A DNA stretch of 64,000 nucleotides from Escherichia phage vB_EcoM_TH18. Under the pieces are notes generated by a model. That model did no database searches and had not been told where the DNA came from. It saw only the letters and a program-made list of their open reading frames with translations. Where the stretch lies: sequence record ON075799. One strand, written 5' to 3'. This document shows positions 1 through 64,000 of this stretch, piece after piece; the stretch's first letter is position 1, and each line of letters starts with the position of its first letter. The translations under genes were made by a program, and so were the position numbers.

Positions 1-149
1 AAGGCGATGGAAAGACACAACAAGAGAACAAACAGGATGCTAAGGAACCTTTGAACAGTTCTAACAGCGATATTCCGAATATGGAATCGCCAGCACCTGA
101 GTTTGACTTCGATGACAGCATTCCTTTCTAAAAGTAACATTTGTTAATA

Positions 150-185
150 TAAAAAAGGGAGCTTTTAGCTCCCTTTTCTTTTGCT
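150..185. terminator. Hairpin (gggagcttttagctccc) flanked by A-run and T-run; candidate bidirectional intrinsic terminator
   Basis: GC-rich inverted repeat with T-run on plus strand and A-run upstream, directly 3-prime of minus-strand ORF ending at 187. Confidence 0.5.
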
Positions 186-186
186 A

Positions 187-2154
187 TCACGCCACATTAA
201 TATTAAATTTCGCCAACGGCGATGTAATGTCACCTTTACTGGTTGTTTGAACATATGCAACACCAAATAAAACCGTACCCGCAGCATATCCGTATTGTTT
301 TACTTGATCTGCGTGGGTAAATGTGTAACTATTAGTGGTCAATGTTTGTTGAGATATAACATCCCCTGTCAGGACATCAAAGTTAACAAGGGAGAACTTG
401 TTATAATCTCTGGTATCCCATGACAAAAGAATGTCTTGGTTAGCTTGTCTTACTGCCTTTCCTCCACTAGGAACTTTCATATCCACCCAAGCAGGAGGTG
501 TGCTCGACAAGTCTTCCATGTTAGCCAAGGATATCGCAGCATTCTTATAAATTGTTGGTCGGTACTGTATTCTTAAACCATTACCTGCCCCAGAAACAAC
601 ATAATTGCCATAGTCTTCAGCACCATCAACCCAAGAGCCAATTATAACGTCGCCATTGGAATCTGCCACCAACTGTTGTTGAATATTTCTATAACGATAC
701 CACTCAACACCACCTACCTCAACACTACCATCAAAGCATCTACCAAGAGTCTGCAATACAATCTTGGCTTCTGGGTTTGCAATAGCAGAACGGATATTAT
801 CAAAGATTGCGGTCATAGCAGACTGAAAACGAGCATCATCGCTATGTTTCCCTTCTTCTTTTGCTGCTGCCACCATAGCATCTTGCTCTCCTAACGACCA
901 GAAAACAGCCTTAATTTTATCCTTATAAGGTTTAACCTTCGCAAGGAATTGTGTTAGACATGGACCTGCTGTGGAGGAACTAACGTCATACCAGTAATTT
1001 GTGGCTGGCCCTGTAGAGGAGTTTGCCTGTGCTTCTGCACAAGATGCAATGAATGTGGCATTTATTGGTAATACCTCTGCTGGGTAAAACCCTTTGTGAA
1101 GAGCATACTCATTACGTGCTACGGTTGCACTTTGGCTTGTTTTGTCCCTACCGGAAAAAGAATTAAAATGCGCTGCTGCGTTATCGCCGCCAGCAAAAAC
1201 AAGCACCTCTTTAACAAAAGAGTCGTCAACAGTAACATTATTATTAAAAGCTATAGGTATTGTTTCTGGATTTGATCCTTTGATGTGCACAATAAGATAT
1301 GTAGGGGCAAATCCAAAGATAGGGACTGACTCTGTAACATCAAAGAATACAAATGTGTCTTTGGTTTTCTTACTCCACACAACCTCCATCCCCTCAGAGT
1401 CATAAACCTCTACGGTATAAATATCATCCGAGGAGGGAAATTGAACATCCCACGCTATCTTAATGTCACCATAGCTGTTGGCTACAGCAGTAGGATTTGT
1501 AAGTGCTGGAGCTATATCTACATATACATCGGTAAGTGTCGTTACTATCACATCTCTATAGGTTCCTTTCATACCACAATGCCCGACACCTCTACCAGCA
1601 CATGTAATGATACCACTAGGAGCCAGACTTAATACATCAGGTGTTTCAGAAACTGCGGTGACATAAAAATCATCATCCTCCATAACTTCTGCTGGAGAGA
1701 TGTTAAAGCCAATCATATTCCTATTCGGATTGCCTGGGTCAAAAGACGGGTCGCCTTTATAGACAAACCAGAATCTATCTCCAACACTTCTACTGCCTAT
1801 AGGATCAACATCAATGCGTAATGTGTCAACATGACCATTGATTTGTGCTGTCAAGGTCTTTTCTTCATCTCCTTTACCCGTCTTTGCAGACATTGTAATG
1901 ATAAAATCACCATCTTCAAGAAAAGATACTAACCCTGTAGGGTCAACAGATACAATCGTCGGTTTGTCTGGTGTAAACGTTATATCATGCAAGTCTGCAC
2001 CTTCCGGCACAACAGACCATATTAATTGTGCTTTGCCTCCTTTAAGACACGTACCGAGGGAGGTTAAGGAAACGGAGTTGGCTAGAGGGTTATTGGAAAT
2101 AATGATATAAAAACAAGGAATTGGATACATTACTCCTCCTAAAACAAAGGCCAC
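187..2154 (-). CDS. Tail fiber / tailspike-like protein (655 aa)
   Basis: Long ORF at distal end of tail-fiber gene block; beta-rich composition; no domain confidently recognised. Confidence 0.45.
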   Translation of the reverse strand: MAFVLGGVMYPIPCFYIIISNNPLANSVSLTSLGTCLKGGKAQLIWSVVPEGADLHDITFTPDKPTIVSVDPTGLVSFLEDGDFIITMSAKTGKGDEEKTLTAQINGHVDTLRIDVDPIGSRSVGDRFWFVYKGDPSFDPGNPNRNMIGFNISPAEVMEDDDFYVTAVSETPDVLSLAPSGIITCAGRGVGHCGMKGTYRDVIVTTLTDVYVDIAPALTNPTAVANSYGDIKIAWDVQFPSSDDIYTVEVYDSEGMEVVWSKKTKDTFVFFDVTESVPIFGFAPTYLIVHIKGSNPETIPIAFNNNVTVDDSFVKEVLVFAGGDNAAAHFNSFSGRDKTSQSATVARNEYALHKGFYPAEVLPINATFIASCAEAQANSSTGPATNYWYDVSSSTAGPCLTQFLAKVKPYKDKIKAVFWSLGEQDAMVAAAKEEGKHSDDARFQSAMTAIFDNIRSAIANPEAKIVLQTLGRCFDGSVEVGGVEWYRYRNIQQQLVADSNGDVIIGSWVDGAEDYGNYVVSGAGNGLRIQYRPTIYKNAAISLANMEDLSSTPPAWVDMKVPSGGKAVRQANQDILLSWDTRDYNKFSLVNFDVLTGDVISQQTLTTNSYTFTHADQVKQYGYAAGTVLFGVAYVQTTSKGDITSPLAKFNINVA

Positions 2155-2170
2155 AACTGTGGCCTTTTAT
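2140..2170 (-). terminator. Hairpin ggccacaactgtggcc between two fiber genes
   Basis: Perfect 6-bp GC stem with flanking A/T runs in 17-nt intergenic gap. Confidence 0.4.
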
Positions 2171-2171
2171 A

Positions 2172-3926
2172 TTATGGTTGTGGTCTGCGGACAATAACAG
2201 TGTCAACAACCCCATCTTCAACACCATTAAATGTCAATTGAAGGATGGTAACTGAATTTGCTGCTGTATTAACAGTTTCACTGTTAAGGACAACATAATT
2301 AGGATCCAGAGTTATACTGTGTCCACCTGTGGCATCCTGCGTCAGATAAATCATAGCGGAGAAAGGTTGTTGTGGGTCAGGCCATGCTCCGATTGTCAGA
2401 TTCTTATTCACTGTGACATTATAAATGTTGGATGTGCCACTTGGTGTCCATGTTGCCGTTGGGTCGCCAACTTCTTCCGATTGTAAAGTTAGGAAACCCA
2501 CATTGGTGGAAGAAAGTTGTGTCTGACCGTTAACAAATAACTGATTTGTCGTTACACTATTTTGGGAAGAGAGAGATGCTACGTTAACATTCTGACCTGT
2601 TAAATCAATCGTAATACCGGATACAGTTCCCTTGACAATCAAATTGTTTACTGTCGTTGTGCCAGAAGATCTATTTAAGACTACATCACCATCAGAGACA
2701 ATTTTACCAAGGTTAGAAGTTCCGTTAACCGTCAGATCACCGTCTACAGATCCGTCGCCAGTCGCAGTGAATCCCTCCCCCAAAGTTAATAGCCCTGTGA
2801 CATTACCAGTTGTAGAGGAGAAATCTTTGAGGCTGGCTTGCCCATTAACAACAAGGTTGTTAGTAACTTCTAAGCTCTCACATGTTGTACTGTTGAGATT
2901 GGTATTACCATTGACTTGTAAATCACCACCTACAGTAACCCCTTGTGCCGTTGTTACAGAATTAGGCGAGATATCTTCCCCATTGACAGAAAAAGAAAGT
3001 CCTGTTACAGTACCTGTAATCTTTAAGTTTTCAAGCTCTGTCATCCCAGAAACTTTAAGACGAGCTTCAGAGGGGTCTTTTTTAGAGTTGCCTGTAATAT
3101 AAACATAGTCGAAGGTATTATTACCAAGACCTGTGAAAGACATTGTTGTATTGTCTGCTACTGGCACACCGTTTATAATGATGTCTGTATGTAGCTGATG
3201 TGTCTGCGCTGAGTATGCTTCAAGCCTTGTTTTTATAAACGTCGGGTTAGAATCATCACTGTAGGCAAAAGATAAACTTGAATTATCTTTTGTTAAGATA
3301 AGATTCTGGAATTTTCCTGTTTGATTGTCAGCGTTAACAGGCCCATTAAATGTTGATACACCGCCAACAGAAAGCGTATTAAGACTCGCTAAACCTGTTA
3401 CAGTAAGATCCGCGAATGTACCATTTCCACCCGCAATCCCAGCTAAAGCAGTAGCAATAGCTCTAGTAACGAATTGTGTTGTTGCTAGTGTTGTGCTGTT
3501 ACTATCTGCTGATGGTGTTGGTGCTTGAGGGTTCCCTGTAAAGATAGGACTGTCAATAGGCGCAAATAGTTGCGACATAGATTCTGAATCGTTGTATAAT
3601 CTCCAGTTAACATTGTTGATCGGGTTAGAAGGCAACACCACCGGAGAGCTTTCAGTTGCACCGGGGGCATACCACCATTGGACACCTCTTTCCCCTGTAT
3701 AAGCATACAACTGATTAAATACTGTTGCCTGTTGCCCAGCAACCCACGGCAGTGGAGGTGTTTTAAAGAATAAATTGTCAAAAAATGCTTTTCTGACTGT
3801 AGGTATCAGACTACCATCCTCTGTAACTACAGTTTCAGTTGCTGTTCCATTGACAATTTTATGAAGGCGTTCAGAATCTTCTACAACCTGATCTACCGCC
3901 TGTTCAAATTTAGTCATGTCCGCCAC
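2172..3926 (-). CDS. Tail fiber protein (584 aa) with SPIFTGNPQAPTP motif
   Basis: Motif DSPIFTGNPQAPTP is a recurrent tail-fiber motif (recognised from memory); Asn/Thr/Gly/Val-rich repetitive C-terminal part. Confidence 0.6.
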   Translation of the reverse strand: MADMTKFEQAVDQVVEDSERLHKIVNGTATETVVTEDGSLIPTVRKAFFDNLFFKTPPLPWVAGQQATVFNQLYAYTGERGVQWWYAPGATESSPVVLPSNPINNVNWRLYNDSESMSQLFAPIDSPIFTGNPQAPTPSADSNSTTLATTQFVTRAIATALAGIAGGNGTFADLTVTGLASLNTLSVGGVSTFNGPVNADNQTGKFQNLILTKDNSSLSFAYSDDSNPTFIKTRLEAYSAQTHQLHTDIIINGVPVADNTTMSFTGLGNNTFDYVYITGNSKKDPSEARLKVSGMTELENLKITGTVTGLSFSVNGEDISPNSVTTAQGVTVGGDLQVNGNTNLNSTTCESLEVTNNLVVNGQASLKDFSSTTGNVTGLLTLGEGFTATGDGSVDGDLTVNGTSNLGKIVSDGDVVLNRSSGTTTVNNLIVKGTVSGITIDLTGQNVNVASLSSQNSVTTNQLFVNGQTQLSSTNVGFLTLQSEEVGDPTATWTPSGTSNIYNVTVNKNLTIGAWPDPQQPFSAMIYLTQDATGGHSITLDPNYVVLNSETVNTAANSVTILQLTFNGVEDGVVDTVIVRRPQP

Positions 3927-3936
3927 AAGAATCTCC

Positions 3937-4200
3937 TTATTGGTCTGACTCTTCTCTACGTTGTGATTCTACACCCCAGCGTAGGGATATTAACTTACTT
4001 ATTAACTGTGGAGCAGCCACTGTGGGGGCATACACCCACATATACCACTCCGTTAATGTGCCTTTGAAACCCCAATCTAAAAAAACTGCTGTCATTGCAG
4101 CTAATCCGATATTACTCCAAAATTTAGTGTGGGAGGCCTTTTCTGGATTTACTGGGGATCTGACAAGATCTTTTAAAAATTTCAATATTGATTTTAGCAT
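3937..4200 (-). CDS. Small hypothetical protein, possibly membrane-associated (87 aa)
   Basis: ORF tightly packed between fiber gene and membrane-protein gene; hydrophobic central segment. Confidence 0.3.
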   Translation of the reverse strand: MLKSILKFLKDLVRSPVNPEKASHTKFWSNIGLAAMTAVFLDWGFKGTLTEWYMWVYAPTVAAPQLISKLISLRWGVESQRREESDQ

Positions 4201-4215
4201 AATACATTAGAATCC

Positions 4216-4689
4216 TCAATAATTTACTCCAGGAACAATTCTGGCTATAATTATGAAACCAACAACAACAGAAGTCTCAAGCAATTCTTTTATTGTACCG
4301 CTTTTGTATGCGGCGCATAATAAAAGAACTTCCATAAATGTTGGATATGATGAATTTATCGTGAAGCCTAATGCGTTTGGTAAAATAAATGGGAACTGCA
4401 TAACTAAAATTTGGCAAAACAGAACAGGAAGAGATAGTACAAGCATTAGCTTTTTTCTCCATCCTGTCAAAACACATGCAGTAAAGAAAATCAGAGATAT
4501 ATCAAGGAACCAACAGAAAGTTAGGTAGAGTGACAAGTCAAATGCGTAGATATGGTAACAGAACCACCAGTATAATATATTCTCTGACACGATATGAACC
4601 ATGCCAAATACTGACATGGCTCGGATCCCCTTATCATTATCAAGAAGTAGCACTGCAAAGCATATAAAGTACAGTGCAGAACTTATCAT
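4216..4689 (-). CDS. Multi-pass integral membrane protein (157 aa)
   Basis: Several hydrophobic helices in translation; overlaps upstream ORF by 4 nt (operon coupling). Confidence 0.35.
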   Translation of the reverse strand: MISSALYFICFAVLLLDNDKGIRAMSVFGMVHIVSENILYWWFCYHIYAFDLSLYLTFCWFLDISLIFFTACVLTGWRKKLMLVLSLPVLFCQILVMQFPFILPNALGFTINSSYPTFMEVLLLCAAYKSGTIKELLETSVVVGFIIIARIVPGVNY

Positions 4690-5000
4690 TTCATTTGGCT
4701 CTCTATAAGAATTTTAAGTTGATCTATAAGATCAACTCTCAAACTGCTCACATCCTCTTTTAAATCTTTTCTAAAATCTGAAACATCGTCGCGGACAGCT
4801 TTCAGCTTTTTATCAAGAATCTCATCAAGTTTCTCTTTAGTGACCATCTCTGCCTTAATTCTTATGATGTCCCTATCAAGTTCATCAAGACGTTGTTGTG
4901 TCTTTTTATAGTCTGAGTATGTTAACTTCAGAACACCAACTAAGAAAAACGTCAATACGCCCCATACGGCTTTTAAGATAGCAAATAGGTCAATAGACAT
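4686..5000 (-). CDS. N-terminal transmembrane helix plus coiled-coil protein (104 aa)
   Basis: Hydrophobic N-terminus followed by charged heptad-like region. Confidence 0.35.
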   Translation of the reverse strand: MSIDLFAILKAVWGVLTFFLVGVLKLTYSDYKKTQQRLDELDRDIIRIKAEMVTKEKLDEILDKKLKAVRDDVSDFRKDLKEDVSSLRVDLIDQLKILIESQMK

Positions 5001-5011
5001 TCTTTAGCTCC

Positions 5012-5596
5012 TTAATCAACAGATGGTCTTAGAGGCCACTCTATGTTTGGGGCATCCTCTGTTTTAATGCTTAGTATTTCACAACGATACATCTTCAGTT
5101 TCTTAAGCGTGTCCTCCATGTGTTTCGGTAGTTTTTTACCTGTTACCTGTTCATAGTCCCCATATGTTTGGATATATTGACTTGCCCAAGCAATTTCCTT
5201 ATCCTTGCGGAGTTTTGCTTCCTGTATAGATCGAAAATAGGTATAAGCAAATTCTCCATCTTTAAATGCCACGTCACCGAGGTCATACTCAATGCCTTTA
5301 GGCAAATTTTCTACCGAAACAACGGCTATTTTCCATCCGCTGAAAGGAGTACACCCATCAAAACCTTCATAGCAAACGCAGCAAACCCTATCGTCGAGGT
5401 CCAGCGAAAGAAAGGCATATTTTCCCGGATCTATTTGGGAGTTCAATTCTTCTGCTATTTCATAATAGTCTTTCCCCGTGGATTCTTCGTAGAAAAAAGG
5501 GGCGAAAGGGTTAACTTCCAACAATCTTTTCGTGGCTCCTGTTGCATTATCAGGGAGGGGAGAATAAGGGAAAAATGGTCCAAATATTTTGTTCAT
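5012..5596 (-). CDS. Hypothetical protein (194 aa)
   Basis: ORF in tail fiber block, same strand, short intergenic gaps. Confidence 0.4.
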   Translation of the reverse strand: MNKIFGPFFPYSPLPDNATGATKRLLEVNPFAPFFYEESTGKDYYEIAEELNSQIDPGKYAFLSLDLDDRVCCVCYEGFDGCTPFSGWKIAVVSVENLPKGIEYDLGDVAFKDGEFAYTYFRSIQEAKLRKDKEIAWASQYIQTYGDYEQVTGKKLPKHMEDTLKKLKMYRCEILSIKTEDAPNIEWPLRPSVD

Positions 5597-5613
5597 GCAA
5601 CTCTCCTGAATGA

Positions 5614-6708
5614 TTACACTCTACTTACGTTGTGCCAGACACCATTAACTTGTTTCTGGATGTATGCATAGTAAACCCCACCAATGTTGTCTGCTGAGTT
5701 TTTACCAACATCTTGAGGATAGATACCTGTCATAACTGCACCCGCTGGCGCTTGCCAGTTCCAAGATATTTCGTTACCACCGGGCCAGTACCATGTGTTA
5801 CCTGTTAATCTAACATCTTGAACACCACCTGTTTGGATATTGACATTGCCGTTACCATCTGCACCAACACCATTAACAGATCTTACGATATTTCTCCCAG
5901 CAACTGTAGCAGAGTTATTATTTACAATTAGTGCATTTACGTTTGCTGTCCCATTAACTCTTGCAGATGGTGTTGTTAATGAGCTTGTTGCTACAACAGT
6001 CTGACCTTGAATTTGTCCTGTAGCCGTCAAAGAGGATGTTCTTGTTGTGGTGAATGTTGCATTTGTGCCATTAACATTTGTTCCTTGTACAGTGCCTGTG
6101 GCAACAACATTTCCTGTTACTTTACACAAAGCCGCTGAGGAGCTAATAGCATTAAGCTCCATCATAGTAAACATCCCAGAGTTACCTGAAGGAGAGAATC
6201 GGAAACGTATAGAATCTACACCGTTTGTCCCTGCTGTTCCTGGATTATCTCCAAGAACAAAATCCCAGTACGTCCAGTCAGAAGCTGGATTCGTAGTTGT
6301 GATATACGCAGTATCTGTTTCAGAAGGTTGAAAATTCAATCTCGGCAATGACAAAGCTCCTGTCATTGTATCTCCCGTTACATTCACGTAACGGTTGTCG
6401 GCTTCTGATCTACTCCACACATCAAGGTTGATTCTGGATGTTTCCTTGTCAGCTAAATCAGACAGATTTTCACTTCTTCTTAAAAATCTTGTATCTAATT
6501 CAGGTATCTGATCTCCTGTAACATATTTTATCCAACTTGTCATCATATAAAGAACATAGTTAAATTCTTCACAAGCTGGTTTTTCTCCCATATCCCAACC
6601 TTTTAACCAAAGATCGTCAATAGGTCTTATTTTATTCTCCCCATGAGTATTAGGGAGAATCACATCTCCCGCTGCCCAAATCTCGATTGGTATACTTGGT
6701 ATAGCCAT
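5614..6708 (-). CDS. Tail fiber protein (364 aa)
   Basis: Gly/Thr/Asn/Val-rich repetitive central region typical of fibrous beta-structure. Confidence 0.5.
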   Translation of the reverse strand: MAIPSIPIEIWAAGDVILPNTHGENKIRPIDDLWLKGWDMGEKPACEEFNYVLYMMTSWIKYVTGDQIPELDTRFLRRSENLSDLADKETSRINLDVWSRSEADNRYVNVTGDTMTGALSLPRLNFQPSETDTAYITTTNPASDWTYWDFVLGDNPGTAGTNGVDSIRFRFSPSGNSGMFTMMELNAISSSAALCKVTGNVVATGTVQGTNVNGTNATFTTTRTSSLTATGQIQGQTVVATSSLTTPSARVNGTANVNALIVNNNSATVAGRNIVRSVNGVGADGNGNVNIQTGGVQDVRLTGNTWYWPGGNEISWNWQAPAGAVMTGIYPQDVGKNSADNIGGVYYAYIQKQVNGVWHNVSRV

Positions 6709-6723
6709 AAAAGTATCTCCTTC

Positions 6724-8787
6724 TTAAACTTCTGGTGGGGTATCTTTTAAATACCCTTTCAATGCTGTATGCCCCATATGAAAGACTGCGGATTGAGAGT
6801 TGTGCACTGTTATAGAATCATGCATTACTTGTGGATACGCCCATATGTATTGATAAATATCTGGAAACTTAAACTCATTAAGAACAATGTTCCCTATAAT
6901 CATTTTCCAAAGATATTCTCTATAATTAGAATTAGGGTCAAATCCGTATAATGGTGCTAGCCCTTCGTCTGGAACAAATCCTGCCAGATAATGTATCTTA
7001 TCTTCTTTAAATTTTAAGACATCTCGCGGAATGGTGATGGCCTGGAATGATTTTTCCATTTTTCCTTGAAGTAACCAGTCATAGCACTCGGAGCAATAGA
7101 AATCAAAATTCTCAGGTGTATAACTACCACTAGGGAAATTTATCTTTTCCATAATACCATTACCAATAATGGATGGTAAGAACGGTAAAAGTGTTATTTT
7201 TGCATTAGGATAAGATTTTTTAAGATCAGCACCGAATTTTACCACTCGCTCTCCTAGACACTGTCTTAGAAAATCTACATACTCATCATAGGGCGTTCCG
7301 GTCTTAAAGTCATAAATTGTTCCCATGTCTTGAGCATACAATCCAGTCTCTTCATTAAAACGCGCTTTTGTAGTATAATCATACACACAAGGTAAATTTG
7401 TAGCAGTATTATACCACCACCAAGGTTCCCCTATCTGAATGATAACAACCTGGTTAACTTGTTCGCATGTGGCTGCTATTTTATTTATTACACTTTGGAT
7501 ATATTGCATACCCTCGTTAATATTAGGTGATAATACCCAACTTGGTGGTGTGTATCCTGTTTCAGCTAATGCATCATTCCAGTCGTGCTGAACCCACTCT
7601 GGAGGACAAACTGTACTCATCAACTCAAAACTAATAGAATTGATAACCTTATAACCATTTGCTCGTGTCAGTGCGAAATAGTTATTCATCCATTGTAGGG
7701 TTGCATTATTGACAGGGACATCTTTGTTCAGTTTCCATGCGGAGCTTTCCCAAGAGAACTCGTAATAATGCGACATACCATTATAGTGATTTATCATATC
7801 TCTATAACCGAGTTTTAAGCAGTTATCCACCACTCTCTCCGGTGTAAGATTATACATATCATCATAAGATGTACACATGCGTATATCATGAGCAGGAATT
7901 GTCAAATTATTAACTCTCATCATTGTATAGCCTGTATCAGGCTCTTTAAGAGTTATTTTCAACATAAGATTCTGATTTTCTTTAGGGACAATATCTTCTC
8001 CTTCTGCATACTTCTCAGATATCATAGAAAAGAAAAACTGATCCACTTGAGAGGTATCCACTGCCACGTCCACATCAGGACCAGATTTTAAATTTGAAAA
8101 ATCAAGTTTGATTGTGGCCCTTTTATAATCCTCGCTGATATCTTCAGCATAAGCGTACAGAGGGATATAATGGGTTGCCCCATCTAAAAGTTTAAGAGTT
8201 AATGTTGGGGTCAATTTCTCATTATTGAAATCAGGCATTCCGTCGCCCAACTCTATATCGAACCACAGTTTAGCGTTTCGAAGGTCTGTGTGATCTTGAA
8301 AAGAGATCCCTTTATGATCATACTTATCTTTTGTGCTCCAAATAACCCCTGCCAGACCACTGACAGTTCTATTAGTCATATAAGCTGTAAGTATATTACC
8401 ATTAGATATTATAGAGCAACTTTCTGTGGGTTGAGAATCAATTGTCCAATATTTAGGTAGAAACATTTTCTCTTCTTTTGTTCCCCATCCCAACTCAGAC
8501 ATGTCCTCCTTGGTGCTAATAACACATCTGGAAGCCAGCCTGTCTAGCCTTGCACCAAAAGACGGGTTACTCATTTTTAAAGTAAATTCCCTTGGTAATG
8601 AGTTTTTAGGATGTTGTTTTATCTCCACAGGTATTTGTACAGACTTTTCCCCTTTAGGAATTGTTGCCGTACCTACCTTGGGTGTGTAATCTCTTCCAGC
8701 AATAGCTGTGTTTGATATTGTTTCATAGTCAAAGCTAACAGCTACAGAGTCATCTTCTCTTCTGGCTGTGAAAATAGCCTCTGCCAT
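6724..8787 (-). CDS. Large tail fiber / baseplate-associated protein (687 aa)
   Basis: Position between baseplate genes and distal fibers; no specific motif recognised. Confidence 0.45.
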   Translation of the reverse strand: MAEAIFTARREDDSVAVSFDYETISNTAIAGRDYTPKVGTATIPKGEKSVQIPVEIKQHPKNSLPREFTLKMSNPSFGARLDRLASRCVISTKEDMSELGWGTKEEKMFLPKYWTIDSQPTESCSIISNGNILTAYMTNRTVSGLAGVIWSTKDKYDHKGISFQDHTDLRNAKLWFDIELGDGMPDFNNEKLTPTLTLKLLDGATHYIPLYAYAEDISEDYKRATIKLDFSNLKSGPDVDVAVDTSQVDQFFFSMISEKYAEGEDIVPKENQNLMLKITLKEPDTGYTMMRVNNLTIPAHDIRMCTSYDDMYNLTPERVVDNCLKLGYRDMINHYNGMSHYYEFSWESSAWKLNKDVPVNNATLQWMNNYFALTRANGYKVINSISFELMSTVCPPEWVQHDWNDALAETGYTPPSWVLSPNINEGMQYIQSVINKIAATCEQVNQVVIIQIGEPWWWYNTATNLPCVYDYTTKARFNEETGLYAQDMGTIYDFKTGTPYDEYVDFLRQCLGERVVKFGADLKKSYPNAKITLLPFLPSIIGNGIMEKINFPSGSYTPENFDFYCSECYDWLLQGKMEKSFQAITIPRDVLKFKEDKIHYLAGFVPDEGLAPLYGFDPNSNYREYLWKMIIGNIVLNEFKFPDIYQYIWAYPQVMHDSITVHNSQSAVFHMGHTALKGYLKDTPPEV

Positions 8788-8799
8788 ATGTGGTCTCCT

Positions 8800-9477
8800 C
8801 TACTCTGTTGCATCTACAGAAATATTGTCAACATAAATAAGGATGTCATCCGATGTTCTTGGTGGATCCGGTACGTAAACTAGATGGGCTAAACCACCAT
8901 CACCAGTTCTTGATTTCTCTGTCACAGATCCGAATCCAAGTGCATGTTTGTCATTCTTAAAACCAAACGCTAAACCCACAGACTCTGTTAGTCTAAGATG
9001 CGTTGGTAACGGTAATAGGTCAAGTATCTCATCTATCGCTGCTGCTAAGTCGAAACAGCTTTTTGATACGTTTACGTCAAAGCGATAATTATCCCCTTTG
9101 TATGTTGTAAAATTTCCAGTACCAAACAGTTGATTTAATGTCTCAATAAATTCTGGTCTTGTACCGTGTCTTGCAGATCCAGCAGCCAAGATCATTATTA
9201 TTGCCCGATAAGTGGCATCATCAAGTCCATTTCTCTCAATACCAACTTGATTGCCTATCTCATCAAGATTCAGCCCTGCGGCATTCCTTAATAATCTTCC
9301 TTCTGATAGCTTTACAAGCATCTCATCAATAGCTTTCAATCTTTCAAGGTATATTGTCAGAAATTTTACAAGATTCTTTTTCTCTTTCAGAAAATCACCA
9401 GGGAGATAATCAATACCTCCCTCAACGAAATCTGGCAGTGTGTGTATATGATTTACATCTTTCAAATAGTCTGCCAT
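8800..9477 (-). CDS. Baseplate protein, P2 gpI / Mu gp48-like by position (225 aa)
   Basis: Immediately downstream of baseplate J-like gene in conserved order. Confidence 0.4.
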   Translation of the reverse strand: MADYLKDVNHIHTLPDFVEGGIDYLPGDFLKEKKNLVKFLTIYLERLKAIDEMLVKLSEGRLLRNAAGLNLDEIGNQVGIERNGLDDATYRAIIMILAAGSARHGTRPEFIETLNQLFGTGNFTTYKGDNYRFDVNVSKSCFDLAAAIDEILDLLPLPTHLRLTESVGLAFGFKNDKHALGFGSVTEKSRTGDGGLAHLVYVPDPPRTSDDILIYVDNISVDATE

Positions 9478-9487
9478 AATAATATCC

Positions 9488-10981
9488 TTAAAGAACTTGC
9501 TGGAAAGTTATGTCATTTAACTCCACAGCGAAAACTTCTGTCATAGTAGCAACAATATCGTTATTAGTATACGTACTGTCTGGCTCACCTTTGTTTTTGA
9601 CATCTACAAAAAGTTGAGTAAATCTACCTGATGAGATGGAAGACCCTACAGCAGAAACAAGTTGGATATTGTATAATGTATCTGCAATACTAAGTGGATC
9701 AACAACAGCTTTAAGGGAATCCCTGATCGTGTTCTGTTCTGTAAGGGATAGTAATTTACCTTTATACCTGACACGAATTTCAAGTTGCCTTACTTTTGCC
9801 TTGCTATGATAAATTCTTTCTACTTGGTCATCCTCTGTAGTCACATCATAGAATACATCCCCATAAGTGGCATTAGAGAGTGCTATAGTATTATAAAGCG
9901 CCTTACTAATATCTTCTGTAGCTCCACCATAAACTACTGTCTCAAACTTATACGCTGGGACACCGTACTCGTTTGTCACACCAGTATTGTTGGAGAAAAT
10001 TTTAACCTTACTTACACCCGGCACATTTAAAACAGCAGAAACAATCGCAGGTCGTGTTGCGGCAGCGCCTGCTGATGTAGTGTTTGAAGCCCTCAACTTA
10101 TATTCGGTATCCGTCTCAACATCTGTACCATCACTAAATGCTTCCCTGTTCGTCAAGCTAACAAAACCACTTGGTGTTGGGCTTATGTTGGTAACTGTCT
10201 CTGCTTCTCTAGATATCTCCCCAGCTTCAACAGCGATAACATCCATGGTTATTGTTCTTTGACCAAGTAGAGGTGATGTTCTAAAGTCCACAGGGGCATT
10301 AAGACCAATCATTTTCTTATTTTGATCATAACCTATAAACATACTTCCTGAAGAAGATTCGATGAAGATCTTATCTTCGTTCAGATAAGTTGTATTATCG
10401 ACTATAAACTCTTTCATAGCCATCATAAAAGAGTTTAATTCGGTGCTGTTTGGGGTTTTGTTTTTCAGAGATAGGTTCAGTGTCTTTGTTGTCCCATCAT
10501 TCTGGTTAACTATCTGAATGATGTAGTTACCAAGAACCCAATCTTGATTAGTTATCTGCTGCGCTATGATATTACCAGCAACGGCGGTATCTTCTGTTAA
10601 CACAAAATTTCCACCGTCAATACTGTATGTTGCGGCATCATAAATCATATTATACGGCACTGTGTTATTAATTACCATTTGAACAGTACCGGACCCTTTG
10701 GTTTTTCCTCTACGGAATATCCCACGACGACCAAGAATCTCGTCAAGATATATACCTTCTGCCCCTGCTAGTGTTTGTGCTGCATAAATAGATGCAGCCA
10801 AAAGAATTAATTGATATTCCCTTTCGTTGAAAATAGTAGTGATCTTATCAACAACGGAGTTAGTTTGGGTGTTAAAGTTTTCACCAAAAGCTCTAATAAG
10901 GGATTGCTTAGTATCTGTTATCAAGTCATCAAGGGACGGAATTGAAAAACCGTAGTCATTTAATCCAAATTGAGCAGCCAC
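9488..10981 (-). CDS. Baseplate J-like wedge protein (497 aa)
   Basis: Size and position in TMP-hub-spike-wedge-J-I-fiber order. Confidence 0.5.
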   Translation of the reverse strand: MAAQFGLNDYGFSIPSLDDLITDTKQSLIRAFGENFNTQTNSVVDKITTIFNEREYQLILLAASIYAAQTLAGAEGIYLDEILGRRGIFRRGKTKGSGTVQMVINNTVPYNMIYDAATYSIDGGNFVLTEDTAVAGNIIAQQITNQDWVLGNYIIQIVNQNDGTTKTLNLSLKNKTPNSTELNSFMMAMKEFIVDNTTYLNEDKIFIESSSGSMFIGYDQNKKMIGLNAPVDFRTSPLLGQRTITMDVIAVEAGEISREAETVTNISPTPSGFVSLTNREAFSDGTDVETDTEYKLRASNTTSAGAAATRPAIVSAVLNVPGVSKVKIFSNNTGVTNEYGVPAYKFETVVYGGATEDISKALYNTIALSNATYGDVFYDVTTEDDQVERIYHSKAKVRQLEIRVRYKGKLLSLTEQNTIRDSLKAVVDPLSIADTLYNIQLVSAVGSSISSGRFTQLFVDVKNKGEPDSTYTNNDIVATMTEVFAVELNDITFQQVL

Positions 10982-11039
10982 GATTATGCCTCCTCTTGTA
11001 AATTATTATAAGATGTGGTTATTTTACCACAATATGTCT

Positions 11040-11080
11040 TAATTATAAATAGTAAACACAAATAAAGGGGCATAAGCCCC
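11040..11080 (-). terminator. Hairpin ggggcataagcccc with T-run on minus strand
   Basis: GC stem-loop followed by U-rich tract in minus orientation, just 3-prime of ORF ending 11087. Confidence 0.45.
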
Positions 11081-11086
11081 TTTCCA

Positions 11087-11614
11087 TTATTCATTAGTTG
11101 CCCACTTATTCCACCAAGTTGCGTCGCCTGTACGAGGCAAACGGAAATTGATGAGATAATAGAGTTTGTTAGCCCAAAGTATCCAGCCATCATCATCGCA
11201 AAGGATTGTTGTCCCTGCATCAGCTTCTGGATAATAATACTCATCCTGCCCTATAAAGGCAATCCTAACAACCTCTTGTTCTTTGGTTGTCACTTCAAAA
11301 TATGCTTGATAGCTTCTTGTCCCTGAGTCCATTGTGGAATGAAAATAAGTTATTTCCAAAACGTCCGGTTCCTGCCTCGTCACCTCTTTTATCTTATTAT
11401 CAAGTACAGTCTTCATAACCTTCTTGCTAATATATGTTCGATATGGAAATCCGAATGTCTCATCGAAATACCAGTCTCCTTGCCAGACATTAAACCTTAG
11501 CCACAAACGTTGACGAAGACTAACTTGGTTTGATTCTATCAGTTTAAGACCTTCTGAGACATCGAGATCCCCAGTAACAGGATCCATTAATAAATCAGAA
11601 TAGAGAGTTGCCAT
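11087..11614 (-). CDS. Baseplate assembly protein (175 aa), gp25/W-like by position
   Basis: Position preceding J-like gene; Trp/Tyr-rich. Confidence 0.4.
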   Translation of the reverse strand: MATLYSDLLMDPVTGDLDVSEGLKLIESNQVSLRQRLWLRFNVWQGDWYFDETFGFPYRTYISKKVMKTVLDNKIKEVTRQEPDVLEITYFHSTMDSGTRSYQAYFEVTTKEQEVVRIAFIGQDEYYYPEADAGTTILCDDDGWILWANKLYYLINFRLPRTGDATWWNKWATNE

Positions 11615-11623
11615 TTACACTCC

Positions 11624-12325
11624 TTATTTGTTAGGGACATTTGTGTCACTTTCACCAGATGGGTCTGTCCAAACATAGTGATGTGTGTGTCTTGTAAACC
11701 AGTCGTAGAAATCATTTAGATTCACACCTCTAGCTGTCACAATATTCCCATCTGGTGTCACCTTCGCCCCATTCATCTCTATATTCCCATCGGGCTTCGC
11801 TGTCAATGTCGCAGACCCGTTGGTAAAAGACATTTTGCCATCTTTATCAACAGTAAATGTTCCCACTGGGCCTTTTAATACAAAATCCCCTTCAGGGGCA
11901 AGAGAGAAATGAACTTGATCGTTCCATAATTCCACATTGTTTGGGTCGATAACCATTGCATTCCCATCACTGTGAACACCAATGATTGACCACCCAGGAA
12001 ATAAACCGTGTGTCGTTAAGTCATTAGCATCTGACTCATTTCTCTCTGAAAAAGATAACCCGACAATATCACCTGGTTTAACAGGCAATGTAAGTCTTGC
12101 CTTACCGCCGTTTGCGCTTGGCATCGAAAGCGGCACATCGAAAACAGCAGGATATGCATCTACTGTTCCGTCATCGAAATTAGTGGATGCTAAAGGTTGT
12201 ACAGTTGCTGAGGGTATGCTATAATCAACCTCAACAACCTTCGCCCTTAATCCTGTATGGATGTCTCTAGCTTGTCTCGCAAACCACTGATTCAATGCTG
12301 CGTCCATTCTTTGAATTGCTGCCAT
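11624..12325 (-). CDS. Baseplate spike/central protein candidate (233 aa)
   Basis: Position between hub and wedge genes. Confidence 0.4.
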   Translation of the reverse strand: MAAIQRMDAALNQWFARQARDIHTGLRAKVVEVDYSIPSATVQPLASTNFDDGTVDAYPAVFDVPLSMPSANGGKARLTLPVKPGDIVGLSFSERNESDANDLTTHGLFPGWSIIGVHSDGNAMVIDPNNVELWNDQVHFSLAPEGDFVLKGPVGTFTVDKDGKMSFTNGSATLTAKPDGNIEMNGAKVTPDGNIVTARGVNLNDFYDWFTRHTHHYVWTDPSGESDTNVPNK

Positions 12326-13323
12326 TATTCCTCCACAACACCACCACGGGCTTCAGCAAGGCCAATTTCGGAAATCCAATCTCCACCTTCAAGTTGCCCT
12401 TTGTGTGTCAAATATACTACTTTATAAAAACCTGTATATTTATGACTCTTCAAATAAATTGTGCTCTCAGGAATAATTGCCCCATTAAGCTCTGTGGTCA
12501 CAACCAGCCCAGCGTCCTCTTTTATTCTTGCTCTACTTGGTCTTGTATCCGTGCCAGGTTTAGGTTTCCTTTTTTTCTTTTTGCTTTCTTTCTCAAGTCT
12601 TCTTTTAGCAGGTTCTGGATTCTGTGGGGTTGGAGAATCATGCATCCCAGATTCTGCGCTTATTTCAAAAACAGCGTTCTTAAATCTTTTACCTTGGGTT
12701 GTCCAGTACACAGCGCCGTCTTGGACACTAAATGTGGAACCTGTATTTCTAGCTAATCTCTCAAGATTATTAGCAGCATTCCCTGTGAATGCCATTGATT
12801 GTTGTAGAGTCTTATTCCCGAATTTAACAACTTTTCCGATAGGTAATTTTAAATCGGAAATTAAATCATTAAGGACAGTGTCTAAAGGTGTTCCTTTTTT
12901 ATATGATCTTGCTGTTTTAGCAGTCATAATATTTGTGGTTGCATCACCAAGGATCATTTTTGTTTGGCGAGTATTTCCATCCCATTTATCCTGAACAAAC
13001 TCTACTGTCCCAGAGAATAACATTTGGTTTTCACCATCAAACCCAGCCTCCAACACTATGGCTATAGATTCTCTCTGGTTGGCATCTAAATAGCTAACTG
13101 TTTCATCACTCAAATTGTAAATTGTTACGTAACCTTTGTTAGGGTCTTTTGAGTTGTCTTTTTTAACTTCAAATTCTATATTTGCAGAACCGTACTCATT
13201 ACTTACAACATAAGCATCCTTATTATTCCGATTTGTATAATCTGAAATATTTGTCGGCTTCTCTCCAATATATACTGGTTTACCTATTGTTAGTTTGTAT
13301 GTTCTTGTTCTATAAGATGGCAT
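12325..13323 (-). CDS. Baseplate hub protein candidate (332 aa)
   Basis: Position after tape-measure-proximal genes; Lys-rich basic segment. Confidence 0.4.
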   Translation of the reverse strand: MPSYRTRTYKLTIGKPVYIGEKPTNISDYTNRNNKDAYVVSNEYGSANIEFEVKKDNSKDPNKGYVTIYNLSDETVSYLDANQRESIAIVLEAGFDGENQMLFSGTVEFVQDKWDGNTRQTKMILGDATTNIMTAKTARSYKKGTPLDTVLNDLISDLKLPIGKVVKFGNKTLQQSMAFTGNAANNLERLARNTGSTFSVQDGAVYWTTQGKRFKNAVFEISAESGMHDSPTPQNPEPAKRRLEKESKKKKRKPKPGTDTRPSRARIKEDAGLVVTTELNGAIIPESTIYLKSHKYTGFYKVVYLTHKGQLEGGDWISEIGLAEARGGVVEE

Positions 13324-13328
13324 AATTA

Positions 13329-13679
13329 TTACTCCTCACCTGTTAACTCCTCATCAGGAGATGAATAAAGAAGTTGGAGATCTGCAAGAAATCCGATATT
13401 GTACCTTCCGACACGTTTTGTAGACTGTTTAAAAGAAAAGACCCTTAATTGCCCAGACGGAATATTTTCAAGATACTTGAAAGGCTCGAAGATATCAAAT
13501 ATAGTTGTCAACTTAAAAGAAATTGTTGGTGTTGCTCCAACATCACCAAAATATACCAACCAAGATTCATCTCTCTCATTCCATTGAAATCTAATCTCGT
13601 ATGTTTGGCTGTCCAAGACAACTCTCATTGTTTGATCAGCAAAACCATCTATATCCCACACAAAAGTTATTTTGGACAT
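13329..13679 (-). CDS. Small tail/baseplate assembly protein (116 aa)
   Basis: Compact ORF in baseplate block. Confidence 0.35.
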   Translation of the reverse strand: MSKITFVWDIDGFADQTMRVVLDSQTYEIRFQWNERDESWLVYFGDVGATPTISFKLTTIFDIFEPFKYLENIPSGQLRVFSFKQSTKRVGRYNIGFLADLQLLYSSPDEELTGEE

Positions 13680-13701
13680 ATGTATTCTCCTGTTTGCAAA
13701 A

Positions 13702-14553
13702 TTATTTCATAGGATTACCATCCAAATCCTTCCATTGGCCTGTTGTAGGATTGTATGTACCTGCTTTGCGTAACACTGTCGCACCATCCCAATGCATATC
13801 TTTAGCCATTTGTGCATACGCATCTTTTGTCCAAGGACCATTAAAAATACTTTTATGCACCATGATATCAACTTCTTGTTGTGTAGCAGATGACTGGACA
13901 GCGCCTTTTTGTTTTGTTTTACCTGATTTTTTAGGATCTGTGTAGATAGTAGCTAAAACAGTCTTTCCTAATGTGAATGTACGGAACTCTGTGAACTCTA
14001 ATTGAAAAACTAATGCCGCACCATCTGAATTGCTACGAGATGCCTCCATTGAAGTAAGGATGTAATTATCTAAGATTCTATCCTCTGTCACAAGGGTTAC
14101 AATTTGTCGTTGATCTATGAGACGCTCAAGCACTTCCAGAGCTTTTTCTGGTCTTTTTGAGGCAGCGGGGTTCTGATTATCGGTGTCTTTATCTATATAA
14201 TTAAACTGAATAATTGAAAGTGGTGATGAGCTAACCCTCGCACTAAAAGAGAATTTCCCATCTTCTATTACACCGTGGTCACTGAACTTAACCCTATCTT
14301 CAACTGCATACGAAGTTTTATCCACAGTTCTTGTATAGGAGTGTTCTTCAACAACATCAAAAATTATAGCTAAATCATCTGTATAATTTTTATCTTTCAG
14401 TTCAATATTACGCCCACCATAATTCAAGCCACTTGCGAAAAGTGTATACTTAATGCCGGAACTTGTTTCCTGTGCACTACTCACCTTTCTTTCGACATTT
14501 GCTGTGGCTTTCCCTTGCTGTGGTTTTGACTGGTTATTGGAAACTGAAGCCAT
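13702..14553 (-). CDS. Tail protein immediately distal to tape measure (283 aa)
   Basis: Position only. Confidence 0.4.
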   Translation of the reverse strand: MASVSNNQSKPQQGKATANVERKVSSAQETSSGIKYTLFASGLNYGGRNIELKDKNYTDDLAIIFDVVEEHSYTRTVDKTSYAVEDRVKFSDHGVIEDGKFSFSARVSSSPLSIIQFNYIDKDTDNQNPAASKRPEKALEVLERLIDQRQIVTLVTEDRILDNYILTSMEASRSNSDGAALVFQLEFTEFRTFTLGKTVLATIYTDPKKSGKTKQKGAVQSSATQQEVDIMVHKSIFNGPWTKDAYAQMAKDMHWDGATVLRKAGTYNPTTGQWKDLDGNPMK

Positions 14554-14597
14554 AGAAACCTCACTTGTTATTGTATGATTTTATCATAAATATTTTA

Positions 14598-14627
14598 TTA
14601 AAACAACAAAAAGGGGCAAAAGCCCCT
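14598..14627 (-). terminator. Hairpin ggggcaaaagcccc with U-run on minus strand after tape measure gene
   Basis: GC stem-loop plus T-run in minus orientation directly after stop of 14633..17017. Confidence 0.5.
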
Positions 14628-14632
14628 TCAAA

Positions 14633-17017
14633 TTATTGAGGGACAGCGAGAATAAGATTAATGTTATCCATGTTAGCTGTCTCTATTTGCTGATCAATCA
14701 TATTACGCAATTCTCCAGCATCTATTTTAATTGTTATTTCACCACTGACAGGCTCGGTAGGAATAACCATAGGAGCTACAGTTTGACCTGTAGCAGATCC
14801 GCCAGGCATTAGATTATGGGATTGAAGATAGTTGGCTTTATCCTGCATATGCCCAGCCCATAAACTATCCCACCATTGAGAAAGGCCGCCTGAAATACTC
14901 CTGTTCTTAACAAAATCTTCCTGCATTGATTTTGTAGGTATTTGGTCAGAACTTGGTTCTTCGGAGTCATCAACATCCAAACCTGTTGCTGCTATAGCGG
15001 CTGTTGCTAACAAACCGATCCAACCTTTCCCGCGTCTCAGGAATTTTGGTATTCTTGGTTTTCTTGGATTTTTAGGTTTATCACCTCCAGAGCCGTCACC
15101 ATCACCAAAGATATCCTTCAATACTTTCAATGTTCCAGTTATTCCAGCAATTTTAGCCAAGATTCTGAATACTCTAACCAAGGAAGCCGCGAAGAATAGA
15201 GCACCGAGACCCCAACCTATCCAGTTAGTCGCTTTTTGGAATGTCTCACTCTCTTTTACCCACTGTGGTATAGAATTTTTTATTGCCAGGTTGATAAACA
15301 GAAGTGTATCTACCACCGTTAGGGATATATCCTTAAACCCCTGTATAAATCTTGCAACAAATTCCCCTAAATTAGTGGCTAACTCTCCATTGGTATCCAA
15401 TACGTCAGCTAGGGTATTAAACGTTTTAGTTAATTCATCCCCAAATCCACTTTCAAATATCTTATTTTGAAAGTTCATCCACGTTTGTTGTAAACGCTGC
15501 ATAGCAACACGGTTGCTTTCTTGTGCCTTGGTAAGTGCACCACCTTTTCTTGCGGCCTCGGCATAATACTTAGCGACCAAAGGAAGAATTTCTGAAGCCT
15601 TTAGCTCTCCCTTCTTCATCATATCCATTAATTTTGCAATGTCTATAGATGAATCATTGAATGCTTCTTGTGTGGCTTTAAGGAATACATTAAGAGAACC
15701 TGGAATACCTTCGGAAAGTTGTGATTTTAACTCCTCAGCCATGATCTGACCTTTACCCATCATTTGTTGGATAGCGGTAATACCACGCTGGTATTTTACA
15801 GGATCAACCTGAAGTGCAGTAGCATATTCTGAGAAACCTTTGAATAGTTCGTCATTTTGCGCCTTGCTCAAAACACCATTAGCAGATATAGCCATTTGGG
15901 TATAACCTTGGGCGGCTGTTTTTAAATCCAAACCCAATCTGTAAGATTGCTCCCGAACAAACTGCATTCTTTTCGCAGCTTCTTCTGAATCATCAGAAAC
16001 CATTAACATGGTAGCTTCCATGCCTTGAAAGAATTGCCCTGTTTTCACAACACTCGCGGCAGCATTAAAAGCGCCATAAGCAGCAGAGACACTAATTAAT
16101 GTGCTACGAAGGTTTTTCAACCCTTGGTCAAGAGATAGTGTATTTGCCTTAGCTTTGCGGAGTCCTGTTTCCATTGCTGCCAATTCAGCACGGAAATTAG
16201 AAGCTCTCATAGTCTGGCTTTGCATAAATCTCTTTTCCAGATCATCATAACCTTTAATTTTAGATCTGAAATCGTCACCATACTTAGCACGAAGTCTTAC
16301 AGCAGCGTTAGCAATTGTTGATTGTTTTGCAGCCTTTATCCTTTCTGCTCTTAACGCTTCTCTTTCTTTCTTTTTATTGGCATCTTTTTCTGCCTTAATC
16401 TCATCCGCTGTTTTTTCTTTCGGGATAGATTTATGATAGCGTTCCATAGCAGAGTTCTGAGCAGCCACAAGACTTGGATCGTGACGACTATTAGGATCCC
16501 CAACAATACCAGAGGCCGATCCTGAAGACCTTCTTGCTGCAAGTTCTTGCTGTAATCTTGCTTGACGGGCAGCAGATATTTCTGGATTTGTCCCATATCC
16601 AGAACCTGTTTTTTCCATCTGCTTCAACTTTGATTTTAATGCATTATATTCTTTTTGTTCTTCAGGTGTTCTTCTGTTTGTTAGTCTGGCTACTGCTTGC
16701 TTTCTTCTCGCACTCTCAACTTTAGCTATTTGTTCACGAGCACGAGCTTCCTTTTTTGCCATTGCAATAGCATGTGCTGTAGATTTTGCTTGCTCTGCAC
16801 GTTCAGTTTGGTGTAATCTTTTAGCTACAAGACGAGCCTCTTGCGCGGAACGTTTATAAATTGCTGCCGGATTACTTTTATTAGAAGTGAAAGCTCTGTT
16901 AGTCTTTTCCCATTCACTTTTCAGGGATTTTATAGCTTTCATTGCACGACCGTAACTGGTGCGGTCTACAGACCACTCGACAGTATTTACGGTTTTAGTT
17001 ACTATGATATTCGCCAT
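14633..17017 (-). CDS. Tail tape measure protein (794 aa)
   Basis: Long Ala/Lys/Gln/Glu-rich predicted coiled coil; hydrophobic segment near C-terminal third; located after tube and chaperone genes. Confidence 0.8.
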   Translation of the reverse strand: MANIIVTKTVNTVEWSVDRTSYGRAMKAIKSLKSEWEKTNRAFTSNKSNPAAIYKRSAQEARLVAKRLHQTERAEQAKSTAHAIAMAKKEARAREQIAKVESARRKQAVARLTNRRTPEEQKEYNALKSKLKQMEKTGSGYGTNPEISAARQARLQQELAARRSSGSASGIVGDPNSRHDPSLVAAQNSAMERYHKSIPKEKTADEIKAEKDANKKKEREALRAERIKAAKQSTIANAAVRLRAKYGDDFRSKIKGYDDLEKRFMQSQTMRASNFRAELAAMETGLRKAKANTLSLDQGLKNLRSTLISVSAAYGAFNAAASVVKTGQFFQGMEATMLMVSDDSEEAAKRMQFVREQSYRLGLDLKTAAQGYTQMAISANGVLSKAQNDELFKGFSEYATALQVDPVKYQRGITAIQQMMGKGQIMAEELKSQLSEGIPGSLNVFLKATQEAFNDSSIDIAKLMDMMKKGELKASEILPLVAKYYAEAARKGGALTKAQESNRVAMQRLQQTWMNFQNKIFESGFGDELTKTFNTLADVLDTNGELATNLGEFVARFIQGFKDISLTVVDTLLFINLAIKNSIPQWVKESETFQKATNWIGWGLGALFFAASLVRVFRILAKIAGITGTLKVLKDIFGDGDGSGGDKPKNPRKPRIPKFLRRGKGWIGLLATAAIAATGLDVDDSEEPSSDQIPTKSMQEDFVKNRSISGGLSQWWDSLWAGHMQDKANYLQSHNLMPGGSATGQTVAPMVIPTEPVSGEITIKIDAGELRNMIDQQIETANMDNINLILAVPQ

Positions 17018-17068
17018 AGATTTTCCTCAATAAAAAAGCCAGGTTCCGAGAAGGAACCTGGCTTGAGA

Positions 17069-17311
17069 TTAACCTCTTCTACCTCGGCGCGACCTATTTG
17101 CAGCGGCGGCAGCATTGGCTGCACTTTGTTCCTCTCTCTCCTGTACGTCTTGGATAAACTCTTCAATATCAAGATATTCGTTCAGTTTAAGCAGGTAGGC
17201 CATGTCAGCAGACTCAAGTGAGGAATAAGACTCACCTTTAAAACTCTTCAGAGCACGACACCACAAATAATCGAACCAAGTCAATGAGCTATTTTTTCTT
17301 GCATAATTCAT
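17069..17311 (-). CDS. Tail assembly chaperone, downstream frame (80 aa)
   Basis: Small acidic ORF between chaperone ORF and tape measure; reading frame is -1 relative to 17347..17880. Confidence 0.35.
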   Translation of the reverse strand: MNYARKNSSLTWFDYLWCRALKSFKGESYSSLESADMAYLLKLNEYLDIEEFIQDVQEREEQSAANAAAAANRSRRGRRG

Positions 17312-17346
17312 AGCTCTCAGGACAACTTTCGAAATATTAGACGGTG

Positions 17347-17880
17347 TTACTCCGCTTCCTCTGCCTGATCCATCGTGTTCAGTTGATGGGTCTGACCCAG
17401 GCGTCCCAGAAGATCCTGAAGGTTTGCGAAACCGTCTTTCGTGAAAAAACAGCCGTAGTTAACCTCCAGCACTTTTGCCACGAGTTTGATAAGGTCCATC
17501 ATCTTCCCTTGGAAAATATCATCAATGTCTACCTTACCTGCCATACCATCAACAGACACATCGTCCAGAATTAGCGCAAAAAGTTCTTCAATATTATCTT
17601 GCTCCATCTGGTCAAACAGGTATAATACTGCTGTTGGGATAGCATCAGAAAGATTCTGCCCACCAGACATAAGTGCTCCAGAAATGGATGCCATTGGAAC
17701 AGCAATATAACGTCCTATCTTAGGAATATTTTTAAATGCTTTTGTTGGGGACCAATGTGTAATAACAAAGTTGTGACCCGCCAAGTCAATTTCAGTTGTT
17801 TGTCTGATTTTCATGCACGCTCCTGCGTCTTTAGAAGTTGAACTATCCTTACGTGTATAAAGGCCACATCCATGTGGCAC
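17347..17880 (-). CDS. Tail assembly chaperone (up to 177 aa; true start may be the internal Met near 17814)
   Basis: Canonical position between tube and tape measure; acidic C-terminus. Confidence 0.45.
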   Translation of the reverse strand: MPHGCGLYTRKDSSTSKDAGACMKIRQTTEIDLAGHNFVITHWSPTKAFKNIPKIGRYIAVPMASISGALMSGGQNLSDAIPTAVLYLFDQMEQDNIEELFALILDDVSVDGMAGKVDIDDIFQGKMMDLIKLVAKVLEVNYGCFFTKDGFANLQDLLGRLGQTHQLNTMDQAEEAE

Positions 17881-17889
17881 ACGAAATTA

Positions 17890-18363
17890 TTAAACGATAC
17901 CGGAAAGTCCAGCGAGGCCAAAGCCAACAGAGGACAGAGTATCAGGACTCAACCAAGCATCCAGAATACCAATTTCCCAGTCCATCTGACCAACTTCCGT
18001 TCCATAAGTCAGATCAGGCTGTTTCTGAATCCATCCAATTGTACTCAAACCCATACCTTGAGAACCTTCCAGAAGAACAGGGAAGAAAATAAGGCCAGTT
18101 ACGGATGCTTGTTTTTGCCAGTTTGCTAAATTACCATTCCATGATGCTGTATTCTGAAGAGAAACCGTCATAACACCAGATTGGTTACGGGACAGTGCAG
18201 CAGATAGCTCACCATCAACCCCCATGTGGGGGTTGATATTGTCTTCGTTACGTGACACAACAATTTTCGTGTCCGCTGCGAATCCTGTTACTCTTTGAGT
18301 CATCAGGTACAGTTTTACTTTTTTAGGGTCATATGCATACGGCGTTAGAATAGCTGTATTCAT
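17890..18363 (-). CDS. Tail tube protein (157 aa)
   Basis: Immediately downstream of sheath gene with 3-nt gap; size typical. Confidence 0.65.
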   Translation of the reverse strand: MNTAILTPYAYDPKKVKLYLMTQRVTGFAADTKIVVSRNEDNINPHMGVDGELSAALSRNQSGVMTVSLQNTASWNGNLANWQKQASVTGLIFFPVLLEGSQGMGLSTIGWIQKQPDLTYGTEVGQMDWEIGILDAWLSPDTLSSVGFGLAGLSGIV

Positions 18364-18366
18364 TTA

Positions 18367-19779
18367 TTACACTCCTGCTGTTACTGTCTGTGCGTTACCA
18401 GAATTTGAACCTGTTTTGTCCAGCATGACAGTCATACGGATCTTGACAAAATGTAGCGGTGTGTTGTATACCAGTTCCACTTTCACGTTGTTAAGTGTAC
18501 GTGCTGCCAGATCGTTAGTAGGTATGCTTCCACGCAGAGGGATTGTGATTACAGGGTCGAAGAAGACCTTGTTAACCTCATCATAACCTGTTAAAATAGC
18601 CCCGTTAGAAATACCTACGTTGATAGGGTTATTCATGATGACAGACTTCAGATTAGGAAGGTCATCATCGCTCATTTTAACAGACAGCCCCATGTTGGAT
18701 CTGCGAGACATATATCCGAAAACACTTTCTTCGGTGCGGAACTTAAGCCAGTGACCAAATCTCACAACATCTACATAATTACCAGAAGCGCACTTACCTT
18801 CATAGAAGGAGCCTACACCATTAATCATGCGGTAGAAGTTAAGATTCTTACCCCAGATTGTCATGCGGTCAGTGGCACTCAAGGTAGGTGCAATAACTCC
18901 GTCCATAGTCTTCAGGTGAATAGAATCCCCGTAAGAAGGATCGTTAGATGCCATTGCCCCGATAATTCCTCCTTCTGGGTAGGCGCTGTCTGCCAGCGGA
19001 TCGTACATACCAATAGATGTGTCGTATTGCAGAGCTTTCAGTTCATCTGCAATAGAGTCACTATCGGCAGTTTTAGATTTTTCATCAGCAGTTGAGTAAA
19101 CATGCATCTTGTAATTTGCAGCGGCGAATGCGGCGGCACTTAAGATAGATGTTTTTGTATGTGACTCAGTACTGACAAAATACCAGTTCTCATTTGCGGT
19201 CATAACCTGCGGAAGAACAGAAGAAACTGTCTCATCGGAGGTATTGGTGATGACCATATTTCCGCTATCTTTACCAACACTAAACTTGCCACTGTCTTTT
19301 GGGGCAATTGTTACTTTAGCTTCGCTTGCTGTTGCCGTAAGTACAGTCTTCAGCGTTGTATCCGCATTAATAGCGTCAGCCAGAGATGTGGCGATTGCAG
19401 AAGGCTCTGAAGATACATTTACATTGACAAGTATGCTCTTTTGATAAGCCCCTGTCACAAAGTTTAGAGCTACAGGTGTTTCTGGGTCTGTATTTGTCTG
19501 GTCTGTAAAATCCACAACCGTATTGGTGAAGCCTTGGCGACCAATCATCAAATATTGTGGACGGAATGTTCCAGAAAATGCCTTAGATGCATAATTATAT
19601 GCAGGTGTTCCAACAGCAAATCCATCATCAACTAATTGACTAAGTTCGGTATAAGCACGAACTCTTTCTGGGAAGACATTATGGATCGCAAGGAACAGTG
19701 GGGTTTCAAACCCTTTTGTGTCGATTGGTTGAGTACCAAGTGTGACTGTTACATCAACCACCTTGTCATTATAAGCCAT
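18367..19779 (-). CDS. Contractile tail sheath protein (470 aa)
   Basis: Size, position before tube gene, high-expression codon bias. Confidence 0.8.
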   Translation of the reverse strand: MAYNDKVVDVTVTLGTQPIDTKGFETPLFLAIHNVFPERVRAYTELSQLVDDGFAVGTPAYNYASKAFSGTFRPQYLMIGRQGFTNTVVDFTDQTNTDPETPVALNFVTGAYQKSILVNVNVSSEPSAIATSLADAINADTTLKTVLTATASEAKVTIAPKDSGKFSVGKDSGNMVITNTSDETVSSVLPQVMTANENWYFVSTESHTKTSILSAAAFAAANYKMHVYSTADEKSKTADSDSIADELKALQYDTSIGMYDPLADSAYPEGGIIGAMASNDPSYGDSIHLKTMDGVIAPTLSATDRMTIWGKNLNFYRMINGVGSFYEGKCASGNYVDVVRFGHWLKFRTEESVFGYMSRRSNMGLSVKMSDDDLPNLKSVIMNNPINVGISNGAILTGYDEVNKVFFDPVITIPLRGSIPTNDLAARTLNNVKVELVYNTPLHFVKIRMTVMLDKTGSNSGNAQTVTAGV

Positions 19780-19905
19780 CGATTTCCTCTTTTATTTCTG
19801 TACGTACAGTTATTGACCAGCACTTATTTGTGCTGTGTTATGGGTTATTTCCCCACATCGTGATCACCAATAAGCCAGTGCTTATCAATAACCAAAATAT
19901 TTCTT

Positions 19906-20436
19906 TTAATCCTCTCTCGGAAAATGATATGAAAGTTGCGCATTGAGGGTTTCCAAATCTTCGAAAACTCCAGTGTCTGTTTCTGCAAAGCAAACATTAA
20001 AAGTTATCAGCACTACAGCCCGAGTTTCATATTTTTGGACATTCAAAGGAACTCTCAACCGAGATATTGTTGAAGAGGAGGAATATGCAAAAGGTGAATT
20101 AGTTGGGAAATACTTATCGTATATAAAAGGTAAGTTCATAGCCTGTAGAATACGACTTAGGGCATTTGGTGCTTTACCACGATAAGCAGTCAATGTATAT
20201 ACAACTTCATAGTTATGGACTGTCATCGCTCGACCATCATCAGTAAATCCATCGTCTGATTGCCAGTCAAGCTGATCTACAGCAGTGAGGTCCACTAGAA
20301 TAAACTCACCATCAACTTTAGGTATTTCATCTTCCCCTGCCAGCACGACTTTCCTACCAGTAACTTCTTTACAAAAAGAACCTATTGTTTTCGTCAAGGC
20401 ATCGAAGATTTCATCTGTACTGATAAAATCAGTCAT
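19906..20436 (-). CDS. Head-tail joining / tail completion protein (176 aa)
   Basis: Block of four small co-directional ORFs between head module and sheath. Confidence 0.4.
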   Translation of the reverse strand: MTDFISTDEIFDALTKTIGSFCKEVTGRKVVLAGEDEIPKVDGEFILVDLTAVDQLDWQSDDGFTDDGRAMTVHNYEVVYTLTAYRGKAPNALSRILQAMNLPFIYDKYFPTNSPFAYSSSSTISRLRVPLNVQKYETRAVVLITFNVCFAETDTGVFEDLETLNAQLSYHFPRED

Positions 20437-20870
20437 TAAATACCTCCGTTTGTTCCTTCTGGTATTGCCACCACATAGGCTCTGAACCTAGAGACACCTG
20501 TGGTCTGATACAAATCAGATTTAATAACTGTGAACCACTCCATCTCACCACGAGAGTTCATTAATAGGATCTGATCAGCCATGTTATCAGATCCTTCTAC
20601 TGGGCCTTTTAACATCACAGATGAATACACTGTAAAGGAATCATACTGTCTGCCACCTTCAGGAACTAATTGGGACGTGTAATCCCTAGCTGCTTTACCA
20701 CTAATAGGTTGAACAACACATTCAGGTACATCAAATTCAACATACTCAATATCCAACCCACCATTTTCAAATGGGTTATCTAAGTCTGTCTTTTTGAACT
20801 GTCTGTGTCTACCTTTCATGGTGACTCTGGGTATCAATTTGTTCTTTCCTATAAGTTTGTATCCCGCCAT
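20436..20870 (-). CDS. Head-tail joining protein (144 aa)
   Basis: As above; start overlaps stop of upstream ORF. Confidence 0.4.
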   Translation of the reverse strand: MAGYKLIGKNKLIPRVTMKGRHRQFKKTDLDNPFENGGLDIEYVEFDVPECVVQPISGKAARDYTSQLVPEGGRQYDSFTVYSSVMLKGPVEGSDNMADQILLMNSRGEMEWFTVIKSDLYQTTGVSRFRAYVVAIPEGTNGGI

Positions 20871-20873
20871 AAT

Positions 20874-21350
20874 TTACGCCCCTGAACCTCTTCTGTTCGA
20901 AATTTTATAAGTCGTGGAATCTCTTAAATCCCCATAGTGATACATAGCTGCACTAAAACCTTTGACATCTGCCCATGCATCTGATACAGTATTATGAGGG
21001 AAAAGCCCAGAGTCTATTACAAACTTAATTTTTTCAGCACCTGCTTTACCAATTTTTTTCAGCATTGGGGTTGGATTATTACTTCCAGATACTAACGTGC
21101 CGAATAACTCCTTCTGTAATTTCTCCAAATCCTTTTGAAAGGACACAGCCGCGCTAGTTATGAATGTACGGGCTGGAAGATTATTCCAGCCTTGTTCATG
21201 GATAGCTGCCAGAGTTGCAGTATTCAGTCCTGAATAGTGTGGGTCATCATAATAACCATAAGAGACTTGTTTTTTATCAAGTTGCTGTACAGAATTATAA
21301 AAATTCTCCACAGCACTTAAATCTTGATGAGATTTAAATTTTGTTCTCAT
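20874..21350 (-). CDS. Head-tail joining protein (158 aa)
   Basis: As above. Confidence 0.4.
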   Translation of the reverse strand: MRTKFKSHQDLSAVENFYNSVQQLDKKQVSYGYYDDPHYSGLNTATLAAIHEQGWNNLPARTFITSAAVSFQKDLEKLQKELFGTLVSGSNNPTPMLKKIGKAGAEKIKFVIDSGLFPHNTVSDAWADVKGFSAAMYHYGDLRDSTTYKISNRRGSGA

Positions 21351-21415
21351 GAGAACTCCCGTTAAGGTATTTTACCACATTATTCAAGCAAAATCAATAA
21401 TTAGGAATACGATTG

Positions 21416-21934
21416 TCAATAATACCTGTGTTTTGGGTATCTCCGAGGAATACCGGGGACTCCTGTTTGAGGAACTATACCAGAAACATCAAACGGGCTT
21501 CTGGAGTTTGGATTGTTCTTGACACGCCAAAACTCATCCTGCCGCACACCACCCACAATAATCAAACCAGAGACACCATTCAGACAACTATTGACGTAAT
21601 CAGGGTTTTGCAGTAGCCAGTCCAGAAAATCTTTCCAGTTCTGGTATGACGAGCCACCTTTCACCTGTATTGTCTCATCACCTATCTTTTCCAATCTTTC
21701 TGTGATGGATGCCTCACCAGAATTTATCTCTTGAAGAATTAACCATCTTAACACAGCTACCATTGTGTTATAGACCACTTTCCACATATCGCAGGGCGTA
21801 GATGATGGATTAGGCCAGTTTGCTCTTTTTTTCTCCATCTCAAGGAATGCCATAATAACTTCATCAGGTAATGTCTCTGGGGATATTGACCCGAGCAGGA
21901 GCCTGATGTAATCAACAATTTCTTGGTCTGTCAT
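21416..21934 (-). CDS. Head-tail connector/adaptor candidate (172 aa)
   Basis: As above. Confidence 0.4.
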   Translation of the reverse strand: MTDQEIVDYIRLLLGSISPETLPDEVIMAFLEMEKKRANWPNPSSTPCDMWKVVYNTMVAVLRWLILQEINSGEASITERLEKIGDETIQVKGGSSYQNWKDFLDWLLQNPDYVNSCLNGVSGLIIVGGVRQDEFWRVKNNPNSRSPFDVSGIVPQTGVPGIPRRYPKHRYY

Positions 21935-22006
21935 CTAACTCTCCATTCTATGTTACTTGTTAGTAACTATATTATCACAAAATACAATTTTTGTCATTAA
22001 AAACGC

Positions 22007-22035
22007 TTGACACGAAAAATTCCACAGGTAAGATA
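22007..22035 (+). promoter_or_regulatory. Sigma70-like promoter (TTGACA, 17-nt spacer, AAGATA) for plus-strand moron
   Basis: Consensus -35 hexamer at 22007-22012 with weaker -10, about 25 nt upstream of SD GGAGGA and ATG at 22062. Confidence 0.4.
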
Positions 22036-22061
22036 AGTACAACAATTGCTATGGAGGATTT

Positions 22062-22466
22062 ATGAAAAATATTTTAAAAATTACAATTGGCCTGTGCGTC
22101 TGTGCTGTTATTGCAGCGGGAACTCTCCAATATGTGAAAAAGAACCCAGACATTAATGATTATAAATCTGTCGAGGCAAGTTGGTTGTCGCCAGAAGAAA
22201 AAGATGAGGCAATCAGCCGTATTGTGCAATTATCTTGCGATAAAAGATTCAGAGAAGCATTTAAGCCAGACGTTATTGTTGTGTCATCAGGCTTTGAAGG
22301 CAGGATCGCAGAGCAAGCGGAAGCATATCAATATTTTGATGATGTCGCAATTATCTCAGGAAAACAATCTTACACTGGAAAATACATCTGTACTTTTTAC
22401 AAAGATGGGCGTGAACCGTATATTAATGCAAACTTGAATAAGGGAGTACAAGAACTCCTAAAATAA
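22062..22466 (+). CDS. Secreted or lipoprotein-like protein (134 aa), opposite-strand insert in late module
   Basis: N-terminal signal-peptide-like hydrophobic segment (MKNILKITIGLCVCAVIAAG); own promoter, SD and terminator; only plus-strand gene within about 37 kb of minus-strand genes. Confidence 0.6.
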   Translation: MKNILKITIGLCVCAVIAAGTLQYVKKNPDINDYKSVEASWLSPEEKDEAISRIVQLSCDKRFREAFKPDVIVVSSGFEGRIAEQAEAYQYFDDVAIISGKQSYTGKYICTFYKDGREPYINANLNKGVQELLK

Positions 22467-22492
22467 AAGACCCCGAAGGGTCTTTTTATTAC
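22467..22492. terminator. Bidirectional intrinsic terminator (aagaccccgaagggtcttttt)
   Basis: Perfect GC-rich hairpin flanked by A-run and T-run, between convergent genes. Confidence 0.7.
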
Positions 22493-22746
22493 GACATAAT
22501 ACCAGCGGCTTTCAACTTGGCAAGCAAAGCATTAAAATCACTTACCAACGTAGAGACATCTGAAGCCATAGAATCTGCTTGTGTTTGTGCTTTCTTAACA
22601 CCTCCTAATGCCGATTCCGTAGCCGCTGGAAGAACATAGCTATCTGAGCCTCCAGCAACAATATCTTCGATTTTCACAGATTTTCCAGTTTTTATATCAA
22701 TAAGGCTTGATGCATATACTTTACCAGCCACACCTGTAGTTGCCAT
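22489..22746 (-). CDS. Small fiber-like protein (85 aa) sharing N-terminus with the 416-aa fiber protein
   Basis: N-terminal MATTGVAGKVYASSLIDIKTGK resembles MTATTGVGGLIYGRALVDQKTGK of 25110..26360. Confidence 0.45.
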   Translation of the reverse strand: MATTGVAGKVYASSLIDIKTGKSVKIEDIVAGGSDSYVLPAATESALGGVKKAQTQADSMASDVSTLVSDFNALLAKLKAAGIMS

Positions 22747-22756
22747 AATTATCCCC

Positions 22757-24547
22757 TTAGTTGTTTAGATAAGAATATTGCAAGAAATATTTAAATTCGT
22801 GGACTTGTTCGTCCGCTCCTGCAATAGGAATGATTCCATTAAGTCCTGATAAACCGTCTCCACGAAGAAGTTTAGTTATTACCTTCGTCTTAGGATCAAT
22901 GGTATGCGTAGGGACTGTTGGTAAAATAAGCCATACAGCCACTGTAGGTTGCCCTGATCCGACAACACTTGGATATTCTGCATAGATATCATAATCAAGA
23001 TACGTACCGTCTTCCGTACAAGGTATCTCTGTCAAACGAACATCCACCATAACATCTGTGCTGCCAGCAGGTGATCTGTTCAAATAAACTGTTGTTTTCA
23101 AATATATAGAAGACCCTGATCTTCCTGCTGCGTTTTTCGCTGAAGGTATGTCACTATAATTGAAAGAGAAATTCCCAGATGTTGCTGACAACCTCATAGT
23201 CGGCTGAGGAGAAAATGGGATATTAAAGCTCGCTTGTTGACTTGAATCATCTGTCATTGTAAAAGTTAGTGTAACCTGTTGTGCACTATCTATTTCTTTA
23301 ACAACAGCATTAACAGATTTTATTGTTTGTCCATCAGCACCTTTAGGAATACCTAAGTTAAGAACTTGTGAAGGGGAATCACCAGTTATTGATGCGGTCG
23401 CCTGTTGCCCACTTTGCAAAGAGGAAACTGTGCCGATAGATAGTGAATAGGTGGCAGAACTTCCTCCAAGGTCTACCCAAGAAACAGGGGTACTAGGGTC
23501 TGAGCCTCTAATTGTATACTTAACACTACCATCCGCGCCATAAAACAAGATCAACTTACTTGCCGTTGCTGAAGTTTTATCGTTTTGCCAATTATCTAGC
23601 CATATTATTTCAAATACGCCAGAGTTTGCTGGGGATTGTATATGGGCATAATACCTCCCCGGCATGGTCTGATTGGCAAGAGAAGCGATCTCATCAATGT
23701 TTAGCAACGATAAGGTGACACCATCACTCGCTGCCATACCGTACCCAAAACTTCCCGGTATGGCAGCAACACCAGCCGTGCGATCATGAATATTCGCTTG
23801 TTTGGCAGTTAACAAATCATACCACACTGCTGGGTCACTTAGATTGTTACCACGGATCGTATATTTCATATGACCGTCTTTACCAAAAAAGAGAACCAGC
23901 TTTGTTGCTGTCTGGCTTGTTTTGTCACCCCAGCCATTATCCAGCCAGATAATTTCTGTTATTCCTGTCATTTCCTCCGATTTTGTGGTGAAAGTATAAT
24001 ACCTTCCCGGATGTAAGTTATGGGCAGAACGCGCAACATCACCAAGACTGTTAGCAATAAGTGAAGTTCCTCCAGGATTTGTCATTCCGTAGCCGAAAGC
24101 GCCAGGCAAAGCTGCAACACCAGGTGCAGAATCATAAAGCCATTCTTGCACTTTGGTAGGAGCAACATACAACCCCTCTTCTCCTTCAGAGGTTATATTT
24201 GTTAAAGCGTTTCCTTCTTTAGGAGAAATCGGAATATTTATTTCAGGTGCTGTTACATATAATGCTCCTTGCTTCAACTCCAGCAGGTTATTTGCAGCAG
24301 GACTCACCTTAACAGCTAACCCATTATCTCCAGCTTGGAGAGCATTATTTTCATCTTCTGCCACCACAACAACACCTTTAAGAGGTGTAGCTTCTCCCCC
24401 ATCACCTAATAATTTAAGCGTGAGGGTATCTTCCGTATGCAACTTAAATTTATCTCCGAGTGTACCGCCAGAAGTATCTATACTATAACCGTTAGGTAAG
24501 ATAACTTCAGCATTTACAACTTTATCTTTATAATCCATAACTACCAC
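22757..24547 (-). CDS. Fiber-like protein with internal tandem domain duplication (596 aa)
   Basis: Two consecutive ~90-aa repeats (…PGAFGYGM…PGRYY…EIIWLDN…KYTIRG…); same domain present once in 25110..26360. Confidence 0.5.
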   Translation of the reverse strand: MVVMDYKDKVVNAEVILPNGYSIDTSGGTLGDKFKLHTEDTLTLKLLGDGGEATPLKGVVVVAEDENNALQAGDNGLAVKVSPAANNLLELKQGALYVTAPEINIPISPKEGNALTNITSEGEEGLYVAPTKVQEWLYDSAPGVAALPGAFGYGMTNPGGTSLIANSLGDVARSAHNLHPGRYYTFTTKSEEMTGITEIIWLDNGWGDKTSQTATKLVLFFGKDGHMKYTIRGNNLSDPAVWYDLLTAKQANIHDRTAGVAAIPGSFGYGMAASDGVTLSLLNIDEIASLANQTMPGRYYAHIQSPANSGVFEIIWLDNWQNDKTSATASKLILFYGADGSVKYTIRGSDPSTPVSWVDLGGSSATYSLSIGTVSSLQSGQQATASITGDSPSQVLNLGIPKGADGQTIKSVNAVVKEIDSAQQVTLTFTMTDDSSQQASFNIPFSPQPTMRLSATSGNFSFNYSDIPSAKNAAGRSGSSIYLKTTVYLNRSPAGSTDVMVDVRLTEIPCTEDGTYLDYDIYAEYPSVVGSGQPTVAVWLILPTVPTHTIDPKTKVITKLLRGDGLSGLNGIIPIAGADEQVHEFKYFLQYSYLNN

Positions 24548-25113
24548 CCAACTTTTATCCTTTGTAATTCCTCAACTGTAGAGGCTGAAAGCACTTGGTC
24601 TTTCATTTCTCGTTGCTTAGTGTATATTGAATCATTCTTAGTTGCCAACTCGGAAGACATAGCTACAACAAAATTTTCAAATTCAGAACTACTCATCTCA
24701 ACAGGTTTGTTATCAGCATCTCTCCAAATCACAGCTTGTTTAGCCGGAGATGCTTTTTGTGCTAATAATACTGGATAAATACGACATAAGGTTGCATTAT
24801 CAACATCATACCTTGCACCATTATAAGAAACAATAGTCGTAGAGCTTTCTTCCAGTTTTCTCCACTCTTTTATTTCTGATAACATCTGTTGCTTTAATGC
24901 CTCGATAAATTGAGGGTTTGCTGTATACGGGGCAATCTCTCCAAAACTACCAGATTGTAAGGAATCCCAAACTGCTTTCCCAGTTTCACTATAGTCGTTG
25001 CTAGAAGCGGTGTATGGGAGATAATCAGAAAAACCATTAAAAAGTACCAGACAATCAACGTCACCATTAAGAAGATATTGTGGAGACTTAATATCTTTAA
25101 TATCCAGCATCAT
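24541..25113 (-). CDS. Hypothetical protein (190 aa)
   Basis: ORF overlapping neighbours by a few nt. Confidence 0.4.
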   Translation of the reverse strand: MMLDIKDIKSPQYLLNGDVDCLVLFNGFSDYLPYTASSNDYSETGKAVWDSLQSGSFGEIAPYTANPQFIEALKQQMLSEIKEWRKLEESSTTIVSYNGARYDVDNATLCRIYPVLLAQKASPAKQAVIWRDADNKPVEMSSSEFENFVVAMSSELATKNDSIYTKQREMKDQVLSASTVEELQRIKVGW

Positions 25114-26360
25114 GCGATCCTCATAAAAAGACCAATATAACCTGTATCAGTACCATTTTTATTGCTTGGTGAACCGGATAAGGCTATAAACGTACCTCGC
25201 TGTGTTTCAGTACTGTGTGTAACAGAAACTGGCGTACTTTGAAATGCACCTGTTGTGGAAACCTTACTATAAAGAGTTATACAGCCTATGCGGGAACCTG
25301 GGATGGTCTGACCACGAACAAGTTTTCTGTTTGAATCAGTGTTCGAAGCGCCAAGATACACTCCCAACATCACCCCTCCAACATCAGGACTTCCCCATGT
25401 GTTTCCTACGGTTGATTGTAAATAGGAGAATTGTCCTTTTATATTTACCCAATCACCATCAGCAAAACTGGTTAGTAAGCGATAATAATACAATTCACCA
25501 TTTATGCCATAAAAATAGGCATGTTTACTATTTTTTGCTGCTTGCTCTGCATTCTCTGCTGGATATGGTGACAATACCTCAACCATACCTTTAAAAGTAA
25601 TCCCTTCAATAATACGTGTGTCACCTGAAGATAAATCTTGGTGAACAAGGTAACGACCAGGTTGTGCACTTCTCAACCAAGAAACCCATTCCTCTGGCCC
25701 ATTCTTCTCTTGAAAAACAACTTCTTTCTCGGCAGGGATAAACGCCCCAAAACCAAATGCCCCTGGTAAAGATACTACCCCATCTGTGGCATCATAGATA
25801 TCGTTTTGTACACCTTTTGTGGCAGCGGTTTTTATACCCAAGTAATCAAGAACCCCAGTTTTTGAATCTTGCCCTATGATAACTCGACCAACAGCAGAGA
25901 GATTTGCCAAAGCCATTACGTTTTTATCACTGAAATAAGCTAATTTATTTCCAGCAGTAATCAATCCTGACAAAGATGTCAGTATTTCACTCAACGGTTG
26001 TTTACCAGCAAGAGCGTTAGTGATTGTTGTTGCAAAGTTCGGGTCATCGCCTAATGCCTTCGCTAATTCATTGAGAGTATCTAATGTTTCAGGCGCTGAG
26101 TCAGCCAATTTTGCAATTAAACCCTTCACATATTCTACATTAGCTATTTCCTTTCCAATAGCATCATCCAACGGTGTTGGTGCTTGAGGGTTCCCTGTAA
26201 AGATAGGACTGTCTAAAGGAGCTTTGGATGCAATAAGATCCGTTATATCTTCTGGAATATTCCCACCACCCAACTCATCAAAATTTATTTTCTTTCCTGT
26301 TTTCTGGTCAACCAATGCACGACCATAAATTAAACCACCAACACCTGTTGTTGCTGTCAT
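25110..26360 (-). CDS. Fiber protein with SPIFTGNPQAPTP motif (416 aa)
   Basis: Same motif and identical 41-bp nucleotide stretch as tail fiber gene 2172..3926; shares C-terminal domain with 22757..24547. Confidence 0.55.
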   Translation of the reverse strand: MTATTGVGGLIYGRALVDQKTGKKINFDELGGGNIPEDITDLIASKAPLDSPIFTGNPQAPTPLDDAIGKEIANVEYVKGLIAKLADSAPETLDTLNELAKALGDDPNFATTITNALAGKQPLSEILTSLSGLITAGNKLAYFSDKNVMALANLSAVGRVIIGQDSKTGVLDYLGIKTAATKGVQNDIYDATDGVVSLPGAFGFGAFIPAEKEVVFQEKNGPEEWVSWLRSAQPGRYLVHQDLSSGDTRIIEGITFKGMVEVLSPYPAENAEQAAKNSKHAYFYGINGELYYYRLLTSFADGDWVNIKGQFSYLQSTVGNTWGSPDVGGVMLGVYLGASNTDSNRKLVRGQTIPGSRIGCITLYSKVSTTGAFQSTPVSVTHSTETQRGTFIALSGSPSNKNGTDTGYIGLFMRIA

Positions 26361-26389
26361 TGCTTAACTCCTTGAAAAAAAAAAACATT

Positions 26390-26899
26390 TTATGATGCTT
26401 CTAATTCAGATTTAAGATCAGCAATCATCTTTTCAAAGGATTTGTTTTTAGTTAGTGTAACACCTTTAGAAAGTGCAAACTCAACTAATCTATCTTTACT
26501 ACCTTTTTTATCAGCTTCATCATTCAGAGACATTGCTTCCTCTAAAATCAGATCAATAGATAGATTTTCTTTATCAGCCTTTTTATCTTGCACTTCTACA
26601 ATCTTGGCATCAACTACCTTACCCAAGTTTTTCGGACTAGGGATATCTTTGTTGAAGAACACGATATAAGATCCCATACGAATAGTAGAGTGCTGTGCAT
26701 CAACATCTAAACCAGACAGCTCTGCAAGAGCAGTGAAAAACTCAACAGTGTTTCTGAATGCTTTGTGTTGTGTTCCCACACATAAACCGTTCAAAGGTAG
26801 TCTTGCTGAGACCGCTGCATTTAATTGCGGGGCGTATGCACCAAAAAACTTAAATAATTCCACCTTATTAGGGAAAATACGATAATTTTGATTCGCCAT
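26390..26899 (-). CDS. Hypothetical protein (169 aa)
   Basis: ORF downstream of major capsid gene. Confidence 0.4.
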   Translation of the reverse strand: MANQNYRIFPNKVELFKFFGAYAPQLNAAVSARLPLNGLCVGTQHKAFRNTVEFFTALAELSGLDVDAQHSTIRMGSYIVFFNKDIPSPKNLGKVVDAKIVEVQDKKADKENLSIDLILEEAMSLNDEADKKGSKDRLVEFALSKGVTLTKNKSFEKMIADLKSELEAS

Positions 26900-27030
26900 A
26901 AAATCTCCTTTTATTCCTTAGTAAAAACCACTTCACACCACAGGATAAGCGGCTATTATTAAGGCCGGAATGTGAAAAAAGGGGAGGTGATAATTCACCT
27001 CCCCTCATTAGAGGTAGCATTTAAGCTATC

Positions 27031-28044
27031 TTATTCGAAAGTACCAGTAGAACGTACAACCAGTTCAGGACGGGTGTTAACCGTCAAGAAGGAAGTTTCA
27101 GATTCAACTTTCTCTTCACGCAGATATGCAGAAGATTTGTACCACAGATACAGTTCTTCAGCTACAGTGTTTGCTTCACGAGCATCATCTGCCGGAGCAT
27201 AATGGATCTGGAACATATCATCAATACCTTGCGGCAGGATGTATGCTTCACCATCTGGGATATATCCAGAGATGTCTTCAATGTAGGTTACGTTCTTGTG
27301 AACAAACATACGGTTGTTGGCATTCTCAGAACCCATACCCAGACGACGACGCAGCGGCTCTTGGGTAGAAGAATAATACTGGTATGCATTCATGATCAGC
27401 GGATGGGCGATCAGAGCAGAGAACCATTTACGAGAAGCCAGAACAATGATATTGTAGTTATTACCGTTATCACCTGCATTGTCGATGATGTATGCGCGAG
27501 CGTCTTTCTCAATCAGGTCAGACGGGTCAACCGCAACATCTGTGAAGTTGATATTGGCAGTGTGCTGGGTAACTCCCCACTCAGTAAAGTAGTTGTACTG
27601 TGCGGTAGGATCTTGTGGAGACCATGATTTACCCATGATTGCCTGAACCATTGCTTTTTCTTTCAGTTGTTCATGAGAAACGCGAATACGCTTAACTACG
27701 CGAGCAACTACGTCTTCAACAGTTCTAGGAGCGTCCGTAGTGAAGTATTTACGGAAGTTCTGAACATCTGCCGCAGTGATCTGACGATCCAGAGGGAAGA
27801 ACGGAATGTTGAAGTTCTTGATTTGGGCTTTTTCACTACCAACATAGTTACGTTCTCCACCACGACGACGTGCAGGAATATCCGCAACAATTTCGTCAAC
27901 ACGCTCAACACGAGCAATTGTGGTTTCACCATGATAAGCGGTGAACAGATCCATGTTGGTAATCAGGCGATACTGACGTGGAACAAGTTCCAGTGCTGCG
28001 CCAAGGTTTACGATTTGAAAGTCGTTAGTCTGTACTGCTGCCAT
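27031..28044 (-). CDS. Major capsid protein (337 aa)
   Basis: Position after scaffold and decoration genes; markedly different high-expression codon usage. Confidence 0.7.
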   Translation of the reverse strand: MAAVQTNDFQIVNLGAALELVPRQYRLITNMDLFTAYHGETTIARVERVDEIVADIPARRRGGERNYVGSEKAQIKNFNIPFFPLDRQITAADVQNFRKYFTTDAPRTVEDVVARVVKRIRVSHEQLKEKAMVQAIMGKSWSPQDPTAQYNYFTEWGVTQHTANINFTDVAVDPSDLIEKDARAYIIDNAGDNGNNYNIIVLASRKWFSALIAHPLIMNAYQYYSSTQEPLRRRLGMGSENANNRMFVHKNVTYIEDISGYIPDGEAYILPQGIDDMFQIHYAPADDAREANTVAEELYLWYKSSAYLREEKVESETSFLTVNTRPELVVRSTGTFE

Positions 28045-28067
28045 TTATAAATTCTCCTTGATGCAAA

Positions 28068-28490
28068 TTAGCTGATAGCCGTTACTTTAATATCTTCAGA
28101 ACCATCGTAATATTTATCGGTGATTTTCAGACCTCTTGCCTCAAGAGCTTTAATAGCAGTCTCGTCAATTCCAGTAGAACCATCAGAGAACACAATCTTG
28201 GACTTATTCAGAGTAAGGCCACGAACAGCAACAACAAAATTATATTTAGTTCCTACTTGGAACGGGGTAACAGGTTCGTATGCAGGTACAAGGTCATGGT
28301 CAACCAGAACACCATAAGCCTGAGCAGCATCACCAGATGCAGCCAGAGTACCGTCTTCTTTAACGATCATACCAGCTTTCATACCTGCTGCGTACTGAAT
28401 CTCCATTTCCTTGAAGCTATAGCCTTGGTCAGAAGAATCAACTTTACCCAGTACAATGTCAGAGTAGAAACCTTGAATTGGATTAGCCAT
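28068..28490 (-). CDS. Head decoration / minor capsid protein candidate (140 aa)
   Basis: Position between scaffold and capsid; high-expression codon usage. Confidence 0.45.
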   Translation of the reverse strand: MANPIQGFYSDIVLGKVDSSDQGYSFKEMEIQYAAGMKAGMIVKEDGTLAASGDAAQAYGVLVDHDLVPAYEPVTPFQVGTKYNFVVAVRGLTLNKSKIVFSDGSTGIDETAIKALEARGLKITDKYYDGSEDIKVTAIS

Positions 28491-28508
28491 TTATTTAATC
28501 TCCTCGAA

Positions 28509-29510
28509 TTACGCGTTCATTGCAGCCGCTTCGCGTGCACGGGCGCGAGCTTTTTCTACGTTGGCTTTCAGAATATCTTCAGCAGACTTATTAATATCGT
28601 CTGTAGTAGCTTCAGCACCGGAACCATGTTCAGCAGTAGCAAATTCTTTTTTCACAGTTTCAACTTCTTCTTCAAGCTCTTTAATACGAGCTTGTGCTTT
28701 TTCCAGAATAGCCACCATGGGTGCATTAGCTTTCTCGATAATGAAATTAGCCAGTGCTTCATGATCAGAGTCAGCAGCGAAAGTGAAAGTTTTTGCTTTA
28801 TTCAGAGCTTCTTTCTTTTCCACTTCAACAGCAGCTTTGATAATTTCATCAGCTTTAGCAGCTTTGGCTTCAGCTTCTTCTAATTTTTTAACCAGATCCA
28901 GATATTCCTGAGATTTGGTCACATCAACATTATTAGACACTGAGGTCTCCTCTTTTTTCTTGGATTTATCAACTACAGGATTTGAACCTGCTTCTTTGAC
29001 GACCCCAGTCACCTGGAGATCTTTATCATCACCCTCTACGAAAGTGATTCCTAATTCTGCAACACCTTTTTCAAACAATTGTTGTAATTTTAACAACTCA
29101 TATTGCTTAGCGAGATCTAATTCTTTACCTTCGTGAGCAGCTTTAGCAATTGTTATTGCTTGCACGCGTTCTTCAAGAAATTCTTGATGTTGTGCATTCC
29201 ACGCCACAATAAATTCATCATCAGGGTTTTGCGCCGCATCGTATTCAAGTTCAGTTTCAAAACCAAGAAGTTTTGCCAGCAGTTCTGCATCATCATGCCA
29301 CATGTAGAAGAATCTACGCAGAAATTCTTCAAAGCTCATGGTAACAGTTACTTGCTGTAGGGCTTTGATAACGTCTTTAGTAAGCTGCTCTGGTTTAAGA
29401 TCAGACTTCATAAGAAGTGACACTGGTCTTAAATTAGCAGAATACCCTTGAAGCTCATGACACAGTGCAATACCCTTCTCCTTAATGGCTTTGGCCTTTA
29501 CAATTGTCAT
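28509..29510 (-). CDS. Scaffolding protein (333 aa)
   Basis: Highly charged Ala/Glu/Lys-rich helical sequence; upstream of capsid gene. Confidence 0.6.
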   Translation of the reverse strand: MTIVKAKAIKEKGIALCHELQGYSANLRPVSLLMKSDLKPEQLTKDVIKALQQVTVTMSFEEFLRRFFYMWHDDAELLAKLLGFETELEYDAAQNPDDEFIVAWNAQHQEFLEERVQAITIAKAAHEGKELDLAKQYELLKLQQLFEKGVAELGITFVEGDDKDLQVTGVVKEAGSNPVVDKSKKKEETSVSNNVDVTKSQEYLDLVKKLEEAEAKAAKADEIIKAAVEVEKKEALNKAKTFTFAADSDHEALANFIIEKANAPMVAILEKAQARIKELEEEVETVKKEFATAEHGSGAEATTDDINKSAEDILKANVEKARARAREAAAMNA

Positions 29511-30196
29511 TCGTCCTCTTCCTCTGTTTCATCTAGATAACCCAGACATTCGATACCGAAATCAACATCTGTTATTTCTCCTGTTGCTGTGTCCACACGC
29601 CCAGAGCACTGGATGCTTAAACCACCAACAACATTTGCTTTTTTCAAATTCCACAAATCAGGATCATTATACTTAACCTTGGCTACCCATGTTCCTGCTT
29701 TAATTATCTGTTCCGTCCCAATGACCACAACATCCAGTTCTTCTTGAATCCAAGTTTTTTCAATAGTGAATGCATCAGTCTCGCTAAGATGGAATAAATT
29801 TTCTTTCACCAAACCAGCAGCGAGTGCCTTATCGTAGGATTCTTTTGCCTTTACTATCGTTTCAGGAGACATCCACTCTCCATGGGCATCCTTAGTATTT
29901 GGCTCATAAATAACCTCATAAGAGATCATTTGTTCCGCATCTTTTTGGATATTAACTACAGATGTTTCTTTATTAAGACTCTTTTTAATATTTAGAGATA
30001 AAACTCTCTCAGAAGCCTTTTCTACAGAGATTCCTGGAGAATGGCCTGAAGCAATCAGGCCATTAGCGATATTCAGTATCTTGCTCTTTTGAACAAGAGA
30101 CAGATCAGATACTGATGAAGGAAGGTCTTTAATGCTTTTAAATTTCATTATTTCCCCATTAACAGTTATTTTAACATCGTTCTTTTTCTTTTGCAA
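29507..30196 (-). CDS. Prohead protease-like / head maturation protein (229 aa)
   Basis: Position between portal and scaffold; acidic C-terminal tail; function by position only. Confidence 0.35.
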   Translation of the reverse strand: MQKKKNDVKITVNGEIMKFKSIKDLPSSVSDLSLVQKSKILNIANGLIASGHSPGISVEKASERVLSLNIKKSLNKETSVVNIQKDAEQMISYEVIYEPNTKDAHGEWMSPETIVKAKESYDKALAAGLVKENLFHLSETDAFTIEKTWIQEELDVVVIGTEQIIKAGTWVAKVKYNDPDLWNLKKANVVGGLSIQCSGRVDTATGEITDVDFGIECLGYLDETEEEDE

Positions 30197-30217
30197 GTTA
30201 TTTCAGAAGGTTGGGTG

Positions 30218-31759
30218 TTAATTCTCTAAATTAGAAACAGAATTATCCCTCACTGTTGATATTTTTGATGTTCCGTTACCTGTTGACCCCGGAGTCATCC
30301 CATCCCCAGAACGACTTACATCCTGACCAAGAATTTGCAACAACTCCTCAAGATCCATATCTTCTGGGATTTCTTCGTCAAAACCACCAACCTCAAGAAT
30401 TTTATTAATAACTGTAGGTGTTTTAGGCAAATATCCAACAGCACCGATACGCTGAACAAATTTAGAGAATCCTTCCATATCAACTTCTTGAATAAGCCCA
30501 GGTTTTAATCTTGGCATATCTTCGTCAGATAATCTTATATCATTCAAAGCAAGAAGTTGGGGTATTAAGTTCTTATTGAACGCCTCGGTAATAATATCAA
30601 TATCTCTCTGGACAAAATGACCATGGATAGTTTGTTTTGATTCTGAAAGATTATAAGATCCCTGCCCGTCGTTACCTAAGTTAATAAACCCAGCACCAAA
30701 GCGATCAAGAATAGCCTTCTTACGAGAATTAACAAGCTCTTGAGTGCTGTATTGTTTACCTGCCCCATCTATCCCTTTGAGAGACATTTCATATTGTTTA
30801 CCACCTTGGTTATTGAGATCAGATGGTAAAATAAAGTAGGCTTGTTCTCCAGCATGTGCGTTAGCAGCATCTGCCATTAGTCCTTGCACCATAGCAGCTT
30901 CTGGTGATGTTGGGTCTATTGCTGCTTTATTAAGGATCTGGGAAGGTATTTTAAGTTCTATGATGCCACCAAGATCTTTAGATGCCCCAATAGTCTCCAA
31001 ATTTTCTATAAGGATCTTCTCTCGGAATGCCCTATAACAACCTACTAACGGTGATACCCCAGCCGGGTTGGATTCCGTACCTCCCAAACTCATTATCATC
31101 AACTTATTAACTGGAATAAAAACATCATCACCATTAGTTAATTTACGGATAATGCTTAAAGTGTCACCTAGCATTCCGTTTTGTAAATTAGAGAAAGCCA
31201 AACTGCTTTGGTTAATGCCCTTCAGCGTCTTGCCATCGGCATCAAATACCCAAGGCTTTGATCTGGAAAGACTGCACTGCGGCCTGAATGCAATTTTATC
31301 AATCGTAATATACCCAGCATACCTTGAAGTATCTGGCTCAGTACGATAAACTTTTTCAAATATCGAAAACCCATACTCATTGAACGTTGCTGCGCTTCTG
31401 GCTATATCACGCAGAGTTTGTTGATTAGCAAGATTCTTCAGTGCATACTCCACAAACTCAGCAGCTTTCTTAGATTTTCTGCTATCTCTGTTATACAAGA
31501 TTTTAAAATCATTGAATGCTTTGGTTACAAAGACATATTTTGTATCAAGGGCTGTGGAAACTGTGTGGTCTTGCTTCATGGCTTCAACAGTGGCGATGAA
31601 ATTAGGCCATCTCAACTCCTTAACTTTCATAATCTCTGATTCAGCCCTAAGTTGAGAAAGAGCACCAGAGCCTAACTCCCCAGTGCGAAGACGACTAACA
31701 GCAAGTCTCTCATTACCTGCTTTAGAAATCTCTTCTTGTTGTGCAAATCTTGTTGACAC
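30218..31759 (-). CDS. Portal protein (513 aa)
   Basis: Size and position immediately downstream of large terminase. Confidence 0.6.
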   Translation of the reverse strand: MSTRFAQQEEISKAGNERLAVSRLRTGELGSGALSQLRAESEIMKVKELRWPNFIATVEAMKQDHTVSTALDTKYVFVTKAFNDFKILYNRDSRKSKKAAEFVEYALKNLANQQTLRDIARSAATFNEYGFSIFEKVYRTEPDTSRYAGYITIDKIAFRPQCSLSRSKPWVFDADGKTLKGINQSSLAFSNLQNGMLGDTLSIIRKLTNGDDVFIPVNKLMIMSLGGTESNPAGVSPLVGCYRAFREKILIENLETIGASKDLGGIIELKIPSQILNKAAIDPTSPEAAMVQGLMADAANAHAGEQAYFILPSDLNNQGGKQYEMSLKGIDGAGKQYSTQELVNSRKKAILDRFGAGFINLGNDGQGSYNLSESKQTIHGHFVQRDIDIITEAFNKNLIPQLLALNDIRLSDEDMPRLKPGLIQEVDMEGFSKFVQRIGAVGYLPKTPTVINKILEVGGFDEEIPEDMDLEELLQILGQDVSRSGDGMTPGSTGNGTSKISTVRDNSVSNLEN

Positions 31760-31774
31760 GAATTATCCCCTCTG

Positions 31775-32560
31775 TTATATTCTTTTATACAAGGTAGGAG
31801 CTACAATTTTTGGAATAACAACAGGTTTGACTATTTCTTCTTTTTCAAGATAATTTATCCCAGAAGAAATGGCGTCGACCCAATCGTCTTTTCTTGTCGT
31901 TGTACTCCTTTCCCCATTGAACTTTTCAAGCTCTGTCATAAGGGCTTCATAAGTTTTAGGATCAAAACTATCACGAACTATTCTCACCATACCTGCTTGA
32001 GCAAGTTTTGCAAAAGGTGTAAATCTTGTTAATTTTGATTTATTGGTTGGTGTAGGATCTTTTTCTACTGTAAATCCTTCCGCTATTAGTTCACGAGAGC
32101 TTGTTAAAAATTCACTTATTCCTGCTTGTCCTGGGTCAACACTGAAAATTATGGTAACATCATCACCATCAAAATAAGCCTGTTTCTTAATGATAACATC
32201 ACGTTCCCCAGCTTTTTTACAGAATCTCCCCTGCGTTTGAGTTGAATATCTACCATCATCAAAAAATTCAGGACAATAATCACCAGACAAATAGTAAAAG
32301 CCATCATTGTCTTTACTTACCTTAACAGATGCTGTAAAGTCAGGATATCTGTTTCCAGATGTTCTTTCTGTACCTGCTTTATCATACGGACGAACAGATA
32401 CAACACCGAGAGGTAAGCAGGGAACCTCTTTTAAATAAGATCTCTGGAAATAGTTTGCCCCTTCAGGTCTTGCGTTCCAGTTTCCATGCAATAACTGGGC
32501 TTTTTCTACCTCTGGAAGACCTTCAAGGAATGCTAGATAATCTGGGTTATTCTCCAGCAT
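31775..32560 (-). CDS. terL: Terminase large subunit, exon 3 (nuclease domain; 5-prime boundary approximate)
   Basis: Open frame continues upstream of the listed Met; acidic motif KDDWVDA near C-terminus; preceded by group I intron core. Confidence 0.6.
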   Translation of the reverse strand: MLENNPDYLAFLEGLPEVEKAQLLHGNWNARPEGANYFQRSYLKEVPCLPLGVVSVRPYDKAGTERTSGNRYPDFTASVKVSKDNDGFYYLSGDYCPEFFDDGRYSTQTQGRFCKKAGERDVIIKKQAYFDGDDVTIIFSVDPGQAGISEFLTSSRELIAEGFTVEKDPTPTNKSKLTRFTPFAKLAQAGMVRIVRDSFDPKTYEALMTELEKFNGERSTTTRKDDWVDAISSGINYLEKEEIVKPVVIPKIVAPTLYKRI

Positions 32561-33575
32561 GGGAGGATTATCGAATCCTTGTATTCAAGGTTGGACGCAA
32601 CGCCAACCCCCGCACCACTACGTGCTGCTGCATGTCACCATGCAGAGTAGACTATATCACCACCCACACATAATGGGTGCTTCGCTTTTCGAACGCCATT
32701 AGCTTGCGATCTACTCCCTTGCGGGATAGTCGTTGAACTACATTACCATTCATAGTTGTTTGAGATATAGATGTAAGTTTTTCTATCTTTTATTCTTCTA
32801 ACAAGATTAAAACTAACACCCCATTTTTTAGATATCTTATTAATGCTTAGGATACCGTCTCTCAGATCTTCACATATCCCTATAACTTTGGATTCACTAA
32901 TTCTGTTGGAAGAAGGAACCATCCTGAAATTAAACTCTTTAGAAATGTCTGGGTAGACTCTCCCAGCTTTGATACTACTAACCACAGTCTGCCCAATACC
33001 AAACATCTCACTGATATCCTTTACTCTAGCACCCTGCTCAAGTAATCTGCATATCTCAAGGGCAGTGTTATCATCAAGAGGCCTGTAACTGTTTACATAA
33101 GACTTCTTAAGCCCTATTTCATGTGCGTGATGTGTGCTTTCCTTTGCAGTTGTCCACTCAAGATTCCACGCTGCGTTATTAAGTTTGTTTCCATCTAAAT
33201 GGTTCACTTGAGTTTTTGTATCAGGGCTATCATTCTCGACAAAAGCAAAAGCAATAACCCTATGGACAAGAACTTGAAACTTTTTACCATCCTCACACAA
33301 CGTTAACATTGCATAGCCAGTTTTCTTATGGACATTAGGATGTAAAAATTTGTGGGAATACAAACTATAAATTCTTCCATCATACGTCGCACAATAATGG
33401 GAATACCCTAAAAATCCTAAATTTTTCATCTCAAACATTCTCCCTACTACAGTTTCGGAAAAGTAATTATAGCTGCTGATTGCCCTTATACAAAGGGTTT
33501 CCCAGCAATTAACGAAGTTATTCGACATGCATTACTGCATGAAGCCACTATTCTTTTAATGGTTGCGGAAATGAA
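32561..33575 (-). mobile_element. Group I intron 2 carrying an HNH homing endonuclease ORF (boundaries approximate)
   Basis: Minus-strand reading shows P-like AAUUGCUGGGAAA, P5 hairpin, Q-like AAUCAGCAGC upstream of ORF, and R-like GUUCAACGACUAUC plus S-like GAUAUAGUCU downstream, giving P7 pairing GACUA/UAGUC. Confidence 0.65.
32743..33438 (-). CDS. HNH homing endonuclease (232 aa from MFEMKNLGF…)
   Basis: Typical N-terminus (KNLGFLGY…YDGRIYS) and HNH motif VNHLDGNKLNNAAWNLEW; SD AGGGAGA upstream of Met; lies inside intron between P/Q and R/S elements. Confidence 0.75.
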   Translation of the reverse strand: MFEMKNLGFLGYSHYCATYDGRIYSLYSHKFLHPNVHKKTGYAMLTLCEDGKKFQVLVHRVIAFAFVENDSPDTKTQVNHLDGNKLNNAAWNLEWTTAKESTHHAHEIGLKKSYVNSYRPLDDNTALEICRLLEQGARVKDISEMFGIGQTVVSSIKAGRVYPDISKEFNFRMVPSSNRISESKVIGICEDLRDGILSINKISKKWGVSFNLVRRIKDRKTYIYISNNYEW

Positions 33576-33914
33576 GGAAAATGAAAGCGGTTTAGGCTTT
33601 CTTTTCTCATCCTTGCCATCCCAATACTTTTCAATTAATTCTTGCTCTGAGTCACCCCAGATAAATTCTCCGTCACGTCTTATAAACCATCTAATCACCC
33701 CATCTCGTTCAGGTATAGGATATCCCTCATCGTCTAAATACCAAGAAATCAACTCCTTAATCTTATGATCTGGATCAGGGTTACAAGAGATAACCATCCT
33801 GCTCGGATATTTAGAGTTTGAACGTAGACGAGATATCAGATAATCTATCTGTGACCATGTGAATTGTGTTCCCTCATCAAAGCCGATGAAGGTATACTGC
33901 AACTTATTGTCCCC
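33572..33914 (-). CDS. terL: Terminase large subunit, exon 2 (Walker B region; boundaries approximate)
   Basis: Hydrophobic stretch ending in FIGFDEGT (Walker B-like), then ISCNP (coupling-motif-like); no ATG start; flanked by intron cores. Confidence 0.6.
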
Positions 33915-34141
33915 TCAGTTCGCTACACTGAGGCGGTGTGCCAAGACACCCGCCACATGTTTCCATGTGGAACAGACTATATCTTCCATCCTTGGCGTGC
34001 CGTTTGGATCACCAATCGCTTGTGATTCTACTCTCCTACACTCATCGGAGATAGTCGTTACACCCAGATTTTATATTTCCATATTCTGTGGCACGGTATT
34101 TTCCCATAGGGAGTTCCACCGTTATAGGCACGAAGGGCAAG
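33903..34141 (-). mobile_element. Group I intron 1, ORF-less (boundaries approximate)
   Basis: Minus-strand reading contains R-like GUGUAACGACUAUC and S-like AAGAUAUAGUCU (near-consensus), several hairpins, no ORF; separates Walker A and Walker B coding segments. Confidence 0.6.
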
Positions 34142-35512
34142 CTATTCACCCTGATGATCTAATTTGTTATTCTCATACTCCATGTGTCTCCACAACACCT
34201 TTGCCCCAGATGGGAAAATTGCTTCCAGAGCTTTCTCCCTGAACTTCGGCTTCCATTCCTTATCGAGTTGCAAATAAATACTTTTTGCTGTATCAAAAAG
34301 CCCACCTGCACCTGTCAATTGAGGTGTTGTCCTACGAAACATTATACATGCTGTCTGCGGGTCATCGACATAAGCAAGCGGCATCAATTGTAGGAGATAT
34401 GATTTTCCACTATTCCCAGTGACAACCACACAATCTTCTAGTCTGGTAACAAAGAAACCTGTTTGTGTTACAAAGCAGTATTTAAACCCATCCGTAGGTA
34501 TAAACTCTTTAAACTCAGCTTTTCTGTCTTTATTAGCCAGTGACCTTAATCCTTTTCCTCTAGCCATAATATTAACAGTATAACTGTCCTTTCCACTTCT
34601 TGTATCATGGTTTATGGTGGTATTATAACCAAGAGAAGATCCTACAAACTGAACAAAATCAGCGTTCATCTTATGGACAGTAAAATATCTACCTGTAAAG
34701 CTGTTATGTGTTTTACCGCCATATGGCTTACAAAAAGAACCATCCCAATGAAAAATCTCATCAAGTATTATCTCCAGTTGTTCATTTGAACACTGATAGT
34801 ATTTCTCTGTAAATTTTTTATCAGGATATTTAGGCCATACAATAACCTCGTACTGTTCCCCAGTGGTATATCTTTCACTGGGTTTTGATCCTCTATCTTC
34901 ATATCTTAATCCAAACTTTTTACAAAGTTCGATTAAGCGGTCATATTTACGCTTTTTAGCAAAGCGCATCTGTGTATAATTATCTTTCCCTTCTTTAACA
35001 ACTCTCCCATCAGCCATGACAGCAACCTGAAGCCGTAATTCCCCTTCTGTCATGTCTATCCCAGGACCATCATAGTTAAATGTAGTTATGAACTTACCTG
35101 TCCAACCTTTTTTAACAGAGTTGTTATGTCTTTCTGCCACTTCAGAAAAAGAAAGTGTTCTTGGCTGTGATTTATAGTCTGGTTTATAAATCACAGTATG
35201 TTCGTCAGATAGCTCTTGACAAATGCCATTACCTTCTATTCTTGTAAGTTTTTCGCAAGGGAGTTTAACAAACTCTAAAGGGGGGATAAATTTAGCCTCC
35301 CCAGTGGCTTTGTCATATTGCAGAATGTCCTGCCCTGACCATTCTGATATCTTAATCCAGCCAGATGGTGTCAACACCTCGTGGTCTTTAGACAAACACC
35401 CGGCGGCCCCACCAATTATTAGAATTTGGGCTTTACTCTCCAAAATCATTTTTTGCTTAGGACTGGCAGGTCCAAATACTTTACTCAAAAGACCTCCATA
35501 TTTTCTATTCAT
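34142..35512 (-). CDS. terL: Terminase large subunit, exon 1 (N-terminal ATPase segment including in-frame intein)
   Basis: N-extein ends IIGGAAG; C-extein resumes SGKSYLL, restoring Walker A GGAAGSGKS. Confidence 0.7.
   Translation of the reverse strand: MNRKYGGLLSKVFGPASPKQKMILESKAQILIIGGAAGCLSKDHEVLTPSGWIKISEWSGQDILQYDKATGEAKFIPPLEFVKLPCEKLTRIEGNGICQELSDEHTVIYKPDYKSQPRTLSFSEVAERHNNSVKKGWTGKFITTFNYDGPGIDMTEGELRLQVAVMADGRVVKEGKDNYTQMRFAKKRKYDRLIELCKKFGLRYEDRGSKPSERYTTGEQYEVIVWPKYPDKKFTEKYYQCSNEQLEIILDEIFHWDGSFCKPYGGKTHNSFTGRYFTVHKMNADFVQFVGSSLGYNTTINHDTRSGKDSYTVNIMARGKGLRSLANKDRKAEFKEFIPTDGFKYCFVTQTGFFVTRLEDCVVVTGNSGKSYLLQLMPLAYVDDPQTACIMFRRTTPQLTGAGGLFDTAKSIYLQLDKEWKPKFREKALEAIFPSGAKVLWRHMEYENNKLDHQGE
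34412..35398 (-). mobile_element. Intein (about 329 aa) inserted in the terminase Walker A P-loop
   Basis: Begins CLSKDHEVLTPSGWIKISEW (intein block A-like), ends …VVTGN followed by Ser; size suggests nested endonuclease, with weak LAGLIDADG-like segments (AVMADGRV, ILDEIFHWDGS). Confidence 0.65.
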
Positions 35513-35583
35513 ACCATAGAGGGTAGTTTACCACGAATAACGATAAAAATAAAGCCCTTATCATTAAATAAGGGCATTGTCAA

Positions 35584-35877
35584 CTATTTATCTGAAGTAA
35601 ATATTGTCTTTACATACTGTTGTAGCGTTCTTAATTTCATACGATCTTCAGCAGCCTTAATGTTGTTTTTCTTGATCACCTCTATAGCATCCGCATTACT
35701 AAGACCACCTGGCAATTTTTCAGGTTCTTTCGGTGGTATCATAGCTTCAGCGGGTGGTCTTGCTAAGATATCGCTTATTATGATCTCTTTTGCAACAGGA
35801 ACAACTCTCTCAGGCGGTGAAGTGCACCCTGTTAACATCAATAATAGAAAAGGAACCATGATGACACACTTTTTCAT
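35584..35877 (-). CDS. o-spanin-like outer-membrane lipoprotein (97 aa)
   Basis: Signal peptide with lipobox-like LTGC, Pro-rich mature part; starts 4 nt inside upstream i-spanin-like gene. Confidence 0.55.
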   Translation of the reverse strand: MKKCVIMVPFLLLMLTGCTSPPERVVPVAKEIIISDILARPPAEAMIPPKEPEKLPGGLSNADAIEVIKKNNIKAAEDRMKLRTLQQYVKTIFTSDK

Positions 35878-36275
35878 TTCACCCCCAGACTATCGTTATA
35901 AATATCAACAAACTGGTTATCTAGGCAAACCTGTTTTCCTGCTTGTGTTTTGCTATAACTTTTAACCTTTTTATCAAGGTCTTCTTTCAGTTGGTTATTA
36001 ATTTCTCTCTCTTTCACCAACATGGTTGACAACTCATCGATCTTATCCTGCTGTTGTTTTTTAAAAGCGTTGTTGTGATCTCTAACTTGCTGGTTAATCC
36101 TCTCCCATTTAAGGTCAGTATCGCTGACACCTGCGTTGTAGGATGATGTTAACTGGTCATTATACCAATGCTTTATCTCCACAACACCCCAAACGAGCAT
36201 CACACAACACAAAACGACACCTATCTGTTTTATGTTCTTAGAAAAGAAAGTTAACAGCGTTTTAAACCATATCAT
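35874..36275 (-). CDS. i-spanin-like protein (133 aa)
   Basis: N-terminal transmembrane helix followed by charged coiled-coil region. Confidence 0.5.
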   Translation of the reverse strand: MIWFKTLLTFFSKNIKQIGVVLCCVMLVWGVVEIKHWYNDQLTSSYNAGVSDTDLKWERINQQVRDHNNAFKKQQQDKIDELSTMLVKEREINNQLKEDLDKKVKSYSKTQAGKQVCLDNQFVDIYNDSLGVK

Positions 36276-37609
36276 GATATATCACCATCACACTCAATAA
36301 TATTTTCAATCTTCAACGTTGTTTTTCTGTTTTCAGAAATACACAGACTATTAAAATTGCTAATATCGTACTGGATCTTAGATGTATCGCTTACAGAAAC
36401 CTCTAACAGAACTGCTCCAGGCTGATATATTGTAAACCCATAACTATCTCCCTCCCCGTTCTCACACAGAATTTTGTACTCTCCTCTTGCCTCCGCTTCA
36501 TCAACATAAAGTCTGAGAGTTGGAAAATTATTTGCTATATCTTCTTTGTGAAGCCCAACATGATGTTTATCTTTTGTTGGCATCATGAGATAGAAAACTT
36601 CCGCAGGACAAACTCCATATAGTTTTGTAAAATATTTCCTACCTGTTGCTTTTCTTAATCTTTGGAAAATACTGAACATATTAACTTTAGATACATCATT
36701 AAACGGCAACGGTTGCACAGGGGTAACATTTTTGTCTACCTGCTGGCAACAAGATTCTAATCTGTCTAGGAACTCAACCAAAGAATCAAGTGAAAACTGT
36801 TTTGTCTCATCAAAGATATCTGACAGTTTCATTCCGTACATCCCGCTAAGATGTGACTTTGCCGATTCCCAACTTTCTATCTGAAGGCTGGCAATAGCCA
36901 TAGCCAGTTTCATTGTCTCTTTTTTCGAAATTGTATAGCCACGAGATTTGTATTTTTCAGATCTCAAAAGTGATATAATCGGGTATTCAGTCTTATGATT
37001 TACAACTAAGACTCTTTGAGCAATATGTTTTAAGAAATTGCTATCAAATTCCCACACACCATCCTTGAAGTTAAAAGCGCCCATGTTGATTGTAAAATCA
37101 ACTTTGCTAAAGATATCTTCTGTTGTTTTGAACACATCCACAGCAACACACTGTAATACAGGATCCTGCCCAAAGTACAGCGTTACGCTCTTATCTGTCA
37201 CACCAACTCTGGTAAGATTTGGGAGATCATCTTCTTCAAGATGAAAATTTTCACATCTGGACAAAGGGTCTGTGAAACATAAATGCGTATCCTGCCCATT
37301 ATCAAGGTTATAAAAATACCTAAAAGTTCTTTTTTGATTTTCCCATCCGTTTGTCTGTGCGGTTAAATCATACTTTCCACTTAAAAGATTTTTATCCATC
37401 ATGTACGCAATGAATATCTCAAGATTTTCCCAAGATGGGAAATACAAATCAAGATCGTTGACTTTACTATTAGAGAACAAAGAGGTTATTGCCCCGCCAG
37501 CTATCTTAACATCCAGCTTCGACAATAAATCATAAACACCTTTTGGTATAAAAGAGCACAAAATGTCGTACTCTCTTTGAAAATCTTCTTTTTTGAAAAC
37601 ATGCAACAT
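36272..37609 (-). CDS. Pol-beta-superfamily nucleotidyltransferase-motif protein (about 445 aa from MLHVFKK…)
   Basis: Motif GGAITSLFSNSKVNDLDLY has the same G-G-x12-D-x-D spacing as the CCA-adding enzyme head-domain signature GGAVRD…DRD. Confidence 0.5.
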   Translation of the reverse strand: MLHVFKKEDFQREYDILCSFIPKGVYDLLSKLDVKIAGGAITSLFSNSKVNDLDLYFPSWENLEIFIAYMMDKNLLSGKYDLTAQTNGWENQKRTFRYFYNLDNGQDTHLCFTDPLSRCENFHLEEDDLPNLTRVGVTDKSVTLYFGQDPVLQCVAVDVFKTTEDIFSKVDFTINMGAFNFKDGVWEFDSNFLKHIAQRVLVVNHKTEYPIISLLRSEKYKSRGYTISKKETMKLAMAIASLQIESWESAKSHLSGMYGMKLSDIFDETKQFSLDSLVEFLDRLESCCQQVDKNVTPVQPLPFNDVSKVNMFSIFQRLRKATGRKYFTKLYGVCPAEVFYLMMPTKDKHHVGLHKEDIANNFPTLRLYVDEAEARGEYKILCENGEGDSYGFTIYQPGAVLLEVSVSDTSKIQYDISNFNSLCISENRKTTLKIENIIECDGDIS

Positions 37610-37814
37610 CTTAGCTATCCTTAAGTACAAAACAAGATGCGTAGAGACTAGCACATAAAGAAAAACCCCGCAAGAGGCGGGGTTAGGCATAGGAGAGGAG
37701 ATTGATTGGATTATTATTATAGTTATTTGAGAAAAGTGGCGAAGGAACCTTTACATGTCGAGAGTGTCTTACCGTTTACTCAGCCACGACCCTCCTTAGT
37801 GTCCACTTTAATTC

Positions 37815-37893
37815 TGGTTGCGAGTATTGGAATCGAACCTGCAATCTTCAGGGTATGAACCTAACATGGTAAATCCATTTCCACCAATCTGCA
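37815..37893 (-). tRNA. tRNA-like element, degenerate (possible anticodon CAU); likely pseudo-tRNA
   Basis: T-loop-like GGUUCGAUUCC and D-arm found, but acceptor and T stems pair poorly in hand fold. Confidence 0.25.
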
Positions 37894-37899
37894 ATAATT

Positions 37900-37975
37900 T
37901 GGTGTGACGGACAGGATTCGAACCTGTGACCACCTAGTCTTCAGCAAGGCACTCTACCAACTGAGTTACCGTCAC
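37900..37975 (-). tRNA. tRNA-Phe (anticodon GAA)
   Basis: Hand-folded cloverleaf: acceptor GUGACGG/CCGUCAC, T-arm ACAGG-UUCGAAU-CCUGU, anticodon loop CUGAAGA, CCA encoded. Confidence 0.75.
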
Positions 37976-37980
37976 ATAAT

Positions 37981-38057
37981 TGGTGGGCGATGAGGGACTC
38001 GAACCCCCAAAATTCAGGTTCTAAGCCTGACATGTATACCAATTCCATCAATCGCCC
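37981..38057 (-). tRNA. tRNA with anticodon UAG (Leu by anticodon) but class I architecture
   Basis: Acceptor GGGCGAU/AUCGCCC, anticodon arm UCAGG-CUUAGAA-CCUGA, 5-nt variable loop, A73, CCA encoded. Confidence 0.6.
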
Positions 38058-38305
38058 ATCTATATTAACAGTTATGGTTTTCCACGATACACAGAAATAG
38101 TTTTCCCATTAGCATTGATAACATAAGCGGTCTGATCCTCAGACAAAAACACTTTTTGATCAATGCCGGAAATAGCTATAGACTTTTGATGAGCACAATA
38201 CCCAACAATTTTCCCACAAAAAATTTGTTCATCATTTGGAGAGACGACTTTAACTGTTAACATGGTATCCTCTGTACATTTCTGCTTTGATATGTTTATG
38301 TTTGT

Positions 38306-38383
38306 TGGTCTGTCCGGTTGGATTTGAACCAACGACCTGGTCATCCCAAGTGACCCGCGCTACCCAAGCTGCGCTACGGACAG
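38306..38383 (-). tRNA. tRNA-Pro (anticodon UGG)
   Basis: Acceptor CUGUCCG/CGGACAG, anticodon loop CUUGGGA, T-arm GUUGG-UUCAAAU-CCAAC. Confidence 0.75.
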
Positions 38384-38467
38384 AGAAATGTAGATTTTAA
38401 TTGTCCCAGAATCTACTAACTGGTATCGCTGGCTAGGTGATATCTGTGACTTGATTAAGTCAAGAAT

Positions 38468-38559
38468 TGGCGGTTCCTGAAGGATTCGAACCTTCGGTGG
38501 GGAGATTCATTCCCAACGGCTTAACAGGCCGTCACCATCGACCACTCGGTCAAAGAACC
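38468..38559 (-). tRNA. Class II (long variable arm) tRNA with anticodon GUU (Asn by anticodon)
   Basis: 92 nt; acceptor GGUUCUU/AGGAACC, D-arm with CCGAGUGG, anticodon arm ACGGC-CUGUUAA-GCCGU, 20-nt variable arm, T-arm GAAGG-UUCGAAU-CCUUC, G73, CCA. Confidence 0.6.
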
Positions 38560-38568
38560 TGAATATTT

Positions 38569-38645
38569 TGGTGGATCTGGTTGGGGTCGAACCAACAATC
38601 TCTCGATTAAAAGTCGAGTGACTTAAACCATTTGGCTACAAATCC
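38569..38645 (-). tRNA. tRNA-Lys (anticodon UUU)
   Basis: Acceptor GGAUUUG/CAGAUCC, anticodon arm CUCGA-CUUUUAA-UCGAG. Confidence 0.75.
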
Positions 38646-38878
38646 GTTAAATTATCTTTAAAATAGCTAATTACTCGCACATAATTAGCTATACGCAACA
38701 ACTCTCCAAGGAGAGCACACTAATGATCGATTACGATTATATGACTAAATTTAGACCATCATAAGTGTTTGGCTTACGCCAGTAAAGAGCGGACTGCTCT
38801 GGGGTATCGGTAAGATGGTTGCAGCCATCTACCGAAAAATCACACCAAGCAACTAAACAAGCTACATTAAAGATAACT

Positions 38879-38967
38879 TGGAGGAGGCTGACAGAATCGA
38901 ACTGTCACCATATCTCTACAGCGGGACTGGGTTCAAACCAGCTTGTGCACCATGCACCCCAGCCTCC
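38879..38967 (-). tRNA. tRNA-Ser (anticodon UGA), class II
   Basis: Acceptor GGAGGCU/AGCCUCC, anticodon arm GCUGG-UUUGAAC-CCAGU, long variable arm, T-arm GACAG-UUCGAUU-CUGUC. Confidence 0.7.
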
Positions 38968-39038
38968 AAAGATAGCCTCTGCCGAGGATATACACCCAAC
39001 AAAGGAGGCGCTCAGGTCAGAAGAAATCTGAGCCTTAA

Positions 39039-39132
39039 TGGAGGAAGATGCCAGACTTGAACTGGCACACCCATTTCTGGGTTACTATCTCCTTAGCAGG
39101 GAGATCCCTTACCAAATTAGGGTTAATCTTCC
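39039..39132 (-). tRNA. tRNA-Ser (anticodon GCU), class II
   Basis: Acceptor GGAAGAU/AUCUUCC, anticodon arm UCUCC-CUGCUAA-GGAGA, long variable arm, T-arm GCCAG-UUCAAGU-CUGGC. Confidence 0.7.
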
Positions 39133-39153
39133 AATACCTTAGTAATTAAAAAC

Positions 39154-39243
39154 TGGTGGAGAAGGAGAGAATCGAACTCTCAAGCCGTTTTACCAGTCAG
39201 CACATTTCCAATGTGCTTTCGTCGCCAATCGATTTGCTTCTCC
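39154..39243 (-). tRNA. tRNA-Ser (anticodon GGA), class II
   Basis: Acceptor GGAGAAG/CUUCUCC, anticodon arm GCACA-UUGGAAA-UGUGC, T-arm GAGAG-UUCGAUU-CUCUC; D-arm irregular. Confidence 0.65.
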
Positions 39244-39252
39244 GTTTTAACT

Positions 39253-39328
39253 TGGCAGGGGATGGTTGATTCGAACAACCGATCACGGGGTCAAAGCCCG
39301 TTGCATTAGGCCACTATGCTAATCCCCT
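39253..39328 (-). tRNA. tRNA-Gln (anticodon UUG)
   Basis: Acceptor AGGGGAU/AUCCCCU, D-stem GCAU/AUGC, anticodon arm ACGGG-CUUUGAC-CCCGU. Confidence 0.75.
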
Positions 39329-39331
39329 TTT

Positions 39332-39409
39332 GCACGAGAGTGAGGAATAGAACCTCTTAGTCACTGGTTTTGGAGGCCAGCCTTCACCCAGTGAAGTTAC
39401 GCTACTCTC
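39332..39409 (-). tRNA. tRNA-like remnant (probable pseudo-tRNA)
   Basis: Acceptor-like GAGAGU/ACUCUC and T-arm-like GAGG-UUCUAUU-CCUC, but no canonical anticodon arm. Confidence 0.2.
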
Positions 39410-39417
39410 ATTAAAAA

Positions 39418-39975
39418 CTATTTTCGAAAAGGACTTATGAAAAATGCCAACATCACTCTCTCTCTTGAAAAAGCTCTGTCTTCAGGAACCACACTCTTCA
39501 GTTTCCAACCGACATAAATTCGCCAGTAAAATTGTTTTCCAAACAATCTAAAAGACGGGACAAACGCGAATACACCCCACGCATTGTCATTCCACATCAA
39601 CAAATAGCCTTGTTGGTTATCCTCCACATCAGAGCTTACATGGAGGTTTCCTTTCCACTTTGTCACAGATGTGATTTCACGTCCAAGTACGTGATAGGAG
39701 AAATTGTAGGCTTTATTTCTCCACAACCAAGCAACTCGTTGTAGGTAAACACCAAAACTTCCTATTTTACGGACTTCTTCCCATCTCTCTATGTGTCCTC
39801 TATCACCGTCTATAGGATTATCATATGTCTCCATCCACCTGAAAATATAAGGCAGATGCCCTGTCTTCTCATTATAGAACGGAACAACAAAAGGAGCCAG
39901 AATAACACAGAGAACCGACATAACTGGGTCAAGAGGTGCTAACAGGATCCACGATAAATATTTTAAGTATCTCAT
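39418..39975 (-). CDS. Hypothetical membrane-associated protein (185 aa) embedded in tRNA cluster
   Basis: Hydrophobic N-terminal helix; Trp-rich. Confidence 0.35.
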   Translation of the reverse strand: MRYLKYLSWILLAPLDPVMSVLCVILAPFVVPFYNEKTGHLPYIFRWMETYDNPIDGDRGHIERWEEVRKIGSFGVYLQRVAWLWRNKAYNFSYHVLGREITSVTKWKGNLHVSSDVEDNQQGYLLMWNDNAWGVFAFVPSFRLFGKQFYWRIYVGWKLKSVVPEDRAFSRERVMLAFFISPFRK

Positions 39976-40327
39976 GCAGGATCAAGCCTAGATATAATGT
40001 ACTGGTTTAAATCTGAATATGGGAAGATACTTTCAAAGATAACCTGTTTAAATCTGAAGCCGCACAAACCGAAAAGTACCTTCTGACACTCACCAAAAGA
40101 GCAATCTTTACCAACTTTTATCACAACCGTATCGGCAATCTGCACACTTTCTATCTCTTTAGATTCATGATGCCGTACTATGATTACTTTAGAAACCATC
40201 ATACTCGTCCATATTAAAGCCTTCTACTAAAGATAGTAGATGTCTAGGGTTGGACCGCAAACGCAACCCCATGGAATTTGTTACGGTCTTCAGTTGACCC
40301 AAGCGGATTTCATTGACATCTTTTAAC

Positions 40328-40402
40328 TGGAGCATCCAGAGGGTATCGAACCCTCGACTTCAGCTTGGAAGGCTGTAGTTTTCCCAATTAAACTATGGAT
40401 GC
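40328..40402 (-). tRNA. tRNA-Gly (anticodon UCC)
   Basis: Acceptor GCAUCCA/UGGAUGC, anticodon loop CUUCCAA, T-arm GAGGG-UUCGAUA-CCCUC. Confidence 0.7.
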
Positions 40403-40407
40403 ATATT

Positions 40408-40483
40408 TGGTGGGAGTGGTAGGCTCTGCCCCTACGTCCTCTCGATTATCGGTCGAGCGATCTACTAACTGATCTACACTCCC
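40408..40483 (-). tRNA. tRNA-shaped gene, anticodon GAU (Ile by anticodon), with non-canonical D-, anticodon- and T-loops
   Basis: All four stems perfectly paired, but T-loop is GGCAGAG (no UUC), D-loop AGUUAGUA lacks GG, anticodon loop CCGAUAA has C33. Confidence 0.55.
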
Positions 40484-40551
40484 AAACTGTACTGGCCCAA
40501 CAACCACGATTGGAGGGTATCGTCACACATCAAAGCCAGTACAGTTTTAGT

Positions 40552-40641
40552 TGGTGTGCCGTGATAGAGTCGAACTACCCGAGTCCCTTTCGAGACAGGA
40601 GATTTACAGTCTCCCCCGCTACCCCTACGGTCTAACGACAC
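40552..40641 (-). tRNA. tRNA-Tyr (anticodon GUA), class II
   Basis: Acceptor GUGUCGU/ACGGCAC, anticodon arm GGAGA-CUGUAAA-UCUCC, long variable arm, A73. Confidence 0.7.
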
Positions 40642-40642
40642 A

Positions 40643-40990
40643 TTAACCTTGTTTGAATTGAACAATATCCGTCGAGAACGGTTTAGCTGCCTTAATAGGT
40701 GCTTTTTCTGAGTTATCTTTTTCGAGTAACTCTTCGTTTTCCTCATCAAAGTAATCAGAAAGCATCTGCTCACCTTTCTCAATAACATAACGAGCTATAT
40801 TTTCTCTGATATTGTCTTTTGTATTCACATTCTTCATCAAATCCCTAAGAACCTGATGAGCTTCAGGAATCATTGCAATCAGATTCGTTTTTAAATCTAG
40901 GATATTTTTCTCTAACTGAATTGCATTAGATTCCTCTTTCAGAGGACGACCTTTTCCTCTTCTACGTTTTGTAAGCTGCTTAGTAGCCAT
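40643..40990 (-). CDS. Hypothetical basic/acidic protein (115 aa from MATKQL…)
   Basis: ORF trimmed to Met downstream of a consensus sigma70 promoter; longer listed ORF would overlap tRNA-Cys. Confidence 0.4.
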   Translation of the reverse strand: MATKQLTKRRRGKGRPLKEESNAIQLEKNILDLKTNLIAMIPEAHQVLRDLMKNVNTKDNIRENIARYVIEKGEQMLSDYFDEENEELLEKDNSEKAPIKAAKPFSTDIVQFKQG

Positions 40991-41009
40991 TTTAAAACCC
41001 CACTTAATG

Positions 41010-41038
41010 ATATTATCAAATAAAAACATATCTGTCAA
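41010..41038 (-). promoter_or_regulatory. Consensus sigma70-like promoter on minus strand (TTGACA, 17-nt spacer, TAATAT)
   Basis: Minus-strand reading TTGACAgatatgtttttatttgaTAATAT, about 20 nt upstream of ATG at 40990. Confidence 0.55.
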
Positions 41039-41075
41039 GTGGTATTTTAACATATTTACCAAGAAATTGAAAGTT

Positions 41076-41152
41076 TGGAGCACGGTGTCGGACTTGAACC
41101 GACATATATCTGTTTTGCAGACAGATCCGTAACCAAATTCCAGCAACCGTGC
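41076..41152 (-). tRNA. tRNA-Cys (anticodon GCA)
   Basis: Acceptor GCACGGU/ACCGUGC, anticodon arm UCUGU-CUGCAAA-ACAGA, T-arm GUCGG-UUCAAGU-CCGAC. Confidence 0.7.
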
Positions 41153-41228
41153 AATAAGTACCCCAGGTAGAGAACCTATAGAGTGGGTCTTACGAGCCGC
41201 GCTGACGATTCTCAAGTTGGGGTTAATC

Positions 41229-41305
41229 TGGTCGAGGAGACAGGATTCGAACCTGTGACCTACGGCTTAGAAGGCCGCTGCTCTATCCAACTGAGCTACA
41301 CCCCG
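41229..41305 (-). tRNA. tRNA-Arg (anticodon UCU)
   Basis: D-arm GCUC-AGUUGGAUA-GAGC, anticodon arm GCGGC-CUUCUAA-GCCGU, T-arm ACAGG-UUCGAAU-CCUGU; acceptor has one U-U mismatch. Confidence 0.7.
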
Positions 41306-41505
41306 AAAATAAGAATGCTTTATAGTGTATGGTTACTCAACCTCACTCCAACTTCCACAGTTGGTGCTCTACGAGCATGACTACGTTTGAAATCAACGTT
41401 GCGCACCGATAGCTTTCTCACGCATTGTATGCCTCATTCCCAACAAATGCTGATCAGACATTTATATCGAATAATATAAGCTAATACACTATAAAACAAA
41501 CTTGT

Positions 41506-41602
41506 GGCTGGGTGATGGAATCGAACCACCTATGTATTCAACGGCTTCCCCGTCTATTTTCAGGATTATAAATCCTCGCCCTTGCCAAAGGGCTTACCCA
41601 GC
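41506..41602 (-). tRNA. Atypical 97-nt tRNA-like gene (possible anticodon UAU) with about 30-nt extra segment
   Basis: Canonical acceptor GCUGGGU/ACCCAGC, D-arm GCCC-UUUGGCAA-GGGC, T-arm GGUGG-UUCGAUU-CCAUC; anticodon region is a 4-bp stem with loop UUUAUAA followed by 30 extra nt; CCA not encoded. Confidence 0.35.
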
Positions 41603-41604
41603 AT

Positions 41605-41679
41605 TGGTGCTCGCAGCAGGTTTCGAACCTGCAACCCCCTGCTTACAAGGCAGGTGCTCTACCGTTGAGCTATACGAGC
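41605..41679 (-). tRNA. tRNA-Thr (anticodon UGU)
   Basis: Acceptor GCUCGUA/UGCGAGC, anticodon arm CCUGC-CUUGUAA-GCAGG, T-arm GCAGG-UUCGAAA-CCUGC. Confidence 0.75.
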
Positions 41680-42044
41680 AATAAGACATTGCTTCCGATT
41701 AACAGCCTTGAGGCTTTACAGACCATATCTTGTGAGCCATAACCTGTGCCAAGGATTTCAGATGATAAACGAAATTTTATCTTTCAAGAGTCAACTTTCA
41801 AGTTTCATCTTTTACATTTAACCATTGACCTTTATTGTATGAACTTTTACTTAGTGGAAACAACAAGGCATCTTCGTGTGCCTCGCTGCATCTATGTCCT
41901 GTATTATCCTCATACATATACGATACATGGTGGGGGATATTTAACCTCCAACCCCCAGGAGGCAAGATGATGTAAACTTCGTTAATCAAAAGCAATGTTT
42001 TAAATTTCAAAACAAAGGAACGATAATGATATTATCAGAGCCTT

Positions 42045-42692
42045 TTAGAGAGAGTGCTCAATCTCAATTTCTGTCTTAGCGTTTGACTCAGACAACGCAA
42101 AATCAACGTTAGACAAGAAATCTTCAATCTCTTCTTCAAGAGAACGAATCTTAGAAGCCAGTTCAAGAGGATCCACAACCGATGGTGTGTTCATCATTCG
42201 AATAGGAGCTTCCACAGTCTTAATCTGCTCTGCATCTGGCGCTTTATCACGTTGGATATATGGCGCTCTTGCATTTTCAAGTTTATCTTCCAGAGATTTT
42301 TCTTCTTTTGCCAGAAGAAGCTGTGCAGAAGCACGCTGTGCACAAAGTTTGTTTAACAACTCTTGTTTAAAGCAAATCGTCCGTTTGCGTTCGATTGCCT
42401 CAGCAACTGTCATAGACACATTACCAATTTTGACAATTGTCTCAGCATTAGACTTAACAATTTTTGCTTTCAGTTCATCACGCACTGCCAAGAGGTCTTG
42501 CAGACTTTGATAGTCGTTGATCGCAGATTTCTTAAAATCATCAACAGAGCCGATATAACCCGGAATCTTACAATTATTCTCAGTTCCTTTTGCAATCTTA
42601 ATACAATCAAGATTGTAGATACGCTTATTGATCTTATCTTCAATTTTAGAGATAGAAGCAAGTGCACGAGTTACGGAAATCTTAGTAGACAT
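42045..42692 (-). CDS. Hypothetical protein (215 aa)
   Basis: ORF with coiled-coil-like charged regions. Confidence 0.4.
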   Translation of the reverse strand: MSTKISVTRALASISKIEDKINKRIYNLDCIKIAKGTENNCKIPGYIGSVDDFKKSAINDYQSLQDLLAVRDELKAKIVKSNAETIVKIGNVSMTVAEAIERKRTICFKQELLNKLCAQRASAQLLLAKEEKSLEDKLENARAPYIQRDKAPDAEQIKTVEAPIRMMNTPSVVDPLELASKIRSLEEEIEDFLSNVDFALSESNAKTEIEIEHSL

Positions 42693-43033
42693 GCGATCTC
42701 TCCTATGTAAATCAGCTTTGATAAAGTAACTATCCAGAAAAACAAAAACTATGTCAAGAAAAATTTTAATCTTTTACAGCATCTTTTATAGAATCACAAA
42801 GATCTTGAACAACATCAGATGTCGGTGACAAAATCATCTCGTCGGCTGCTGCTATAGCATCTGATGCTAAATCAACAAACGGAGTTGTTACCGCAGAAGT
42901 CACTTCAACAGCCGTTATTGTTACTTCGCTTGCAATCTTAAGCAAAGATCCTATCATAATCTCAACCCTCCTGAATATCCGTGATTCCCTTTATTTAACG
43001 ACGCTGGCTCACGGTGGCACTCTCGTCAATAAA

Positions 43034-43357
43034 CTATTTTTTAGTTTTCTTACCGTTTTCTACAGAAATGCTTGTTTTCTGTTTCGCTTCTCGTTCGCGC
43101 TTTGTTTTCCCAGTGCGAATACGATATGAAGCAGAAATAACTTCACCACCAATGACACGAGACACAGATTCGTAATACATTTCAGTATTACCGTCTTCAT
43201 CTTTGCGTTTTTTCAGAACTGCTACAGTTTGCGTTTTACCACCAAGGCGCACATCGTGCGGTGCAGAATGTGTCTGCGTGGATTTTGATCCAAACTGAAA
43301 AGGTTGCTTTATCGCCTCGATAGCTGACACCTTTTTAGCAGACTGTTTCTTAGCCAT
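43034..43357 (-). CDS. Hypothetical basic protein (about 107 aa from MAKKQSAKK…)
   Basis: Lys/Arg-rich small protein. Confidence 0.4.
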   Translation of the reverse strand: MAKKQSAKKVSAIEAIKQPFQFGSKSTQTHSAPHDVRLGGKTQTVAVLKKRKDEDGNTEMYYESVSRVIGGEVISASYRIRTGKTKREREAKQKTSISVENGKKTKK

Positions 43358-43409
43358 TAAGTTTTCTCCTCCGAAAACAATAAACATAGTTTATTTCGTG
43401 TGCCACATT

Positions 43410-43486
43410 TGGTGGCCCCTGCTGGACTTGAACCAGCGACCAAGCGATTATGAGTCACCTGCTCTATCCAACTGAGCTAAGGGGCC
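43410..43486 (-). tRNA. tRNA-Met (anticodon CAU; elongator-type or lysidine-modified Ile2 not distinguishable)
   Basis: Acceptor GGCCCCU/AGGGGCC with G1-C72, anticodon loop CUCAUAA, T-arm GCUGG-UUCAAGU-CCAGC. Confidence 0.75.
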
Positions 43487-43818
43487 GAATCTCTTAATAT
43501 GAGATGATATTATCCTGTATGATCTACATTGTCAAGAGATATTTTAAAATTTTATACATCCCAGTTTTCTTCTTGATAACAACCTTCCCCGAATCCAACT
43601 TCTTTTTCAAAATCAATACCTTTTTTCATACATTCCTCACATTAACAGATATTGTTTTCAAACTCAAAACGTAAAATACGAACTCTGTCAATACACTGCT
43701 GTAATCTACAAAGCAACAACTCAACTTGTTTATGCGTCTCTTCAGTATACGTTTTGGTCATCTTGCTTTTCTCCGTGATCTTTTCATTGCAGCTTCTGCA
43801 CGTCTTTGTTTACGATTT

Positions 43819-44067
43819 TTAGATGGTTGTTCTAAGGATCCTGATAACGTACTTTGTTGTGCTAATCCCTTCGATGGGGTAGAAATAATATAATCCCCCT
43901 TCTTCACCGAACGATGCAATATATTTCCAGGATTCAATTCCAAAACCAGTTGTAGAAAAAGCGACATCATCCGCTTCTTCAAGCGCATCATCATGTGTTT
44001 TATGGAAAGACTCATGTTCTACGTACTCCCCGTTATCAGACTTAAGAACCATTTTTAATTTAAACAT
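43819..44067 (-). CDS. Hypothetical small protein (82 aa)
   Basis: Preferred over overlapping alternative-frame ORF 43758..44015 on composition. Confidence 0.3.
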   Translation of the reverse strand: MFKLKMVLKSDNGEYVEHESFHKTHDDALEEADDVAFSTTGFGIESWKYIASFGEEGGLYYFYPIEGISTTKYVIRILRTTI

Positions 44068-44135
44068 AACAAATCACCACTAATTTTATTTTTATCTTGT
44101 TATTAGATCTTATCAGTGGTGTTTATTTTTGTCAA

Positions 44136-44342
44136 TTAAACTATTCCAAAAGCCTTGACACCACGCTCGTATTCTGCTACTGCAAGCTCATGAGGAGAAA
44201 GGTCACATGAGGCATCCTTGCAAAGACCGACTTCGATGTAATGTTCTTCTAGTCCATCAAGGATATCTGGCTCCCACGCTTTTTTCATGTCTGGATGGAC
44301 TGATGCACGATTTCTATCGTACTTCGCTACGAGATTTCTCAA
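44136..44342 (-). CDS. Hypothetical small protein (68 aa)
   Basis: ORF with plausible SD. Confidence 0.35.
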   Translation of the reverse strand: MRNLVAKYDRNRASVHPDMKKAWEPDILDGLEEHYIEVGLCKDASCDLSPHELAVAEYERGVKAFGIV

Positions 44343-44395
44343 AACATTCTCCTCAAAATAAAAACCCCTCCATGTGGAGGGGAATGATTATGGTG

Positions 44396-46111
44396 TTAAA
44401 GCTGTGATAAGGCTCTTTGGCGAATTTCTTCAAGATCCTCATCCACAAGCAGCTTACCATTAACAAAAACTGTTCTAAGCTCGTTATCATGGTCAGATAC
44501 TTGGTTAATACCAAGATTATCTACCAGCTTCAACTCGCCATCATCACCACGAATAACTTTAACAAAACCTTTCGCAGATTTCTTCCCAAGATCAGTCTTA
44601 GGCTCTTTTACGACCATTACTTGTCTGCCATCAATCACAGCACCAGTAGCTTTTACAGCCATCCCAAGAGAATCACGGGTTGTATATTGCGTTGTATAAG
44701 ACCCTACACCAAACACAATGTTACTGGAAGCAAACCCTCGTTCTTCAAGGCGCTCAAAGATCTCTTTAGCACGGGAGATTGTGATAGAGTCTCCGTAGAT
44801 TAAACCAACATGGCTATCAAGAACTTTGTAACCCAAAGAGTTTACACTACCACCAAAGATTTCCCACAAGCATTGTACAGCACCCTTAACTTCCTCTTTT
44901 GTCAGATAATTTGTAAATTCATCACCTGTCAAAGATTTCCAATCTACGAGGTTGCCTTCCGAATCTCGCATCCATGAAGTGTCTCTGGACATCTCGTATA
45001 AAGTGACATATTTGCCATTTTTAAACAGCACAGCATCCATGTCACAGCACTGCCCCGTTGCCCATTCTTCCTGAGAGCACACGCGATAACCAGCAATGAT
45101 GTGCTCTGGGATCCCACTGTCAGGTCGGAAGACCAGCTTGCCATCACGAGACATAATCTCATCTTTCAGGATTTTTGCTGCCTGTGTAATGATTGCCCAA
45201 AAATCATAGCTGTCAGCGACGTATGAAGCATAACCTGATGGGAAAATCTCTGTCACATAACGCTTTAAGAACTCAACTTCAGCACGAAAACGTGCTTCAT
45301 CAAGCGGCATATCAGGATTTTCCTGCTGGATACGCTCAACAATAAAACCAATGTTCGTTGTCGCTACGCTATGCTCAGATGCGGGAATAGACCCAGCAAC
45401 AAAGCGACCTTTCATGTTGTAATAGCGATTTGCGTAAACAATCGCTGGAATTGTATCTGTGCCCATTGAGCTAATCAGTTGCCCAAATTCGCTCTGTGCT
45501 GCGTCATGTGTTCCAGCTTCACCACGGTATGCAAAACAATGGTTCTGGAAAGGAACATGATCGTTGTTATCACATGTTTTCTTTGCCCACAGTTCTGATA
45601 GTTTACGGTATTGCCAGAAAGTCGTTGCCGTGGTAATTGTCTTCCAAGTCTCCGATGAGATCACGCTCTCAAGGAAGTTCGGCAGCCAGTAAAAATCAGG
45701 ATGCGTGTTCTGAATCGTGAACATGGGAACCTGAACAGGAACAAGAGTTCCTTCAGGCAAAGCCCTAATTTCAATTGGGAGATAACCAAGGTCATGCAAT
45801 TTCTCAAAACCCCAAGTTTCAACAGCATCCTTCCCAATGCTCAAATCACAAATCTCTTTGTAATCCTGAATCGCCTTTTCTTTCGGTAAAGCGAAGAAAT
45901 TATTATTAAACATGTCGATCAGGAACCACTTGATAAATCCCTGAAGACCTGCAAACATCACACGATGGTCATCATCTGCAAAGTGTACAAAGTGTTTCAC
46001 ATTGCGTGGGGTCATGTTGTCTTGAACAAACTGTGAACGTCTATCGTACATCGAGATGTGACTTGGTTTATAAAAATCTGCGAACAGCAATGGACTTTCT
46101 TTGTGAAGCAT
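44396..46111 (-). CDS. Nicotinamide phosphoribosyltransferase-like protein (NAMPT family; possible Namat-type) (571 aa)
   Basis: Family assignment by overall recognition and size, not by a single diagnostic motif; immediately downstream of and co-oriented with PRPS-like gene. Confidence 0.6.
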   Translation of the reverse strand: MLHKESPLLFADFYKPSHISMYDRRSQFVQDNMTPRNVKHFVHFADDDHRVMFAGLQGFIKWFLIDMFNNNFFALPKEKAIQDYKEICDLSIGKDAVETWGFEKLHDLGYLPIEIRALPEGTLVPVQVPMFTIQNTHPDFYWLPNFLESVISSETWKTITTATTFWQYRKLSELWAKKTCDNNDHVPFQNHCFAYRGEAGTHDAAQSEFGQLISSMGTDTIPAIVYANRYYNMKGRFVAGSIPASEHSVATTNIGFIVERIQQENPDMPLDEARFRAEVEFLKRYVTEIFPSGYASYVADSYDFWAIITQAAKILKDEIMSRDGKLVFRPDSGIPEHIIAGYRVCSQEEWATGQCCDMDAVLFKNGKYVTLYEMSRDTSWMRDSEGNLVDWKSLTGDEFTNYLTKEEVKGAVQCLWEIFGGSVNSLGYKVLDSHVGLIYGDSITISRAKEIFERLEERGFASSNIVFGVGSYTTQYTTRDSLGMAVKATGAVIDGRQVMVVKEPKTDLGKKSAKGFVKVIRGDDGELKLVDNLGINQVSDHDNELRTVFVNGKLLVDEDLEEIRQRALSQL

Positions 46112-46174
46112 GATCTCAACCCTCCAACCTAAAAGCGTATTTTTTCACTAAAACGTATCTTTGTCAAGATGTAA

Positions 46175-46984
46175 TTAAAAATTTTCTGTCCAGTCGTAGT
46201 ACGCATAGATTTCGTCAACGCCACCGTTGAGAATAAATTCTTTCCCACGAGAGAAAATCCCATGCGTGACATACAAGATAACACGTTTAGCACCAGCAGC
46301 TTTCAAGGCTTGAGCTAAGTTTGTAAACGTAAACCCACCATCGCAGATATCATCAACAATCAGGCACATCTTCCCATCGACATCACCAAACACTGTTGTG
46401 CCTGTGATTGCCCCTGTTCCCACATCACGGATTTTACCAGCTTCAACCACAGATAGTTCCAAGGCATCAGCTACCTTCTGGGTCTTCTTGCGTGCACCTG
46501 CATCTGGAGCAACCAACACAAGCGATTCGTCCGTAAGCAGATCAAAATCAAACTTCATGTTCAAGAACAATTCAGTCTGAGAACGAATTTTCACGTTATC
46601 AAGCAGTGCTGCGGATACGTCACTGTGTGGGTCATCGACGATGACTTTGTGGAAACCCAGCGAGTTAATCATTGTGGCAAAGACTTTCACCGACAGAGCT
46701 TCACCAGGGTTCATAACTCGGTCTTGTCGAGCATACGGGATGTACGGCAGGTGTAAAACCTTTTCCACACCAACATCCAAATTGCCAAGACGATTGACTG
46801 CATCAACAAGCAACGCAAGACACATCACATCTTGGGAGTGCTTAATGCGAGCGAAGATATCCACAAAACCAATCGAACCCTTAGGGATATAGTGCATATC
46901 GATCTTCACCTGCTCCTCACCACCACTGAAGGTAAAATGGTCAACTGGAACATGCAACTTGTTCAAACTCAAACGAATATTCAT
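46175..46984 (-). CDS. Ribose-phosphate pyrophosphokinase-like protein (PRPP synthetase family; possible Adps-type) (269 aa)
   Basis: PRPS signatures PYIPYARQDR, VLVAPDAGARKK and PRPP-binding loop LIVDDICDGGFT. Confidence 0.75.
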   Translation of the reverse strand: MNIRLSLNKLHVPVDHFTFSGGEEQVKIDMHYIPKGSIGFVDIFARIKHSQDVMCLALLVDAVNRLGNLDVGVEKVLHLPYIPYARQDRVMNPGEALSVKVFATMINSLGFHKVIVDDPHSDVSAALLDNVKIRSQTELFLNMKFDFDLLTDESLVLVAPDAGARKKTQKVADALELSVVEAGKIRDVGTGAITGTTVFGDVDGKMCLIVDDICDGGFTFTNLAQALKAAGAKRVILYVTHGIFSRGKEFILNGGVDEIYAYYDWTENF

Positions 46985-47382
46985 GATTTATCTCCTCTAG
47001 CACGATTGACGATAATATAATTTCTTGGTTTCACGTTACCATCAGAATCCTGAAATCCTGATCTGACACGCCTGACATAACCAAAGCTCTCCATCCGAGA
47101 CAGAAATTCAGACACTTTGGTTCGTGAGTTTTCGTTCCACCCCAACAGACCACACAAGGATTGCTGTGACGGAAAGAATACCAGTTCCCCACCCAAGGGG
47201 TTCCGACTCTTGAAATACTCGTATCTCCACAACAAGCGTATCAGTCTTTGCAGATCGCTTGGTGATAACCGTTCATCAAAAACCCACTCTGTCGGCACAG
47301 CGATGTACGACCCAGCTTTCGGATTTACATGGAAACCCCCAACATTCGATTTCAAGGCAAACTCCGGTGTGTAATTCAACAC
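46981..47382 (-). CDS. Hypothetical protein (133 aa), first gene of the leftward unit
   Basis: ORF overlapping PRPS-like start by 4 nt. Confidence 0.4.
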   Translation of the reverse strand: MLNYTPEFALKSNVGGFHVNPKAGSYIAVPTEWVFDERLSPSDLQRLIRLLWRYEYFKSRNPLGGELVFFPSQQSLCGLLGWNENSRTKVSEFLSRMESFGYVRRVRSGFQDSDGNVKPRNYIIVNRARGDKS

Positions 47383-47451
47383 CGAGAATGCTACTCATAA
47401 CACCACACAATGTCAACCCCTCCCATATGTCCCCATTTCAGGGACATTATG

Positions 47452-47549
47452 ATCTAATATAATATATATTATATAATATAATTTAATATAATACTACGTA
47501 TTATATATATTATAATATATATATATAATTTATATAAAATACACTAAGT
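47452..47549. repeat. AT-only low-complexity (TA-rich) palindromic tract at the strand-switch region
   Basis: About 100 bp of only A/T with alternating TA runs and a central TACGTA palindrome. Confidence 0.8.
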
Positions 47550-47976
47550 CTTGAAGAATGTCAAGACTTGATTTTAAATATTTTTGTTGATATGATTCGA
47601 TTGAGTCGAATCGTATGGTTCGATGATTTCGAATCATAGAGTTCATGTTGTTTTGCCTGAAATCGTGAGTCGATGAGACTCTTCAGGCAATACGTGAGTG
47701 TGTAAGATGCTCACTGCGCTGATAGCTTGTGATCATCTAACCCTCATGAGCCATTCTGAGATAAACCCACATCAACAAACCCCACAGGTTTGTCTCTGTG
47801 TGTTAATCTCAATCATGGATTCGGGTTGTCACAAGTCACTATGTGACTCTGTGTGGGGATTTCGAATGTGTACCGGAGCATGGCGCACAGGACTGGTTCA
47901 TCTGTCCGTCTCAACTGGGGCGCGGCGGGGGTTAAGGTTTAGTTTTACGTTTTGTGTGGGTGTGGAGGAGAGTTTT

Positions 47977-48255
47977 ATGGCCTACGATGAAAATTCTATC
48001 CGGGTGCTGTCACCTGATGATATCAAACAACGATTTGACTGGGTACGCATCGGGGATTTGGTTCACGAATATAACTTACCTGTGGATTGGGTCAGACGTG
48101 GCTTTGAAGCGTGCTGGAGGTTAAACATCGAGCCTGATTATTTTATCAACAAGTACATCCTCAAGCAGGATGTTGAACCTGTACCTGATTTCGAGGTTGT
48201 TTTTAAAGAGATTGTTATGGAGTCTCGATTCAAGGATCAGGTATGCTCCAGGTAG
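47977..48255 (+). CDS. Early protein (92 aa from MAYDENS…)
   Basis: SD GGAGGAG 6 nt upstream; first plus-strand gene after AT-rich switch. Confidence 0.5.
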   Translation: MAYDENSIRVLSPDDIKQRFDWVRIGDLVHEYNLPVDWVRRGFEACWRLNIEPDYFINKYILKQDVEPVPDFEVVFKEIVMESRFKDQVCSR

Positions 48256-48373
48256 TCTCAAAAACGCACCTGTGAATCAGATTTGCAAATGTAGTCCACA
48301 GATAGGTAAAAACATCAACGCAAATCGATTCTCCGCTGGATCTACAGAGTAAATTTTCAATTTTCGGAGAAAA

Positions 48374-48748
48374 ATGATGAAACGTACCATGACAGACAAA
48401 GAGCGCGAAATTGCCCTCCAGTTAGCAAGAGAAAAAAGAGAGCAACAAAAGCGAGAATGGGCTGCGCTGGCAGAAGCGGGAAAAATACGCCAACATTTCG
48501 CTGACGCTAATCACTGGGCAAGGCTCCGTAGTCAATACGGGATTACATCTCCGTACAAATTAGCTCCGGCAGAAAGTGATCATGGCATGAAAATTCTTAG
48601 ACGAACGATCAGACTGACCGGAGGATTCGAGTGGTTCAATGAGTCTTTCGGTATGGACATCAAGCAGTTTGTCAGAATGAACCCTACGTGGTCTGCATAC
48701 GCTATTCAGGGGGTAATCCTTGAAGAGTGGGATGATTATCAGAATTGA
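48374..48748 (+). CDS. Early hypothetical protein (124 aa)
   Basis: SD GGAGA upstream. Confidence 0.5.
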   Translation: MMKRTMTDKEREIALQLAREKREQQKREWAALAEAGKIRQHFADANHWARLRSQYGITSPYKLAPAESDHGMKILRRTIRLTGGFEWFNESFGMDIKQFVRMNPTWSAYAIQGVILEEWDDYQN

Positions 48749-48841
48749 TTTTTGTTGTGTTTCTGGTAATCAACTGGTATGTTTATTACAGGGAGTGATA
48801 ACCACTCCCGTGTTACTTGTTTTATACAGGAGTATTAATAT

Positions 48842-49465
48842 ATGTCTTGGCCTTTTTTGATTTATCTTATTGATGTTCTTAGCACAGACGGGAAGTATGA
48901 AGGTTGGGGATTCTTGTTGTTTCTGTGTGTTATTGTATACATGCTGATGCGTATTCTTCCAAAGATCCTCGAAGAACCTAAGCTGGATATCTATCCAGGA
49001 CAAAACCTTGTTTTAGCACAAGACTGGTCACGATTTAAAGCCGGAGATGTTCTTGTTGTGAAGGATACTGCGGGTGGTGATGTTCTTCTTCGCCACGGGG
49101 AGGAATCACTTGGTTCTTGGGTGAGTAAGAGCATTTTACGAAAAGTGTGTAAACTTGATGAAAAACAAGGATATATCCCACAGCAAGATGCGATGGAAAC
49201 ACCGCGAAAGTTAACTGTGATTGCTATGGTTGTCTGTGTGATGGGTATTCTATACGCCAACTTCATGCCGCAGAAAGAGACTTCTTACAAGATGCTTGCT
49301 GCGTATGTTGGTCAAAACATTGTAGAATCTCCAAGGACTCAACAACTTGCGGATAGCACAATCAAGTATCTGGATGCCCAAATCAAGAAGTACACTCAAG
49401 AATTAGGTGATACTTCAGGAGTGGCGAGTAAGGATTCTAAGCCTGGTGAGAAGGTGAAAGAGTGA
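48842..49465 (+). CDS. Early membrane protein (207 aa)
   Basis: Two to three hydrophobic helices; SD AGGAG upstream. Confidence 0.5.
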   Translation: MSWPFLIYLIDVLSTDGKYEGWGFLLFLCVIVYMLMRILPKILEEPKLDIYPGQNLVLAQDWSRFKAGDVLVVKDTAGGDVLLRHGEESLGSWVSKSILRKVCKLDEKQGYIPQQDAMETPRKLTVIAMVVCVMGILYANFMPQKETSYKMLAAYVGQNIVESPRTQQLADSTIKYLDAQIKKYTQELGDTSGVASKDSKPGEKVKE

Positions 49466-49827
49466 TGGGAAAGTCATTTGAAACAAAACGAATAGCGTTG
49501 GACTTTGATGATACTTTCACGCTAGAGCCTGAGAGATGGTCACAATTTGTTGCTCTATTTGCAGCAAAGGATTCAGGTTGGTGTGTTAAATTTGTTACTT
49601 ATCGCTTCGATTCAGATGATAACTCTGATATCCAGTTTTGGGCTGAAAAACTAGGTATCGGAATAATTTATTGCAATGGTGTCCAGAAAGCACAAGTTTG
49701 TGCGGAACTTGGCTGGATCCCAGATGTGTGGATAGACGATTTTCCTGTTCTCATCCCTGTGAAACAACAACTACAGGGTATGCTTTTAGGGATAGAAAAT
49801 AACGAAGAAAAACATAATGTTAAGTAG
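49462..49827 (+). CDS. Early hypothetical protein (121 aa)
   Basis: Start overlaps upstream stop. Confidence 0.45.
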   Translation: MMGKSFETKRIALDFDDTFTLEPERWSQFVALFAAKDSGWCVKFVTYRFDSDDNSDIQFWAEKLGIGIIYCNGVQKAQVCAELGWIPDVWIDDFPVLIPVKQQLQGMLLGIENNEEKHNVK

Positions 49828-50064
49828 TTTAAGGGGGAGTGTTGAGAAGCATTGCGTATTACAAATTCAAATGTTGGGAGAAACTCTATGATTTGAGCTA
49901 CCTTATTTTTGGGAATCTCCCTGTCACTGAAGACATTAAACACAAAATGTATCTTTCATACATGAAATACCGTCTCCACGAAAGAAAGAGTGGTTGATGA
50001 GAATGTTATAATGCCCTGTAGAGAGTGTCTACAGGGCTTTAATGCTTAATCACAGGACTTACCA

Positions 50065-50895
50065 ATGACAAGTATTTTACACACGACAGGTATTTTACCA
50101 CACTATCAGAAGGAATATTCTTTCCCTGATTTATCTGGGGATATGTTGCAAATATACGACAAAGTGCAAGGCGAAGTGTCGGAGCTACAATTTAGTTCAG
50201 ACCCTGATGATGAGCAAGAGTTTGATAAACAGATTTGTCGTGTAGAAAACGAGCTTATAGAGCTACAATCATTAGCCAAATCAACAGATATCGAAGACTT
50301 AAGGCGACACGTTGAGAATCTTGAAAATTTAGTGTTCGGGCTTTCGCAAGCTATTATAAACATTGGTGAAATTGCTAAAATTGCCTCTGACAAGTTGCCA
50401 GACAACACAGAAGATATTGAAGAAGCGTTGCAGAATATCTGCTATGAAGGAAGTTCTGCTCTCGGTTGTGAATGTAATCTAGGAAATGCTCTTGAAGAGC
50501 GTGGGTGGAACCTGTTCCAAAAAACTTTTGTTTATCGTGTTATTGGTGGTGAGTTTCCTCGGCTCATACAACTTAATGCCCTTTTTGGAAACAGCCAGGG
50601 TGATAATATTGCATTAGGTATTGATGGCTGGTTCTGTTTAAGAGGTAAAGAATTAGCATTTTGTTGTGGCGATGATGTGTTAATTCTCAATGCTTATAAA
50701 CCAGGTGTTGAAATAACAACAAAATTAAATGGTAAGTCCACTAAATTTCACACCAGAGAGTTGGAAGATATTTTCATGGACATATTTGATCCTACAGAAG
50801 ACGAAATTCTTATGTATGAAATGACCAGTGGAAAAAGATATGATATTTTGTCGTGGAGAAATATTTTTGGCAAGAAGAGAAAGCCTGTAGCGTGA
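50065..50895 (+). CDS. Early hypothetical protein (276 aa)
   Basis: Long ORF followed by hairpin ccctgtga…tcacaggg. Confidence 0.5.
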   Translation: MTSILHTTGILPHYQKEYSFPDLSGDMLQIYDKVQGEVSELQFSSDPDDEQEFDKQICRVENELIELQSLAKSTDIEDLRRHVENLENLVFGLSQAIINIGEIAKIASDKLPDNTEDIEEALQNICYEGSSALGCECNLGNALEERGWNLFQKTFVYRVIGGEFPRLIQLNALFGNSQGDNIALGIDGWFCLRGKELAFCCGDDVLILNAYKPGVEITTKLNGKSTKFHTRELEDIFMDIFDPTEDEILMYEMTSGKRYDILSWRNIFGKKRKPVA

Positions 50896-51158
50896 TATTT
50901 TATCACTGATATTTGTTTTCCCTGTGATATTTTTGTCACAGGGAAAGTTTCAATAGTGGATATTTTCTTGATACTTTAAATTCCTACCAGAAATTTAAAT
51001 TCTGTAAATTTAGAAAACTATTACTTATAGGCGTTTCGACACAATTTTGTTATGAAAGCCTTGTTTTTATATAAAAACCTGTTTTAGCATGGGTGGTAGG
51101 ATCACACTCCATACTACCTTTATTCCTACAGATGAGCATCTCCATGTTCGAAAACTCG

Positions 51159-51340
51159 GTTCTCGATCGAAAATTCATTTTCCAGATCGTATTTGCTCCT
51201 TACGGAGAAAATTTTTTAGGGCTACAAGTTTCAGTTCTCGATCGGTTTTTCGATTTCAAAATCGTATTTGTTTTTTCTTGCGAAATTTTTCGCACGCTCA
51301 GTTCTCGATCGAGTTTTCAAAATCGAAATCGTATTTGCTC
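51159..51340. repeat. Three tandem direct repeats (about 67-75 bp), each containing GTTCTCGATCG and AATCGTATTTG
   Basis: Repeat units begin at 51159, 51234 and 51301; each includes a GATC site; no ORF. Confidence 0.8.
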
Positions 51341-51742
51341 TATAGTGCGAAAAAATTTTTATGGGTATCATAATTCTATCACACACTTAAACGCAAAGCA
51401 ACATAAAAATTTTTGTTGAATGATAATCATTCTCATTTGCAGAATGACAGGTAGGATCAGTGTCTTATCCTCCCCCGTTGACCATCGTCGCCGTAGTTTG
51501 AAGTTTATAGCCGTTCTCGGCTTATCTCTTTGTTAGAGATAGATTACCATAATTGATAAAGAAAGCAAGCGTTAATTGTAATCTTTACGTTTCTTTACAA
51601 ATTTATTTTAGACAAACTACCGGCGATCGACCTTCCAACCAGCGCCCTGGTATGTTAGCCCCGCCTTTACGCCGTGGGGATGGCGTTGCCTCTTCTGTAT
51701 GTTAGGCATTATAAGCCCAATCCCTGGGCTTGTCAAACATTT

Positions 51743-52006
51743 TTATTTATTTTCTTGCCAGGTTAGGACACCTAACCAGAAATGGCAATCACCTTTCGCC
51801 CATTGTGGTATATTGCTTTCTTTCCCACCTTCCCGCGCCCAGGAATAACCGCCCGTGTAACTTTGTAATTGATAACTATCCTCGACCTTATAATCTGACA
51901 GGTTGAGAACTGTTTCTACCTTTAAGCCTGTTGCGCTCGCTACCTGGTGGATAGTTCCCCCTTGCCAGCCTAACGCGTGCATAAGGTGCATTGTGGTAGT
52001 GGTCAT
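51743..52006 (-). CDS. Hypothetical small protein (87 aa), lone minus-strand gene in early region
   Basis: ORF divergent from 52186 gene. Confidence 0.4.
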   Translation of the reverse strand: MTTTTMHLMHALGWQGGTIHQVASATGLKVETVLNLSDYKVEDSYQLQSYTGGYSWAREGGKESNIPQWAKGDCHFWLGVLTWQENK

Positions 52007-52102
52007 TTTTTCTATTCCTCTGTTAGTTGGTTGTCAGAATTGTATCTATAACCAACCAGGTTAGCAAGATAAATAAAAGAGAAAAATTTTTTAAAAATAC
52101 TA

Positions 52103-52131
52103 TTGACAGCTAGATAGTATAGGTCTACTAT
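52103..52131 (+). promoter_or_regulatory. Sigma70-like promoter (TTGACA, 17 nt, TACTAT)
   Basis: Consensus hexamers upstream of gene at 52186. Confidence 0.5.
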
Positions 52132-52185
52132 GTGCACATCAAGGCGATACACCGCCACCAACCAACCTAAAAGGGGTAAATCAAT

Positions 52186-52809
52186 ATGAAAACCATTGTT
52201 AACGCTGAGAATGTATCTTTCGATAAGTTGAACGACGCACAAAAAGAAAAAGCCATTGATCTTATTCGTGAGCGTGAAAGAGAAAGCGCCGATAATTTCT
52301 TTGCGGATAGTGTCATTGAAGACTATAAGAATGACATTTTACCAGAGTACGGGATCGATGACGCGGTTATCTATTGGTCAGGATTCTGGTCGCAAGGCGA
52401 CGGCGCATCTATCAGCACTGATCGCGTGGATATTGAAAAATTTTTAAGAAAAGTTAAATCTTTAACAAAATTTAGAGGTATCCGCAAACTATTTGATCTT
52501 GGTGAATATAGTCAGTTATACGCAAGCATTGAGCGGGATAATTACAGCCGCTACCATCATGAAAATACTGTTTCCGGTTACGTTGAAACTATGTATTGTG
52601 GTGATTTAACGGCAAAACAGGAAGATCTAGCCAATCAGCTTGAAAACTTGTTAACTGAAACGATCCGCGATCTGTCTTGTAAACTTTACAGAGATTTAGA
52701 ATCAGCCTATGATGACCAGTTTACAGATGAAGCCATCACCGAATCAATTGAAGCCAATGATTATCGTTTTGATATTGATGAAGATGGAGAAGTTTACGCT
52801 ATCGCTTAA
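52186..52809 (+). CDS. Early hypothetical protein (207 aa)
   Basis: SD AAAGGGGT upstream. Confidence 0.5.
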   Translation: MKTIVNAENVSFDKLNDAQKEKAIDLIRERERESADNFFADSVIEDYKNDILPEYGIDDAVIYWSGFWSQGDGASISTDRVDIEKFLRKVKSLTKFRGIRKLFDLGEYSQLYASIERDNYSRYHHENTVSGYVETMYCGDLTAKQEDLANQLENLLTETIRDLSCKLYRDLESAYDDQFTDEAITESIEANDYRFDIDEDGEVYAIA

Positions 52810-52896
52810 AAGTACTTGCATTCAGTTTTAAAATAGTATTATACTACTAAAACAGGACGGGGAACTGCTCCCCGTCACATTCAGGAGATCATCAAA

Positions 52897-53109
52897 ATGG
52901 CTAATATTCGCACCTTGTTAAAAAATGCAAAGCAAGTTTTATTTTCCGATCACGATTATTTCAATAAAGACATTACAGGCGTAAAGAATATCAAAGACGT
53001 AAAAAATGTCATGGGTATCTATTGCAATATGAAGCGAGTAGGCACATTTGGCAATAAAGTATTATATCAGGCAGGTGACTATAATTTTACTTTGACAATT
53101 ATTTCATAA
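52897..53109 (+). CDS. Early small protein (70 aa)
   Basis: SD AGGAGA upstream; preceded by hairpin gacggggaactgctccccgtc. Confidence 0.45.
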   Translation: MANIRTLLKNAKQVLFSDHDYFNKDITGVKNIKDVKNVMGIYCNMKRVGTFGNKVLYQAGDYNFTLTIIS

Positions 53110-53174
53110 AACCACTTGCAAAGTTATATAGCTCTGTTATACTACCAACATTGACAAACGAGAGGTAAATAAAA

Positions 53175-53531
53175 ATGGCAATCCAGGCAATCATGTTAGA
53201 ACTTACAGATTTCCGTAATACTGTAAAAAATTTATCTAAGAAACAGGTTGACAATATCATCAACGGATACCGTAGCAAGATTAAAGATCTTCCGCTTAAA
53301 CGCGATCAACATGCGGCTAATATGATGTTTAATGCTATGATTAAAAAGATGATCCAATGTGATCTTTCTCTGGCTTATGAATACGCTGGCGATCTCTTTG
53401 CAACGTATAACAAGCCCGTGCTAGGTATGAGCACCACGGAAGAATTACACGCCTTAAATCTGCGGCAAGATGCTTGGGATAATATGCACCGCGTTATGGT
53501 GTGGGTAGAAAGCGGTAAAATTTATCAATAA
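53175..53531 (+). CDS. Early hypothetical protein (118 aa)
   Basis: SD GAGAGGT upstream; promoter-like TTGCAA…TATACT upstream. Confidence 0.5.
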   Translation: MAIQAIMLELTDFRNTVKNLSKKQVDNIINGYRSKIKDLPLKRDQHAANMMFNAMIKKMIQCDLSLAYEYAGDLFATYNKPVLGMSTTEELHALNLRQDAWDNMHRVMVWVESGKIYQ

Positions 53532-53537
53532 AAGTAG

Positions 53538-53574
53538 TTGACTTTTAGTTATGCCGTGATAGAATACACGGCAT
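53538..53574 (+). promoter_or_regulatory. Promoter (TTGACT, 16-17 nt, TAGAAT) with -10 inside 8-bp inverted repeat ATGCCGTG/CACGGCAT
   Basis: Consensus -35 and -10 with the -10 hexamer in the loop of a perfect palindrome; duplicated at 57772-57808. Confidence 0.5.
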
Positions 53575-53607
53575 AGATAAGAGAAACTACTTATCAGAGT
53601 TTAAAAG

Positions 53608-53826
53608 ATGAAAAATATTACGGGTAAAACCGAACTATTAAAGGCGCTTTCTGTTGGTGAGTCAGCTTTATGGGTATGTGAAAAAGATCGCCTACCATCG
53701 CGAGAGATGGCCTTATTTAAGGCTTTATCTCTGAAGCTGAAAATTAAATTATCCCAAAAATTAGCGGTTGTTGCCGCACCGAGGGAAACCGCTTTCAGTG
53801 TTGTAATGGTTAAACGGTTGGAGTAG
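53608..53826 (+). CDS. Early small protein (72 aa)
   Basis: ORF downstream of palindromic promoter. Confidence 0.4.
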   Translation: MKNITGKTELLKALSVGESALWVCEKDRLPSREMALFKALSLKLKIKLSQKLAVVAAPRETAFSVVMVKRLE

Positions 53827-53912
53827 AAAAAAATTAAAAATTATCTTGACAAGCAAAACAGCAAAAATTAAACTTACACACAGTTAAACAAACAATATTG
53901 ACGAGGTAAATC

Positions 53913-54284
53913 ATGAAACAGTTAACCGCTTCCCAAAAAACAATGATCCGTGAGTATGTTTTAAATTCTCTTTCTTTTGATCTTGAATCTGATCTCAAAC
54001 AAGATCAGATTCAAGAATTAAAAAACCGCTTTGAATCTGAATACTGGTACGATAGCAACAAGAAACGCTATCAAAATGATAAAGTACAAGGCCTTAAAAA
54101 CTGGCTACAAGGCTTGCCAAGCGGTGTTGATATTGATTTCACTTATTACGATATTGAGCAACGCCTTAAGGATTTTGGAATCATCACCGACACGACCAGA
54201 GAAAGCACCATTGAAAAATATGTTTCTGAGTGGTGGGATCTAGTAGCGCCGTTTTATGTGGGTCTGATCGTAAACTTAAAATAA
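53913..54284 (+). CDS. Early hypothetical protein (123 aa)
   Basis: SD GAGGT upstream; TTGACA…TAAACT promoter-like upstream. Confidence 0.5.
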   Translation: MKQLTASQKTMIREYVLNSLSFDLESDLKQDQIQELKNRFESEYWYDSNKKRYQNDKVQGLKNWLQGLPSGVDIDFTYYDIEQRLKDFGIITDTTRESTIEKYVSEWWDLVAPFYVGLIVNLK

Positions 54285-54361
54285 TTCTTGAAAACTGTTT
54301 TAAATTGGCTTAAATTAAAGGGGTGAATTTAATCACCCCCAACATGAAAGAGGTTAATCAA

Positions 54362-54673
54362 ATGAATACTTATTTTTCTACTCGTTCACTTGCACGCATT
54401 GCAGCGAAAGAAACAGGCGGTAAAGTTTTAGACAATGGCAAAGATTCACCGATCGGTAAACGTTGGCAGGTTATCCCCGGTTATGTTGTCGAAGCCTCCC
54501 AGGATACAGCAAAACAACGCGCGGAGATGGAAAATAAACCAGTAGTTACCTTATCCATCGGCAAGCGTAGCAATGTAGCGAATAAAGCCCGTAAGGCGCT
54601 TTATTACGCCATCAATTACGCAAGAAATAATAAAACTGTACCAGTTTATCATAAGCGTTCATTTAAGAAATAA
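54362..54673 (+). CDS. Early hypothetical basic protein (103 aa from MNTYFS…)
   Basis: SD AAAGAGGT upstream of this Met; upstream hairpin ggggtgaatttaatcaccccc. Confidence 0.45.
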   Translation: MNTYFSTRSLARIAAKETGGKVLDNGKDSPIGKRWQVIPGYVVEASQDTAKQRAEMENKPVVTLSIGKRSNVANKARKALYYAINYARNNKTVPVYHKRSFKK

Positions 54674-54743
54674 TTTTTAATTAGATAAAAAAGCGCCCTA
54701 GGAAATGGGCGCTAAACAAAAACACTTAAAGAGGTAAATTATT

Positions 54744-55094
54744 ATGACTAATATTGCAGAAGCTTTTCAAAAAGCTATCGAAAATAAAAACGCTGAGTTG
54801 TCTTTAACTTCTCTGGATTTTACGGATGTGTACGGTAACACTTATTTTGTTTATGAGCTTGCTTTTACTTGTCCTGAGTTAAAAACATGGGAAACGTTGC
54901 ATAAATCTCGCGAGCTGCAATATGGTTATGGCGATCATGTTCTTCATGTTGCAATGAAAGACCTTTCAACTATCGCCGAGGTAAAATCTGAGGCCGCATA
55001 TATTACCCGTTGGGCGCATGACAACGGCTTAAAAATTAGTGTCAACAAGCGCACCAATTGCCGGAAAAAAGATTTAAAACAGTTTATCGCTTGA
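54744..55094 (+). CDS. Early hypothetical protein (116 aa)
   Basis: SD AAAGAGGTAAAT upstream. Confidence 0.5.
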
Positions 55095-55119
55095 TCCTGT
55101 TAATCATCTTGGTGGTTGT

Positions 55120-55470
55120 ATGATTCAGTTTTATATAATCATCGCGGCGCTTGCAATTTACTTAGGATTGCACAAAAAAGTATTCAGGTTAATTCTCTGG
55201 TTTTATTACGAGTACAGGATCAGAATGGTTTTCCATTATATTGAATACTCTTTCCACGGTGAGAGATACCACACAAGGAGATCCGGCCCATTAAATGATC
55301 TTGAGGGAAACGGTTTAATCTGTGAGGTTAAAAAGCGTGGCGGGAAAATTCTTTACCACAAAGAGGGCACTTTTGATTATATTGATGAGGTGATTAATTT
55401 TAGGCAACAAGCCGTAAAAGATCACGCAAGCAAAATAATCAACGGCAGCTATAAACGCAAAGCGGGGTAA
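55120..55470 (+). CDS. Early membrane-anchored protein (116 aa)
   Basis: N-terminal hydrophobic helix. Confidence 0.4.
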   Translation: MIQFYIIIAALAIYLGLHKKVFRLILWFYYEYRIRMVFHYIEYSFHGERYHTRRSGPLNDLEGNGLICEVKKRGGKILYHKEGTFDYIDEVINFRQQAVKDHASKIINGSYKRKAG

Positions 55471-55471
55471 T

Positions 55472-55654
55472 ATGCGGAATTTTGAAAAAATTGTTAAAGC
55501 TAATCGCCTGGAATACGGGGAAACAGACGAAAAACGGGAACGGGTAGGCAAACGCCACAAGCCTAAAAAGGTTCCTAAATTGTGGTGCCCTGATAAATAC
55601 GACCACAAATTAAAACAACGCATCGCTGAAAAACAGCGATTAAATGCAAGATAA
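55472..55654 (+). CDS. Early small basic protein (60 aa)
   Basis: Lys/Arg-rich; followed by terminator. Confidence 0.4.
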   Translation: MRNFEKIVKANRLEYGETDEKRERVGKRHKPKKVPKLWCPDKYDHKLKQRIAEKQRLNAR

Positions 55655-55660
55655 CAGACA

Positions 55661-55686
55661 AGGCCGGAACTATCCGGCCTTTTTAG
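55661..55686 (+). terminator. Intrinsic terminator (aaggccggaactatccggccttttt)
   Basis: GC hairpin plus T-run. Confidence 0.65.
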
Positions 55687-55873
55687 CACCTAGTAGCGCC
55701 TGTAACGATTAAAAAGGCCAACGGTGGCATGATGCACCACAAAATAAAATAGCTCGTTAGAGAGTGTTTTAGAGGCCTTAAAATCGATCCGAAAAATATC
55801 TATAAAAATGCTTGCAATGCTTTCCCGCTATCGTTATAGTGTTCCCAACAAGCAAGCAAACGAGGTAACGGCA

Positions 55874-56011
55874 ATGATTGAGATTCTTAAAAATCCTATT
55901 TTGTGTGGTATGGTTGTTTCTGTGTCACTTCCGATCGTGCTGTTAGTCGTTAGCGAAATAGATGATTTTATTTTCAATAAAAGACTTGCCAACAAGTCAA
56001 AAACAAATTAA
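55874..56011 (+). CDS. Small hydrophobic peptide (45 aa)
   Basis: SD GAGGT upstream; single predicted transmembrane helix; promoter-like TTGCAA…TATAGT upstream. Confidence 0.35.
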   Translation: MIEILKNPILCGMVVSVSLPIVLLVVSEIDDFIFNKRLANKSKTN

Positions 56012-56048
56012 TATAGTACCAACATACTAACTAGCGAGGTGATTTAAT

Positions 56049-56267
56049 ATGTTTGGTTTTATTGTTCTATCTTGTTCTCTTTCTGTTACTGCTGCAAAGG
56101 TAGAATGTAACTACACTGTAAAAGAGACTTTTAATGATGAAAAGTCTTGCAATGTATACGAAAATAATTATAAACTAGGAGACGGGGAGCAGTTCGGGAT
56201 CTGTGATGAATTAAAGGACGGTATCAAGAAAGGCGATAAGCGCCCGATCTTGGTCCTGAAAAAATAA
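56049..56267 (+). CDS. Early small secreted protein (72 aa)
   Basis: N-terminal signal-peptide-like segment; SD GAGGTGA upstream. Confidence 0.45.
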   Translation: MFGFIVLSCSLSVTAAKVECNYTVKETFNDEKSCNVYENNYKLGDGEQFGICDELKDGIKKGDKRPILVLKK

Positions 56268-56308
56268 TTTTTCTAATCATGTTGATCAATTTTTAAGAGG
56301 TGAATAAA

Positions 56309-56596
56309 ATGTTTGAAGTTTTCGCGGGTATGTGTTTTTATACAGCTTTGGCAATTCGTCAGTGTGATGATTATATCGTTGAATCATACGATGATCAGCT
56401 GACTTGCGAAATAGTCGCTAATGACTACGGCAAAAAAGATCGCTGGATTAATCCGGCTTGCATACCATCCCCAGAGGTAGAAGCCATGCCGGAAGGGGAA
56501 GAGGTATCAGATCCAGTTGTGGCGGTATCCTCCTTTTTCGTTGACAACCTGGACGCCCAAGAATTGATCGACATGTATGTAAAAAATCAAAAATAA
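56309..56596 (+). CDS. Early hypothetical acidic protein (95 aa from MFEVFAG…)
   Basis: SD AAGAGGTGA upstream of this Met. Confidence 0.45.
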   Translation: MFEVFAGMCFYTALAIRQCDDYIVESYDDQLTCEIVANDYGKKDRWINPACIPSPEVEAMPEGEEVSDPVVAVSSFFVDNLDAQELIDMYVKNQK

Positions 56597-56599
56597 CGC

Positions 56600-56635
56600 T
56601 TGACGTTGATTTGTGCCGCTTTATAATAGGCGGCA
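56600..56635 (+). promoter_or_regulatory. Promoter (TTGACG, 16-17 nt, TATAAT) with -10 inside inverted repeat TGCCGC/GCGGCA
   Basis: Consensus hexamers; palindrome arms flank the -10. Confidence 0.5.
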
Positions 56636-56686
56636 TAGGCAAGCGAAAGCGGATATAAATCTTAAACAAGTTAAGAGAGGTAAATC

Positions 56687-57007
56687 ATGGAACAAGCGAA
56701 TAAATTTTTCTTTCTGGCTGGGATCGTGGATAATGTGAAATGTGATTTCAAGCGTGAAAATGATAAGACGTTACTCACTTTCTGCGATATGCTTGATCAT
56801 GAGAATGCCGACACGTTACGAATCGAGATCCGCACGATAACCAATATCGACAATTTAAGCCGTTTAATTTATAAATCTCATTCTATAGCCTACAACCTGG
56901 AAACATCAACAAGCTGCCTCCAACAAGGAGAGAGCTTGCCCATTCTAAATAGTGCCGATGTATTTGGCGCGGTTGTTGCAATTGTAAATGATGTTTTTTC
57001 TCGTTGA
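56687..57007 (+). CDS. Early hypothetical protein (106 aa)
   Basis: SD AGAGAGGT upstream. Confidence 0.5.
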   Translation: MEQANKFFFLAGIVDNVKCDFKRENDKTLLTFCDMLDHENADTLRIEIRTITNIDNLSRLIYKSHSIAYNLETSTSCLQQGESLPILNSADVFGAVVAIVNDVFSR

Positions 57008-57223
57008 TTGGTGTTAATATTATGTTAGAGAATATTGTGTTCTTGTGTGGTGTCGTTCTTGCTGTTGTGGTTGGCCTCCTGGCGACGATGGCGAATATTG
57101 TGATCTCAAACAACCTGGCAGGGTAAAAATTTTTAAAAATAGTATTGACATACTTGCGGCATATGGTATTATTTACCACATGAAGGGGCAAGATTGACTT
57201 GCCTCACTAACGAAAGGTAAATA

Positions 57224-57493
57224 ATGATGAACATTTCTAAAACTACTTTTAACTTTGCTAAAAAGCGCGGTATTGAGCTTGAGCTGATCGAAGCGGATGA
57301 TCGCTTGGTCCTGGCTTTTTATGAGGCTAAAAATGAATGTGAATGGATGTTCTCTTATAATGTTAATCATGATTGCCTAACATGGCGCGGCAATATCTAT
57401 CTTTCAAACGAAGTAAAAGAGGAGTTACCCGCCACGATCACGACTGAGAAAAAACTACGTGAGGTTATTGATTTCATCTCTAAAAATATCTAA
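57224..57493 (+). CDS. Early hypothetical protein (89 aa)
   Basis: SD AAAGGT upstream; promoter-like TTGACA upstream at about 57144. Confidence 0.45.
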   Translation: MMNISKTTFNFAKKRGIELELIEADDRLVLAFYEAKNECEWMFSYNVNHDCLTWRGNIYLSNEVKEELPATITTEKKLREVIDFISKNI

Positions 57494-57540
57494 GATTACA
57501 TGAAAAGGGGCGAAAGCCCCTACCGAAGAAGGTAATAAAA

Positions 57541-57765
57541 ATGGATAAAGTAACAAAGATTGAGCATGAGGTAATTGACTTGGCACGGGCCAACAAGCCA
57601 TTTGATAAGATTTATTCTAAGGAGAATAAAGAGATCTTGAAAGACCTAACGCAAGGTCAAAAAGATGGCTTGCGCCGCTTATATCGTGAGGCGTATGACT
57701 ATTTTCGTTGGTGGGAAATAGAAGAGGCTAACGCGAAAATAGAAGGCCTAGAAAATTTAGTATAA
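57541..57765 (+). CDS. Early small protein (74 aa)
   Basis: SD AAGGT upstream. Confidence 0.45.
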   Translation: MDKVTKIEHEVIDLARANKPFDKIYSKENKEILKDLTQGQKDGLRRLYREAYDYFRWWEIEEANAKIEGLENLV

Positions 57766-57771
57766 AAGTAG

Positions 57772-57808
57772 TTGACTTTTAGTTATGCCGTGATAGAATG
57801 CACGGCAT
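57772..57808 (+). promoter_or_regulatory. Second copy of palindrome-embedded promoter (TTGACT…ATGCCGTGATAGAATGCACGGCAT)
   Basis: Near-identical to 53538-53574 (one mismatch in the loop). Confidence 0.5.
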
Positions 57809-57860
57809 AGATAAGAGAGACGGCACAAGCCATTGATTAAACTTAAAGAGGTAAATTATT

Positions 57861-58262
57861 ATGAATACTTACAAAACTGTTTTTAATTTCGACAATTTCA
57901 AAGCTATCTGCGACGACCAGATCGGCAAGTGCCGTAAAGAAAAAGGATTCTATAAATCTTATAAGTTGATTGCGGTTGTTGATGAAGAGATCACCGAAGT
58001 GGCAACGCTCAACCTGTACCACACTAACGCTACTAATTACGCTTGCTTATGGATGCACTGGGCCAATATTAAAGGTTGGGATCATGGCTATGTTGGCGGG
58101 AAAGCAAGCGGATACGGTTACAACAGGGAGGAGGCCGCGATCCATGTCGCAGCTAATAAACTCGGTATCACTGGCAACTGGTTTAACGGTGAACAATTGT
58201 TAGATGCAATGGCACGTAATTTTGATATGAAAGGCGCGAAGGTTATCTGCTGCAACGCGTGA
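57861..58262 (+). CDS. Early hypothetical protein (133 aa)
   Basis: SD AAAGAGGTAAAT upstream; followed by perfect palindrome agcggggaatattccccgct. Confidence 0.5.
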   Translation: MNTYKTVFNFDNFKAICDDQIGKCRKEKGFYKSYKLIAVVDEEITEVATLNLYHTNATNYACLWMHWANIKGWDHGYVGGKASGYGYNREEAAIHVAANKLGITGNWFNGEQLLDAMARNFDMKGAKVICCNA

Positions 58263-58309
58263 TCACTCAATAGCGGGGAATATTCCCCGCTTATAGATAG
58301 GGCATAATC

Positions 58310-58768
58310 ATGATTTACGATCTTAAATATTACGACGAATTGAGTATTGCAGCACAATTAACCGCCCGTGTCAATATTATAGCAGACCTGGAAAATCACC
58401 ATAGAAAGCGCATAGTCCAGACTATAGCCAGTTTTAAAAATGATCCTCATAAAGTGATTAATGACACGAAGCACATTCAACGCCTCATAAACGGCGCAAA
58501 GACGCTTTATAGTGTACGTCATTACGGGGATGATTACCTTATAAAGTTTATTCGTGATAATCGTTTGATCTTTACCCCTGGTGGTAGCTATATAACCTAT
58601 AGCGACGGCTTTATGATGATTATTGGAGGTAAGGAATACACCCCCACGGCCTCACAACAAAAAGCATTGAGAGAGCTTTATATAGCCATTAATGAGCGTG
58701 GTCAATCATATCATGATTGGTTATATAGAATGCACCACAAAATAAAAATTTTTATGATTCCCGCTTGA
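58310..58768 (+). CDS. Early hypothetical protein (152 aa)
   Basis: ORF. Confidence 0.45.
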   Translation: MIYDLKYYDELSIAAQLTARVNIIADLENHHRKRIVQTIASFKNDPHKVINDTKHIQRLINGAKTLYSVRHYGDDYLIKFIRDNRLIFTPGGSYITYSDGFMMIIGGKEYTPTASQQKALRELYIAINERGQSYHDWLYRMHHKIKIFMIPA

Positions 58769-58793
58769 CACCTACATAAAAACGCCTTATTAT
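58765..58793 (+). promoter_or_regulatory. Sigma70-like promoter (TTGACA, 17 nt, TATTAT)
   Basis: Consensus hexamers followed by shared TATTATCTATCT element and 5-prime UTR hairpin ggcggggagcggttccccgcc. Confidence 0.5.
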
Positions 58794-58846
58794 CTATCTC
58801 ATAAGGCGGGGAGCGGTTCCCCGCCACACTTAAGAGGTAAATAATC

Positions 58847-59236
58847 ATGCGTAACCTGGTTCATGTTTCCAACGTTGAAAAATTCCAATCTTTACAGGCT
58901 ATCGTAAACGATACAGCGCCTTTTATCGTTAAAGGCTTGATTGCCAGAATGCAACAGAAAAAACCTGAAATCTGGGCTAATTATTGCCTTGATAATGATG
59001 ATCAGGCTGCCGCTTTCATGGTTGGCGAACTGCTGGGAAGTGTAGGGAACATGCTACCGGAAAACATCGCAGAAGAGATCACCTACCGTTATAATATGGC
59101 GATAACTTATCAGGAAGTCGCACAATTTAACCTGATGGATGACGACGAACAACAGGATCAGGAAATTTTCTGGGAGTATGCCGACCGCCAAGCCGTTTTT
59201 GATGAGCGGTTAGAGATGTACTATAACGAATGGTAA
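58847..59236 (+). CDS. Early acidic protein (129 aa)
   Basis: SD AAGAGGTAAAT upstream. Confidence 0.5.
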   Translation: MRNLVHVSNVEKFQSLQAIVNDTAPFIVKGLIARMQQKKPEIWANYCLDNDDQAAAFMVGELLGSVGNMLPENIAEEITYRYNMAITYQEVAQFNLMDDDEQQDQEIFWEYADRQAVFDERLEMYYNEW

Positions 59237-59239
59237 TAA

Positions 59240-59270
59240 ACAGGCCGCTAATATGCGGCCTTTAATTTTT
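59240..59270 (+). terminator. Intrinsic terminator (aggccgctaatatgcggcctttaattttt)
   Basis: GC hairpin plus T-rich tract. Confidence 0.6.
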
Positions 59271-59868
59271 CTATTGACAATATCGCACTAACCTTTAAAA
59301 TGTTCTTTGTTAAGTATCTTTAAAGGTGTAACATGTTCCAATCAATCATTGATATTCTATCAGTCGCTAATAACGTGATGAACGTAATTACAATGATTAA
59401 ACTTGTTGCGTGGTTTGTTTCCGGGGATTATCGCTATATTAAATGGCGCAAGCCAACCATAAAAGACGTAGTGAAGATCTCATTTGAAGCAATGACAGAA
59501 TATTATCTATAACGATTATTTTTTGTTGACATCCAAAAGATTTTTCAATACCATTGATCACATAAGGGCGGCAATGATGCTGCCCACAACTGAAAGAGAA
59601 ATCACCATGGCGCTTAAAAAACTAACAAGTAATACACGTTGGGATGAAATCGGCGGGGAAGTATACATTTTTACCCGTAAACCAGGTGACCAAAAATGAT
59701 CAAAGGCTTTTACTTGCCACCCTGCAACCATAGACCTGATAAAAAGGGAAGGTTTACGCGAAGCAGTAGCAAGAAGTTTACTGATCCCTTATAAAAAATA
59801 GTTTGAAATTAATTTCACTATTGATAAAATATTATATAAAACTTTAACCTAAAAAGGGGTAAATTAAT

Positions 59869-60069
59869 ATGAAACGTTTTACTTATGGTGTGGTTGATGG
59901 TTATGTATCTAACCGTTTTTACAATACCGAGCGTGGTGCTAAAAATGCGGCTACCCGTGAACATGGCAATAGTGTAAATTTACAAGTTGGCTATATTAGC
60001 AAAATTAGCGGTATGTTTATTCCGGTTGCTCAACGCGGCATGTATTGCATAAACTGGATGCCAATGTAA
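59869..60069 (+). CDS. Early small protein (66 aa)
   Basis: SD AAAGGGGT upstream. Confidence 0.45.
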   Translation: MKRFTYGVVDGYVSNRFYNTERGAKNAATREHGNSVNLQVGYISKISGMFIPVAQRGMYCINWMPM

Positions 60070-60084
60070 AAAGGAGTAATAAAA

Positions 60085-60276
60085 ATGGATGTATCACAAG
60101 TTAGAAAGGTATTAGCAGCGTTACGCTATCACAATCATAGCAAGGTGAAGAATGATCCTGATTATGTTGATTCAAGTCTGGAGGAAGACACCTTGCAAGC
60201 TATAAGCCATATGCAGGAATTGCTTAAGCGTATGACAGAGAAGAACAGATCTGACTATATAGGTGACGAGATCTAA
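60085..60276 (+). CDS. Early small acidic protein (63 aa)
   Basis: SD AAGGAG upstream. Confidence 0.45.
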   Translation: MDVSQVRKVLAALRYHNHSKVKNDPDYVDSSLEEDTLQAISHMQELLKRMTEKNRSDYIGDEI

Positions 60277-60294
60277 TCTTTACAATCTCGCCTA

Positions 60295-60323
60295 TTGACA
60301 CCGGATCACGCTTACATTATTAT
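60295..60323 (+). promoter_or_regulatory. Sigma70-like promoter (TTGACA, 17 nt, TATTAT)
   Basis: Consensus hexamers; same TATTATCTATCT element as the 58765 promoter. Confidence 0.5.
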
Positions 60324-60372
60324 CTATCTTGTAGGGCAAGCAATACCGCAAGCCCACAAAGAGGACAATAAA

Positions 60373-60741
60373 ATGAGCAAATCAGCAATTAAAGCACTTG
60401 AAAAAGCGCAAAAAGTGATCGCTACTTCCACCACTGGCGCAAGTATTAATCTGATCGCTTACTTGGAAGATGAAACTATCCGTAAAAATTGGCGTAATAC
60501 TGATTTGCTGGCTTGCTTATTGATTAATAGTGTTGCTAATGCTTTCCAGTGTGAAACAGCCGAGAGCCTGGAAGAAAACTTGTTTGACAATATGGATCAA
60601 GCCATTGAAACCTATATCCAATCAAATCTGGATAGCTGGAACAGTAAAACATGGCCCGACAGCTTACGCGATACAACTGACCAACTGATCCGCCTTGCGG
60701 TGATGGTTGAACGCGATAACGTTTACAGCCGCACAAAGTAA
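60373..60741 (+). CDS. Early hypothetical protein (122 aa from MSKSAIKAL…)
   Basis: SD AAAGAGGA upstream of this Met; followed by terminator. Confidence 0.5.
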   Translation: MSKSAIKALEKAQKVIATSTTGASINLIAYLEDETIRKNWRNTDLLACLLINSVANAFQCETAESLEENLFDNMDQAIETYIQSNLDSWNSKTWPDSLRDTTDQLIRLAVMVERDNVYSRTK

Positions 60742-60772
60742 GATAGTACAAAGGGCGCTTAATGCGCCCTTT
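60742..60772 (+). terminator. Intrinsic terminator (aagggcgcttaatgcgccctttcttttt)
   Basis: GC hairpin plus T-run; last plus-strand signal before the repeat-rich region. Confidence 0.7.
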
Positions 60773-60779
60773 CTTTTTG

Positions 60780-62600
60780 CCCTAACAAACATGATAAGTT
60801 TTATCTATCAAAACACCACACAGAAAGAAAGTGAATAAAACGCGGTATCGAGCTAAACGAGGGTGGGCAATACAACGGCAAGGCTAAACAATTAAGGCTG
60901 TTATAACGCGATTTAGGCCGCTTAAAATCGATCCCCACCACAAACAACACCCACAAAATGACCAAAACGACACAACATGACTTAAATGATAACCATTCCC
61001 AACAACATAAGCATTTTTATGCAATTTGAGTGAATATCTATTTAAATGATAATGACTCTCAACAACAAACTAACACGACCGAAGCGATTCAATCGCCTAC
61101 CACAAAATTAATCACTTGTAAAGAGTAATTTGAAAAAAGCTGCGTAGGTGGCGCGACCGTAGGGAGCGACACAATAACGCAGTAGTAGCCCCTCACCCCT
61201 CCTTCCAGTCGCCCCCGGTATCGGGGCAGCGTTATTGTGTCGCTAAGCGACAACGCGTTAACAATTTTGCAAGATTTTATTAATACTTTAACTGTTATAA
61301 TTTTATTGCAAAATTGTTAACCTACTGCGTTATTGTGTCACGTAGTGATTAGTTACATATGTAACTAACAGCTATCACTGCAAAATTGTGTCACGTAGTG
61401 ATTAGCTGAGAATCAGCTAACCCGTAAAACGGGCTAAATTGTGTCCGGTACGGATGAGATAATCTCTCATTAATCCCCGATTATTACGCAGTAAATCACC
61501 ATGAATCACCTGTTTTTAACCCTGTTATTGTGTTCTTGCCCAGGGATAACCGCTTACTATGCGGTTAAATGCTGTATAGTCGCTACGCGATTAAGCGCGA
61601 TGCGCTTAACCTGCAAAGCAGGCTTCTAAGTGCCTGAAATGCCAGATCAATTTGGTCACTGCGTGATCATGATTGCGACAATAATTTGCTTATGATTTGC
61701 TATTTATTTGTTTGTAGTTGGTTATAGTTGTTATGGTTTGTTTGTTAATAGTTGCTATAATTTTGCTTTATTTGATTTTATTTGTTAAACACCCTTTTAT
61801 CATTCCTCTTACATTTTCGCAATATTTATTTTTGTTATCGTTTTCCCTCATTTCATTTCGTTATTGAAAACAAGAATTATTATCAATGCGCCTTAACAGG
61901 CTGACAGGTCTGTTAGTGGGCTAGCTCTCTGTGTGGTTATGTGTCGGCTGTTATTGTTAGCTTGCTTATTGTTGTGTGGTGTATGTACCAGTTAACTAGT
62001 ACATTGTGTGGTGCGCATAACGTGTATTATGTTAAATCGCTAAGCCCACAAATCAGGTGACTTGTCAATAACAATAAGTGCTGTGTGCGGTAGGTCTGAC
62101 CTATCAGTGTGCCCCTTTGTTGTGTGGTGCTTCCAATGGCTGGTCTGCCTGCTGTCTGTGCTGCGTCAGGAATCGAGGGGACTCGATCGCAATAGCTGTA
62201 AGATATTTTGTAAAGATTCGTAGTTTTTCTTGACACCCACAATCGTCTGCCTAACCCTTCAGAGATAAATACTTCAGAGATTTATCTGGGCTTTTTACCC
62301 TTCAGGTATAGAGACGTGTGTTTTATCCCTCACTTCTGAGATAAAGCCGTAGATATTTTCACTCTTCACATCATGTGCAAGTTAATACATGTATGTCTTT
62401 ACAGACGGGGTGGGGTAACAATCAGGAAGTGGTCTGGCAGTGATAACGCACTGGATAAAAGCTCTGTGTGGATTGTCGATGATATTTGTGTGTGTGGGAA
62501 ATGCTGATAGGCAAGAGATAAGACACTTGTCTCCGGCAGGGGTGGGGTGTGGAAAAGAAATGGGCCTGTCCGACCCATTGTGTTACAGAGATGAAACGCC
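60780..62600. other. About 1.8-kb repeat-rich non-coding region (nested inverted repeats, direct repeats, GT-rich tract, TTGTGTGGTG motif family)
   Basis: No ORF with SD; 15-bp inverted repeat GCGACACAATAACGC/GCGTTATTGTGTCGC; 16-bp inverted repeat GTTAACAATTTTGCAA/TTGCAAAATTGTTAAC; direct repeat ATTGTGTCACGTAGTGATTAG x2; perfect palindrome AGTTACATATGTAACT. Confidence 0.7.
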
Positions 62601-62604
62601 TATC

Positions 62605-62856
62605 TCACCATTGACCAGGTAAGCCAATATCAAGGCCAAATTCGTGACATTCATCCCAGTCAAGACTTTGATTCCAGTTTGTAACTGTTTGCTCTGTGTG
62701 GTGGGTGTGTGATGCTCTCTGTGACTGCTTGGGCATCTTTTTTGTCTGGGATTTCCCGAAGAGAGGTGTGTTGTCATTAAGTCTTCCGGCAGCCTTTTCA
62801 CCCTTTTTGACTTGTCTCCCACGGGCATTCCACTGCTCCAGTGTCCTGTAACACAT
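62605..62856 (-). CDS. Hypothetical small basic protein (83 aa)
   Basis: SD AGGAGA 8 nt upstream of ATG on minus strand. Confidence 0.4.
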   Translation of the reverse strand: MCYRTLEQWNARGRQVKKGEKAAGRLNDNTPLFGKSQTKKMPKQSQRASHTHHTEQTVTNWNQSLDWDECHEFGLDIGLPGQW

Positions 62857-63247
62857 AAAATGATTCTCCTGTAATATCTGGTGTGGGAATGATAGTGGAG
62901 AATGTCAGTCGTGTCAAGTAGGTTGCTCAGAGGCGCTATTATAAAAATTTTTTGGTGGCTTTCTGGGGCTTGTTGTGGGACTGTAAACAAGCTGTGGAGC
63001 CAGATGTGACGGGGCTTTCAGCCATGTTGTGTGTTGATAGCAAATAAGGATAAAATAATCAATATAAATGCGGATAAATGTTGTTTTATTGCGGTTGTGT
63101 GACTAGTGTGTCAATTCTTGATAGGCTATGTCTTGTACATATTTTGTACAATTGTGTGGTGTGTGGAGTTTGGGTGGCAATTCCCCAGACGGGGTAGGGT
63201 AGGTTATGGTGGGGAGCAGGGGCATGGTTAGCCCCATATGATCAGGG

Positions 63248-63565
63248 TTATGCGTCTGTTTGTTTGAACTGGTCTTTTGAACGTATTATATAGCTGCATC
63301 CGTATTTTCTTAGCCAGACAAGTTCCCATGGACTATCACTCAGGTTCTTCCTGTTTATCTCTTTTAGCTGGGCAACCGCATCGTCCCATGATGTGACTTC
63401 GAGATAACCGATAAGACAGTCCTCTCCAAAATCTCCGTAATCAAATGTGCATCTGACCTTGGCGATAAACTCTGTTTGTGGGCTTGTTGGTTTTACAAAA
63501 GCCCGGTGAAAGATTTGTTCTGTGCAGTGCTCATTAACCCATCTGATTTGTGTGGTCATAATCAC
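63248..63565 (-). CDS. Hypothetical protein (105 aa)
   Basis: ORF, co-oriented with downstream genes. Confidence 0.4.
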   Translation of the reverse strand: MIMTTQIRWVNEHCTEQIFHRAFVKPTSPQTEFIAKVRCTFDYGDFGEDCLIGYLEVTSWDDAVAQLKEINRKNLSDSPWELVWLRKYGCSYIIRSKDQFKQTDA

Positions 63566-63568
63566 CCC

Positions 63569-63772
63569 TCATCGTATAATTTCGCCTCGGAAAACTGTCT
63601 CTTGCTCCTGAAGATGCCTTGTCATGTAGTCTTTGATCCGATCATCAACCCATTTAATACGTTCTGGGTTGGTGTGGCAATTAGCGTTGGTACTTTCCAA
63701 CCAGTAAGCCGCCTGGTCCGTGGCGAATGGAAAATTCAATGGACGACCCGCAGCTACGAATTGTGCTTGCAT
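63569..63772 (-). CDS. Hypothetical protein (67 aa from first Met; frame may extend upstream)
   Basis: ORF adjacent to 63248..63565. Confidence 0.3.
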   Translation of the reverse strand: MQAQFVAAGRPLNFPFATDQAAYWLESTNANCHTNPERIKWVDDRIKDYMTRHLQEQETVFRGEIIR

Positions 63773-64000
63773 CTCCCGAAGTAAGTTATCCCTTTCTCGC
63801 CATGACCAGCGCCATTCTGCATAAGCCTTCAGATTGTTTTTCAGGCCTGTCTGTGTTGAAAACTTATACCCTAAATATTTGTCAGGGTCATTAAGCCATT
63901 TCTGGTAAGCCGTGTAAAACTCATACAGTTTTTCACTTGAAACTTTTATCTTTGTTGCCTGTGTGGGTGGCAGAGGCAGATATCTCCAGTGTGTTGGTTC

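Follow-up and report, generated by a model that had tools for sequence, protein, structure and literature searches.

The tRNA genes of phage rV5 were explained by the same codon argument that we make here (PMC3606486), while work on other phages has connected tRNAs with defence. The tRNA-Tyr of phage T5, which is driven by a strong promoter, and a phage tRNA-Lys rescue infection from retron-Eco7 and PrrC170 (PMC11555353), and insensitivity to nucleases has been proposed for phage tRNAs (PMC10264068). The locus studied here lies in a 64,000-nucleotide window of Escherichia phage vB_EcoM_TH18 (ON075799; hereafter TH18) that was 100% identical to Escherichia phage 18-1-2 (Avunavirus, Vequintavirinae). 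The region at 37815-41679, 95.7% identical to phage Av-05, is the tRNA gene array of an Av-05-like Avunavirus coliphage. It is positioned between NAD-salvage genes and lysis/terminase genes, and its slot order matched that of Seunavirus, Henunavirus and Klebsiella phages, with eight Seunavirus tRNA slots missing. An initial annotation of this DNA had proposed that the array was shaped by duplication. Local duplication can be set aside because the gene order corresponds, slot for slot, to that of the orthologous Seunavirus and Henunavirus arrays and tandem duplicates are absent; the only repeats found in the array were the D- and T-arm consensus shared by tRNAs. Remnants of the missing Seunavirus tRNAs were looked for in the spacers and none was left, which argues for clean loss of these genes, or for their never having been acquired, and against slow decay.

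All features described here are on the minus strand. ARAGORN and Rfam together identified 18 tRNA-shaped genes within 37815-41679, which confirmed the array and every anticodon listed in the initial annotation and exceeded its count of about 16. The 15 ARAGORN calls comprised a CAU gene (37815-37893) and tRNAs Phe(GAA) (37900-37975, Rfam 68.4 bits), Leu(UAG), Pro(UGG) (38306-38383, 62.4 bits), Asn(GUU), Lys(UUU) (38569-38645, 61.3 bits), Ser(UGA) (38879-38967, matched in part by Seunavirus orthologs), Ser(GCU) (39039-39132, 41 bits), Ser(GGA) (39154-39243, 93% identical to its EspYZU14 ortholog), Gln(UUG) (39253-39328, 61.2 bits), Gly(UCC) (40328-40402, 63.4 bits), Tyr(GUA), of class II (40552-40641), Cys(GCA) (41076-41152, 53.1 bits), Arg(UCU) (41229-41305, 69.9 bits) and Thr(UGU) (41605-41679, 73.6 bits). 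Twelve of these calls were above the gathering score of the Rfam tRNA model (29 bits; that of the tRNA-Sec model is 47 bits), with E-values of 1e-5 to 1e-14. Rfam added two genes missed by ARAGORN, Ile(GAU) and, with laxer filters, a gene previously listed as a possible UAU. A further tRNA of the Ile2 type (CAU; 43410-43486, 65 bits), called Met by ARAGORN, lies outside this region, yet the syntenic array begins with it; its identity to E. coli tRNA-Ile(CAU), annotated as tRNA-Ile in 5158 E. coli genomes, was 96%. Fifteen of the 18 genes look like working tRNAs, three of them having a conserved non-standard architecture. Two others are damaged by recombination or mutation, and one is a conserved tRNA-shaped RNA.

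The three tRNAs of non-standard architecture are those for Asn, Leu and Ile. The 92-nt tRNA-Asn(GUU) (38468-38559, 56.8 bits) has G73 and an extra class-II-like arm; Asn tRNAs of 83-92 nt with such an arm, the extra stems of which covary, were found in Av-05, LNA4, SalP219, KE23, PVP-SE1, Hena1, K54, muut and ESCO32. Conversely, the tRNA-Leu(UAG) (37981-38057, 63 bits), with A73, is without the long variable arm and has a class-I shape. This 77-nt form also occurs in Seunavirus and LNA4, whereas the tRNA is 85-86 nt long in Hena1, K54 and E. coli leuW. The tRNA-Ile(GAU) (40408-40483; 53.4 bits for 40411-40483) has a non-canonical elbow, in which the D-loop, AGUUAGUA, lacks GG and the T-loop is GGCAGAG. 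Among ten variants of its orthologs, four had lost the D-loop GG, always together with an R-G-C-R-R-A-G T-loop, versus six that were canonical, and the T stem covaried. Compensatory changes across genera show that these unusual tRNAs are under purifying selection.

The gene at 41503-41602 (Rfam tRNA 33.1 bits for 41506-41602, above the cut-off of 29) is tRNA-shaped and has a UAU loop, as the initial annotation had suspected, but it belongs to a conserved family of tRNA-like RNAs and is not a simple decayed copy. The 28 distinct sequences of this family come from two subfamilies of phages. In two alignments (A1 and A4), 99-100% of cells were paired, with compensatory change in 9 of 21 and 11 of 20 pairs, respectively; the tertiary 19:56 pair was G:C in 21 sequences and U:A in seven, and RNAalifold returned the same fold. 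At the site of the variable arm there are about 30 nt, in which a covarying hairpin is set between A-rich flanks that do not vary. A conventional tRNA-Ile(UAU) that decodes AUA and has an exceptionally long variable arm would agree with the intact cloverleaf and elbow, the Rfam score, the fourfold enrichment of AUA and the 7-nt Avunavirus loop, UUUAUAA, with its U33 and A37. We nevertheless consider this reading rather unlikely. While the cloverleaf covaries throughout, the anticodon arm is short, with only four conserved pairs between invariant G26 and G44, and the loop is clade-specific: UUUUUAA in Vequintavirus, CAUCCA/CCAUCCAG in Seunavirus, CCGCCA in one Klebsiella phage, and, in Henunavirus, Justusliebigvirus and several lineages known from metagenomes, CAUCAAA, in which position 33 is A. 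In addition, the discriminator is C, U or A, CCA is not universally encoded (it is not in TH18), the tRNA-Ile2 copy at 43410-43486 already serves AUA, and genome annotations name family members inconsistently as Lys, Ile, Thr, TERM, OTHER or "???".

Both genes that had been singled out as tRNA-like remnants proved to be sub-standard. The CAU gene at 37815-37893, a chimeric pseudo-tRNA, scored 25.1 bits in Rfam (below 29), its ARAGORN structure had two mismatches in the acceptor stem and three in the T-stem, and its fold had a z-score of -0.5. In alignments, its 5' part was like the 82-nt terminal tRNA(CAU) of Hena1 and EspYZU14, its 3' 25 nt were those of the Av-05 and Seunavirus terminal tRNA(CAU), and the junction was within the T-loop, making the gene a hybrid of two alternative alleles of the terminal tRNA(CAU). 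The other gene (39330-39411) scored 32 bits with the tRNA-Sec model (below 47). It has the acceptor AUGAGAG/CUCUCGU with G73 and a CUCCAAA loop, a 6-bp hairpin in place of the D-arm and a C31.A39 mismatch; unlike in Av-05, the T-loop is UUCUAUU and CCA has become CAA. This gene fills the Trp slot ahead of Gln, as in Hena1 and EspYZU14, and is a damaged gene of the tRNA-Trp(CCA) type whose D-arm has been rebuilt. The decay suggested earlier for the array is supported for these two genes but not for the UAU gene, whose family is conserved.

The long spacers of the array are closed by stems of 15-20 bp. The inverted repeat reported earlier at 40487-40544 is real and belongs to a hairpin at 40484-40551 with a 15-bp closing stem (-26.3 kcal/mol, z = -4.54, 0 of 200 shuffles as good). 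The spacer from Arg to Cys (41153-41228) also forms a hairpin (-25 kcal/mol, z = -3.74). At 41306-41502, a 20-nt inverted repeat (41311-41330/41484-41503), found only in Avunavirus, closes a spacer with a whole-spacer fold z-score of -3.45, and the closing stem was present in both the MFE and centroid structures. The large Ser-Lys spacer (38646-38878, z = -6.67) is closed by an inverted repeat (38649-38668/38860-38879), both arms of which are 100% conserved in the same slot of Justusliebigvirus, where the interior differs; an internal hairpin showed compensatory changes relative to Av-05.

Sigma-70-type promoter-like sites, each matching 10 of 12 consensus positions, were found upstream of the first array tRNA (43507-43535, TTGACA-17-TAATAT), about 95 nt upstream of tRNA-Thr (41774-41801, TTGAAA-16-TAAAAT) and at 41010-41038 (TTGACA-17-TAATAT with the TG of an extended -10). 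The last had been recognized before as a consensus promoter driving a small protein gene within the array, for which an embedded membrane-protein gene had also been reported. The consensus match held, and the site precedes a soluble-looking 115-aa ORF (40643-40990, phrog_3330, putative), and tRNA-Tyr is the first tRNA past it. The membrane-type gene corresponds to another ORF, that of a 185-aa DUF7338 protein (39418-39975, Pfam PF24027, E = 6.9e-65) with one N-terminal hydrophobic segment (hydropathy up to 2.1). Together with putative ORFs of 76 aa (39972-40202, phrog_14202) and 63 aa (38072-38263, phrog_3909), there are four ORFs inside the array and not one. At the array end is an intrinsic-terminator-like hairpin (37664-37684; 8-bp stem with six GC pairs, then TTTCTTT). 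Immediately downstream is a Pol-beta-type nucleotidyltransferase (36272-37609, 445 aa), which follows the array in all relatives examined; it has invariant residues G38 G39 ... D52 x D54 and was identified from its AF2 model (pLDDT 85.8), Foldseek and synteny. The top 22 Foldseek PDB hits were CCA-adding enzymes or tRNA nucleotidyltransferases (E down to 1.9e-6, at low TM-scores of about 0.3), and the modelled protein most resembles class II CCA-adding enzymes.

Codon usage supported the earlier proposal of codon supplementation. When 77 mechanically chosen ORFs of the window were compared with an E. coli codon table taken from general knowledge, the most enriched codons were AGA (7.7x), ACA (4.5x) and AUA (3.95x), each with an array tRNA. 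Ratios were 1.43-7.7 for all nine of the A-ending codons that have an array tRNA versus 0.79-1.46 for the five without, a modest difference (Mann-Whitney p = 0.04); four of the latter (GAA, UUA, GCA and GUA) are the A-ending cognates of four of the eight Seunavirus tRNAs absent here. We regard a codon-supplementing array, transcribed and processed polycistronically, as the best explanation of the locus and a highly probable one. Polycistronic transcripts would run from the promoters at 43535, 41801 and 41038 to the terminator at 37684-37664, and host RNase P and 3' exonucleases would release the tRNAs, with RNase III probably also cutting at the spacer-closing stems and the CCA-adding-like nucleotidyltransferase possibly completing or repairing 3' ends. 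Once aminoacylated, the tRNAs would benefit the phage by topping up the decoding of AGA, ACA, AUA, GGA, UCA, CUA, CAA, CCA and AAA, which it over-uses; for all of these, the expected readers are array tRNAs of the U34 or lysidine type.

Supplementation cannot account for every member, because several array tRNAs (Phe, Cys, Tyr, Asn for AAC, Ile for AUC and Ser for AGC) read codons that are not over-used. These tRNAs would fit an array that mainly replaces host tRNAs lost to anticodon nucleases or to other defences that deplete tRNAs, for which PrrC, PARIS, retron-Eco7 PtuAB and colicin-like enzymes are candidates. Lys(UUU), Tyr(GUA), Asn, Thr, Arg and Gln belong to reported nuclease target classes, the position of tRNA-Tyr directly after the best promoter recalls T5, and the adjoining 3'-end nucleotidyltransferase is also consistent with replacement. 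The conserved shape changes (the extra arm of Asn, the absent long arm of Leu and the altered elbow of Ile) could make poor substrates, in line with the proposed insensitivity of phage tRNAs. However, the anticodon loops of the Lys, Tyr, Asn, Thr and Gly tRNAs are identical to those of E. coli (lysT, tyrU and thrU for Lys, Tyr and Thr) and only those of Gln and Leu differ, which speaks against nuclease evasion by loop mutation; the signature is absent where it would be most expected. Supply by over-expression alone would look the same in sequence as codon supplementation, with which this role is compatible. We hold it as a tentative possibility, less probable than supplementation as the main role.

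That the array is instead the decaying remainder of an ancestrally larger one, with most remaining members on the way out, seems very improbable. The eight missing slots, the two crippled genes and the small Vequintavirus set of only seven tRNAs could be taken in its favor, as could the differences between the 96% identical TH18 and Av-05 in the terminal CAU slot and in the Arg slot, where Av-05 has, between identical flanks, a different, aberrant tRNA-like gene. Against this, comparison of the two phages shows higher conservation in the tRNAs, with long identical stretches, than in the flanking ORFs, compensatory changes have kept stems paired across genera, the retained set tracks codon demand, and the spacers hold no remnants of the missing tRNAs.

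The probably codon-supplementing array of TH18 is of a well-known kind, the phage tRNA cluster, several members of which have an unconventional structure here, and the tRNA-like UAU family is the part of it worth following. Set against its relatives, it is a reduced and rearranged, syntenic ortholog of the Vequintavirinae array of about 25 genes.

The core of the array is ordinary and belongs to a known, syntenic type of phage tRNA array. The novelty lies in the identities of genes that had been mislabelled or left unannotated, the recombinational origin of one pseudo-tRNA, and a conserved set of non-canonical tRNAs. Conserved stems that close the spacers, an adjacent enzyme resembling CCA-adding enzymes and, above all, an unnamed, strongly covarying family of tRNA-like RNAs whose "anticodon" loop differs by clade are also new.

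The region 37500-43700 was 100% identical to that of Escherichia phages 18-1-2, 19-1-2 and 24-2-1 and 95.7% identical to that of Av-05, all of the genus Avunavirus, subfamily Vequintavirinae. ARAGORN called 15 minus-strand tRNA genes within 37815-41679 and one more at 43410-43486, and 12 of the 15 exceeded the gathering score of the Rfam tRNA model (41-74 bits). Ile(GAU) at 40411-40483 scored 53 bits on the same model without an ARAGORN call, and 41506-41602, initially listed as a possible UAU gene, reached 33.1 bits against a cut-off of 29 when RF00005 was searched with laxer filters. Two genes that the initial annotation had described as tRNA-like remnants did prove sub-standard, as 39336-39407 had 32 bits on the tRNA-Sec model (cut-off 47) and 37818-37893 had 25 bits on the tRNA model, also below its cut-off. 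ARAGORN and Rfam together therefore confirmed most of the tRNAs that had been predicted by eye, and every anticodon listed for them was correct; the total of about 16 had to be raised to 18 tRNA-shaped genes, all of which lie on the minus strand within 3.9 kb. The perfect inverted repeat noted at 40487-40544 does fold as a hairpin, with a 15-bp closing stem (z = -4.5). The embedded membrane-protein gene is present as a DUF7338 gene at 39418-39975, but it is one of four embedded ORFs (63, 185, 76 and 115 aa). Similarly, the promoter at 41038-41010 is a consensus match (TTGACA-17-TAATAT with a TG extension), but it precedes the 115-aa ORF and not the membrane-type gene.

In the public records of Av-05 and 18-1-2 no tRNA is annotated in this stretch, and ORFs for hypothetical proteins are listed, some of them over tRNA genes. 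For example, in the records that correspond to 37815-41679 (NC_025830, OK136180), Av05_007 is placed over tRNA-Ser(UGA). The gene at 43410-43486 (minus strand) was labelled tRNA-Met(CAU) by ARAGORN and is 96% identical to an E. coli gene annotated as tRNA-Ile(CAU). Based on this identity, we assign it to the tRNA-Ile2 (lysidine) type that reads AUA. The D-loop of the Av-05 copy is even nearer to the host's than that of the window copy.

To place the array among its relatives, we compared it with the corresponding regions of the rV5-like phage slur12, the Seunavirus phages SalP219, KE23, EspYZU14, PVP-SE1 and LNA4, the Henunavirus phage Hena1 and a Klebsiella phage (K54_rec2). One slot order is common to the relatives, with a NAMPT gene on one side and a gene of about 450 aa, followed by spanin and terminase genes, on the other; both order and flanks are shared by SalP219, KE23, EspYZU14, PVP-SE1, Hena1, K54_rec2 and LNA4. 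The order in the window is that of the Vequintavirinae and Justusliebigvirus arrays: Ile2 ... Thr, tRNA-like, (Leu), Arg, Cys, Tyr, Ile, Gly, (Glu), Trp, Gln, three Ser, Lys, Asn, (Asp), Pro ... Leu, (Val), Phe, CAU. The unusual members of the array are likewise common to the window and the Seunavirus, Henunavirus, Vequintavirus and Justusliebigvirus arrays. Gene number differs, with 18 + 1 in the window compared to 24-26 in Seunavirus and Henunavirus and 7 in Vequintavirus, and eight slots of Seunavirus are absent from the window (Lys-CUU, a second Ile-GAU, Leu-UAA, Glu, Asp, Arg-ACG, Ala and Val). No traces of these eight tRNAs were found in the spacers, either by blastn-short with over 100 tRNAs of relatives against the window or by Rfam at E <= 10. 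Features specific to Avunavirus are the long structured spacers, the four embedded ORFs, the chimera in the terminal slot and the damaged gene in the Trp slot. The initial annotation had proposed that the array was shaped by duplication; this view was not supported, as the array matches those of the relatives slot by slot and its direct repeats represent only the shared D- and T-arm consensus. The array is orthologous to those of its relatives and not locally duplicated.

Just upstream of the array, at 44396-46111 (minus strand), is a nicotinamide phosphoribosyltransferase gene. This gene has a PRPP synthetase gene upstream of it in Seunavirus, in Henunavirus and in the Klebsiella phage that we examined, and in Justusliebigvirus a nicotinate phosphoribosyltransferase gene occupies its position instead. 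The NAD-salvage and tRNA genes thus make up one conserved early block. Among the early-type genes upstream of the array is also a 215-aa ORF at 42045-42692 (minus strand) that both the Av-05 record and PHROGs call a tail fiber protein. Homologs of this ORF occur in 737 phage records, among them those of T5-like (41% identity), Bacillus, Vibrio and Pseudomonas phages, and its tail-fiber label looks doubtful.

Individual slots have turned over even between close relatives. In the slot where the window has a canonical tRNA-Arg(UCU) (41229-41305), Av-05 has, between identical flanks, a different tRNA-like gene that is without a D-arm (L001 5471-5553), with the loop CUUCUAA (UCU) and CCCAC/GUGGG pairing around the anticodon arm. 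This is a cassette-like replacement between phages that are 96% identical. The last slot of Av-05 also differs, as it contains an extra 76-aa ORF and a different CAU gene. We considered this ORF (Av05_005) as a homing endonuclease and rejected the assignment, its sole match being a PHROG of unknown function. In deposited annotations, genes for HNH endonucleases and endonuclease VII occur within the arrays of relatives (L007 10495-10755; L016 5413-5799, 10982-11428 and 12771-13232; L005 14032-14196); none was seen in the window array. Such endonuclease genes are a plausible driver of the slot replacements and chimeras.

The gene at 37815-37893 occupies the terminal tRNA(CAU) slot, for which there are two allele types among the phages. 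In type A, found in Seunavirus, K54, LNA4 and Av-05, the D stem is conserved and covarying, with 6 bp and a loop of 4 nt; type B is represented by a gene of 82 nt in Hena1 and EspYZU14. The 5' 55 nt of the window gene align with type B and its 3' 25 nt with type A, with the junction in the conserved T-loop sequence GGTTCGA. As a consequence of this junction, two acceptor pairs and three T-stem pairs are mismatched, and the fold has no stability above that of shuffled sequences (z = -0.5). The gene is a recombinant pseudo-tRNA.

The other sub-standard gene, 39330-39411, lies in the Trp slot immediately before Gln, as in Hena1 and EspYZU14. It retains a 7-bp acceptor stem, G73 and the loop CUCCAAA, has a 6-bp hairpin in place of the D-arm and has C.A as its 31:39 pair. 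Relative to Av-05, its T-loop has changed from UUCGAUU to UUCUAUU and its CCA to CAA. We consider it a damaged Trp gene that is possibly usable in Av-05 and less likely to be so in the window phage. We also considered an allo-tRNA of 8/4 or 9/3 type. Alignment to the Trp orthologs gave a 7-bp acceptor stem, G73 and a T stem of five positions with one mismatch, and the gene has no long variable arm; it therefore does not fit such a tRNA. For both the Trp-type gene and the CAU gene of Av-05, an 8/4 allo-tRNA or a tRNA-Sec was ruled out by ortholog alignment and by scores below the cut-off. Decay, as initially proposed, is thus an apt description of these two genes of the window, the CAU pseudo-tRNA being mismatched in its acceptor and T stems and the Trp-type gene having a replaced D-arm and an altered T-loop.

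The gene at 41503-41602 is of a different kind. Its homologs were found in 170 phage records, where they are labelled tRNA-OTHER, tRNA-Lys, tRNA-TERM, tRNA-Ile, tRNA-Thr or "tRNA-???", or are unannotated; unannotated copies occur in Justusliebigvirus, a genus of another subfamily. This RNA is not among the six tRNAs listed in the genome paper of rV5 (PMC3606486). From phage records, IMG/VR and metagenomes we assembled 28 distinct sequences. In an alignment of 12 of the family, 252 of 252 cells of the cloverleaf contained standard pairs and nine of the 21 pairs showed compensatory change; with all 28, 99.1% of the cells were paired and 11 of 20 pairs were compensatory, compared to only 32-46% paired when the structures were shifted by 1-3 columns as a control. 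RNAalifold on its own gave the same cloverleaf. In addition, the elbow pair 19:56 covaries, with G19:C56 in 21 sequences and U19:A56 in seven, which argues for a real L-shaped fold. The body of the RNA is complete, with acceptor stem, D arm, T arm and the 19:56 elbow pair.

The gene thus combines a canonical-tRNA score with a covarying cloverleaf, and what it lacks is a canonical anticodon arm, that is, a 5-pair stem, a 7-nt loop with U33 and an anticodon that its orthologs share. The shortened arm has only four conserved pairs, between invariant G26 and G44, and a loop of 5-8 nt depending on how it is read. In Henunavirus, Justusliebigvirus and several metagenome lineages the loop is CAUCAAA or a near variant, with A at the U33 position, which is probably the ancestral state. 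The loop is CAUCCA in Seunavirus (CCAUCCAG if the closing pair opens), UUUUUAA in Vequintavirus and UUUAUAA in the window. The 3' end varies as well: the discriminator is U, A or C and CCA is encoded in some clades only, with U73 and CCA in Seunavirus, Henunavirus and the Klebsiella phages, U73 and UCA in Justusliebigvirus, A and CCU in Vequintavirus, and C or U and ACA in Avunavirus. The variable-arm site, of about 30-40 nt, contains a covarying hairpin of variable length between invariant A-rich flanks (GAAAAUA ... AAUACAUAGG). The 3' signature motif of the RNA was absent from 185,579 bacterial and archaeal genomes, and a literature search on this RNA or on phage tRNA-Asn with an extra arm returned nothing specific.

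From these sequences, the RNA could be read either as a decoder with a shifting anticodon or as a non-decoding tRNA mimic. The AUA codon that the UAU triplet would suggest is already served in the window phage by the tRNA-Ile2 type gene at 43410-43486. We tentatively propose, as a possibility to which we give rather less than even weight, that 41503-41602 represents an undescribed tRNA-like family of the Vequintavirinae and Justusliebigvirus that is not an ordinary decoder, and that could be a sponge or decoy for a host factor that recognises tRNAs, or an adaptor charged through its body whose "anticodon" has been retargeted by clade. If this is true, the class-swapped tRNAs of these arrays would reflect a systematic strategy of altering tRNA shape. 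Three further ideas about the RNA were rejected: homology to T4 rnaC/rnaD (no sequence similarity), a K-turn in the flanks (inspected by eye), and pairing of the anticodon-like loop with the extra-arm loop (also inspected by eye), for which UCCA/UGGA is possible in Seunavirus only and so is not general. Directly before the tRNA-like RNA, Seunavirus has an extra tRNA-Ile(GAU)-like gene (L004 7929-8003, L006 7927-8003, L007 7928-8003) whose unusual anticodon loop is ACGAUUA, or one of 8 nt in EspYZU14, with C at the U33 position.

The class-swapped tRNAs of the window and its relatives comprise Asn, Trp, Cys and Glu tRNAs with an extra arm, a Leu tRNA without one and an Ile tRNA with a re-paired elbow. 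Asn(GUU), at 38468-38559, is 92 nt long, with G73 and an extra arm that is base-paired. Asn tRNAs of 83-92 nt with such an arm were also found in nine other phages, from five lineages, and the stems of these arms covary (GGGA/UCCC in the window, UGGA/UCCA in LNA4, and GAGU/ACUC, GAGC/GCUC and GAAC/GUUC in other genera), so that this tRNA has a class II shape kept by covariation. A recruited tRNA-Tyr, changed by a shift of anticodon, was considered as its origin: its 18-nt T arm is that of E. coli tyrU, the overall identity of 64% to Tyr and 62% to Asn does not discriminate, and a search of E. coli genomes returned no match. This origin is kept as a lead only. Leu(UAG) is 77 nt without a long arm, as in Seunavirus and LNA4, compared to 85-86 nt in Hena1, K54 and E. 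coli leuW. Ile(GAU) is missing the D-loop GG and has the T-loop GGCAGAG. Among ten ortholog variants, loss of GG always accompanied an R-G-C-R-R-A-G T-loop (four variants) and GG was kept with TTCRA (six), a pattern that represents a coordinated elbow change, not decay. In the relatives, extra variable-region hairpins occur on tRNA-Trp (87 nt), tRNA-Cys (86 nt) and tRNA-Glu (89 nt), and there is a tRNA-Lys(UUU) with a 10-nt D-loop insertion; ARAGORN labels some of these unusual genes "???" (L005 12837-12923; L010 6275-6360 and 9300-9388; L006 10471-10556; L004 10985-11078).

Several spacers are also structured. The Ser-to-Lys spacer (38646-38878, minus strand) is about 235 nt, folds with z = -6.7 and is closed by arms of 19-20 nt. 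These arms are 100% conserved in Justusliebigvirus in the same slot, where the interior has been replaced or partly duplicated, and one internal hairpin has compensatory changes relative to Av-05. Further copies of the spacer were found at L018 2500-2628 and L019 2501-2670 and in L048, L050 and L051. A mobile MITE was considered and rejected, as there is a single copy per phage contig, always in the Ser-to-Lys slot, and the three matches in bacterial MAGs, which are not near any tRNAs, seem to be due to chance. The spacer after the tRNA-like RNA (41306-41502), about 200 nt and likewise closed by a stem (z = -3.45), occurs in Avunavirus only, and shorter hairpins lie between Tyr and Ile and between Arg and Cys. 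The spacer stems may serve as processing stems, for which RNase III, an enzyme known to process T4 tRNA precursors, would be the obvious choice. Another possibility is that the spacers are small RNAs.

Directly after the array terminator is a 445-aa ORF (36272-37609, minus strand), and this gene ends the array in every relative examined (Seunavirus, Henunavirus and Klebsiella phages). No family match was found at the sequence level in Pfam, NCBIfam or PDB sequences. The best fold matches of its confident AlphaFold model (pLDDT 85.8) were CCA-adding enzymes and tRNA nucleotidyltransferases, with E-values down to 1.9e-6 at TM-scores of about 0.3, and poly(A)-polymerase-like TENT5 proteins also matched. 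Among 46 homologs, G38 G39 ... D52 x D54 (GG, 13 residues, DxD) is invariant and is spaced as in the class II head motif. The protein is therefore predicted to combine the head motif and fold of a class II CCA-adding enzyme; compared to those enzymes, no nucleotide-selecting motifs were identified in it. It may complete or repair tRNA 3' ends, which would be relevant to the array members without an encoded CCA.

Consensus promoter-like sites at 43535, 42757, 41801 and 41038, together with a terminator at 37684-37664, would frame the transcription units of the array. To examine codon supplementation, which had been suggested as a role of the array, we compared codon usage in 77 mechanically chosen ORFs of the window with an E. 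coli K-12 codon table. The most enriched codons were AGA (7.7x), ACA (4.5x) and AUA (3.95x), each of which has a tRNA in the array. All nine A-ending codons with an array tRNA had ratios of at least 1.43, and all five without one had ratios of at most 1.46; GAA, UUA, GCA and GUA, four of these five, are the cognates of four of the eight tRNAs missing relative to Seunavirus. These data support the suggestion and the view that codon supplementation shaped which tRNAs were kept. It does not explain the retention of Phe, Cys, Tyr and Ser-AGC, and it is plausible that these were kept for maintenance of the tRNA pool or for counter-defence. In the face of retron-Eco7 and PrrC, infection is rescued by phage tRNA-Tyr and tRNA-Lys (PMC11555353), and phage tRNAs have been proposed to be nuclease-insensitive (PMC10264068). 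Evasion by mutation of the loop is, however, at odds with the anticodon loops of Lys, Tyr, Asn, Thr and Gly, which are the same as those of E. coli lysT, tyrU, asnT, thrU and glyT; among the loops compared, only those of Gln and Leu differ from E. coli.

Whether phage tRNA arrays supplement codons or replace tRNAs destroyed by host defences is debated. The array provides a clean comparative case, trimmed from a 25-gene array and keeping exactly the U34-type tRNAs of over-used codons, and the anticodon loops of its Lys, Tyr and Asn tRNAs do not differ from those of the host. It further illustrates that automated annotation systematically misses or mislabels conserved unconventional members, such as the tRNA-Ile2 called Met and the variously labelled tRNA-like RNA. 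If the tRNA-like RNA and the class-swapped tRNAs are adaptations to host factors that recognise tRNAs, counter-defence would extend from the anticodon loop to the whole tRNA body, and these RNAs would also be natural scaffolds for tRNA engineering.

Asn(GUU) and the tRNA-like RNA resemble class II tRNAs, tRNA-Sec and allo-tRNAs (PMC5389517) in bearing an extra arm. The tRNA-Sec model (RF01852) was the best or near-best model for the tRNA-like RNA, the Trp-type gene and the terminal CAU genes, with scores of 29-39 bits for the first two and the CAU gene of Av-05, and the Henunavirus-type loop CAUCAAA is one base from the model consensus CUUCAAA. However, a tRNA-Sec has an 8-bp acceptor stem, a 6-bp D stem with a 4-nt loop, the anticodon UCA and a score of at least 47 bits, whereas the acceptor stems here are 7 bp and UCA occurs in some clades of the tRNA-like RNA only. 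Compared to tRNA-Sec and the 8/4 and 9/3 allo-tRNAs, all genes here have 7-bp acceptor and 5-bp T stems, and the D stem of the tRNA-like RNA has 4 bp.

The array is also similar to the tRNA cluster of T4, which is compact, has early and middle promoters and is interrupted by ORFs and a homing endonuclease gene. The T4 set (Arg, Ile, Thr, Ser, Pro, Gly, Leu and Gln as annotated) overlaps the specificities of the window array, and T4 tRNA species read codons that are rare in E. coli. Some T4 tRNAs need CCA addition. Alongside its tRNAs, T4 has rnaC and rnaD (species 1 and 2), two stable RNAs of tRNA size whose function is unknown; the T arm of one of them is tRNA-like. T4 differs in having eight tRNAs, a tRNA-Ile with CAU, and rnaC and rnaD that are without a full covarying cloverleaf, as judged from single-sequence folds. 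T5 belongs to another virus family, and it is for T5 only that a counter-defence role has been shown, with individual T5 tRNAs neutralising tRNA-targeting defences (PMC11555353). Like the array described here, that of T5 is large, is carried by a virulent coliphage and has ORFs interspersed among its tRNA genes, and the ORF at 42045-42692 has its homolog of 41% identity in T5-like phages.

What the first reader, a model, noticed from the sequence alone, without database searches (positions are those of the whole stretch)
37981..38057. Class I tRNA with Leu anticodon UAG
Seen in sequence: 77-nt tRNA, anticodon loop CUUAGAA (UAG, reads CUA), 5-nt variable loop, A73. Established knowledge: bacterial tRNA-Leu is class II with a long variable arm. 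Inference: an atypical phage tRNA reading Leu codons, perhaps charged via A73; hand-fold error is possible.
Basis: partly seen in the sequence, partly recalled or inferred. Interest (0 to 1): 0.35.

Follow-up and report, generated by a model that had tools for sequence, protein, structure and literature searches.

The report
Phage leucine tRNA lacking long arm
This is a real, conserved phage tRNA that reads the leucine codon CUA but lacks the long extra arm of cellular leucine tRNAs; the same kind of tRNA is already annotated in phages T5/BF23 and rV5-like phages, so it is a known curiosity rather than a discovery.

Summary
At 37981-38057 on the minus strand, ARAGORN calls a 77-nt tRNA-Leu(UAG), and Rfam tRNA scores it 63 bits (E 3e-12). 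It has anticodon loop CUUAGAA, a 5-nt variable loop AUUUU, A73 and an encoded CCA.

The window is an Av-05-like Escherichia phage. The tRNA sits in a tRNA array of at least 16 genes.

It is a leucine tRNA that has lost only the long arm:
- It carries the leucine-specific D arm: a 3-bp stem, G13·A22, A15, and G18G19 then A20a in the E. coli register.
- It also has U48 and A73.
- It is collinear with E. coli leuW and leuQ apart from an 8-10 nt gap.

These are the elements E. coli LeuRS is reported to need. The long arm and the anticodon are reported dispensable.

The phage BF23 counterpart also has a 5-nt loop. Its record calls it tRNA-Leu (CUA) and says a CUA-anticodon version is an effective amber suppressor.

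Across 47 distinct short-arm relatives from viral contigs, 99.6% of stem cells pair and 18 of 20 pairs show compensatory change. It is therefore not a pseudogene.

Arm loss has recurred in phage leucine tRNAs but almost never in serine or tyrosine tRNAs.

Verdict: already known, low to moderate interest.

The parts
37981..38057 (-). Complete class I tRNA-Leu(UAG) gene, 77 nt, with the 3' CCA encoded
   Evidence: ARAGORN; Rfam tRNA 63 bits, E 3e-12; sequence.
38051..38057 (-). Acceptor stem, 5' strand (RNA 1-7, GGGCGAU). It pairs with 37985-37991.
   Evidence: Rfam alignment. All 7 pairs show compensatory changes among 47 relatives.
38032..38048 (-). D arm of the leucine type: A10-U25, U11-A24, G12-C23, then G13·A22, with loop A14 A15 U16 U17 G18 G19 U20 A20a U21
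   Evidence: It has the same length and register as E. coli leuW and leuQ. The motif was found in 0 of about 1,940 non-Leu viral tRNAs.
38014..38030 (-). Anticodon stem-loop UCAGG CUUAGAA CCUGA. Position 37 is A.
   Evidence: All five stem pairs covary.
38021..38023 (-). Anticodon UAG (plus strand reads CTA). It reads CUA, and by wobble other CUN codons (inference).
   Evidence: ARAGORN places the anticodon at position 35. Plus-strand sequence.
38009..38013 (-). Five-nucleotide variable loop AUUUU (44-48), ending in U48, in place of the 11-16 nt arm of class II tRNA-Leu
   Evidence: Alignment with leuW and leuQ shows one 8-10 nt gap here. U48 is invariant in 47 relatives although the search pattern did not require it.
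37992..38008 (-). T arm GGGGG UUCGAGU CCCUC (U54 U55 C56 A58 present)
37981..37984 (-). Discriminator A73 followed by the encoded CCA
   Evidence: A73 is invariant in 47 relatives, and 100 of 101 short-arm Leu tRNAs have A73.
37900..37975 (-). tRNA-Phe(GAA), 5 nt downstream on the same strand; probably co-transcribed (inference)
   Evidence: The Leu-(Val)-Phe-Met order is conserved in 4MG and PVP-SE1.
37815..37893 (-). tRNA-Met(CAU)-like gene, last of the Leu-Phe-Met group; only 25 bits in Rfam
37664..37684 (-). Terminator-like G+C hairpin followed by a T run, about 130 nt downstream of the last tRNA; a possible end of the tRNA transcription unit
   Evidence: Consensus scan only.
38072..38263 (-). 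Small ORF (63 aa in the Av-05 annotation) ending 15 nt upstream of the tRNA. Small ORFs are interspersed among the tRNA genes, as in T5/BF23.

Best explanation
This is a functional phage tRNA-Leu(UAG) that has lost the long variable arm. It is transcribed within the phage tRNA array on the minus strand and processed from a Leu-Phe-Met group. It needs no CCA addition because the CCA is encoded. The host leucyl-tRNA synthetase charges it with leucine. That enzyme recognises A73 and the corner of the L-shape (the A15:U48 pair, G18G19 and A20a in the D loop, and the D-loop/T-loop contacts). It does not use the anticodon or the long arm. The charged tRNA then reads CUA and, by wobble at U34, probably other CUN codons. 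This adds to a host isoacceptor that serves the rarest leucine codon in the E. coli sample. What is shown here: the gene, its fold, its conservation and its leucine-type body. Experimental function is recorded only for the BF23 counterpart. Charging with leucine, expression, modification state and the range of codons read are inferred for this phage.
For: The gene and fold are confirmed. Selection on the cloverleaf is strong in 47 distinct short-arm relatives. Of all stem cells, 99.6% are paired, 18 of 20 pairs carry compensatory changes, and 0 of 500 shuffles reach the observed values. The body is of the leucine type. The D-arm motif occurs in 0 of about 1,940 non-Leu viral tRNAs, but in 22 of 127 Leu tRNAs with other anticodons, which the search pattern did not select. 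The tRNA is collinear with E. coli leuW and leuQ apart from one 8-10 nt gap in the variable region. A73 and U48 are invariant although the search pattern did not require them. Published identity rules say that A73, A15-U48, G18G19, A20a and the D/T-loop contacts are needed, and that the long arm and anticodon are not. Truncated tRNA-Leu without the arm remains active (PMC9976931). In GenBank AJ604530 the BF23 counterpart is called tRNA-Leu, codon CUA. That tRNA shares 18 of 19 D-arm bases (U8-G26), the same anticodon loop and a 5-nt variable loop. The record notes that a CUA-anticodon version is an effective amber suppressor. Relatives 84-87% identical are annotated tRNA-Leu in 4MG, GAP31 and PVP-SE1. 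A natural experiment agrees with this. In viral loci that carry a short-arm Leu(UAG), Ser and Tyr tRNAs keep their long arm (62 of 63 and 36 of 38). Leu tRNAs, by contrast, have lost it repeatedly: L110 and L024 are 66/69 identical outside the arm. Codon demand points the same way. CUA is 6.6 per 1000 codons in window ORFs against 4.3 in an E. coli sample, and CUU is 22.1 against 9.2.
Against: There is no direct evidence of expression or charging for this phage. The BF23 note does not say which amino acid the suppressor inserts. Position 37 is A, whereas E. coli leuW has G37, so the anticodon loop is not that of the host Leu(UAG) tRNA. CUA enrichment is modest, about 1.5-fold per 1000 codons. 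A 337-aa ORF at 27031-28044 uses CUG for 16 of its 19 leucines. It may be the major capsid gene, but that identification is a guess and was not tested. Codon supply alone is therefore a weak reason to keep the gene. The viral-contig sample was selected with a pattern that fixed part of the D loop and the anticodon loop, so conservation of those positions is not independent evidence.
Confidence: 0.85

Rival explanations
1. The arm-less form is kept mainly as a nuclease-resistant replacement. A host defence nuclease, or a phage-induced one, cuts cellular tRNA-Leu in its long variable arm or its anticodon loop. The phage copy has neither the arm nor the host loop sequence, so it escapes and keeps translation going. 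This is compatible with the tRNA being a working tRNA-Leu. It differs only in why the arm was lost.
For: There is a precedent. [quoted passage not shown] The phage anticodon loop CUUAGAA differs from host leuW UUUAGGU at positions 32, 37 and 38. The short arm is strongly associated with A37: 44 of 48 short forms against 37 of 123 long forms. Arm loss recurred independently. CUA enrichment is only modest.
Against: The papers searched named no defence nuclease that cuts the tRNA-Leu variable arm. In many viral loci a short Leu(UAG) sits beside long-arm Leu tRNAs with other anticodons (19 loci long only, 9 mixed, 16 short only), so the pressure is not uniform. The associations with A37, U21 and A10 could simply reflect shared descent.
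Confidence: 0.15
2. The tRNA is not charged with leucine. Lacking the long arm, it is taken by another synthetase and recodes CUA, or it acts as a non-translating tRNA-like RNA.
For: It lacks two features of E. coli Leu(UAG) leuW, the long arm and G37. T5/BF23 tRNA regions also hold tRNA-like RNAs of unknown function.
Against: The review states that the tRNA-Leu anticodon is not an identity element for E. coli LeuRS. From general knowledge, not checked here, many other synthetases read the anticodon, and UAG matches none of them. Pair 3-70 is G-C, so the Ala determinant G3·U70 is absent. The long arm of tRNA-Ser is also absent. All reported Leu determinants are present. Near-identical long-arm and short-arm Leu pairs exist. 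The BF23 suppressor works in translation.
Confidence: 0.04
3. It is a decaying pseudogene, a tRNA-Leu that suffered a deletion and no longer functions.
For: Some database records label the T5-like counterpart tRNA-Pseudo-TAG or tRNA-OTHER. The gene is not annotated in Av-05 or 18-1-2.
Against: 99.6% of stem cells are paired, with compensatory changes in 18 of 20 pairs, across 47 distinct sequences. The tertiary positions, A73 and the CCA are all intact. The gene is conserved from T5-like to rV5-like phages and in a Vibrio phage.
Confidence: 0.02

Closest known systems
Phage BF23 tRNAL1 (GenBank AJ604530); T5-like phages hold the same kind of gene
   Same: 77 nt; a 5-nt variable loop ending in UUUU; identical anticodon loop CUUAGAA; D arm UGAUGGAAUUGG(C/U)AUACAU, 18 of 19 bases the same; A73 and encoded CCA; located in a phage tRNA array among small ORFs.
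   Different: Only about 77% identical overall. The acceptor, anticodon and T stems differ, mostly through compensatory changes. BF23 has a U30·U40 mismatch. The neighbouring genes differ: Ala-Leu-Ser in BF23, Pro-ORF-Leu-Phe-Met here.
tRNA-Leu(UAG) of rV5-like phages 4MG, GAP31 and PVP-SE1 (Vequintavirinae)
   Same: 84-87% identical; same acceptor stem GGGCGAU, same D arm and the same AUUUU variable loop; conserved Leu-(Val)-Phe-Met order upstream of the terminase module; annotated tRNA-Leu.
   Different: The anticodon stem differs through compensatory changes. The 4MG loop is UUUAGAU. Those phages have a tRNA-Val between Leu and Phe.
E. coli tRNA-Leu(UAG) leuW and tRNA-Leu(CAG) leuQ (class II)
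   Same: Same D-arm architecture and register (3-bp stem, purine 13·A22, A14 A15 U16 U17 G18 G19 U20 A20a); U48; a similar T arm; A73; collinear outside the variable region.
   Different: The 13-15 nt variable arm is replaced by 5 nt. Position 37 is A, not G. Position 21 is U, not G. Pair 10-25 is A-U, not G-C. No blastn match to the phage tRNA was found in 5,426 E. coli genomes at E 1e-3.
Engineered arm-less E. coli tRNA-Leu variants, and animal mitochondrial tRNA-Leu
   Same: These are leucine acceptors without a long arm. The review says truncated E. coli tRNA-Leu stays active if A73 and the D/T-loop contacts are kept. It also says human mitochondrial LeuRS charges a tRNA-Leu that lacks the long arm (PMC9976931).
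   Different: Those are laboratory constructs or organelle tRNAs. This one is a natural phage gene used with a bacterial LeuRS.
Short-variable-loop tRNA-Leu(TAG) in a Mycobacterium tRNA gene cluster
   Same: A tRNA-Leu(TAG) with a short variable loop inside a tRNA gene cluster, set against the normal long-arm chromosomal isoacceptor (PMC6582537).
   Different: A different host phylum. The sequence was not compared here.

Membership tests
tRNA (Rfam RF00005) | Cloverleaf scoring above the family gathering score | tested here: met
   63.0 bits against 29, E 3.1e-12; ARAGORN call.
tRNA (Rfam RF00005) | Stems maintained by compensatory change among relatives | tested here: met
   18 of 20 pairs have changes on both sides and 99.6% of cells are paired. 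RNAalifold predicts the same structure on its own.
Bacterial tRNA-Leu as a substrate of E. coli-type LeuRS | Discriminator A73 | tested here: met
   A73 is present and invariant in 47 relatives. It is listed as crucial in PMC9976931.
Bacterial tRNA-Leu as a substrate of E. coli-type LeuRS | A15 with U48 (trans Levitt pair), and G18G19 plus A20a in the E. coli register | tested here: met
   The D loop is AAUUGGUAU against AAUUGGUAG in leuW and leuQ. U48 is the last base of the variable loop. The pairing itself is inferred from sequence.
Bacterial tRNA-Leu as a substrate of E. coli-type LeuRS | Bases for the D-loop/T-loop contacts G18:U55, G19:C56 and U54:A58 | tested here: met
   The T loop is UUCGAGU and G18G19 are present.
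Bacterial tRNA-Leu as a substrate of E. coli-type LeuRS | Leucine anticodon (NAG or YAA) | tested here: met
   UAG.
Bacterial tRNA-Leu as a substrate of E. coli-type LeuRS | Actual charging with leucine | not testable with these tools
   Only indirect evidence: the BF23 counterpart works as an amber suppressor according to its record note.
Class II (long-arm) tRNA | Variable arm with a stem, 11 nt or more | tested here: not met
   The variable loop is 5 nt, AUUUU. By structure the tRNA is class I.
Cellular CUN-reading tRNA-Leu | G37, the site of m1G37 | tested here: not met
   Position 37 is A, while leuW has G37. That G37 carries m1G in cellular CUN-reading tRNA-Leu is general knowledge and was not tested here.
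Phage short-arm tRNA-Leu(UAG) of the T5/BF23 and rV5-like kind | Leu-type D arm, loop CUUAGAA, 5-nt variable loop ending in U, A73-CCA encoded, located in a phage tRNA array | tested here: met
   All features are shared with BF23 tRNAL1 and with the 4MG and PVP-SE1 genes.

The most novel reading that the evidence does not exclude
Phages lose the long variable arm of leucine tRNAs repeatedly, and change position 37 to A along with it. The proposal is that this is an adaptation against nucleases that recognise or cut the long arm or the anticodon loop of cellular class II tRNA-Leu. On this reading the gene is an anti-defence device as much as a codon supplier. The evidence does not exclude this. 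There is a precedent for tRNA-Tyr, arm loss recurs, and it is associated with A37. No nuclease that targets tRNA-Leu was identified.
Probability: 0.12. Interest if true: 0.6.

Novelty: already known. Interest (0 to 1): 0.25.

Why it matters
[quoted passage not shown] A working leucine tRNA can therefore be class I. In practice such genes get labelled "pseudo" or "other", or are left unannotated, as in Av-05 and 18-1-2, when they are very probably functional. The survey done here adds modest comparative points. The arm-less form is common in phage tRNA arrays. It has arisen more than once. It goes together with U21, A10 and A37. Ser and Tyr tRNAs in the same arrays keep their arm. If arm loss proved to be an escape from tRNA-cutting defences, that would extend the known tRNA-Tyr and tRNA-Lys cases to leucine.

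Tried and rejected
- Single-sequence folding gave a non-cloverleaf minimum-energy structure (z = -1.99). This did not help; covariation settled the fold.
- Searches for a primary paper on the T5 or BF23 leucine tRNA, or for a discussion of its short arm, found none in the held library (one search failed on a term that was too short).
- Whole-sequence identity to other tRNA classes separates Leu from non-Leu only weakly: 60-64 matches for Leu against 57 for the best non-Leu tRNA. The D-arm motif test is the informative one.
- A blastn search of 5,426 E. coli genomes found no match at E 1e-3. A recent capture of a host gene, or a prophage copy in E. coli, is therefore unlikely.
- The bacterial Schlafen paper was checked for tRNA-Leu or long-arm targets. 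It reports Lys, Ala, Met and other tRNAs cut in the anticodon arm, and does not report Leu.
- A first version of the position-21/37 count used a faulty pattern and was replaced.
- Alignment A2 contains a meaningless fifth row that I added by mistake. It does not affect the four real rows.
- The idea that CUA is concentrated in the most highly expressed late genes is not supported.

Full report
**1. The observation**

ARAGORN finds 16 tRNA genes on the minus strand between 37815 and 43486. One of them is tRNA-Leu with anticodon tag at exactly 37981-38057. The Rfam tRNA model scores it 63.0 bits (gathering score 29, E = 3.1e-12) and marks no non-canonical pair.

The RNA reads GGGCGAU UG AUGG AAUUGGUAU ACAU G UCAGG CUUAGAA CCUGA AUUUU GGGGG UUCGAGU CCCUC AUCGCCC A CCA. 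The gene is 77 nt including an encoded CCA. The anticodon loop is CUUAGAA with anticodon UAG. The variable loop is 5 nt. The discriminator is A73.

The single-sequence minimum-energy fold is not a cloverleaf. This did not help, and comparative data settled the fold (section 3).

**2. Where it sits**

Positions 37000-44000 of the window are 100% identical to Escherichia phages 18-1-2, 19-1-2 and 24-2-1. They are 94.7% identical to phage Av-05 (Vequintavirinae, Avunavirus). In those records the tRNA is not annotated.

- The gene lies 5 nt upstream of tRNA-Phe, which is followed by a tRNA-Met-like gene.
- A terminator-like hairpin lies about 130 nt further downstream.
- A 63-codon ORF ends 15 nt upstream of the tRNA.
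- The order Leu-(Val)-Phe-Met, followed by a few ORFs and then the terminase gene, is conserved in the rV5-like phages 4MG and PVP-SE1.

**3. It is under selection as a class I cloverleaf**

A pattern scan of viral contigs for the D loop plus the anticodon loop reached its 120-locus limit. ARAGORN, run on those loci, found 115 Leu(UAG) tRNAs carrying the pattern. About 69 of them have a 5-nt variable loop and about 45 have an arm of 9-16 nt.

I aligned 47 distinct short-arm sequences without gaps. For the cloverleaf with a 3-bp D stem:

- 99.6% of 940 cells form standard pairs.
- 18 of 20 pairs have changes on both sides.
- No shuffle out of 500 reaches the observed values, and sliding the partners drops pairing to 34-50%.

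RNAalifold predicts the same structure independently. This rules out a pseudogene. The search pattern fixed G12-G19 and loop positions 32-38, so conservation there is not evidence. U48 and A73 were not fixed by the pattern, and both are invariant.

**4. It is a leucine tRNA minus the arm**

The D arm has the same length and register as E. coli leuW and leuQ. It has a 3-bp stem, then G13·A22, and a loop A14 A15 U16 U17 G18 G19 U20 A20a N21. The whole molecule aligns with both host genes, leaving a single 8-10 nt gap in the variable region.

The D-arm motif is specific to leucine. Among 2,267 distinct tRNAs called in the viral loci:

- The strict motif occurs in 0 of about 1,940 non-Leu tRNAs.
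- It occurs in 22 of 127 Leu tRNAs with other anticodons, which the pattern did not select.
- A looser form occurs in 72 of 127 such Leu tRNAs, against 8 non-Leu tRNAs.

Some short and long forms are nearly identical apart from the arm. L110 and L024 match at 66 of 69 positions, as do L018 and L080. Six of 48 short forms have a long form as their nearest neighbour. Arm loss has therefore happened more than once.

**5. How it most likely works**

According to the identity review PMC9976931, leucine identity in E. coli depends on the following:

- A73.
- The A15-U48 pair.
- G18G19 and A20a in the D loop.
- The contacts G18:U55, G19-C56 and U54:A58.

The same review says that the anticodon and the long arm are not required, and that truncated tRNA-Leu lacking the arm stays active. 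All the required bases are present here.

From general knowledge, not checked here, many other synthetases read the anticodon, and UAG matches none of them. The Ala determinant G3·U70 is absent, since pair 3-70 is G-C. The long arm of tRNA-Ser is also absent. The host LeuRS is therefore the expected charging enzyme. This step is inferred, not shown.

Functional evidence comes from a relative. GenBank AJ604530 annotates the BF23 gene tRNAL1 as tRNA-Leu recognising CUA. It states that replacing the anticodon with CUA gives an effective amber suppressor. That tRNA also has a 5-nt variable loop, the same anticodon loop and an almost identical D arm.

A comparison within phage tRNA arrays agrees with the identity rules. 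In loci holding a short Leu(UAG), Ser tRNAs keep the long arm in 62 of 63 cases and Tyr tRNAs in 36 of 38. Short forms also occur for Leu anticodons CAA, UAA, AAG and GAG.

**6. What it is for**

In long ORFs of the window, codon use compares with a 50-kb E. coli sample treated the same way as follows:

| Codon | Window, per 1000 codons | Window, share of Leu | E. coli, per 1000 codons | E. coli, share of Leu |
|---|---|---|---|---|
| CUA | 6.6 | 8.2% | 4.3 | 4.4% |
| CUU | 22.1 | 27.5% | 9.2 | 9.3% |
| CUG | 13.2 | 16.4% | 56.3 | 56.9% |

The phage thus shifts leucine use away from CUG, the commonest leucine codon in the host sample. A UAG-anticodon tRNA would help with CUA, and with CUU if U34 is modified as in the host. 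That last point is inference.

The enrichment of CUA itself is modest. A 337-aa ORF at 27031-28044 uses CUG for 16 of its 19 leucines. It may be the major capsid gene, but that is a guess that I did not test. Codon supply is plausible but is not a strong explanation on its own.

**7. Differences from E. coli tRNA-Leu beyond the arm**

Position 37 is A, whereas leuW has G37. In 171 distinct viral Leu(UAG) tRNAs with the Leu D loop, the short arm goes together with three other bases:

| Feature | Short arm (48) | Long arm (123) | Fisher p |
|---|---|---|---|
| A37 | 44 | 37 | 9e-14 |
| U21 | 43 | 12 | 9e-24 |
| A10 | 37 | 6 | 2e-21 |

The A37 and G37 samples came from two separate capped scans. 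Only the conditional comparison is meaningful: 44 of 81 A37 forms are short, against 4 of 90 G37 forms. These links may reflect structural adjustment to arm loss or merely common descent. I could not separate the two.

**8. A more speculative reading**

[quoted passage not shown] An arm-less tRNA-Leu with a non-host anticodon loop would likewise escape any nuclease aimed at those parts of tRNA-Leu.

I found no such nuclease. The bacterial Schlafen studied in PMC12330615 cuts Lys, Ala, Met and other tRNAs in the anticodon arm. I give this reading a low probability.

**9. Comparison with what is known, and novelty**

Homologues are annotated tRNA-Leu in 4MG, GAP31 and PVP-SE1 (84-87% identity) and in many T5-like phages (about 77%). 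A few records label the T5-like gene tRNA-OTHER or tRNA-Pseudo-TAG. A short-variable-loop tRNA-Leu(TAG) in a Mycobacterium tRNA cluster has been noted in print (PMC6582537). No E. coli genome among 5,426 holds a match.

The feature is therefore a member of a known, experimentally supported kind of phage tRNA. As a structure it fails membership of class II tRNA and lacks the G37 of the host Leu(UAG) gene. It passes every tested determinant for charging by LeuRS.

Verdict: real, functional, already known, of low to moderate interest. The recurrent arm loss and its associated base changes are a small new comparative observation.

Noticed in passing
window 38468-38559 (-): This tRNA has the Asn anticodon GUU and G73 but a long variable arm (92 nt in all) and a 3-bp D stem. 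Its D arm resembles tRNA-Ser: the best match is 19/20 to a viral tRNA-Ser(UGA), and 38 of the 60 nearest D arms are Ser. It is conserved in Av-05 (91 nt) and 4MG (89 nt), and the arm stem differs between them by compensatory changes. It could be recognised by AsnRS through the anticodon and G73, by SerRS through the arm, or by both. It deserves its own analysis.
   Followed up: partly
window 41506-41602 (-): Rfam tRNA hit (33 bits) that ARAGORN missed. Its anticodon loop is UUUAUAA (UAU, Ile AUA codon) and its variable region is about 26 nt. ARAGORN called 20 long-arm tRNA-Ile(UAU) genes in the viral loci, several with a CAGAUWA-like motif in the arm, so this looks like a recurrent phage form.
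   Followed up: partly
window 40411-40483 (-): Rfam tRNA hit (53 bits) not called by ARAGORN. It has an Ile-like GAU anticodon, but C at position 33 and a degenerate T loop (GGGCAGAG in place of GUUCNANU). It may be a tRNA-like RNA or a decaying gene, comparable to the tRNA-like RNAs of unknown function annotated in BF23.
   Followed up: no
window 39336-39407 (-): Weak tRNA-like hit (tRNA-Sec model, 32 bits, below its threshold) with loop CUCCAAA, that is a Trp-like CCA anticodon, and a poorly paired acceptor stem. ARAGORN does not call it.
   Followed up: no
window 37815-37893 (-): The tRNA-Met(CAU) called by ARAGORN (79 nt) scores only 25 bits in Rfam, below the gathering score. It is an unusual Met/Ile2-type tRNA at the end of the array. 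PVP-SE1 has an 82-nt gene at the matching place, which ARAGORN reads differently.
   Followed up: no
L245 (phage 4MG) 139-216 and 1963-2046: The related phage 4MG also has a short-arm tRNA-Leu(UAA) of 78 nt. Its record annotates an 84-nt tRNA-Lys. tRNAs whose arm length is unusual for their anticodon seem to be a general trait of Vequintavirinae tRNA arrays.
   Followed up: no
viral loci L002-L243: Across about 2,270 distinct phage tRNAs, long variable arms turn up in families that are normally class I (Ile-UAU 20, Asn 5, Cys 3, Pro 3, Lys 2, and others). Short arms are frequent only in Leu among the three class II families.
   Followed up: partly
window 37706-37933 and Av-05 record KM190144: The Av-05 and 18-1-2 records annotate no tRNA genes in this region. 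At least one annotated Av-05 CDS (Av05_005) lies over the Phe/Met tRNA genes and is probably spurious.
   Followed up: no

Follow-up and report, generated by a model that had tools for sequence, protein, structure and literature searches.

A class II tRNA with an asparagine anticodon in Escherichia phage vB_EcoM_TH18: a probable tRNA-Asn with a long variable arm

In textbooks and recent reviews of tRNA the long variable arm is confined to tRNA-Leu, tRNA-Ser, tRNA-Sec and bacterial tRNA-Tyr (PMC7609411, PMC9976931), and the known exceptions, the nev-tRNAs and the allo-tRNAs, were treated as notable findings. The nematode nev-tRNAs are a conserved, natural combination of a class II body with a class I anticodon (Gly or Ile); they retain the identity elements of the class II tRNA from which they derive (Leu), with A73 in 115 of 115, and are charged with leucine in vitro, breaking the code (PMC3333845). 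Allo-tRNAs, together with tRNAs of the selC* type, are found in bacteria, phages and metagenomes and join a long arm to a non-Ser anticodon; in the allo-tRNAs the acceptor/T branch is 8/4 or 9/3 and the D-arm resembles that of tRNA-Sec, and most are predicted to be serine tRNAs (PMC5389517). A different precedent is given by phage T5, whose tRNA-Lys, tRNA-Thr and tRNA-Asn substitute for host tRNAs targeted by AriB, the nuclease of the PARIS defence system, and whose tRNA-Asn is functional in vivo (PMC12409363).

The window analysed here, a 64,000-nt stretch of Escherichia phage vB_EcoM_TH18 (sequence record ON075799), holds a tRNA gene that combines traits of these systems. Like the nev-tRNAs it places a class I anticodon on a conserved, natural class II body, like the allo-tRNAs it has a long arm with a non-Ser anticodon and relatives in phages and metagenomes, and like the T5 tRNAs it may replace a host tRNA that is a nuclease target. 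It differs from the nev-tRNAs in being of phage origin, in having G73 and in identity positions that appear to follow the anticodon, so no recoding would be expected; it differs from the allo-tRNAs in its 7/5 branch and normal D-arm, the D-stem loop being of ordinary size. Searches of the openly available full-text literature turned up no paper that describes a class II tRNA-Asn or remarks on its extra arm.

The tRNA gene and its cluster

ARAGORN and an arm-by-arm parse agree on the features proposed in an initial sequence-only reading of this locus, namely a 92-nt tRNA with GUU in a CUGUUAA anticodon loop, a 20-nt variable arm, G73 and an encoded CCA. The Rfam RF00005 score is 56.8 bits (E = 1.3e-10; gathering score 29). 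The D-arm given in that reading, CCGAGTGG, is contained in the parsed D-arm TGACCGAGTGGTCGATGGTG; the variable region is TGGGAATGAATCTCCCCACC (20 nt) and the T-arm GAAGGTTCGAATCCTTC. Automated calling of the minus strand with ARAGORN returned the same anticodon and arm assignment. Folded on its own by minimum free energy, the sequence does not form a cloverleaf (z = -2.44); this is common among tRNAs and was disregarded as uninformative for the call. The gene, its parts and its neighbours are as follows.

38468..38559, minus strand: whole gene, 92-nt tRNA including encoded 3' CCA, anticodon GUU, class II architecture (ARAGORN; Rfam; covariance model R1, 93.4 bits)
38553..38559, minus strand: acceptor stem, 5' strand GGTTCTT, tRNA positions 1-7 (7/7 paired with AGGAACC)
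38534..38550, minus strand: D-arm ACCG-AGTGGTCGA-TGGT, tRNA positions 10-26, class II-type, with C11:G24 (sequence and arm-by-arm parse)
38516..38532, minus strand: anticodon arm ACGGC-CTGTTAA-GCCGT (sequence and parse)
38523..38525, minus strand: anticodon GTT (G34 U35 U36), decoding AAC and AAU (ARAGORN position 35; the same in all orthologues)
38496..38515, minus strand: long variable arm of 20 nt, T, GGGA-ATGAATC-TCCC, CACC (parse: 1 nt, 4 bp, 7-nt loop, 4 unpaired nt)
38479..38495, minus strand: T-arm GAAGG-TTCGAAT-CCTTC (parse)
38471..38478, minus strand: acceptor stem, 3' strand AGGAACC, with discriminator G73 at 38471 (parse)
38569..38645, minus strand: tRNA-Lys(UUU), 9 nt upstream in the same cluster (ARAGORN)
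38306..38383, minus strand: tRNA-Pro(UGG), 84 nt downstream in the same cluster (ARAGORN)

The tRNA-Lys(UUU) and the long GUU tRNA are probably co-transcribed, and the same Lys-Asn order is found in Av-05. The absence of a class I tRNA-Asn, previously noted for the cluster, extends to the whole 64-kb window, in which ARAGORN calls no second GTT tRNA of any class; separate genes for tRNA-Tyr (one) and tRNA-Ser (three) are called. A further tRNA at 40411-40483, detected by Rfam and missed by ARAGORN, is a degenerate Ile(GAU)-like sequence and not a tRNA-Asn.

Compared with canonical class I tRNA-Asn (E. coli asnT and that of T5), the window tRNA shares GUU in a CUGUUAA loop, G73 and the 7/5 branch. 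In its acceptor stem it differs little from the T5 class I tRNA-Asn (GGTTCCT/AGGAACC; shared form GGTTCYT/AGGAACC), and its 1:72 pair is likewise G1:C72 and not U1:A72. The two also have G39 in place of U39; the anticodon arm of the window tRNA reads U36-A-A-G39 and thus lacks the U39 needed by AriB. In 7t3 the class II tRNA has a 28-nt 3' end identical to that of the T5 class I tRNA-Asn. The difference lies in the body: class I tRNA-Asn has 4-5 nt in its variable loop and a AGCTCAGT-type D-arm, whereas the window tRNA has a 20-nt arm and a class II-type D-arm containing CCGAGTGG. The window tRNA further combines G1:C72, G2:C71, C11:G24, G9, G73 and a 4-bp arm, and most of the known E. coli SerRS determinants are thus present in it, an observation that counts against the Asn reading.

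The body had been described as typical of Ser/Tyr-type class II tRNAs, and for the geometry of the extra arm the Tyr part of this description stood while the Ser part did not. As in bacterial tRNA-Tyr, the variable arm consists of about 1 nt, a stem of 3-4 bp and 3-4 unpaired 3' nt, the anticodon begins with G34 and U35, and the arm loop is a tetraloop in most relatives of the window tRNA; the T-arm is that of E. coli K-12 tyrT and also of the VIK251 tRNA-Lys. The variable arms of phage tRNA-Ser, conversely, have 5-7 bp and 0-1 unpaired 3' nt, against 4 bp and 4 nt in the window tRNA and 3-4 bp and 3-4 nt in the family. With bacterial tRNA-Ser the window tRNA has in common the long arm and G73, and also G1:C72, G2:C71 and C11:G24, but these acceptor pairs are conserved neither among its orthologues nor in the family, position 3:70 is U3:A70 rather than the A3:U70 of tRNA-Ser, and the anticodon is not one for serine. 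It differs from tRNA-Tyr, which has A36 and A73, in its U36 and G73.

A viral family of long GUU tRNAs

Exact copies of the tRNA (100% identity) are carried by Escherichia phages 18-1-2, 19-1-2 and 24-2-1, and a copy with 97.8% identity by Av-05; orthologues lie at the matching cluster position in Av-05, GAP31, 4MG, VIK251 and SSE121 (related Vequintavirinae). In the related phages compared the anticodon is always GTT and never GTA, which removes the suggestion that this might be a tRNA-Tyr with a sequencing-level difference. Among homologues, compensatory changes occur in all five helices, the extra arm included, and GTT and G73 are fixed in the orthologues, where the anticodon stem covaries between CGGC/GCCG and CAGG/CCTG. 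In an alignment fitted to the model structure, double changes are found in 23 of 24 pairs, 98.2% of cells are paired (38-45% with slid partners) and covariation is 0.95, against 0.10-0.13 when partners are slid; rows with GTT only agree. The extra arm taken family-wide shows double changes in 4/4 pairs with 94-97% paired, its stem variants in relatives including GGGA/TCCC, TGGA/TCCA, GAGA/TCTC, GAGT/ACTC and GGC/GCC. The locus is confirmed as a real tRNA under selection, far beyond chance and neither unique nor a sequencing error.

Long GUU tRNAs are also encoded by T5-like, phAPEC8-like, phiKZ-like and other jumbo phages; more than 400 GenBank phage records carry one, in all of which the label is plain tRNA-Asn. 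They are present in diverse viral metagenome contigs and scarcely at all in cellular genomes, and in the cellular genome collection most pattern matches are not long GTT tRNAs (archaeal "long" GTT calls proved to be class I tRNA-Asn with introns). The family loci were picked by a pattern fixing the CUGUUAA loop and the T-loop, and the statistics use ARAGORN calls and in-house parsing; among the loci listed the family forms at least 75 clusters at 80% identity. Long GUU tRNAs are a large, old, diverse and almost purely viral family. As to the origin of the window member, blastn gave no match for the tRNA among 5,426 E. coli genomes, and alignment with the phage's own Tyr and Ser tRNAs showed no special similarity of the kind expected of a recent copy.

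In many phages the long form is the sole tRNA-Asn, while elsewhere it is paired with a class I form: class I tRNA-Asn accompanies it in 29% of the loci listed, often less than 100 nt away. The class I and class II GTT tRNAs of one phage show only a marginal excess of similarity as sister copies (0.54 vs 0.48 identity), locus L053 being the exception. The long form and its class I partner are not recent duplicates, and the long form is therefore not simply redundant. Reverse sampling found a class II GTT tRNA in 0/108 loci chosen for class I GTT, among the matches listed, a figure that is confounded as a prevalence estimate because the class I tRNA of a mixed locus is often one with a GAGTCC T-loop, which escapes the pattern. 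GAP31 and 4MG have a near-full set of amino-acid tRNAs only when the long GUU tRNA counts as Asn.

Amino-acid identity

The gene probably encodes a working elongator tRNA-Asn for AAC and AAU, charged by host AsnRS. In E. coli the only two known elements of Asn identity are the anticodon and G73, and these can be transplanted to another tRNA body (PMC9976931); AsnRS would read G34-U35-U36 and G73, both present here, and so would attach asparagine despite the class II body. From these sequence features we infer both the charging by AsnRS and use by the ribosome, the latter being in keeping with the co-sedimentation of phiKZ tRNAs, as a group, with ribosomal fractions (PMC8545117). The tRNA would then supply Asn decoding during infection in a genome rich in such codons, which are frequent and AAU-biased in the window ORFs (56 per 1000, or 5.6%). 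G73, a usual feature of tRNA-Ser, is equally the Asn discriminator (PMC9976931) and hence no pointer to serine.

Other identity positions are described for the competing enzymes. U1:A72 is a determinant for GatCAB, C2:G71 is listed as a SerRS antideterminant, G1:C72 and G2:C71 are conserved in bacterial tRNA-Ser, and A73 is critical for TyrRS, for which G73 is listed as an antideterminant (PMC9976931). Among the loci listed, 94 of the 106 unique long GTT tRNAs carry G73, as do 38 of the 39 class I GTT tRNAs of the same contigs, and the 1:72 pair is U:A in 55/106 and G:C in 47/106 of the long forms, compared with 22/39 and 16/39 in the class I forms. More than half of the long forms listed lack the G1:C72 and G2:C71 combination, and C2:G71 occurs in 35/106. 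U1:A72 is absent from the phage Ser tRNAs, of which 77/80 carry G2:C71 and 62/80 carry A3:U70; among the phage Tyr tRNAs 45/47 carry A73.

Where one phage has a long and a short GTT tRNA, the two agree at 1:72 in 33/38 comparisons among the loci listed (agreement expected at 0.49; permutation p about 1e-4) but at 2:71 in no more than 16/38. Pseudomonas-phage versions carry U1:A72 and enterobacterial-phage versions G1:C72; in Pseudomonas as host the route to Asn runs through ND-AspRS and GatCAB. Enterobacteria possess AsnRS, and U1:A72 is needed only in hosts without this enzyme. A crude naive-Bayes isotype classifier assigned 33 of the 102 members listed to Asn, 26 to Tyr and 2 to Ser; it is informative at family level only, and for the window tRNA it placed Lys, Ser, Phe, Asp and Asn within 0.8 log units, with Ser second, 0.2 behind the top. 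Judged by sequence comparison, then, the family-wide identity positions look like those of tRNA-Asn and not of tRNA-Ser. Of the two options raised earlier, that of an atypical phage tRNA-Asn is favoured by the acceptor stem and by the family as a whole, and that of a chimeric tRNA with ambiguous charging is less favoured for the window tRNA.

The ambiguous option would take the form of a dual identity, in which SerRS charges part of the pool through the long arm, G73 and G1:C72/G2:C71, and AAC and AAU are read partly as serine, either as deliberate low-level mistranslation or as a tolerated side reaction. This is unlikely, even though the window tRNA has G1:C72, G2:C71, C11:G24, G9 and G73 and serine identity rests mainly on the variable arm, disregarding the anticodon (PMC9976931). 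The D-arm of the GAP31, 4MG and VIK251 version is that of the PHB09 tRNA-Ser(GCU), whose anticodon is one base off GTT, and the window D-arm belongs to the same lineage; the second rank of Ser in the classifier points the same way. Reportedly, lengthening the variable stem of tRNA-Tyr by 2 nt confers serine acceptance in vitro (Himeno et al. are said to have found this in 1990), which is also counted in favour. E. coli SerRS, however, senses the characteristic tertiary structure of tRNA-Ser, and the 4-bp arm with its 4 unpaired 3' nt departs from the Ser arms of phages. The orthologue in the Salmonella phage SSE121 has A2:U71, and hence lacks G2:C71, while keeping GTT and G73; across the loci listed, half of the long forms have U1:A72 and a third C2:G71, and the 1:72 pair follows the phage's own class I tRNA-Asn. 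True Ser-bodied GTT tRNAs do exist (loci L210 and L217) and look different from the long GUU family. Serine insertion, if efficient, would also be costly given the frequency of Asn codons in the window.

Possible roles of the extra arm

AsnRS is a class II synthetase and docks on the variable-loop face of its tRNA; a long arm could get in its way, which speaks against the Asn reading. As a working guess, the arm may reshape the molecule in a way that alters recognition by host tRNA-targeting enzymes and leaves AsnRS unaffected; equally possible is a frozen accident, left when a tRNA-Tyr-like ancestor changed its identity in two steps (A36 to U and A73 to G).

Another proposal, that the gene is mainly non-translational, with the arm as its functional part and decoding secondary or absent, would make the tRNA a decoy or inhibitor of a defence nuclease or a substrate of a phage enzyme. 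It draws on the target range of the PARIS nuclease AriB, which includes tRNA-Asn(GUU), on the help that a phage tRNA-Asn gives in countering AriB and on the suggestion by the same authors that overexpressed viral tRNAs may double as inhibitors (PMC12409363), together with the missing U39 in the window tRNA, the non-duplicate class I tRNA-Asn kept in 29% of the long-form loci listed and the concentration of long arms, on several isotypes, in certain phage lineages. The proposal is nevertheless improbable, as the features for decoding and charging are strictly kept (7-nt loop, U33, GUU, G73, CCA and a host-matched 1:72 pair) and the long form is the sole tRNA-Asn of many phages. Had the arm taken the place of escape by point mutation, long forms should retain the U39-C40 AriB motif more often than short ones; among the loci listed the motif is equally common in long (48/102, 47%) and short (18/39, 46%) forms (Fisher p = 1), giving no sign that the arm was traded for the motif. 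The escape from AriB that is documented uses point mutations of the D-loop and anticodon stem and not an added arm (PMC12409363).

That the gene is a decayed or mis-sequenced tRNA-Tyr or tRNA-Ser of no specific function, one anticodon change from GTA or GCT, is effectively refuted by conservation and covariation: the single substitution, the T-arm shared with E. coli tyrT and the degenerate tRNA in the same cluster are set against an anticodon invariant in orthologues whose stems differ throughout by compensatory changes, a family of the size given above, a conserved G73 in place of Tyr's A73 and the phage's own Tyr and three Ser tRNAs.

The reading as a working tRNA-Asn fits a wider pattern of long arms on phage tRNAs of class I isotypes, of which Asn is the clearest case and Cys, Thr, Met, Ile, Lys, Trp, Asp and others are further ones. 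The discriminator appropriate to the anticodon is kept in 59 of 70 such tRNAs of other isotypes (for example U73 in 9/9 Cys and G73 in 4/4 Trp), and the arm thus does not bring Ser identity along. It can tentatively be proposed, as a possibility short of an expectation, that phages systematically make long-armed counterparts of tRNAs that in all cells are class I, each retaining its own identity, and that the Tyr-like arm is a selected device rather than a relic, which could shield the tRNA from immune nucleases or mark it for phage enzymes; if true, these tRNAs would form a new structural class, and their arm would represent a general strategy of counter-defence that is likewise new.

Long-armed tRNA-Asn is a common, conserved gene of phages, relatives of the well-studied T5, phiKZ and rV5/phAPEC8 among them, with Asn identity apparently kept. 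Charging by AsnRS, if it occurs, would mean that a class IIb synthetase can accommodate a sizeable additional arm, which would be useful for tRNA engineering and for understanding synthetase docking. These tRNAs also offer an easy test bed for whether tRNA shape, beyond point mutations in the anticodon loop, permits escape from immunity. For annotation, they serve as a warning that the isotype of a phage tRNA is not to be inferred from its length or class.

A long-armed tRNA with the anticodon GUU

Sixteen tRNA genes were found by ARAGORN in a minus-strand cluster at 37.8-43.5 kb of the window, among them a 92-nt gene at 38468-38559 (-) with anticodon gtt, which scores 56.8 bits (E = 1.3e-10) against the Rfam tRNA model. 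The sequence-only reading had described this gene as a class II tRNA with a 20-nt variable arm, G73, CCA and a CUGUUAA loop bearing GUU, and that observation is confirmed: length, variable arm, D-arm, 3' end, loop and anticodon all agree with ARAGORN and with our own parse. Its statement that the cluster holds no class I (short variable loop) tRNA-Asn is also correct, and by ARAGORN and Rfam none occurs within the 64-kb window.

Parse of the window tRNA, 38468-38559 (-), 5' to 3' (own parse)
Acceptor stem: GGTTCTT/AGGAACC, 7/7 paired
Positions 8, 9 and 26: U8, G9, G26
D-arm: ACCG-AGTGGTCGA-TGGT
Anticodon arm: stem ACGGC/GCCGT, loop CTGTTAA
Variable region: T-GGGA-ATGAATC-TCCC-CACC, 20 nt
T-arm: GAAGG-TTCGAAT-CCTTC
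3' end: G73 and encoded CCA

A tRNA-Lys lies 9 nt ahead of the gene and a tRNA-Pro 84 nt past it, and the sole overlapping frame is an opposite-strand TTG ORF of 31 codons. Upstream, 38786-38758 resembles a promoter, and the cluster is followed by a strong terminator-like hairpin (37684-37664); both are consensus matches only. The following neighbors are unusual in their own right:

38879-38967 (-): tRNA-Ser, discriminator U
39039-39132 (-): tRNA-Ser, discriminator U
39154-39243 (-): tRNA-Ser, discriminator A
40411-40483 (-): degenerate, Ile(GAU)-like tRNA

The three Ser genes have odd D-arms and lack G73, the usual bacterial tRNA-Ser discriminator; U73 is present in 28/80 phage Ser tRNAs (loci among the matches listed). 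Two of the three, together with tRNA-Tyr, fall below the Rfam gathering score. The Ile-like gene is the only window tRNA seen by Rfam (53.4 bits) and missed by ARAGORN. It has C33 replacing U33 and a non-canonical T-loop (GGGGCAGAGCC), lies at the position of the tRNA-Ile in phage GAP31, and could be a tRNA-Ile that is unusual or in decay.

Conservation and distribution of the long GTT tRNA family

The window region matches Escherichia phages 18-1-2, 19-1-2, and 24-2-1 at 100% identity; Av-05 (Vequintavirinae, Avunavirus) matches at 96%. A long gtt tRNA occupies the same cluster slot in Av-05 (91 nt), GAP31, 4MG, and VIK251 (89 nt each), and SSE121 (85 nt), and the anticodon of the sequence-only reading stands in this comparison: GTT and G73 are constant in the aligned orthologues, while the stems vary by compensatory changes. 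The anticodon stem reads CGGC/GCCG or CAGG/CCTG, the extra-arm stem GGGA/TCCC, TGGA/TCCA, GAGA/TCTC, GAGT/ACTC, or GGC/GCC, and the acceptor stem of SSE121 is wholly different (GACGAGT/ACTCGTC) with pairing kept. Judged from these alignments, the long GTT tRNA is conserved and no accident.

The extra arm forms a genuine helix. Mean folding energy for the family's variable regions is -2.9 kcal/mol, vs. -0.7 for shuffles. When the family was aligned to a covariance model from six members, an alignment fitted to the model's structure, the four arm pairs were 94-97% paired with 5-6 pair types each, compared with 28-58% if the partner was slid one column. Pair counting in the full alignment, fitted in this way, finds double changes in 4/4 arm pairs, and whole-structure covariation on the fitted alignment is 0.95 vs. 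0.10-0.13 in slid controls.

Outside the subfamily, the long form occurs in the Salmonella jumbo phages 7t3 and SE_PL and in phiKZ-like Pseudomonas phages such as OMKO1. When six divergent members served as BLAST queries, 390 more GenBank phage records matched, including hundreds of T5-like Demerecviridae, phAPEC8-like phages, phages of Proteus, Providencia, and Serratia, and further Pseudomonas jumbo phages. A manual check of two of them found an 83-nt tRNA-Asn in the Cys-Asn-Asp slot of Shivani (Tequintavirus), a slot that holds a class I gene of 78 nt in T5 itself, and an 86-nt long tRNA-Asn adjoining the tRNA-Tyr of phAPEC8. Where annotated, the GenBank label is plain tRNA-Asn. The sequences thus already stand in databases as unremarkable tRNA-Asn; the full-text literature searched, whose coverage excludes most subscription journals, yielded no published discussion of the extra arm and no description of a class II tRNA-Asn, and a review of non-canonical tRNAs leaves phages unmentioned. 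The tRNAs of phiKZ are expressed and co-sediment with ribosomal fractions, as shown for the group rather than for tRNA-Asn specifically (PMC8545117).

A pattern scan of IMG/VR (CTGTTAA and GGTTCRAATCC at a spacing of 18-32 nt, fillable by a long arm only) identified at least 111 loci with a long GTT tRNA (111/120 matches listed), whereas the same pattern in 596 Gb of bacterial and archaeal genomes gave one at 9/120 matches listed; the family is therefore essentially viral. Of these nine cellular loci, among the matches listed, four are archaeal intron-bearing class I genes, three lie on MAG contigs inside dense phage-like tRNA arrays, and two are Ser-bodied. The 102 unique family sequences form 75 clusters at 80% identity (among the matches listed), and the family is evidently old and diverse. 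On the archaeal MAG contigs L171, L190, L240, and L244, ARAGORN in bacterial mode reports a long-armed tRNA-Asn, a reading that was rejected: the genes are class I and have short introns, and what looks like an arm contains the real 3' half of the anticodon stem. Archaeal intron-bearing tRNA-Asn is accordingly a trap for any automated long-arm census.

GAP31 (L002 2051-2120) and 4MG (L003 2184-2253) each carry a tRNA-like gene of 70 nt whose 'anticodon' has two nucleotides (gt) and whose annotation is tRNA-OTHER or pseudogene, and the GAP31 GenBank record lists an 87-nt tRNA-Lys (L002 2975-3061) that has no ARAGORN call. The annotated tRNA-Lys of Klebsiella phage NDO71 (L008 2453-2528) begins as a VIK251-type tRNA-Lys in its 5' part but ends with the acceptor 3' strand, G73, and CCA that belong to the class II tRNA-Asn (cf. 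VIK251, L009 2256-2332 and 2501-2589). It looks like a deletion between identical 17-nt T-arms of the Lys and Asn genes, by which the Asn gene was lost and the acceptor stem left imperfect.

Amino-acid identity

The sequence-only reading had offered an unusual phage tRNA-Asn or a chimera of ambiguous charging; acceptor, arm-geometry, 1:72, host, and codon evidence, taken together, favor the former. In E. coli, Asn identity consists of the anticodon and G73 and can be transplanted onto tRNA-Lys, while GatCAB, the maker of Asn-tRNA in bacteria without AsnRS, requires U1:A72 (PMC9976931). G1:C72 and G2:C71 are conserved in bacterial tRNA-Ser, whose recognition depends on long-arm shape; C2:G71 is an antideterminant for SerRS and G73 one for TyrRS and LeuRS (PMC9976931). 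Among the matches listed, long GTT tRNAs carry G73 in 94/106 unique sequences; of the same 106, the 1:72 pair is U:A in 55 and G:C in 47, and the 2:71 pair G:C in 47, C:G in 35, U:A in 15, and A:U in 7. Class I GTT tRNAs on the same contigs are alike (G73 38/39; 1:72 U:A 22, G:C 16; among the matches listed). At loci among the matches listed, Ser tRNAs have G2:C71 (77/80), A3:U70 (62/80), and never U1:A72 (0/80), and Tyr and Leu tRNAs have discriminator A73.

Arm geometry by tRNA type
Long GTT: stem 3-4 bp, mostly tetraloop; 3-4 nt unpaired 3'
Tyr: stem 3-4 bp; 3 nt unpaired 3'
Ser: stem 5-7 bp; 0-1 nt unpaired 3'
Leu: stem 2-5 bp; 2 nt unpaired 3'

A naive-Bayes isotype classifier that ignores anticodon, variable arm, and T-loop (leave-one-out accuracy 75%) assigned the 102 members, among the matches listed, mainly to Asn (33), Tyr (26), Gln (16), and Cys (11), with Ser (2) and Leu (1) rare; the body of the window tRNA was not placeable. 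Across 30 two-form loci among the matches listed, the 1:72 pair was the same in long and short GTT tRNAs in 33/38 comparisons (expectation 0.49, permutation p ~1e-4), whereas the adjacent 2:71 pair agreed in just 16/38; the long form therefore tracks the phage's own ordinary tRNA-Asn at an Asn-pathway position. Pseudomonas-phage versions have U1:A72 and enterobacterial-phage versions G1:C72, and the ND-AspRS and GatCAB route is in use in Pseudomonas (PMC2330236).

In its acceptor stem the window tRNA is almost the same as the T5 class I tRNA-Asn (L133 13953-14030). The last 28 nt of that T5 gene (T-arm, acceptor strand, G73, and CCA) are identical in the class II gene of 7t3 (L005 2501-2589), which suggests that the two architectures exchanged the acceptor/T domain as a module or inherited it from a common ancestor. 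The T5 tRNA-Asn, whose anticodon stem contains mismatches, is functional in vivo: it contributes to the rescue of cells and phages from the PARIS defense (PMC12409363). Only with the long GTT gene counted as Asn do the tRNA sets of GAP31 and 4MG cover nearly all amino acids. Asn codons make up 56 per 1000 in window ORFs, 60% of them AAT, and efficient insertion of serine at these codons would carry a heavy cost. The combined evidence favors a genuine tRNA-Asn, and the window gene is most likely a working tRNA-Asn of class II architecture belonging to a widespread viral family. Identity in this family would go with the anticodon, unlike in nev-tRNAs, which retain their class II parent's identity set and accept Leu in vitro (PMC3333845). 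The window tRNA, with a normal 7/5 branch, also differs from allo-tRNAs, in which the branch is 8/4 or 9/3 and the D-arm Sec-like (PMC5389517).

SerRS may charge some of the window tRNA, given its G1:C72, G2:C71, C11:G24, G9, and G73, its unplaced body, and the identity of the GAP31-type orthologue's D-arm with that of phage PHB09 tRNA-Ser(GCU). However, the window arm is short with four 3' nucleotides unpaired, the syntenic SSE121 orthologue has lost G2:C71, and true Ser-bodied GTT tRNAs, from two cellular assemblies, look different. The latter (L210 6162-6250, Prevotellaceae RUG755; L217 3976-4064) have a GGAGG acceptor, and L217 adds G73, a typical Ser D-arm, and an arm of 5 bp with a single unpaired 3' nucleotide; both may be real Asn-to-Ser missense tRNAs or else mutated Ser genes.

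Origin of the arm and long arms on other isotypes

A class I tRNA-Asn is also kept at 32/111 long-form loci (among the matches listed), and the co-occurring forms are not recent duplicates, which suggests that the long form is not merely redundant. On a jumbo-phage contig (L053 2518-2616), adjacent class I and class II GTT tRNAs have an identical anticodon stem (CTTGT/ACAAG), suggesting recent within-genome conversion between architectures, the only clear case among the loci listed. The PARIS nuclease AriB targets tRNA-Asn(GUU), cutting at 40/41 and needing U36-A-A-U39 (PMC12409363). The window tRNA has G39, as does T5 tRNA-Asn, and the U39-C40 motif is equally frequent in long and short GTT forms (among the matches listed), so there is no sign that the arm substitutes for point-change escape from AriB. 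A neutral origin from tRNA-Tyr is plausible: tRNA-Tyr is just two changes, A36 to U and A73 to G, away from an Asn identity set, and such an origin would explain the Tyr-like arm and tyrT-like T-arm.

Arms of the same build occur in the same arrays on Met (13/74), Cys (9/33), Thr (9/74), Ile (8/67), and Lys (6/83) tRNAs, and also on Asp, Trp, Glu, and Pro tRNAs (loci among the matches listed).

Examples of phage tRNAs with Tyr-like arms
L069 7424-7508: Cys
L034 4406-4489: Thr
L066 9127-9214: Lys
L054 3224-3310: Trp

The discriminator is isotype-normal in 59/70 of these long-armed others, including U73 in 9/9 Cys and G73 in 4/4 Trp (loci among the matches listed). Such arms number 70/928 in class II tRNA-Asn arrays vs. 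12/441 at loci sampled for class I, a frequency about three times lower (matches listed). Conversely, 48/107 phage Leu tRNAs lack a long arm, almost all with A73 (loci among the matches listed). The window's own tRNA-Leu(UAG) at 37981-38057 (-), class I-sized (77 nt, variable loop of 5 nt) and carrying A73, is the mirror image of the long-armed tRNA-Asn; E. coli LeuRS has no need of the long arm (PMC9976931).
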